From NCBI GenBank assembly GCA_040904565.1, contig JBBDTI010000081.1, positions 1 through 17,753 on the forward strand: a stretch of DNA of 17,753 bases, in the 5' to 3' direction. The notes beneath the pieces were generated by a model. The model was not told the origin of the DNA. It worked only from the letters and a program-made list of their open reading frames with translations, and did no database searches. A program made the translations under genes and the position numbers. Positions 1 to 17,753 of the stretch are shown piece after piece. Position 1 is the stretch's first letter. Each line of letters opens with the position of its first letter. The stretch is from Rhodothermales bacterium. Its GTDB lineage: Bacteria > Bacteroidota > Rhodothermia > Rhodothermales > VXPQ01.

Positions 1-2
1 AA

Positions 3-42
3 TGAGGCGTACTTAATCAGTTAACTGAGAATGTACGCCGCA
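3..42. repeat. Imperfect inverted repeat with a perfect 12-bp palindromic core (TCAGTTAACTGA); possible terminator or protein-binding site
   Basis: 17-28 is a perfect palindrome, GGCGTAC (6-12) pairs with GTACGCC (33-39), and TG (3-4) pairs with CA (41-42). It lies about 50 nt downstream of the stop of the 90..1010 minus-strand gene. Confidence 0.55.
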
Positions 43-89
43 GTGATCGGCGCGGAGTGCAACGCAGAGATGCGGGAATTATCAACGGC

Positions 90-1010
90 TTAGCGCAGAG
101 CACGTAGCCAGTCATTCACCTTCTTCACGACGACCGCCGCGACGGCCGTTCGGGCTGCGTTCACAACCGTGTTCGAAAAGTCGCGCCCCTGGTCGACGCG
201 TTTCTTCGCTCCCTTGCGGGCCTTTTTGGAGCGCTTTTTCAGCGTTTTGGACAGTTCGTCCGCCGCATCTTCCAGTGCCCGAACCGACCGCGCCGTAGAA
301 TCCGCCAGCGATTCAGCGATCTCGTCCGCACGCCTTGACGCATCCTTCGAGACGTGTCCCGCTCGCCGAGATACGTCCTTGCCGGCTTTTTCCGCTCGGC
401 GTGAGATCGTTTCTCCAGCTTCTCTAGCACGAGCGGAGAGCTCCTCGCCGGCATCTCGCGCGTGTTCCGTCAAATCGCCGCCCCGTTCCGTAACGAACTC
501 GCTGACGTCGTCGGCAGACGCTGCGGCTCGCCGCAGTTGTACGGCAAGAGCTTCTCCCAGCTCCTCGACATAATCACCGGCACGCCCCCCCAGCTCGTCG
601 GCATAATCACCGGCACGTCCTCGCAGCGCGTCCGCCTTATAGCGTGCGCGATCCGTCAACGACGCAGGCTCCGAGCGAAAGGCGCTCGAAAGCAGTCGGC
701 CCGACACGATACCTGCGCCCACGCCAAGCAGTACGGCCAGGACCGGATTCTCGTCCACCCATCCTTTTGCTCGGGAGCGGGCCCGGTCGAGATCGATATT
801 CGAGACTTCCTCGCGAAGAGACCGCACCGCTTCGTTCATTTCCTTGCGTGCTCGTTCGTAGGCCTGTGTCAGCTCATCGGCCTGGCGGTCCCTCCAATTT
901 TCCTGTGTGTGCGGTTCGTCGCCCGTTCCGCCGGACGTATTACCTGACCGTTGATTTCCATTTGCGCTCGGTTGATCGACACCTGCCTGTTCGTGCTCTT
1001 CCATGGCCAT
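90..1010 (-). CDS. DUF883/ElaB-like membrane-anchored protein with a LEA/apolipoprotein-like helical repeat domain
   Basis: 306-aa ORF. The internal motif WVDENPVLAVLLGVGAGIVSGRLL resembles the ElaB/YqjD 'VxxxP-hydrophobic-GxxxGxxxG' anchor and is followed by Ala/Glu/Arg-rich 11-mer repeats. Purine-rich AGAAGG precedes the ATG. Confidence 0.75.
   Translation of the reverse strand: MAMEEHEQAGVDQPSANGNQRSGNTSGGTGDEPHTQENWRDRQADELTQAYERARKEMNEAVRSLREEVSNIDLDRARSRAKGWVDENPVLAVLLGVGAGIVSGRLLSSAFRSEPASLTDRARYKADALRGRAGDYADELGGRAGDYVEELGEALAVQLRRAAASADDVSEFVTERGGDLTEHARDAGEELSARAREAGETISRRAEKAGKDVSRRAGHVSKDASRRADEIAESLADSTARSVRALEDAADELSKTLKKRSKKARKGAKKRVDQGRDFSNTVVNAARTAVAAVVVKKVNDWLRALR
558..623 (-). 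repeat. Intragenic 33-nt tandem duplication (GRAGDYADELG / GRAGDYVEELG)
   Basis: 558-590 and 591-623 share CATAATCACCGGCACG exactly and have similar flanks. Confidence 0.85.
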
Positions 1011-1085
1011 ACCTTCTGTAAATATTCGTGTGCTACAACAATCGATGTATTTCTGTCGATGAGGATCTCGATCGGGCCGGGCGTA

Positions 1086-1310
1086 CTACCTCCGCCTCAA
1101 GACACCGATAAGAAAACCGACGACAAATCCTGAAAGCAGGGCAAGCTCCGGGCGAACGCGTATCCATGCTCTAACGTCATCCTGCCACAGCGCCTCCCGG
1201 CCTCCTCTCCCTTGCGGTGTCCGATAGCCGGACGATCGCTCGTCGGACGAGGCGCGCCCCGTGACGGACTGCGCGGGCGAGGGCCCTGATGTTGACGGGG
1301 TATTCGGCAT
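1086..1310 (-). CDS. Small ElaB/YqjD/DUF883-like tail-anchored membrane protein
   Basis: C-terminus WIRVRPELALLSGFVVGFLIGVLRRR matches the DUF883 C-terminal TM helix with basic tail. It starts 23 nt after the stop of the upstream paralog. Confidence 0.75.
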   Translation of the reverse strand: MPNTPSTSGPSPAQSVTGRASSDERSSGYRTPQGRGGREALWQDDVRAWIRVRPELALLSGFVVGFLIGVLRRR

Positions 1311-1333
1311 GAGGATGCACCAACCGCTTCGAC

Positions 1334-1678
1334 TTATCGTTTCGACATCAGTACGCCCAGAACGACGCCGATCACAAAAGACGTCAACAGTGTCCCACCC
1401 GGGTTATCCCGCACGAACGTACGACTGCTCTTATATGCATCGGACGCCTGCTCTCCGATTCGGTCCGCGGCCCGGCCGAGTTGCTCGAACGACTCCGCAG
1501 CGGCCCGCTCGAATTCCTCGAGTTCCGCAATCTCTTCCGGCGTCATTCCGGCCATTCCCGACGTGCGATCCGCTTCTTCGGACGGGCGCCCGTCCGTCGA
1601 GCCTTCTGCCTGTGCTTCAGCCGCATCATCTCCCGCCAACGGTGCGGTACCTTCTTCCTTCTTAGACGTCATGGTCAT
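1334..1678 (-). CDS. ElaB/YqjD/DUF883 family protein
   Basis: Charged helical N-terminal region, then FVRDNPGGTLLTSFVIGVVLGVLMSKR. SD-like TAAGGTG lies just upstream of the ATG. Confidence 0.8.
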   Translation of the reverse strand: MTMTSKKEEGTAPLAGDDAAEAQAEGSTDGRPSEEADRTSGMAGMTPEEIAELEEFERAAAESFEQLGRAADRIGEQASDAYKSSRTFVRDNPGGTLLTSFVIGVVLGVLMSKR

Positions 1679-1760
1679 ACACCTTATATATTACACATCC
1701 TTCTAGAGCGTCCGTTCTACGCACAAACCGACGACTCGAACCCAAAAACGGCTCCGTCGG

Positions 1761-1800
1761 CTCTCCTTCATTCTTTATAACTCTCCTTCATTCTTCATAA
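1761..1800. repeat. 20-nt tandem direct repeat in a divergent intergenic region
   Basis: CTCTCCTTCATTCTTTATAA (1761-1780) and CTCTCCTTCATTCTTCATAA (1781-1800) are 19/20 identical. Confidence 0.9.
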
Positions 1801-2093
1801 CGCTGAGAAGCGGATTCCTTCCACGTCCACGATCTCTTTCGGACAAATGACCCGCTTTTTGCAACATATTTACTATTTTTCGCTTTACATGAGTCGGCAG
1901 CGGCGAAGAGGGTTTTTCCTGCCTCTCAAGTCCTCGTCGTCGGCATGGTTCGTCCACCGGGGATGAACCCGGAACCATTGGTGCGGACAACCATTTTCCA
2001 GCCGAGACCCGCCAGAGAAGGCGCTCACGGCTGTCGGTGACGTTGTCAGCGACAGCGTCCTGCCGGTACTACGACGTCCCATATTATCCCTCT

Positions 2094-5000
2094 ATGCGAT
2101 TTCTACTGACGGTTCTCCTTTCGGCGGCGGTGATAACGATCGCCCTGCCTACGTTTTCCGCGCAGATGGAGGCGACAGCCCAGCTCGAATCGACGACGGC
2201 TGAGCGCGACTTTGCACAGGCGTACGAACTGTTTTCCGGCCGGCTCTATCGGGCTGCCGCCCATTCATTCGCGGCGTTTCTAAGACGACATCCCGACCAC
2301 GTCAATGCGGCCGACGCCCTGTATTATCAGGCGGAGGCCTCGATGGCGTTGGGACACGATGAAGAGGCCGTAGCCCTCTTCACCCGGATGGAACGGCGTT
2401 TCCCCCAGCATCCACTGGCGGCCACGTCGCGCCTTGCGCTCGGTAACTATCTCTATAGCACGGAGCAGTACGAACGGGCCATCGACGTCCTTTCCGAGGT
2501 CCTGGCAGATGAACCGGGGGCTGAGATGTCGTCGACGGCGCTCTATTGGATGGGTGAGTCGGCGCTTAATCTGGACCGTAACGAGGAGGCCCTTGACTAT
2601 TTCCATCGGGCAGCGGACTCCTATCGTAACACGGAGACGGCACCGGTCGCGCTGTATGCCATCGGCTTCACTCAAGTAAAACGAGGCCGCTACGACGCCG
2701 CTGCCGAGGCCTTCGAGCTGCTTGCCGCCCGGTACCCCGAATCATCCTATGCCCGCAACATCGGGCTGGCCCTGGCGGAGGTGTACTACGAGCTGGGCGA
2801 CTATCGCCGGGTGATCGAGGAGATCGAGCGCCGGATGGGAACGCTGGGTGACGACGCCAGAGAGCGAGGACTCTTCCTTCAGGCCGAATCCTACAATCAC
2901 CTTCGAGACAGCGAACAGGCCATCGTCCATTATCGTCGCTTTACGGAAAGCAATCCGGAAAGTCCCTATCACCGCCGCGCCCTATACGGTCTCGGATGGA
3001 ACTACTATTTCCAAGGTGTCCACCAGTGGGCGATCGATCAGTTTGCCGAGGTGCGCCGTGGTCACGGAGACGATCTTGCAGCGCGCGCGACATATTATGA
3101 GGCTGTCAATCGCGGCCTCGCCCAGGAAATGGGGTCGGCGATCGAGCTTCTGGAGACCTTCATCGACCGGTGGCCGGAGCACGAGCTGGCGGACCGGGCC
3201 CTGTTCGAGCTGGCCGTAGGCTACTACGGGCAACGCCGCTGGAACGATGCCCACGAGGTCTTCACGGACGTCGTGGAGCGCTACCCGAATAGCGAGCAGG
3301 TGGGGGAGGCACTCTATTACCGGGCGAACGCGGCCGTCGCGATGGGAGACTTCGAAGACGCCCTCGAAAGCTTCGATCGTGCCGCCGATCTCGGGGCCGC
3401 CCCTCCCCGCCTTAGAGAGGAAGTGCGATTTCAGCGGGCATGGCTTCAGTATCGTAGCGGCAACTACGCGCCGGCTCTCGATGGCTTCCTGGAGATCTAC
3501 GACGACGCGCCGCAGTCCGAGCGCGGCCAGGAGTCCCTCTTCTGGGCGGCCGAGAGTCAGTTTCAGCTCGGAAATCTGACGCGGGCTGCCGAGATGTTCT
3601 CCACGTACATTCAGGACGTTCCCGGCGGACAACATCGGGACGCCGCCCACTACGCGCTCGGATGGACGCATTTCCGCCGCAGCCAGTACGGCCCTGCGGT
3701 TCGGGAATTTCAGACGTTTCTCAACCAGTATCAGGAGTCGTCGTCCACCGAGTTCGTTCCCTATCGGACCGATGCCCTTCTCCGGCTCGCAGACAGTCAT
3801 TATGCCCTCAAGCAGTATTCCGAGGCCATTCGCACCTACCGCCGCGTCATCGAGCAGGCCGGCGATTACGCACTCTATCAAATCGCCCAGGCGTTCTACA
3901 ATTCGGGAGACGCCTATGAAGCCGTCAACGCCTATCGCGAACTGCTCGAGTTTTACGCAAGCAGTCAGTGGGCGGAAGAGGCTCGCTATAACCTGGGATA
4001 CGTGTTTTTTCAGAACCAGGATTACGAACAGGCCATCGAGGAGTACCGCACGCTGATCGCCAGGCATCCAAACGACCCGCTGGCGGCACGAGCCCAGTAT
4101 GGGATCGGTGACGCGCTGTTCAACGACGGTCGTCCCGAAGAGGCCATCGAAGCCTACCAGGTCGTGCTGGATCGCTACCCGAACAGTCCATACGTCGCGG
4201 ATGCCGCATCCGGAATTCAGTATGCGCTGATATCGCTGGGTGACGAAGAGCTGGCCAACGAGATGATCGAGGAGTATCTGGCGGAAAATCCCAACTCGCC
4301 CCTGGCCGACGAGCTCCGCTTTCGGCGCGCCGAGGTAAACTACCAGAGCGGCCGCACGAACGAGGCGCTGCGCGAACTGCAGCAGTTCGTCCGGACGAGC
4401 CAGAACGAAGGCCTTTTCCCCGAGGCGTACTACTACCTGGGGATGATTTTCGATGAACGGGAGCAGGACGAGGAAGCGGCCTCGTATTTCAGACAGATTG
4501 TGGAGTCCTATCCCGGCAGTGCTCGATTTCACGACGCCGCTCGAAGACTTGGCTTCATGTACACGGAAGGGGATCGACCGCGTGATGCCCTGGAGGTCTT
4601 CCGCCAGCTCGAATCAGACGCCGAGGGCGACGAGCGGATTGTCGCCGAGGCGCGATACGGGCAGGGAATGGCGCTCATGCAGCTTGGAAGACCCGAAGAA
4701 GCGGAGCGCCTCCTTCAGGATGCCATCGATGCCGCGCCTGACGCACCGGAGACCTACCCGGCCTATCTGGGTCTCGCCCGCGTCTACGAAGAAGCGGATC
4801 GGCGCCAGGATGCAATCGCCATGTACAGGCAGGTCGTAAGAAACAGCCGCGACGAGATCGGCGCGGAAGCCCTCTATCATCTCGGCGCGCTGCTCAGAAC
4901 GTCCGGCAACCCGCGAGCGGCTCTGGACGAGTTGGGACGGATGTCCGTGCTCTTTACAGGCTTCACGGAGTGGGTGGCTCGAGGCTATCTGGAACAGGCA

Positions 5001-5120
5001 CGTGCCTTCCGCGACCTGGGACAGAACGGCGACGCTACGCAGATGTACGACCGCGTCATCAATGAATTCAATGGAACGTCTTTCGCAGAGACGGCCCGAC
5101 AAGAGAAGGAGGCGCTTTAG
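2094..5120 (+). CDS. Large periplasmic tetratricopeptide repeat protein (CpoB/BamD-like TPR units)
   Basis: ATG 2094 gives the Sec signal peptide MRFLLTVLLSAAVITIALPTFSA-Q and is preferred over GTG 2037. The whole mature protein consists of TPR units such as 'ERYPNSEQVGEALYYRA', 'RHPNDPLAARAQYGIGDALF' and 'DAAHYALGWTHF'. Confidence 0.93.
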   Translation: MRFLLTVLLSAAVITIALPTFSAQMEATAQLESTTAERDFAQAYELFSGRLYRAAAHSFAAFLRRHPDHVNAADALYYQAEASMALGHDEEAVALFTRMERRFPQHPLAATSRLALGNYLYSTEQYERAIDVLSEVLADEPGAEMSSTALYWMGESALNLDRNEEALDYFHRAADSYRNTETAPVALYAIGFTQVKRGRYDAAAEAFELLAARYPESSYARNIGLALAEVYYELGDYRRVIEEIERRMGTLGDDARERGLFLQAESYNHLRDSEQAIVHYRRFTESNPESPYHRRALYGLGWNYYFQGVHQWAIDQFAEVRRGHGDDLAARATYYEAVNRGLAQEMGSAIELLETFIDRWPEHELADRALFELAVGYYGQRRWNDAHEVFTDVVERYPNSEQVGEALYYRANAAVAMGDFEDALESFDRAADLGAAPPRLREEVRFQRAWLQYRSGNYAPALDGFLEIYDDAPQSERGQESLFWAAESQFQLGNLTRAAEMFSTYIQDVPGGQHRDAAHYALGWTHFRRSQYGPAVREFQTFLNQYQESSSTEFVPYRTDALLRLADSHYALKQYSEAIRTYRRVIEQAGDYALYQIAQAFYNSGDAYEAVNAYRELLEFYASSQWAEEARYNLGYVFFQNQDYEQAIEEYRTLIARHPNDPLAARAQYGIGDALFNDGRPEEAIEAYQVVLDRYPNSPYVADAASGIQYALISLGDEELANEMIEEYLAENPNSPLADELRFRRAEVNYQSGRTNEALRELQQFVRTSQNEGLFPEAYYYLGMIFDEREQDEEAASYFRQIVESYPGSARFHDAARRLGFMYTEGDRPRDALEVFRQLESDAEGDERIVAEARYGQGMALMQLGRPEEAERLLQDAIDAAPDAPETYPAYLGLARVYEEADRRQDAIAMYRQVVRNSRDEIGAEALYHLGALLRTSGNPRAALDELGRMSVLFTGFTEWVARGYLEQARAFRDLGQNGDATQMYDRVINEFNGTSFAETARQEKEAL

Positions 5121-5131
5121 CGGTTATCTCG

Positions 5132-6940
5132 ATGATGTATAAAAGCCGACATTTCATGACCTGCATCCGCCCCTATGCCGTCGTTCTCTGCGCGCTGCTC
5201 CTTGCATCAGCATTGGTCGGACCCTCGCCCGTGAGCGCGCAGGACGATCCGAACGATACCCAGCAGGGGCAGGTCCTACCCGACATCGCCCCGCGCGTCG
5301 TGGAGATCCGAGGCAACCTGGAGCTTTCGCTGCCCACACTGCAGCGCCAACCGTTGATCGGATTCAACCCACCGCCTCGGGTAGCGGCGGTACCGCCCGA
5401 TCGTCGGCCGTACGTGGAAGACTACAAACAGGAAAGCATCGACCTCCCACCGAGCCCTCTGCGTCCGCCAGACCCCCCTCCCGCGGCGTCGTTGATTGGT
5501 GGTACGCCGCTCAACGGGTCGCTTAAAGCGGCGGGCGGACTCTACCTCAGCCGATCGCTTGATTTTCGGTCGGAATGGGGCGTGACGGATCGTGCCGCCA
5601 TCTATTCGCGGTTGGACTACGAGGGAAGCCTGGGACACGACGCAGCCGGATCCTTTGAGGAGGACGTAACCGCTTCCTATGATGCACTGGATGCCCTGGT
5701 AGGGGTTCAAAACACCACGAGATGGGCCACCGTGGGTTTCGAGATCGACGGATTCCTGAACGCATACCGCCTCTTCGGTGCCTTTCCGGCCGCCGATTAC
5801 CCGGCGCTGCGCGACGACCCTCCTTTCAGAGACGGCCGCGGTGGCGGCGCGTTGCTTCGGGTCACGACGCAGGCAGCGACGGGTGTAGACCTCGATCTTA
5901 GCGTACGCTACGGCGTGGCCCAGTACGAGACGGATGCTCTCAGCGGAGTGGTCGGAACGGGCGCGAGCGTAGACCCCGACGCATTCCTCCGCGAGGAGGC
6001 CTCGCTGGAGCTGGAGAGCCACCTCGGCGTTCCGCTCTCCGAGCGATCGGACGTCCTGGGGGACGTTCATTTCACAGGTTTGGGCTTTGGTGAGACCATT
6101 GGAAGCGACGTCGTGATGCTCGACGGGGCCGGCGGCGCGCGCCTACGAGTCGAAAATCGGGTCGAAATCACGGGTCTGGCCAGGCTGATGAGCTTCTCGC
6201 AGGGGGACACGTCATCCGCCTTTTTCGCCTCGCCCGATCTGCTCGTCAACATCTATCCGACCCGGGGCTTCCGCCTGTACGCACAGAACGCACCTCGCGC
6301 GGAACACCGGTCGACGGCGTCGATGTACCGCCTCAACCCGTATCTGGTTGACGGTCCCCTCGTACAACCGACGATCTATACGGTAGATGCTCGGGCCGGA
6401 GCTCGCGTACAGATGGGCCTGTTTGAGGCCGACGCTCATCTGGGCTACTCCCGAGCTCCCCATTTTCGGTATTTCGAGCGTGCAACGAATGCCGAGAGCG
6501 GCGGCTATAGACATGGCATGATCGCAGCGCGCTACGACGGTGCCGCCATTTCATACGTCGGGGGCGACGTTTCCGTGAGTCTGCCGGCGGGTTTTCACGT
6601 GAGCGGTGGTTTGACCGTCCGCGACGGAGCGTTGACGGACGATGATCGGGACATACCCTATTTCGCTCCCATGATCGCTCGAGGCGGACTATCCTGGTCC
6701 GTGGGCAGGGCGTTCATCCAAGCCACAACGATCTTTGAGTCCGCCCGCGACGTGGATGCCGCGGGAAGTCGCCGTCTCGGTGATTTCTTCGACCTGGATG
6801 TCGACGCATCCTACCGCTTGACCGATCGTCTTGGAGCCCTCCTCCGGTTCCAGAACCTCAGCAGCGGCTACCTGGAGCGCTGGGAGCACCACGAGAGATC
6901 GCCGTTCATCATTTCTGCGGGGATCCAGGCGCGATGGTGA
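5132..6940 (+). CDS. Outer-membrane beta-barrel protein, TonB-dependent-receptor-like (TPR-associated type)
   Basis: Signal peptide ends VSA-Q and is followed by a Pro-rich N-terminal segment and amphipathic beta-strands. The TBDR-like C-terminus is 'FFDLDVDASYRLTDRLGALLRFQNLSS...FIISAGIQARW' with a terminal aromatic residue. It starts 11 nt after the TPR stop; the true start could be 5132, 5135 or 5156. Confidence 0.8.
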   Translation: MMYKSRHFMTCIRPYAVVLCALLLASALVGPSPVSAQDDPNDTQQGQVLPDIAPRVVEIRGNLELSLPTLQRQPLIGFNPPPRVAAVPPDRRPYVEDYKQESIDLPPSPLRPPDPPPAASLIGGTPLNGSLKAAGGLYLSRSLDFRSEWGVTDRAAIYSRLDYEGSLGHDAAGSFEEDVTASYDALDALVGVQNTTRWATVGFEIDGFLNAYRLFGAFPAADYPALRDDPPFRDGRGGGALLRVTTQAATGVDLDLSVRYGVAQYETDALSGVVGTGASVDPDAFLREEASLELESHLGVPLSERSDVLGDVHFTGLGFGETIGSDVVMLDGAGGARLRVENRVEITGLARLMSFSQGDTSSAFFASPDLLVNIYPTRGFRLYAQNAPRAEHRSTASMYRLNPYLVDGPLVQPTIYTVDARAGARVQMGLFEADAHLGYSRAPHFRYFERATNAESGGYRHGMIAARYDGAAISYVGGDVSVSLPAGFHVSGGLTVRDGALTDDDRDIPYFAPMIARGGLSWSVGRAFIQATTIFESARDVDAAGSRRLGDFFDLDVDASYRLTDRLGALLRFQNLSSGYLERWEHHERSPFIISAGIQARW

Positions 6941-7216
6941 TAGACGTCGAACAACGAATCCGTCGGCACGGCGCCGAGACGGTGCTGGAGAAAGGGGCTT
7001 GGCGTGCCGAAGGACGGATACGAGCTGCTCGAAGGTCCTGCTACGCGAACGGCGTGAATACGAAGCGGAGCGGTTTAATGACATGCGCCAACCTCTTATT
7101 TTGAACGATGTACGCTCTCGCTAAGGGTCAGCCTGGTGGTGCCCTCACGGACCGATCAATTACGTATCTTGTAGATCACCGTGGAGAGTCCTTTGCAGCA
7201 ACACACTGAACATTCC

Positions 7217-7444
7217 ATGCCGACGCCTCCACGAGATCAAATCGAAAGCGTCCTTGCCGATATCGTCAGGGAATCGCTGACAGCGAGCGAGTCCGTCGCC
7301 GTCCCAGGCCTGGGCACCTTCGCGGTCGAGCACAAGACCAGTTCAAGGGTACGTTCCGAGCAGGGCGAGCTAACGTTCATTCCCCCGCGCGACGAGATTG
7401 TGTTTACTCCCGAGCAGCAGGATTTTGCTACTGATGACCGTTGA
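7217..7444 (+). CDS. HU/IHF-like (HU-CCDC81-like) small protein
   Basis: 'IVRESLTASESVAVPGLGTFAVEHK...IPPRDEIVFTP' matches the HU fold pattern (VxIxGxGxF...IPxxxxxxFxP). ATG 7217 is preferred; GTG 7181 is the alternative. Confidence 0.8.
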   Translation: MPTPPRDQIESVLADIVRESLTASESVAVPGLGTFAVEHKTSSRVRSEQGELTFIPPRDEIVFTPEQQDFATDDR

Positions 7445-9161
7445 ACTGATAGACGAGATCGCGCGTCGCCTTGGCTTGTCGACCGACGAGGTCGCACCGG
7501 CTCTCGATACCGTGACCGAACGCATACGTCAGCAAGTAGCCCACTACGGTTACGCGCGGCTGGCACATCTCGGCACGTTTCGGAGCCGAGATGGCTCGAT
7601 CGTTTTCGAGCCCGAACCGGCCCTTACCGAGAGAATCAACGCGCGGTTTGCCGGACTGAATGAACTCGTGCTTGAACCTGCTGAATCAGATCCCGACATC
7701 GACGAGGCTGCCGGTCCGGGCGCCGCGTCGGACGCACGCGACTGGGCGGGAACAGAGGAAACCGACGATCGCCCATTGAATCCGTGGGAAGGTACGGAAG
7801 CCCCGGGTGATCCGGATTTATACACCCACGATGCCACGTCTACTCCCGCGGAAGATGACCGGCCGCTGATGGACGCCGACGGGATCGAAGCGGGGCCGGA
7901 AGCAACCGGGGCCGAGTTCGACGGAGTCGAAGCGGGGCCGAAGTCCGCCGGAGCCGAGTTCGACGGAGTGCAGGAGCCCGATCGAGAGCCTTCTGACATA
8001 GAAGGTGTGACGGAACCGGAACGAGCGTCCGCCGAGATGGACGGCGTCACGGAACCAGAGCGGGATTCCTCTCCCGGAGAAGGTATTACTGCGCCGGATC
8101 GACCGGCTGAGGATGTGGATGCCGCGGAATCGGACGCAGATGCGGATGAGGGTAGTGGTGCGTTTTGGACGGACGTAGAACGTCCGGCTTCGGACCATCC
8201 GCTCGGACCCGAGTCGGAGCCCTCATTCGAAGAGGCGGACTTCTCCGTGCTCGAAGCTCGGGAAGATTCGTCGGCTACCGGTGACGAAGCCCAGCAACCC
8301 ACGGTTTCCTGGGAACCGCTCGGCGCGGCCGAGCGCGAGACGCACGCTCCCGGAGATAAGAAAGGCGAACCGACCTCGTCCGACGCCGTCGATCGTGAGG
8401 GATCGGGTGACGAACCTCGTTCGTCGGTCGACGACATTGATGACGCTCGGGCAGGAGACGAACAGGCTGACGCAGCCGGGGACGACTCGGGTGAAGCGGG
8501 GGACGCCCCCGCGGCATCTTCTCAACGTGGTATGAAGGACCGCTCGTCGACTCCTGGACGGATGAGCAGCGATGGCCCCGTTCGCACGATTCGCGCGCCT
8601 TCCCGACGTTCGAAGTCCCGTCGCGACATGAAGCCGGTCTGGTTCGGCGTCGGAATTATCGTTATCGTAGCCGCCGCGGCGATCGCTTATTTCACGATCC
8701 CCACCCCATCGTCCGGCCCCGACCAAGAGCCTGTCGTTCAGTCGGAGTCCATGCCGCCGCCCAGTGAGGACGGTGAAAGCGTGCTCGACGATCCCGATGA
8801 TGCGGCGGCGGATGCGCCTGGCGACGAGCCTGCCGACGCACCGGAAACCGTACCGGGCGACGCCGAATCCAGTGTCGACGCCGTCGAGACGTCCCTGAGA
8901 AGTGACGAAGGGATCAATCCTGCCGAGGGAGGATTCACCATCGTCGTCTATTCCGACACGGAAGCCGCTCCGGCCGAAATTATCTTGCAGGAGTACCAGG
9001 AAGAAGGATATCGCGCCGGCCTACTCACGTCGGAACAGGACGGAGTCACCCGCTACCGCGTCGGCGTCGGCCAGTTCGACACGCTCGACGAAGCCGTACA
9101 ACAACGCGATGACCTGGCGGGAAGCGACCTGCCGGGGGACGCCTGGATTCTGCGACTGTAA
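7434..9161 (+). CDS. HU-like N-terminal domain + acidic disordered linker + single TM helix + C-terminal SPOR domain protein
   Basis: N-terminus 'ELIDEIARRLGLS...GYARLAHLGTF...IVFEPEPALTERIN' is HU-like. Basic RRSKSRR precedes the TM helix VWFGVGIIVIVAAAAIAYFTI (~8637-8699). C-terminus 'FTIVVYS...YRVGVGQFDTLDEA...LPGDAWILRL' is SPOR-like. ATG 7434 overlaps the upstream gene by 11 nt. Confidence 0.85.
   Translation: MTVELIDEIARRLGLSTDEVAPALDTVTERIRQQVAHYGYARLAHLGTFRSRDGSIVFEPEPALTERINARFAGLNELVLEPAESDPDIDEAAGPGAASDARDWAGTEETDDRPLNPWEGTEAPGDPDLYTHDATSTPAEDDRPLMDADGIEAGPEATGAEFDGVEAGPKSAGAEFDGVQEPDREPSDIEGVTEPERASAEMDGVTEPERDSSPGEGITAPDRPAEDVDAAESDADADEGSGAFWTDVERPASDHPLGPESEPSFEEADFSVLEAREDSSATGDEAQQPTVSWEPLGAAERETHAPGDKKGEPTSSDAVDREGSGDEPRSSVDDIDDARAGDEQADAAGDDSGEAGDAPAASSQRGMKDRSSTPGRMSSDGPVRTIRAPSRRSKSRRDMKPVWFGVGIIVIVAAAAIAYFTIPTPSSGPDQEPVVQSESMPPPSEDGESVLDDPDDAAADAPGDEPADAPETVPGDAESSVDAVETSLRSDEGINPAEGGFTIVVYSDTEAAPAEIILQEYQEEGYRAGLLTSEQDGVTRYRVGVGQFDTLDEAVQQRDDLAGSDLPGDAWILRL
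7878..8102 (+). repeat. Degenerate intragenic tandem repeat, two 42-nt units then 39-nt units
   Basis: Units start at 7878, 7920, 7962, 8001, 8040 and 8079: DGIEAGPEATGAEF / DGVEAGPKSAGAEF / DGVQEPDREPSDI / EGVTEPERASAEM / DGVTEPERDSSPG / EGITAPDR. Confidence 0.85.
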
Positions 9162-9221
9162 CGAGCCCCGAATCTCCATCCCACTACACCACGTAGCCAT
9201 CAACCGTCTTACCGAACCACG

Positions 9222-9959
9222 ATGATTCTCGCGCTGTTGCTACAAGAAGTATCGCTGCCCGCCGACACGGCGGCCGCCATGTCTCAGGCTGCCGGCCCCG
9301 AGCAAACGACGCTGCTCGAGACGCTCGTCCTGGGTGGATGGATCATGCTTCCCATCTTCCTGCTCTCCATTCTTGCCATCTTTCTCTTCGTCGAGCGATT
9401 GGCTACGATTCGGAAGGCGAAGACCGATCCAAATGCGATTACGCAGCGGATCAGGGACTACGTTCAGGCCGGTGACGTACGCGGCGCGATGGGCTACTGT
9501 GAATCCCAGGACAAGCCCGTCACGCGCCTTCTTCGCCATGGCCTCGAACGGCTTGGCAGGCCGATCTCGGAAATTCAGGATGCCGTTCAGGCCCAGGGCA
9601 AGCACGAAGCCTTCGAGCTAGAGAAACGAACGGATCTCCTGGCGAGCATCGCCGGCATCGCGCCGATGCTCGGCTTCCTGGGGACGGTCACGGGAATGAT
9701 CCAGGCCTTCCAGGAAATTCAGAACCTGCAGGGAAATGTAAACCCGAGCGTTCTTGCAGGAGGTATCTGGGAAGCACTCCTTACCACGGCAGCCGGACTC
9801 GTCGTCGGCATTCTGGCCTTTTTCTTCTACAACTTCCTGCTGACGCGGATCAAACGGCTCATCAACGACATGGAGCGGACGGCGACCGACTTTATCGATC
9901 TGCTCCAGGCTCCCGCACCGCAGCGCTCGCGATCCGAAGAGCGCGTGACGAATTACTAG
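9222..9959 (+). CDS. exbB: MotA/TolQ/ExbB proton channel family protein
   Basis: Three TM segments with the signatures IAPMLGFLGTVTGMIQAF and GGIWEALLTTAAGLVVGI. ExbB versus TolQ cannot be settled by eye. Confidence 0.93.
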   Translation: MILALLLQEVSLPADTAAAMSQAAGPEQTTLLETLVLGGWIMLPIFLLSILAIFLFVERLATIRKAKTDPNAITQRIRDYVQAGDVRGAMGYCESQDKPVTRLLRHGLERLGRPISEIQDAVQAQGKHEAFELEKRTDLLASIAGIAPMLGFLGTVTGMIQAFQEIQNLQGNVNPSVLAGGIWEALLTTAAGLVVGILAFFFYNFLLTRIKRLINDMERTATDFIDLLQAPAPQRSRSEERVTNY

Positions 9960-9992
9960 ACCGTTCGTTCTGACTATCCGCCCTGGCGGTGC

Positions 9993-10011
9993 CGCGTCAT
10001 TGAATGACGCG
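9993..10011. repeat. Perfect 9-1-9 inverted repeat between exbB and exbD
   Basis: CGCGTCATT-G-AATGACGCG. Confidence 0.85.
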
Positions 10012-10036
10012 TCACTGCGACACGGCACCGACGACC

Positions 10037-10441
10037 ATGAACTTCGACTTCTCCAGCACCAACAAGCCGCTGGCTGAATACAGCCTCGCGGGATTGACGG
10101 ACATCGTGCTGCTCTTGCTCATCTTCTTTCTGCTCACGTCGAGCTTCATCCCCCAGTTCGGCATCCAGGTGAACCTGCCTCAGGCCGCGACATCCGCGCC
10201 GATGGAGGATCAGTACGTATCCGTGGCGATCACGAACGACGGCCGATTCTACGTGAATCAGGACCTCGTGCCTCGCGAACAGCTGCTGGATGCGCTCCGC
10301 GATGCGCAGGGTACGCGATCGGCACTCGTACTGCGCGCCGACCAGGACGCCACCGTGGGGCAGTTCGCTACGGTCGCCAATCTGGCCAAGGCCCTGAACA
10401 TGCGGGTGCTTATGGCGACGGAGCGGGGGCAGCTACCGTAA
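10037..10441 (+). CDS. exbD: ExbD/TolR biopolymer transport protein
   Basis: TM segment LTDIVLLLLIFFLLTS has the conserved Asp; 'IQVNLPQA' and 'LVLRADQDA' are also typical. ATG 10037 gives a typical length; ATG 10004 is the alternative. Confidence 0.93.
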   Translation: MNFDFSSTNKPLAEYSLAGLTDIVLLLLIFFLLTSSFIPQFGIQVNLPQAATSAPMEDQYVSVAITNDGRFYVNQDLVPREQLLDALRDAQGTRSALVLRADQDATVGQFATVANLAKALNMRVLMATERGQLP

Positions 10442-10525
10442 CGGGCGGCAGAGCGCGGGCACCTACCTCCCGTGAGCGACGACCAAGAACGGCCGGCTAC
10501 CGTAAGAGGCAGCGGCGTGACGCCA

Positions 10526-11491
10526 TCAGTCGATCGACTTGAGGTTCGCCTCAATCTCTTCACGCCTCGGCTCCAGAAACGGCGGCAGCGCGATGGATTC
10601 ACCGAGGTGTTCGGGATCTTCATCGACGGCAAATCCGGGGCCGTCCGTGGCGATTTCGAACAGGATACCGTTCGGCTCGCGAAAGTACAGGCTCTTGAAA
10701 TAATAGCGGTTGACTCGCCCGCTGTTGGGGATCCCGATCTCATCGAGACGTTCGACCCAGGCCTCGTACTCCGATTCATTCGGCGTCCGAAATGCCACGT
10801 GATGCACCCCGCCTGCACCCGGCCGGGCAGGCTGCTCCCGCGGCTGTACGGCCACGTGCACTTCGGCATGCGGACCGCCGCCGCCCATTTCAAAAACCAC
10901 GACGCGTTGCATCCCTAGATCCGCCGCACGGTAGATGCGCGTCTGCTGCATCCCCATTACGCGGGTAAGCACCACCTCCGTCGCATCGATCCGTGGGACG
11001 CTCAGCACGACCGGACCGAGCCCTCTGATCTGGTGTTCGGGCGGAACCGCGCTCTCCATCCACGGAATGGAATCGACGCCTGCACCGCCATCGTCGATCA
11101 GCGTCAGTCGCTGCCCCTCCGGGTCCTCAAAATCGAGCACGAGGCGATCGTCCCGTTCCGTGACACCGTTCGACCGCACGCCCACCTCCGCGAGACGACC
11201 CTCCCACCACGCAAGCGCCTCCGAACCATTCACACGCAGATGGGTGCGGACGATGCTCCGACTTCCCCGCTGCTCGCTCGGCACGGCCCAGTCAAAAAAG
11301 GTGACGTCCGTTCCCGGCGAACCGACCGCATCCGCATAAAACAAATGATAGGCACGCACGTCATCCTGGTTGACCGAGCGCTTCACGAGCCGCATCCCCA
11401 TGGTTTCCGTATAGAACCGGTAGTTCGTGCGGATGTCCGCAGACACGGCCGTGAGATGATGAAGACCTTTCAGGCTGAGGGCTCCTTCCAC
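10526..11491 (-). CDS. Ring-cleaving dioxygenase, MhqA/MhqO-like (two-domain VOC/glyoxalase superfamily)
   Basis: Motifs GLHHLTAV, RLVKRSVNQDD, YHLFYAD, GAGGVHHVAFR, RYYFKSLYFREPNGILFEIATDGPGF and LGESIALPPFLE. Confidence 0.93.
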   Translation of the reverse strand: MEGALSLKGLHHLTAVSADIRTNYRFYTETMGMRLVKRSVNQDDVRAYHLFYADAVGSPGTDVTFFDWAVPSEQRGSRSIVRTHLRVNGSEALAWWEGRLAEVGVRSNGVTERDDRLVLDFEDPEGQRLTLIDDGGAGVDSIPWMESAVPPEHQIRGLGPVVLSVPRIDATEVVLTRVMGMQQTRIYRAADLGMQRVVVFEMGGGGPHAEVHVAVQPREQPARPGAGGVHHVAFRTPNESEYEAWVERLDEIGIPNSGRVNRYYFKSLYFREPNGILFEIATDGPGFAVDEDPEHLGESIALPPFLEPRREEIEANLKSID

Positions 11492-11593
11492 TGTGAAGCG
11501 TAGCGTTTCGTTCGTAATGCCGTGGAGGGTGGTAGGGGGCAGGGTAACAGGGTGGCGTGGAGTAGGATGGCGAGCAAGTGGGTAACCGCTTCC

Positions 11594-12640
11594 TCACCCG
11601 ATGCCGGCCACCAATTCCCGCCACGAAGATCGTTCGGTTCGCCCTTCCTTGCGCTCACCGAACAGGTAGCAGACCACATCTCCCCGTTCGTCGAAAAATT
11701 CGACGGAGTGCACCTCGTCGTTCTCAACCGGCTTCCTTACGACCCAGGCCGAAGCGACCTTTTCCATCTTCACGTGCAGGCTGAAGCCAGGATCGAGGAC
11801 GTTGTACCAGCCGCGGGCCTCCTTGAGACGATGAATGGGCCCCGTATGGATCTGGAGACAGCCGCGATTACCGACGAAGATCATGATGGGAAGCTTCGCC
11901 GCGGAAGCCCCTTCGAGTACGGTGCGAAGGTCATCCGGCGCCGCCGGACGTGCAAAATCGGTTCCCACGAGGCGGAATGCCTGCTGCCGGTCGACGCCGA
12001 AGTCACGCAGCAAGAAAATGAAATCGTGTGTGTCCGTGAGCCCGCTCCACGCATCTCGCAGCGCGTCGACGTCCACTTCCCTATCAGTCGTCGTTTCCTT
12101 TTTCTGCGGCCCGGGTTCGGGCTCTATACCGCCGGCCGGAGCGTTGTGACGGTACGTCTCGACCATATGATCGAAGTGTTCGACCGCACTCTCGTCACGA
12201 AGGTGCGTCTTATGTACCGCCGTACCGTACTCATCGAAAAACTGCAGGCTGCGCCGCGTACCCGTGGGCGTCTCTATCTGGACGGCAAACCCGAAGCTCC
12301 AGTGGTTGAAAAAGATCCGCAGGTCGATGTCCTCACCGAGCGTCCGGCCCATATGGTGATCCGGAAAGACGCGCGCGTCGGTATACCTACCCACTTTTTC
12401 GTGAACGAACGCGTCGTTTCGCGTGAGCGCCATCACCTCGCCGAGCCCTTCAAGATCGAGGAGCAAGTCTCCCCAGTTGTCACCCAGCCGGGTCGACGTC
12501 ACGCCGCATTCCGCCGCGACGAGCTCCGCCTCGCTCACGCCGAGACCGTCCGCCGCATCGCGAGCCCGAAGGTCCGGTTCGCGTTCGATGAGCGCCTTCC
12601 AATCGGATCTGAGATCGTCCGTCGTCGAATAGGGGGTCAT
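11594..12640 (-). CDS. hemS: Hemin-degrading/heme-trafficking factor, HemS/ChuS/HmuS family
   Basis: Motifs RARDAADGLGVSEAEL, LGEVMALTRN..VHEKVG, IDLRIF, SLQFFD..G.AVHK, DTHDF (heme-ligand His position) and PIMIFVGNRGCLQIHTG. ATG 12640 is preferred; GTG 12676 is the alternative. Confidence 0.93.
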   Translation of the reverse strand: MTPYSTTDDLRSDWKALIEREPDLRARDAADGLGVSEAELVAAECGVTSTRLGDNWGDLLLDLEGLGEVMALTRNDAFVHEKVGRYTDARVFPDHHMGRTLGEDIDLRIFFNHWSFGFAVQIETPTGTRRSLQFFDEYGTAVHKTHLRDESAVEHFDHMVETYRHNAPAGGIEPEPGPQKKETTTDREVDVDALRDAWSGLTDTHDFIFLLRDFGVDRQQAFRLVGTDFARPAAPDDLRTVLEGASAAKLPIMIFVGNRGCLQIHTGPIHRLKEARGWYNVLDPGFSLHVKMEKVASAWVVRKPVENDEVHSVEFFDERGDVVCYLFGERKEGRTERSSWRELVAGIG

Positions 12641-12706
12641 GGTGGCTTCCGTTCCTGATTCATCTTCTGACGTCACGTGCCGGACAGCTTCTCCAGCAGC
12701 GGCTTT

Positions 12707-14968
12707 TTAGAAGGCCGTCTGAAACGTGTGCGTATACTTCACCAGCACGGCTCGGCTGTCACTGACGGGCGGAGCCGGATCGTAACGGTGGCGATCCGTG
12801 TTCACTCCCTCGTTGTACACGATCCAGAGGTCGTTGCCCTCGCGAATGTTGTACCGAAACCGCGCGTTCGTCGTTAGCGCCTGATTCGCGCTGTTGTACT
12901 GCACGTAGATCACCGTCGACAGCTGCGTGTTGATAGACGTCGTGACGCGAAGCTGAGCCAGATGGCTGTCGAACCGCTGGTCGCGATCCGGGAAGCGGAT
13001 CCAGACCCGATCGTACATGGCCTCTAGCTCGAGGTGAGGCGATACGTTCCACGCCGGAGAAACACCGGCCGACACCTGCGCACCGTCGAAAAACGTACCC
13101 GCCTCCAGCTCCACGCCGGTACGAATGAGCCGGTTGCGCGACAGTCGATACGACAGTGCGCCCTGATAGAAGGTGTATTCTCCGGCAGGTACGTGCGCGT
13201 CCGACGACAGGGAAAATGGAAGGAGCAGGTTCTCGTATATAGCGCTCCCGGCGATCTCCCCCGTGGCGTTGGCCTTACTTGTGAAGCCCCACGAGCCGGT
13301 TCCCTGCGCGGTCTCCACATCGTTGTCGTCATTGCGCAGGAAGACATCGCCCGTCACCTCGAACCCGTGAAACGAATAGGGTGACGATGCTCCCGGCAGC
13401 CATCCGTACGCGAGAGTCTGCTGGACCTGCGTGAAGTCTTCTCTGCGGATGAAGCCGACGCCCGGATTGAAGTCGGCGCCCGACCAGATCAGATTCGACG
13501 CATACGCGAACCCATCCCTGTCGCGTCGTTCGAACGACGCCGACAGCCGACCCGAATGGATGTCCGCCTCCCCCGCTGCATCGTCGAACGTCTGGGCCCA
13601 CTGCAGCGAAAGGTACTCGTCACCGACGACACGCACGACGCCGTCCAGGCCGTACGCCGCATTATAGCTGCCGTCGATGCCGATGCGCGACGTAATCATG
13701 GAGCCGACGTAGGAATACGGGTTGAACGCCCTCCGTTTGATCCGGAGCACGCCGAAATTTTCCGACGGCAGGCCACCGGTCTCTTCCGTCTGCATGTTCA
13801 GGAGGCCGACGTCCCAGTCATTCACGCGACCGACCAGGCGGGCGCCGCCCAGTATGCGCACGGGCCGGCCGTCGTTCGTCAGCCCGATCCGCCGGCTGTG
13901 GAAGAGCCTCCCGATGCCTCCGACGTTGAAATCGAAATTGCCGGATCGCTCCTGGAAGAACTGTCGTTTCTCCGGGAAAAAGAGCGAGAAACGGGTCAGA
14001 TTGACCTGCTCGTCGTCCGCCTCGACCTGAGCGAAGTCCGTATTCACGGTCAAATCCAGCGTGAACTCGTTGGTCAGGCCGATCTTAACGTCGCCGCCTA
14101 CGTTCGCCTCCCGCCGCGTGTCCGTGAGGTATCCGGACAGATCATCTTCGAGTTCGGCCTGCCTGGCAAAACCGGTCACCGCGTAAGGAGTGAAGTAAAC
14201 CGGCGTACGGCTATAGACGCCGTCCAGCGTAACCGTCTGTGCGCGAGACGGCTTGAGCCGGGCTCGGGCGTCGTTGGGAACGATCGGTGGGAACGTATCC
14301 CATTCGTCCTTCCGAGCGATCACGCGAAACGCCGTAAGCCCCATCTCTACCTGGCCGTCCTGGTCCCTGAAACGGAGCGTCGTAAACGGGACGCGAATCT
14401 CCGCAAACCATCCCTCGTCGGTTACCTCCACGGCAACGTCCCAATGCGCGTTCCAGTCGCCGTTAAGGCCGTTCGAACCGACGGCGTCATTGAGCACTTC
14501 CGTATCCTTTCGGATCCCGGCGGGACTCGTCGTAAATATGACGGCGTTCTCGTTGTCGTTGAACGTATCGAGCATCACCTCAAAATAATCGTCGCTTCCG
14601 AGAGCGTCGCGCTGGAGAATGTTGCCTCGGATGCCGCTCGGATCGGACTCGTACGCGCGCATTGCGAAGTACATGTAATCGTCGTCATACGCCACCAGAA
14701 ACTCCGTCTCCTCGGACGGCGGCAGACCGAACGACGGCAGATACGTCGTCATCGGAAACGGCTCGACGCCCGACCATGCGCGCTCGTCACTGAATCCATC
14801 CAGCGTGATCTCGCCGGATATCCGCTGAATGGGCCACGGCTCGTCGATGTCCCAGCTTTCCACGTCGACGTTCCTGGACTGCGCCTGTGCCGGCTGCGAC
14901 GTGGCGAAGCCCGCCATCAGGCCCGCAATCAGACCGATAAGTAGTACAAACGTAATACGCGTAATCAT
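12707..14968 (-). CDS. DUF5916 / carbohydrate-binding family 9-like outer-membrane protein
   Basis: ATG 14968 gives a signal peptide ending AQA-Q. CBM9-like motifs are ITLDG..DE.AW, AYDDDYMYF and GWFAEIRVPF. The DUF5916 motif is LDLTVNTDFAQVEADD..VNLTRFSLFFPEKRQFF. The C-terminal half is beta-strand rich and ends in Phe. Confidence 0.88.
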   Translation of the reverse strand: MITRITFVLLIGLIAGLMAGFATSQPAQAQSRNVDVESWDIDEPWPIQRISGEITLDGFSDERAWSGVEPFPMTTYLPSFGLPPSEETEFLVAYDDDYMYFAMRAYESDPSGIRGNILQRDALGSDDYFEVMLDTFNDNENAVIFTTSPAGIRKDTEVLNDAVGSNGLNGDWNAHWDVAVEVTDEGWFAEIRVPFTTLRFRDQDGQVEMGLTAFRVIARKDEWDTFPPIVPNDARARLKPSRAQTVTLDGVYSRTPVYFTPYAVTGFARQAELEDDLSGYLTDTRREANVGGDVKIGLTNEFTLDLTVNTDFAQVEADDEQVNLTRFSLFFPEKRQFFQERSGNFDFNVGGIGRLFHSRRIGLTNDGRPVRILGGARLVGRVNDWDVGLLNMQTEETGGLPSENFGVLRIKRRAFNPYSYVGSMITSRIGIDGSYNAAYGLDGVVRVVGDEYLSLQWAQTFDDAAGEADIHSGRLSASFERRDRDGFAYASNLIWSGADFNPGVGFIRREDFTQVQQTLAYGWLPGASSPYSFHGFEVTGDVFLRNDDNDVETAQGTGSWGFTSKANATGEIAGSAIYENLLLPFSLSSDAHVPAGEYTFYQGALSYRLSRNRLIRTGVELEAGTFFDGAQVSAGVSPAWNVSPHLELEAMYDRVWIRFPDRDQRFDSHLAQLRVTTSINTQLSTVIYVQYNSANQALTTNARFRYNIREGNDLWIVYNEGVNTDRHRYDPAPPVSDSRAVLVKYTHTFQTAF

Positions 14969-15200
14969 AGTGTCGTAGGTGAACTTCGAATAGCGAATTG
15001 GTTCGACGACATAATCGAGTGCTGGTTCGGGCGGACCGATTTTCGATGTGCGGACACGTTTGGGCACGCCCGATCAATTGTTGCACGAGGCCAGGCTTCC
15101 GCGGCTTCGCCACGAGATCGTGGCCGGGCCCCGCGGCACGCGGATTTTCCGTTTCTTGGCGAGCTAAAAGGCCTGCTGTTTCGAACAACCGCAATCAATC

Positions 15201-15515
15201 ATGCGAATCGCCTTTAAGATGCACGTTTACGCGGACCGCGTTGATGAATACATTGAGAGGCATAATCCAATCTGGCCCGAGCTTGATACGGTATTGAAAG
15301 AGCACGGCGTTCGAACCTACTCGATCTTCCTCGATCGGGAAACGAACGAGCTGTTTGCTTATGCCGACATCGAGGACCTCGACGCGTGGCAGCGCGTAGC
15401 CGAAACGGACGTGTGCCGTAGATGGTGGAAACACATGTCGCCGCTCATGGCTACGAACGACAACGACAGTCCGACGACGACCGAACTGGAAGAAGTCTTC
15501 CACATCGAGGAATAA
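15201..15515 (+). CDS. rhaM: L-rhamnose mutarotase
   Basis: 104 aa with RIAFKM, EYIERHNPIWPEL, YSIFLD, LFAY, CRRWWKHMSPLM and LEEVFH. Confidence 0.95.
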   Translation: MRIAFKMHVYADRVDEYIERHNPIWPELDTVLKEHGVRTYSIFLDRETNELFAYADIEDLDAWQRVAETDVCRRWWKHMSPLMATNDNDSPTTTELEEVFHIEE

Positions 15516-15539
15516 CAGCGGGCTTATACTCTTGCGAGC

Positions 15540-16397
15540 ATGACCGATCTTCGTCGCTATATTCCAGCGTGGATCAGGCGACCGGCTCGGTCGGTGCGCC
15601 GCACCTATAGGGAATTGACGTGGCGGAGTCGGTCCTTACCTGACTTCCTCATCATAGGTGCGCAGAAGGCGGGAACGTCCAGTCTGTTCGCCTACCTGGG
15701 CCAACACCCGCAGCTCATCCCGTCGCACATAAAAGAGGTCCACTTCTTCGATGGCGGACTGGACGAAGAGGTGGATACGTACGGCCTCGGAGAGGCGTGG
15801 TACAGATCGCATTTCCCCCGGCGCAGGATGCTGGGGCCGGATCGTATGACGTTCGAAGCGTCTCCGCTCTATCTATTCAACCCGCTGGCTCCCATGCGGA
15901 TCAGCGATCTCGTTCCGGAAGCCAGATTGATCGCCATTCTGCGGAATCCCACCGAAAGGGCTATCTCGCACTATCATCACTTCCGTCGGATCGGCTGGGA
16001 GTCACTTCCGATGCTCGAGGCGTTCCGCAGCGAGGAATCGAGGCTGGCGTCCGCTATCGAGCAAGAGTACTACAAAAGTCCATCATATATCCGCTACAGT
16101 TACAAACGTAGGGGGCTTTATCGGAATCAGCTCGCGCGCTATCTGGAGCACTTCCCGATGAGGAAGATGTTCATTGCGAGCAGTGAAGCATTCTTCGCAC
16201 GTCCCCGAACCGTGCTCGACGACGTGCTCGATTTTCTCGAGTTAGATGGGTACGTCGAGGCGGTCGACGTACGGCCTCGAAACGTCGGCTCGTACGAATC
16301 GAATTCGAACGCCGAGGCGCGCGACTATCTGGATGCGTATTTCCGTCCGCATAACGAAGCGCTCTTCGAGCTTATCGGACGACGCTTCAACTGGTAA
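15540..16397 (+). CDS. PAPS-dependent sulfotransferase (heparan-sulfate 3-O-/N-sulfotransferase-like domain)
   Basis: 5'-PSB loop LPDFLIIGAQKAGTSSL, KEVHFFD, EASPLY, 3'-PB RNPTERAISHY and C-terminal YFRPHNEAL. Confidence 0.93.
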   Translation: MTDLRRYIPAWIRRPARSVRRTYRELTWRSRSLPDFLIIGAQKAGTSSLFAYLGQHPQLIPSHIKEVHFFDGGLDEEVDTYGLGEAWYRSHFPRRRMLGPDRMTFEASPLYLFNPLAPMRISDLVPEARLIAILRNPTERAISHYHHFRRIGWESLPMLEAFRSEESRLASAIEQEYYKSPSYIRYSYKRRGLYRNQLARYLEHFPMRKMFIASSEAFFARPRTVLDDVLDFLELDGYVEAVDVRPRNVGSYESNSNAEARDYLDAYFRPHNEALFELIGRRFNW

Positions 16398-16406
16398 CCG
16401 GAATCG

Positions 16407-16849
16407 TCACGCTTTGGCGCCGTGGCGCGCTCCTCTATGGATAAACGGACCGTCCATAAACGGGTCGGCCTCGCTTAATTTGAGGAGACGTGGCAGGTTT
16501 ACGTCTGAAATCACCGCGCCCTTCTTCAGCAGTATGATTCCACGGGCGGTAACCAGATCCCGCGACAGGCCATGCCCGTCCGCAGATCTTTCGTGGTGAT
16601 CTCCACTTCGTCCGTCTCCGGCAGCACGCTGTCCTCATCGAGTACGATACCGGAGAACGCCTTCACGACGCGCGGGTCGAAACGCGTACCGCTGTGCTGC
16701 ACGACGTGCTCCAGTCCCGCCTCGGCCTGGGCGACCGTGAACCGGCTGTGCATGTTGAGAGAATTGTCGAAGTCATCCGCGCCCCGGACGACTTGGCACA
16801 GTACCTTGCCTTCGAGATCGGGCTTGCGTATTCTTTTTATGCAGTTCAT
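16407..16849 (-). pseudogene. Truncated, frameshifted C-terminal remnant of an HD-GYP phosphohydrolase/response regulator
   Basis: 'QVVRGADDFDN...QHSGTRFDPRVVKAF' is the end of an HD-GYP domain. After DLRTGM (ATG at 16573-16571) only 2 nt precede another frame reading LSRDLVTARGIILLKKGAVIS...AKA-stop (TGA 16409-16407), the typical 'LxxGMxLxRDL...G..LL..G' tail. No HD or GYP motif and no N-terminal domain are visible. Confidence 0.75.
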
Positions 16850-16945
16850 TGCGGGCTACCTCGCCATGTGTTTCCCGGGACGTCAGCCGCGCAGATGACG
16901 GGTCGAAGTCTTCCGTCATCGACCACGTATCCCCTACTCATCCGC

Positions 16946-17753
16946 ATGGACGTTATGAGCCGCGCTGATCTGTCATTCGTCACGCTAACCGGGTTTCTAC
17001 TCGCCGCGTTGGCATGCATCGCGCTCGGCGCCTGCACGCCGCCCGAGCAACCTGAGCAGGAATCCAGTCGCCTGCAGGGCGGGATCGTCGAGATAGGCAT
17101 CGGCACCGTCGAAACGTACGCCGACACCGATGCGGACGGCGCCCTGAGCGCCGTTGGCGTCGTCTTCTCGGATGGAGCGTTCGACGAGCTGCCGGACGAA
17201 ATCACGGACGGCCACCGCTGCTTCGACAGCAATGGTGATGGCGAGATCGATCCGCACGCCGAGTGTTCCGCGTGGCACGAACGGGTCCTCCCGCTGCCTT
17301 CAGAAATCAGCCGCCGTGACGACGTCCCCTTCAAGTGGGTGCTGCTCAACTGGAACAATCACGGGCACATACCGCCCGGCGTATGGGACGTGCCACACTT
17401 CGACGTTCATTTCTATATCGAGTCGATCGAGAAGATCTTTTCGCTGCAGCGGGGCGACTGCGGTCCCGAATTCCTGCGGTGCGATCAGTTCGAAATCGCC
17501 ACCCGTCCCGTGCCGGAACCGTACATGCACGCCGACTACGTAGACGTCGGAGCGGCGGCCCCCGCCATGGGTAATCATCTCGTCGATACGACCGCCGCCG
17601 AGTTCCACGGCGAACCCTTCACTCGTTCCTGGATCTACGGCGCGTACGACGGGGAGGTGATTTTCTACGAAGAGATGCTGGCGCTGAATTATCTCCGGTC
17701 CGAGCCGCAGGACTGCTATCCGATTAAGACTCCGCCTACCGTGCGGCTAAGCG
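16946..17753 (+). CDS. DUF5602-like (TTHB210-like) lipoprotein, partial (runs off the window end)
   Basis: Translated by hand; the frame is open from ATG 16946 (or 16955) to the window end. Lipobox LGA-C has Cys at 17033. Motifs are PFKWVLLNWNNHGHIPPGVWDVPHFDVHFY, PAMGNHLVD and FTRSWIYGAYDGEVIFYEEM. Confidence 0.85.
   Translation, partial: MDVMSRADLSFVTLTGFLLAALACIALGACTPPEQPEQESSRLQGGIVEIGIGTVETYADTDADGALSAVGVVFSDGAFDELPDEITDGHRCFDSNGDGEIDPHAECSAWHERVLPLPSEISRRDDVPFKWVLLNWNNHGHIPPGVWDVPHFDVHFYIESIEKIFSLQRGDCGPEFLRCDQFEIATRPVPEPYMHADYVDVGAAAPAMGNHLVDTTAAEFHGEPFTRSWIYGAYDGEVIFYEEMLALNYLRSEPQDCYPIKTPPTVRLS

Follow-up and report, generated by a model that had tools for sequence, protein, structure and literature searches.

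What does an ExbB/ExbD-type proton motor do next to an outer-membrane barrel, a very large periplasmic TPR protein and a SPOR protein, when no gene for a transducer lies beside it? This question is raised by a locus from a Rhodothermales bacterium (GCA_040904565.1, contig JBBDTI010000081.1). The window analyzed was the whole stretch of 17,753 nucleotides. The initial annotation had described six co-oriented genes, and reading of the ORFs together with Pfam and NCBIfam searches confirmed both their coordinates and their domains:

2094..5120, + strand: periplasmic TPR scaffold, ~1008 aa (TPR_6, Pfam, 297 bits; TIGR02795, 366.5 bits)
5132..6940, + strand: outer-membrane barrel, 602 aa (AlphaFold2 model, Foldseek, family profile)
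7217..7444, + strand: small cytoplasmic HU-like protein, HU-CCDC81 domain 1 (PF18174, 28.5 bits)
7435..9161, + strand: bitopic HU-TM-SPOR protein (SPOR, 24.5 bits)
9222..9959, + strand: ExbB/TolQ-type proton-channel subunit, 245 aa (MotA_ExbB, PF01618, 114 bits)
10004..10441, + strand: ExbD/TolR-type subunit, 145 aa (ExbD, PF02472, 78 bits)

These are six of the seven genes of a cluster whose seventh member is a TonB-type gene. ExbD is the last gene of the cluster in the window. It is followed by a convergent VOC-family gene (10526-11491), and a heme-degrading HemS/ChuX gene, also convergent, is found 1.2 kb downstream. No promoter or terminator signals above chance were detected at the locus, and literature searches found no published description of the full cluster.

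Conservation of the Cluster in Bacteroidota

The cluster recurs across Bacteroidota sensu GTDB, Rhodothermia included. Conservation of the gene neighbourhood had been proposed as a check on the locus, and the gene order was found to be kept well beyond Rhodothermales, across the phylum. The arrangement is therefore more than chance. Linkage was assessed in 80 loci fetched across the phylum, with genes counted when they were on the strand of the barrel gene. The barrel was present in 78 loci, a TPR ortholog of ~1000 aa in 70, the SPOR protein in 49, ExbB in 34, ExbD in 33 and a TonB-like gene in 38. The SPOR gene was located between the barrel gene and the ExbB or TonB gene where these were present. 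The full set was found in 19 loci from 6 families. In another arrangement, seen in 11 loci from 5 families, the SPOR and TonB-like genes adjoined the barrel gene without ExbBD, and TonB is therefore tied to the barrel and SPOR genes and not to the motor alone. The modules of the cluster also occur apart and are thus separable; only the TPR and barrel genes were present in 24 of the 80 loci (10 families).

The TPR Protein and the Outer-Membrane Barrel

The TPR reading frame is open from a GTG at position 2037, with a signal-peptide-like start (MRFLLTV...) at position 2094 that lacks a lipobox Cys. The score of TIGR02795, the YbgF/CpoB TPR module, was obtained over 11 tandem stretches of the 1027-aa ORF and is to be compared with a cut-off of 90.1. 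The full-length CpoB model NF008068 reached 159.7 against a cut-off of 383. The protein is built of YbgF/BamD-like modules and its gene is a near-constant partner of the barrel gene. It was found immediately upstream of the barrel gene wherever coordinates were read, and the two form the most constant pair of the cluster (70 of 78 barrel loci). In several loci they overlap or abut, as in L064 (5212/5215).

The public copy of the barrel protein begins at M9 (position 5156). Residues 1-36 are a signal peptide, and residues from about 37 to 125 make up a conserved, Pro-rich N-terminal tether which was modelled as disordered. No Pfam or NCBIfam family passed its threshold on the 602-aa protein, the sole hit being a weak TonB_dep_Rec_b-barrel tail (E 0.026). 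The AlphaFold2 model (mf5593c27d2a1, mean pLDDT 81.6) predicts a barrel of about 22 strands, counted by hand from its DSSP elements. The best matches of the model to PDB entries in Foldseek were BtuB, FrpB and OprC (E about 1e-16). In solved structures of TonB-dependent transporters, a profile of the barrel family matched nothing but the barrel (5fp1 at 3.6e-9); in BtuB1 (8blw) profile positions 106-562 were aligned to residues 173-680, i.e., only to the part that follows the plug. No plug domain was found in the protein, where residues 22-118 are disordered in the model, and the Plug family of Pfam did not match even at E <= 10. The product had originally been described as an atypical TBDR-like barrel. 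This agrees with the model, the Foldseek matches and the family profile, which together indicate a plugless, ~22-strand homolog of TonB-dependent transporter barrels.

Conservation in the barrel protein is highest in the tether. In 32 sequences most of the invariant columns were located there, among them L41, P42, D43, P46, E50 and I51. It carries the TonB-box-like motif LPDIAPRVVEIRG (aa 49-61, nt 5276-5314). The conserved motif reads …PRVVEIRG… here, and the tether aligns with …ELPDFVITGK…-type motifs in other classes. The motif resembles the published consensus of the SusC TonB box, DEVVV(V/T/I) (PMC10350073), and by this resemblance we read it as a putative TonB box. The barrel family was clearly detected (E <= 1e-20) in about 140 of 201 sampled genomes, by hand count, and it is therefore either not universal or too divergent to be seen in some families.

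The HU and HU-TM-SPOR Proteins

The ORF of the small HU-like protein is open from a GTG at position 7181 with its first ATG at position 7217, and it scored above the cut-off of 26 for HU-CCDC81_bac_1 (PF18174). At its N-terminus the next protein has HU-like domain 2, followed by a long disordered linker of acidic character, a single TM helix (…VWFGVGIIVIVAAAAIAYFTI…, read from the sequence) and a periplasmic C-terminal SPOR domain (PF05036, cut-off 21). Its match to HU-CCDC81_bac_2 (PF18175) was 21.9 bits, which is under the cut-off of 35. The two ORFs overlap by 10 nt, from the ATG at 7435 to the TGA ending at 7444. A separate HU1 ORF of 65-93 aa followed by HU2-SPOR was also found in 10 of the first 20 related loci, and the split is therefore not a frameshift artefact.

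Taken over both ORFs, the arrangement of HU-CCDC81 domains, TM helix and C-terminal SPOR domain matches that of the HU-CCDC81/TM/SPOR proteins described in Bacteroidetes, in which cytoplasmic HU-CCDC81 domains are likewise joined through a disordered linker and a TM helix to a periplasmic SPOR domain (Burroughs et al., 2017; PMC5499826). The difference from that family is that domain 1 here is a separate, small, overlapping ORF. In the main text of the same paper TonB, ExbB and TPR have 0 occurrences each, and no linkage to ExbBD, TonB, TPR or barrel genes is reported there.

The ExbB/ExbD Motor and a Transducer Encoded in trans

The TM segment of ExbD was found to contain an Asp (…LTDIVLLLL…, read from the sequence). 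The genome holds three MotA/ExbB paralogs, the ExbB of the window among them. A second locus, C83, has the ExbB-ExbD-ExbD order of the usual Bacteroidota Ton type and hence two ExbD genes compared to the single one of the cluster. The ExbB of the window scored 94.9 bits with the TolQ model (cut-off 221) and 58.4 bits with the ExbB model. The preference for TolQ does not discriminate, because the ExbB paralog at C83 likewise scored higher with TolQ (72.1 vs. 45.1).

The initial annotation had also noted the lack of TonB, TolA, TolB and Pal. For the window this is correct; it carries no TonB, TolB or Pal gene, and no match to TonB_C, OmpA or TolB_N was found on the contig. For TonB it does not extend to the genome, where a single ortholog of the cluster's TonB-type gene is located on another contig (G000:C13:79759-80508), which explains the transducer missing from the window. 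This was the only protein in the genome to match the profile of the TonB-like family at E <= 0.01 (3.4e-95). It has the SxxxH TM motif and matches TonB_C (E 1.3e-9) and tonB_Cterm (40.5, cut-off 27.1). The fold modelled for its C-terminal domain matches 1u07 and 2gsk, with a TMt of 0.70-0.76 to TonB C-terminal domains (0.70-0.73 and an rmsd of 2.2 Å for E. coli TonB, 1u07) compared to 0.33-0.49 to that of TolA. The domain thus resembles TonB and not TolA. A TolA-type transducer was rejected both on these values and on the tolA_full score, 38.7, which is below the cut-off of 59.45.

The TonB-like gene was found in 56 of 61 genomes of the class (E <= 1e-10). In Rhodothermales it is 30-123 kb away or on another contig. 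In the six same-class loci outside Rhodothermales it always comes right after ExbD, and TonB_C proteins hold this position in L055-L059, L064 and L067. Among loci from other classes it was on the strand of the barrel gene in 32 of 68. The ExbB-ExbD motor has its own TonB-type transducer. In most other lineages the gene for it lies with the cluster; here it is encoded in trans.

Comparison to Ton and Tol-Pal

The cluster has in common with Ton systems the ExbB/ExbD pair and a TonB-type transducer that has both the SxxxH TM motif and a C-terminal domain of TonB fold, as well as a ~22-strand barrel which is homologous to transporter barrels and carries a TonB-box-like motif at its N-terminus. Unlike in Ton systems the barrel lacks a plug domain, in place of a SusD-type or other lid it has a ~1000-aa TPR protein as partner, and a SPOR/HU protein belongs to the cluster. 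No substrate-related genes accompany it. The features of a SusC/SusD polysaccharide utilisation locus, i.e., a SusD-like lid, glycoside hydrolases and a regulator, were absent from the ORFs of the window, as had been stated for SusD, hydrolase and regulator.

With Tol-Pal (TolQRA-TolB-Pal-CpoB) the cluster shares a PMF motor with a transducer, a YbgF/CpoB-like TPR component, a proposed septal targeting and, at the thresholds used, a single copy in this genome. It differs from Tol-Pal by having neither TolB nor Pal, by a transducer whose C-terminal domain looks like TonB, and by an outer-membrane partner that is an integral barrel where Tol-Pal has a lipoprotein. With its 11 tandem modules, the TPR protein reaches four times the length of CpoB. 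TolB_N had no match anywhere in the genome (94.9% complete). The OmpA-domain had 6 matches in the genome, none of them on the contig of the window, and no Pal-like gene was found at the locus. According to a 2025 evolutionary survey, neither tol-pal loci nor pal genes are identifiable in Bacteroidetes, with PorE the only substitute that its authors could propose (PMC12204202).

Proposed Function

Our preferred reading, to which we assign a probability of about 40%, is that the product of the cluster is a trans-envelope system derived from Ton and driven by the PMF, which has a dedicated TonB and an unusual target in the outer membrane and would link the outer membrane to septation. The SPOR domain, the adjacency of ftsK in some lineages and the absence of tol-pal in the 2025 survey make it plausible that the role may lie in division or at the outer membrane, as for Tol-Pal. 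In L057 the barrel gene is directly flanked on its upstream side by ftsK, an unknown gene and an LPG_synthase_TM gene (Pfam), and ORFs of matching size and order were found at the corresponding site in L056 and L059. In L058 a gene for a Xer-like recombinase is located two genes upstream of the TPR gene. The interpretation given in the initial annotation, a PMF-driven apparatus of envelope biogenesis or division analogous to Tol-Pal, is partly supported. Counting against this reading are the separability of the modules, the HemS/ChuX gene downstream, the barrel family's patchy detection among sampled genomes and the probable Riemerella orthologs of the motor, which show at least in part the behaviour of a Ton uptake system. 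In such a system an ExbB5-ExbD2-type motor would pull the N-terminal tether of the barrel through the dedicated TonB. The TPR scaffold would lie beneath the barrel and organise its partners, and the SPOR domain would gather the assembly where septal peptidoglycan is denuded. Inner-membrane force could in this way reach the outer membrane at the site of division, and invagination and integrity of the outer membrane would be linked to septation, a job done elsewhere by Tol-Pal.

In a more far-reaching version, which we consider possible yet somewhat doubtful, the cluster would do in Bacteroidota what Tol-Pal does elsewhere. Its machine would derive from Ton and not from TolA/TolB/Pal, with a dedicated TonB pulling the tether of a plugless barrel, a giant CpoB-like TPR protein holding that barrel, and SPOR/HU directing the assembly to the septum and perhaps coupling the nucleoid. 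The power for constricting the outer membrane would then come from a solution that evolved independently. Among the Bacteroidota are major members of gut, oral, marine and soil communities, and the cluster is a concrete candidate for how they attach the outer membrane and constrict at division.

Alternative Functions

It is doubtful that the motor is an ordinary Ton uptake motor which, with the trans-encoded TonB, drives plugged TonB-dependent transporters of nutrients such as heme and happens to lie beside independent housekeeping TPR-barrel and SPOR genes. One argument for it comes from the TonB1 system of Riemerella anatipestifer (exbB-exbD-tonB1, RA0C_1191-1193), which likewise has a single ExbD and has been examined solely for its part in iron and hemin uptake. 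Judged by sequence similarity, its ExbB and ExbD are probable orthologs of the window genes: ExbB1 scored 197 bits to the ExbB of the window vs. 116 bits to the C83 paralog, and ExbD 71 vs. 28 bits. Riemerella TonB1 is divergent and matches only the profile of the cluster's TonB-like family (E about 1e-9). Unlike in the window, exbB1-exbD1-tonB1 and the TPR-barrel pair are found at different loci in Riemerella, and no SPOR gene was seen beside the motor locus. The system is reported to have a part in the use of hemin and haemoglobin. A tonB1 mutant is viable and defective on haemoglobin, hemin uptake is abolished only in a tonB1 tonB2 double mutant, and under iron limitation an E. coli tonB mutant regained growth with exbB1-exbD1-tonB1 (PMC4446302, PMC5109031). 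An uptake role thus keeps some probability, since Riemerella can do without the probable orthologs of the motor and uses them for hemin. It also fits with the modules being apart in many lineages and with the HemS/ChuX gene near the cluster in the window. Against an uptake motor, Tol/Ton motor cross-talk is known in E. coli, and partial complementation therefore does not decide the function. The genome already has a typical ExbB-ExbD-ExbD locus, the TonB-like gene still adjoins the barrel and SPOR genes in loci that lack ExbBD, and the barrel retains its conserved TonB-box-like tether. Moreover, iron uptake was not reduced in a Riemerella tonBA (tonB1) mutant, which had growth and transformation defects (PMC8383284).

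An energised outer-membrane conduit, in which the TPR protein and the barrel would form a channel gated by the pull of TonB on the tether, is unlikely. It could either export polymers or envelope components, like AlgK/AlgE, PgaA and BcsC or by Oar-type TonB-dependent secretion, or take in small solutes like the plugless 'Type S' SusC-type barrels. The cluster resembles the former in that a large TPR scaffold in the periplasm accompanies an outer-membrane barrel, and the latter in the missing plug. The constancy of the TPR-barrel pair and the overlapping or abutting genes are in agreement with a conduit, and a plugless barrel of ~22 strands, as modelled, would need something to occlude or gate its lumen. 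TPR-plus-porin export systems have been reviewed (bioRxiv 2022.02.11.480155), and plugless SusC-type transporters are reported to be still functional (bioRxiv 2025.11.13.688124). However, the known TPR-linked porins have 16-18 strands compared to about 22 here. For Wzi the number is 18 (bioRxiv 2022.02.11.480155). Unlike both kinds of system, the cluster has no synthase or PUL context and combines a TonB-box-like tether with a linked motor. No synthase, glycosyltransferase, OPX, ABC exporter or PUL gene was found in the window or in the Pfam-scanned relatives, and for the SPOR and HU partners a part in export is not obvious. Synthase-dependent exopolysaccharide export through a TPR protein and a porin was rejected, with no synthase or modifying enzymes in the window or the scanned flanks and a barrel of ~22-strand transporter type. 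Should transport nevertheless be true, a TonB-coupled barrel that naturally lacks a plug and has a TPR partner would be a new Ton-dependent mode, and the Riemerella "TonB1 system" would be reinterpreted too.

Least probable is a nucleoid-to-envelope tether, in which the HU-CCDC81/TM/SPOR pair would anchor the chromosome to septal peptidoglycan, as predicted by Burroughs et al. for the family whose architecture it matches, with the other genes as bystanders; ftsK and Xer-like genes near the cluster in some lineages are consistent with this, but it explains only two of the six genes, leaves the linkage to ExbB/ExbD/TonB and the barrel unexplained, and the same authors note that these HU domains may have lost DNA binding (PMC5499826).

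Composition of the gene cluster

The cluster belongs to a conserved, multi-part system derived from Ton, in which a dedicated TonB is combined with a plugless transporter-like barrel that is paired with a giant TPR protein, and this assignment is well supported. The window is one complete contig of 17,753 bp in a genome of 4.02 Mb (95 contigs, 94.9% complete). Four public DNA runs from one study, all sediment metagenomes, contain the stretch; two of the four are marked as its possible source, and no RNA run is listed. Six genes lie in one orientation at 2037/2094-10441. The initial annotation had described six co-oriented genes with these domains, which is borne out by the coordinates and family matches.

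Genes of the cluster and their family matches
2094-5120, + strand: TPR protein with a signal-peptide-like start without lipobox Cys; TPR_6, 297 bits
5132-6940, + strand: 602-aa protein (barrel); sole match a weak TonB_dep_Rec_b-barrel tail, E 0.026
7181/7217-7444, + strand: small HU-like ORF (HU1); HU-CCDC81_bac_1, 28.5 bits (cut-off 26)
7435-9161, + strand: HU-TM-SPOR protein; SPOR, 24.5 bits (cut-off 21); HU-CCDC81_bac_2 sub-threshold
9222-9959, + strand: ExbB, 114 bits
10004-10441, + strand: ExbD, 78 bits

The TPR protein also matched the YbgF/CpoB TPR module (TIGR02795) over 11 stretches with 366.5 bits and the BamD model with 250 bits. The HU-TM-SPOR protein consists of an HU-CCDC81_bac_2 domain, an acidic disordered stretch, a single TM helix and a SPOR domain. 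Its ATG at 7435 overlaps the end of the preceding HU gene, stop codon included, by 10 nt; the possibility that a frameshift separates these HU ORFs was rejected, since the split is conserved in related loci. A scan of positions 1000-10700 gave two promoter-like sites (2.6 ± 1.5 in shuffled sequences) and six terminator-like sites (6.5 ± 3.0), neither being above chance.

A plugless barrel with a conserved N-terminal segment

The 602-aa protein has no family above cut-off in Pfam or NCBIfam. Its 54 homologs of 565-640 aa all lack a name or are labelled 'hypothetical'; organism names, given for a few, are from Rhodothermales or 'Bacteroidetes bacterium'. The AlphaFold2 model, built on 32 homologs (mean pLDDT 81.6), has a signal helix and a low-confidence region at residues 22-118 (594-aa form), followed by about 22 β-strands (DSSP elements counted by hand). 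BtuB, FrpB, PirA and OprC were found to be the best Foldseek matches in the PDB (E ~1e-16, TM ~0.6). A phylum-wide profile of 21 barrel proteins also detected sequence similarity to TonB-dependent transporters of solved structure (5fp1, 3.6e-9), and the single long profile alignment, to BtuB1 (8blw), places positions 106-562 on residues 173-680, which is the barrel past the plug. No Plug domain was detected in the 602-aa protein with Pfam, even at E <= 10, and the missing plug makes the cluster atypical within the Ton kind.

The N-terminal segment that was modelled as disordered, here termed the tether, is the best-conserved portion of the barrel protein. Invariant columns include L41, P42, D43, P46, E50, I51, L55, P60, L62, R64-L67, G69, F70 and P72-P74, and single-sequence matches in other orders of the class are often confined to residues ~20-170. 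Aligned across the phylum, LPDIAPRVVEIRG (aa 49-61) corresponds to ELPDFVITGK, ELPEFIVTGK and similar stretches from other classes, and its resemblance to the SusC TonB-box consensus DEVVV(V/T/I) (PMC10350073) makes it a putative TonB-box-like motif.

The TonB-like transducer

The cluster had been read as lacking TonB/TolA, TolB and Pal. On the contig itself there is indeed no TonB_C, OmpA-type or TolB_N match; a transducer gene is nevertheless present in the genome. In other orders of the class and in other classes ExbD is followed by a gene for a protein of 228-287 aa matching TonB_C (E 5.5e-10 to 9e-5, in some proteins slightly below the 24.6-bit cut-off). When these proteins were compared with all ORFs of the window's genome, a single match was obtained, a 249-aa protein at C13:79759-80508 (+ strand; phmmer E 1e-14 to 8e-41) on another contig, which was also the sole match of the TonB-like family profile at E <= 0.01. 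Its start overlaps by 4 nt the stop of a 346-aa ORF, which from its N-terminal sequence we take to resemble methylthioribose-1-phosphate isomerase.

Aligning 31 orthologs of the TonB-like protein reveals a TM helix at the N-terminus in which SxxxH is conserved, the conserved segment GFIEVEFG…GRPV, a spacer rich in Pro and Glu, and a C-terminal domain that is conserved as well. The C-terminal domain was modelled by AlphaFold2 with pLDDT >85 throughout, and fits the C-terminal domain of E. coli TonB (1u07, 2gsk; TMt 0.70-0.76, rmsd 2.2 Å) better than those of TolA (1tol, 3qdp, 1s62; TMt 0.33-0.49). The NCBIfam models gave 40.5 bits for tonB_Cterm (cut-off 27.1) and 38.7 for tolA_full (cut-off 59.45). 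Two complex predictions pairing the tether (aa 22-125) with the C-terminal domain of the TonB-like protein (aa 150-249) each scored 0.00, which speaks neither for nor against binding.

Of 61 genomes of the class, 56 had a match to the TonB-like protein at E <= 1e-10; none of the five genomes of one family did. In the window's order its gene is located apart from the barrel locus; the distance is 123 kb in G036 and about 30 kb in both G003 and G008, and otherwise the gene is at other places or on other contigs. In three families (f9-f11) it adjoins the barrel locus.

Conservation of the cluster across the phylum

Of 201 genomes sampled from the phylum, a single-protein search found the barrel in 64. 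The 21-sequence profile matched in 199 at E <= 0.001 and in about 140 (counted by hand) at E <= 1e-20; matches weaker than the latter value are not separable from cross-matches to ordinary transporters (up to 4e-9 in the window's genome). We compared 80 loci, each spanning about ±7 kb around a match to the barrel. Of these, 20 came from the single-protein search (six from the same order, six from the same class, eight from other classes) and 60 from the profile search; the latter were hand-picked to spread over families, are a non-random sample, and include three deliberately weak matches (L115-L117). The scoring HMMs were made from the first 20 loci, which therefore match by construction. Only genes on the strand of the barrel were counted.

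Occurrence of the cluster genes in 80 barrel loci
Barrel (threshold 1e-20): 78
TPR (1e-50): 70
SPOR, C-terminus (1e-3): 49
ExbB (1e-30): 34
ExbD (1e-15): 33
TonB-like (1e-5): 38
Separate HU1: 11

All six loci of the same order had the arrangement TPR-barrel-(HU1)-SPOR-ExbB-ExbD without an adjacent TonB, and all six from other orders of the class had barrel-HU1-SPOR-ExbB-ExbD-TonB, with TPR adjacent in two. TPR-barrel-SPOR-ExbB-ExbD-TonB was found in 19 of the 80 loci (six families), TPR-barrel-SPOR-TonB without ExbBD in 11 (five families) and TPR-barrel alone in 24 (10 families); the rest carried other partial combinations. Three genomes with TPR-barrel only encode TonB-like ORFs of about 300 aa elsewhere (E 1e-8 to 1e-12), adjoined by ExbB-ExbD in two, while the TonB-like profile had no match in two further such genomes.

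The gene order thus recurs beyond the order and class of the window, and its modules are separable. The TPR and barrel pair forms the core; it is often accompanied by the SPOR protein, the motor and the dedicated TonB, all of which can be separated from it. The strongest genomic argument that the TonB-like protein works with the SPOR protein and the barrel is that its gene stays next to theirs even where the motor is encoded elsewhere.

Functional interpretation

No description of a TPR-barrel-SPOR-ExbBD-TonB cluster was found in open-access papers and bioRxiv. In the proposed mechanism TonB would engage the tether of the barrel, the SPOR protein would bring the system to the septum, and the output would be outer-membrane constriction or integrity and not transport. 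We tentatively assign a probability of about 0.4 to such a Tol-Pal-like role. The cluster is not itself a Tol-Pal system: a TolA-type C-terminal domain, and TolB and Pal encoded alongside the motor, were each searched for and none was found. The earlier interpretation is supported in part: the conserved multi-part system stands, whereas the missing transducer holds for the window only. A 2025 survey, in which Bacteroidetes had no identifiable tol-pal loci, proposed PorE as a compact stand-in, and none of its passages on the terms searched mentions the cluster (PMC12204202).

Several neighbors in related loci hint, and do no more than hint, at a link to division and chromosome resolution. In L057 (1842-6017) Pfam identified ftsK, a ~230-aa gene of unknown type and LPG_synthase_TM directly upstream of barrel-HU-SPOR-ExbBD-TonB, with an S41 peptidase gene after TonB. 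L056 and L059 have ORFs of matching size and order at the corresponding place, a correspondence of size and order only. The TPR gene is non-adjacent in L056, L057 and L059. L058 encodes a Xer-like tyrosine recombinase, two genes upstream of TPR.

That the motor serves ordinary uptake and the other genes are bystanders appears unlikely, and is kept alive by Riemerella anatipestifer. The available text of the papers on this species describes an exbB-exbD-tonB1 operon (RA0C_1191-1193) and an exbB-exbD-exbD-tonB2 operon (PMC4446302, PMC5109031, PMC8383284). The tonB1 locus, retrieved with the published qPCR primer, has an HI0933-like gene downstream, in agreement with the paper. Its ExbB and ExbD scored 197 and 71 bits to the window proteins compared to 116 and 28 bits to the paralogs on contig C83, and TonB1, which has no Pfam match, fits the TonB-like family profile (E ~1e-9); from these sequences the TonB1 motor is the probable ortholog of the window motor. 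The TPR-barrel pair is found at another place in the Riemerella genome. The tonB1 mutant is reported to be viable, hemin uptake being lost only in a tonB1 tonB2 double mutant, and an E. coli tonB mutant regained growth under iron limitation when supplied with exbB1-exbD1-tonB1 (PMC4446302, PMC5109031). Growth and haemoglobin use were reduced in the tonB1 mutant (PMC4446302, PMC5109031, PMC8383284), as was natural transformation, the latter without a measurable iron-uptake defect (PMC8383284). These phenotypes suit an ordinary Ton motor, but would fit equally well with cross-talk from a system whose main task is a different one. In the same locus (L130) an HU-HIG type protein (2429-3148; HU-DNA_bdg and DUF4469) is encoded two genes upstream of exbB1; its HU clade is not that of the cluster's HU-CCDC81 proteins.

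An energised conduit is somewhat less probable still. Naturally plugless SusC-type barrels ('Type S') and a functional engineered plug-less SusC are described in the available text of one preprint (bioRxiv 2025.11.13.688124), and TPR-plus-porin exporters are summarised in that of another (bioRxiv 2022.02.11.480155). A pure nucleoid tether is improbable: the main text of the study that defined the bacterial HU-CCDC81/TM/SPOR architecture and predicted nucleoid tethering contains no occurrence of TonB, ExbB or TPR (PMC5499826).

Flanking genes and paralogs

Downstream of ExbD the strand switches and the next three genes are on the - strand.

Genes flanking the cluster
10526-11491, - strand: two-domain VOC/glyoxalase-type gene, right after ExbD and convergent to the cluster
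11594-12676, - strand: two-domain HemS/ChuX heme-degrading gene, convergent; PF05171, 255.7 bits; PF06228, 195 bits
12707-15067, - strand: 786-aa DUF5916/CBM9 protein; DUF5916, 68 bits; CBM9-like domain sub-threshold
15540-16397, + strand: sulfotransferase gene, after the DUF5916 gene

Given the nearby HemS/ChuX gene, a heme connection of the motor is possible. The DUF5916 protein is possibly another outer-membrane or surface protein. The + strand ORFs 10472-10918, 10935-11339 and 11522-12658 were rejected as extra ExbD/TonB genes; none has a family match, and the genuine VOC and HemS genes occupy the other strand there. At 90-1010 (- strand) lies the gene for a 306-aa protein whose amphipathic repeats are apolipoprotein-like (PF01442 42 bits, far under cut-off); in three of the six same-order loci (L049, L050, L051) a homolog is encoded upstream of TPR in divergent orientation.

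MotA/ExbB paralogs of the window's genome
ExbB of the window
C83: ExbB-ExbD-ExbD locus, the usual Bacteroidota Ton arrangement
C26:24793-26273: MotA-like gene, followed by an OmpA-domain (MotB-like) gene

A higher NCBIfam score for TolQ than for ExbB was dropped as a hint of Tol ancestry, since the C83 paralog scores likewise. Five more stretches matching TonB_C were found in the genome, on C57, C31, C15 and C13. A 1124-aa ORF at C90:6091-9465 (- strand) is matched by two profiles, TPR (1.4e-29) and SPOR C-terminus (2.6e-15); its product is a TPR-SPOR fusion and may be functionally related. A second ORF matching the HU1 (HU-CCDC81-type) profile is located at C64:100139-101176 (- strand; 345 aa, 4e-8).
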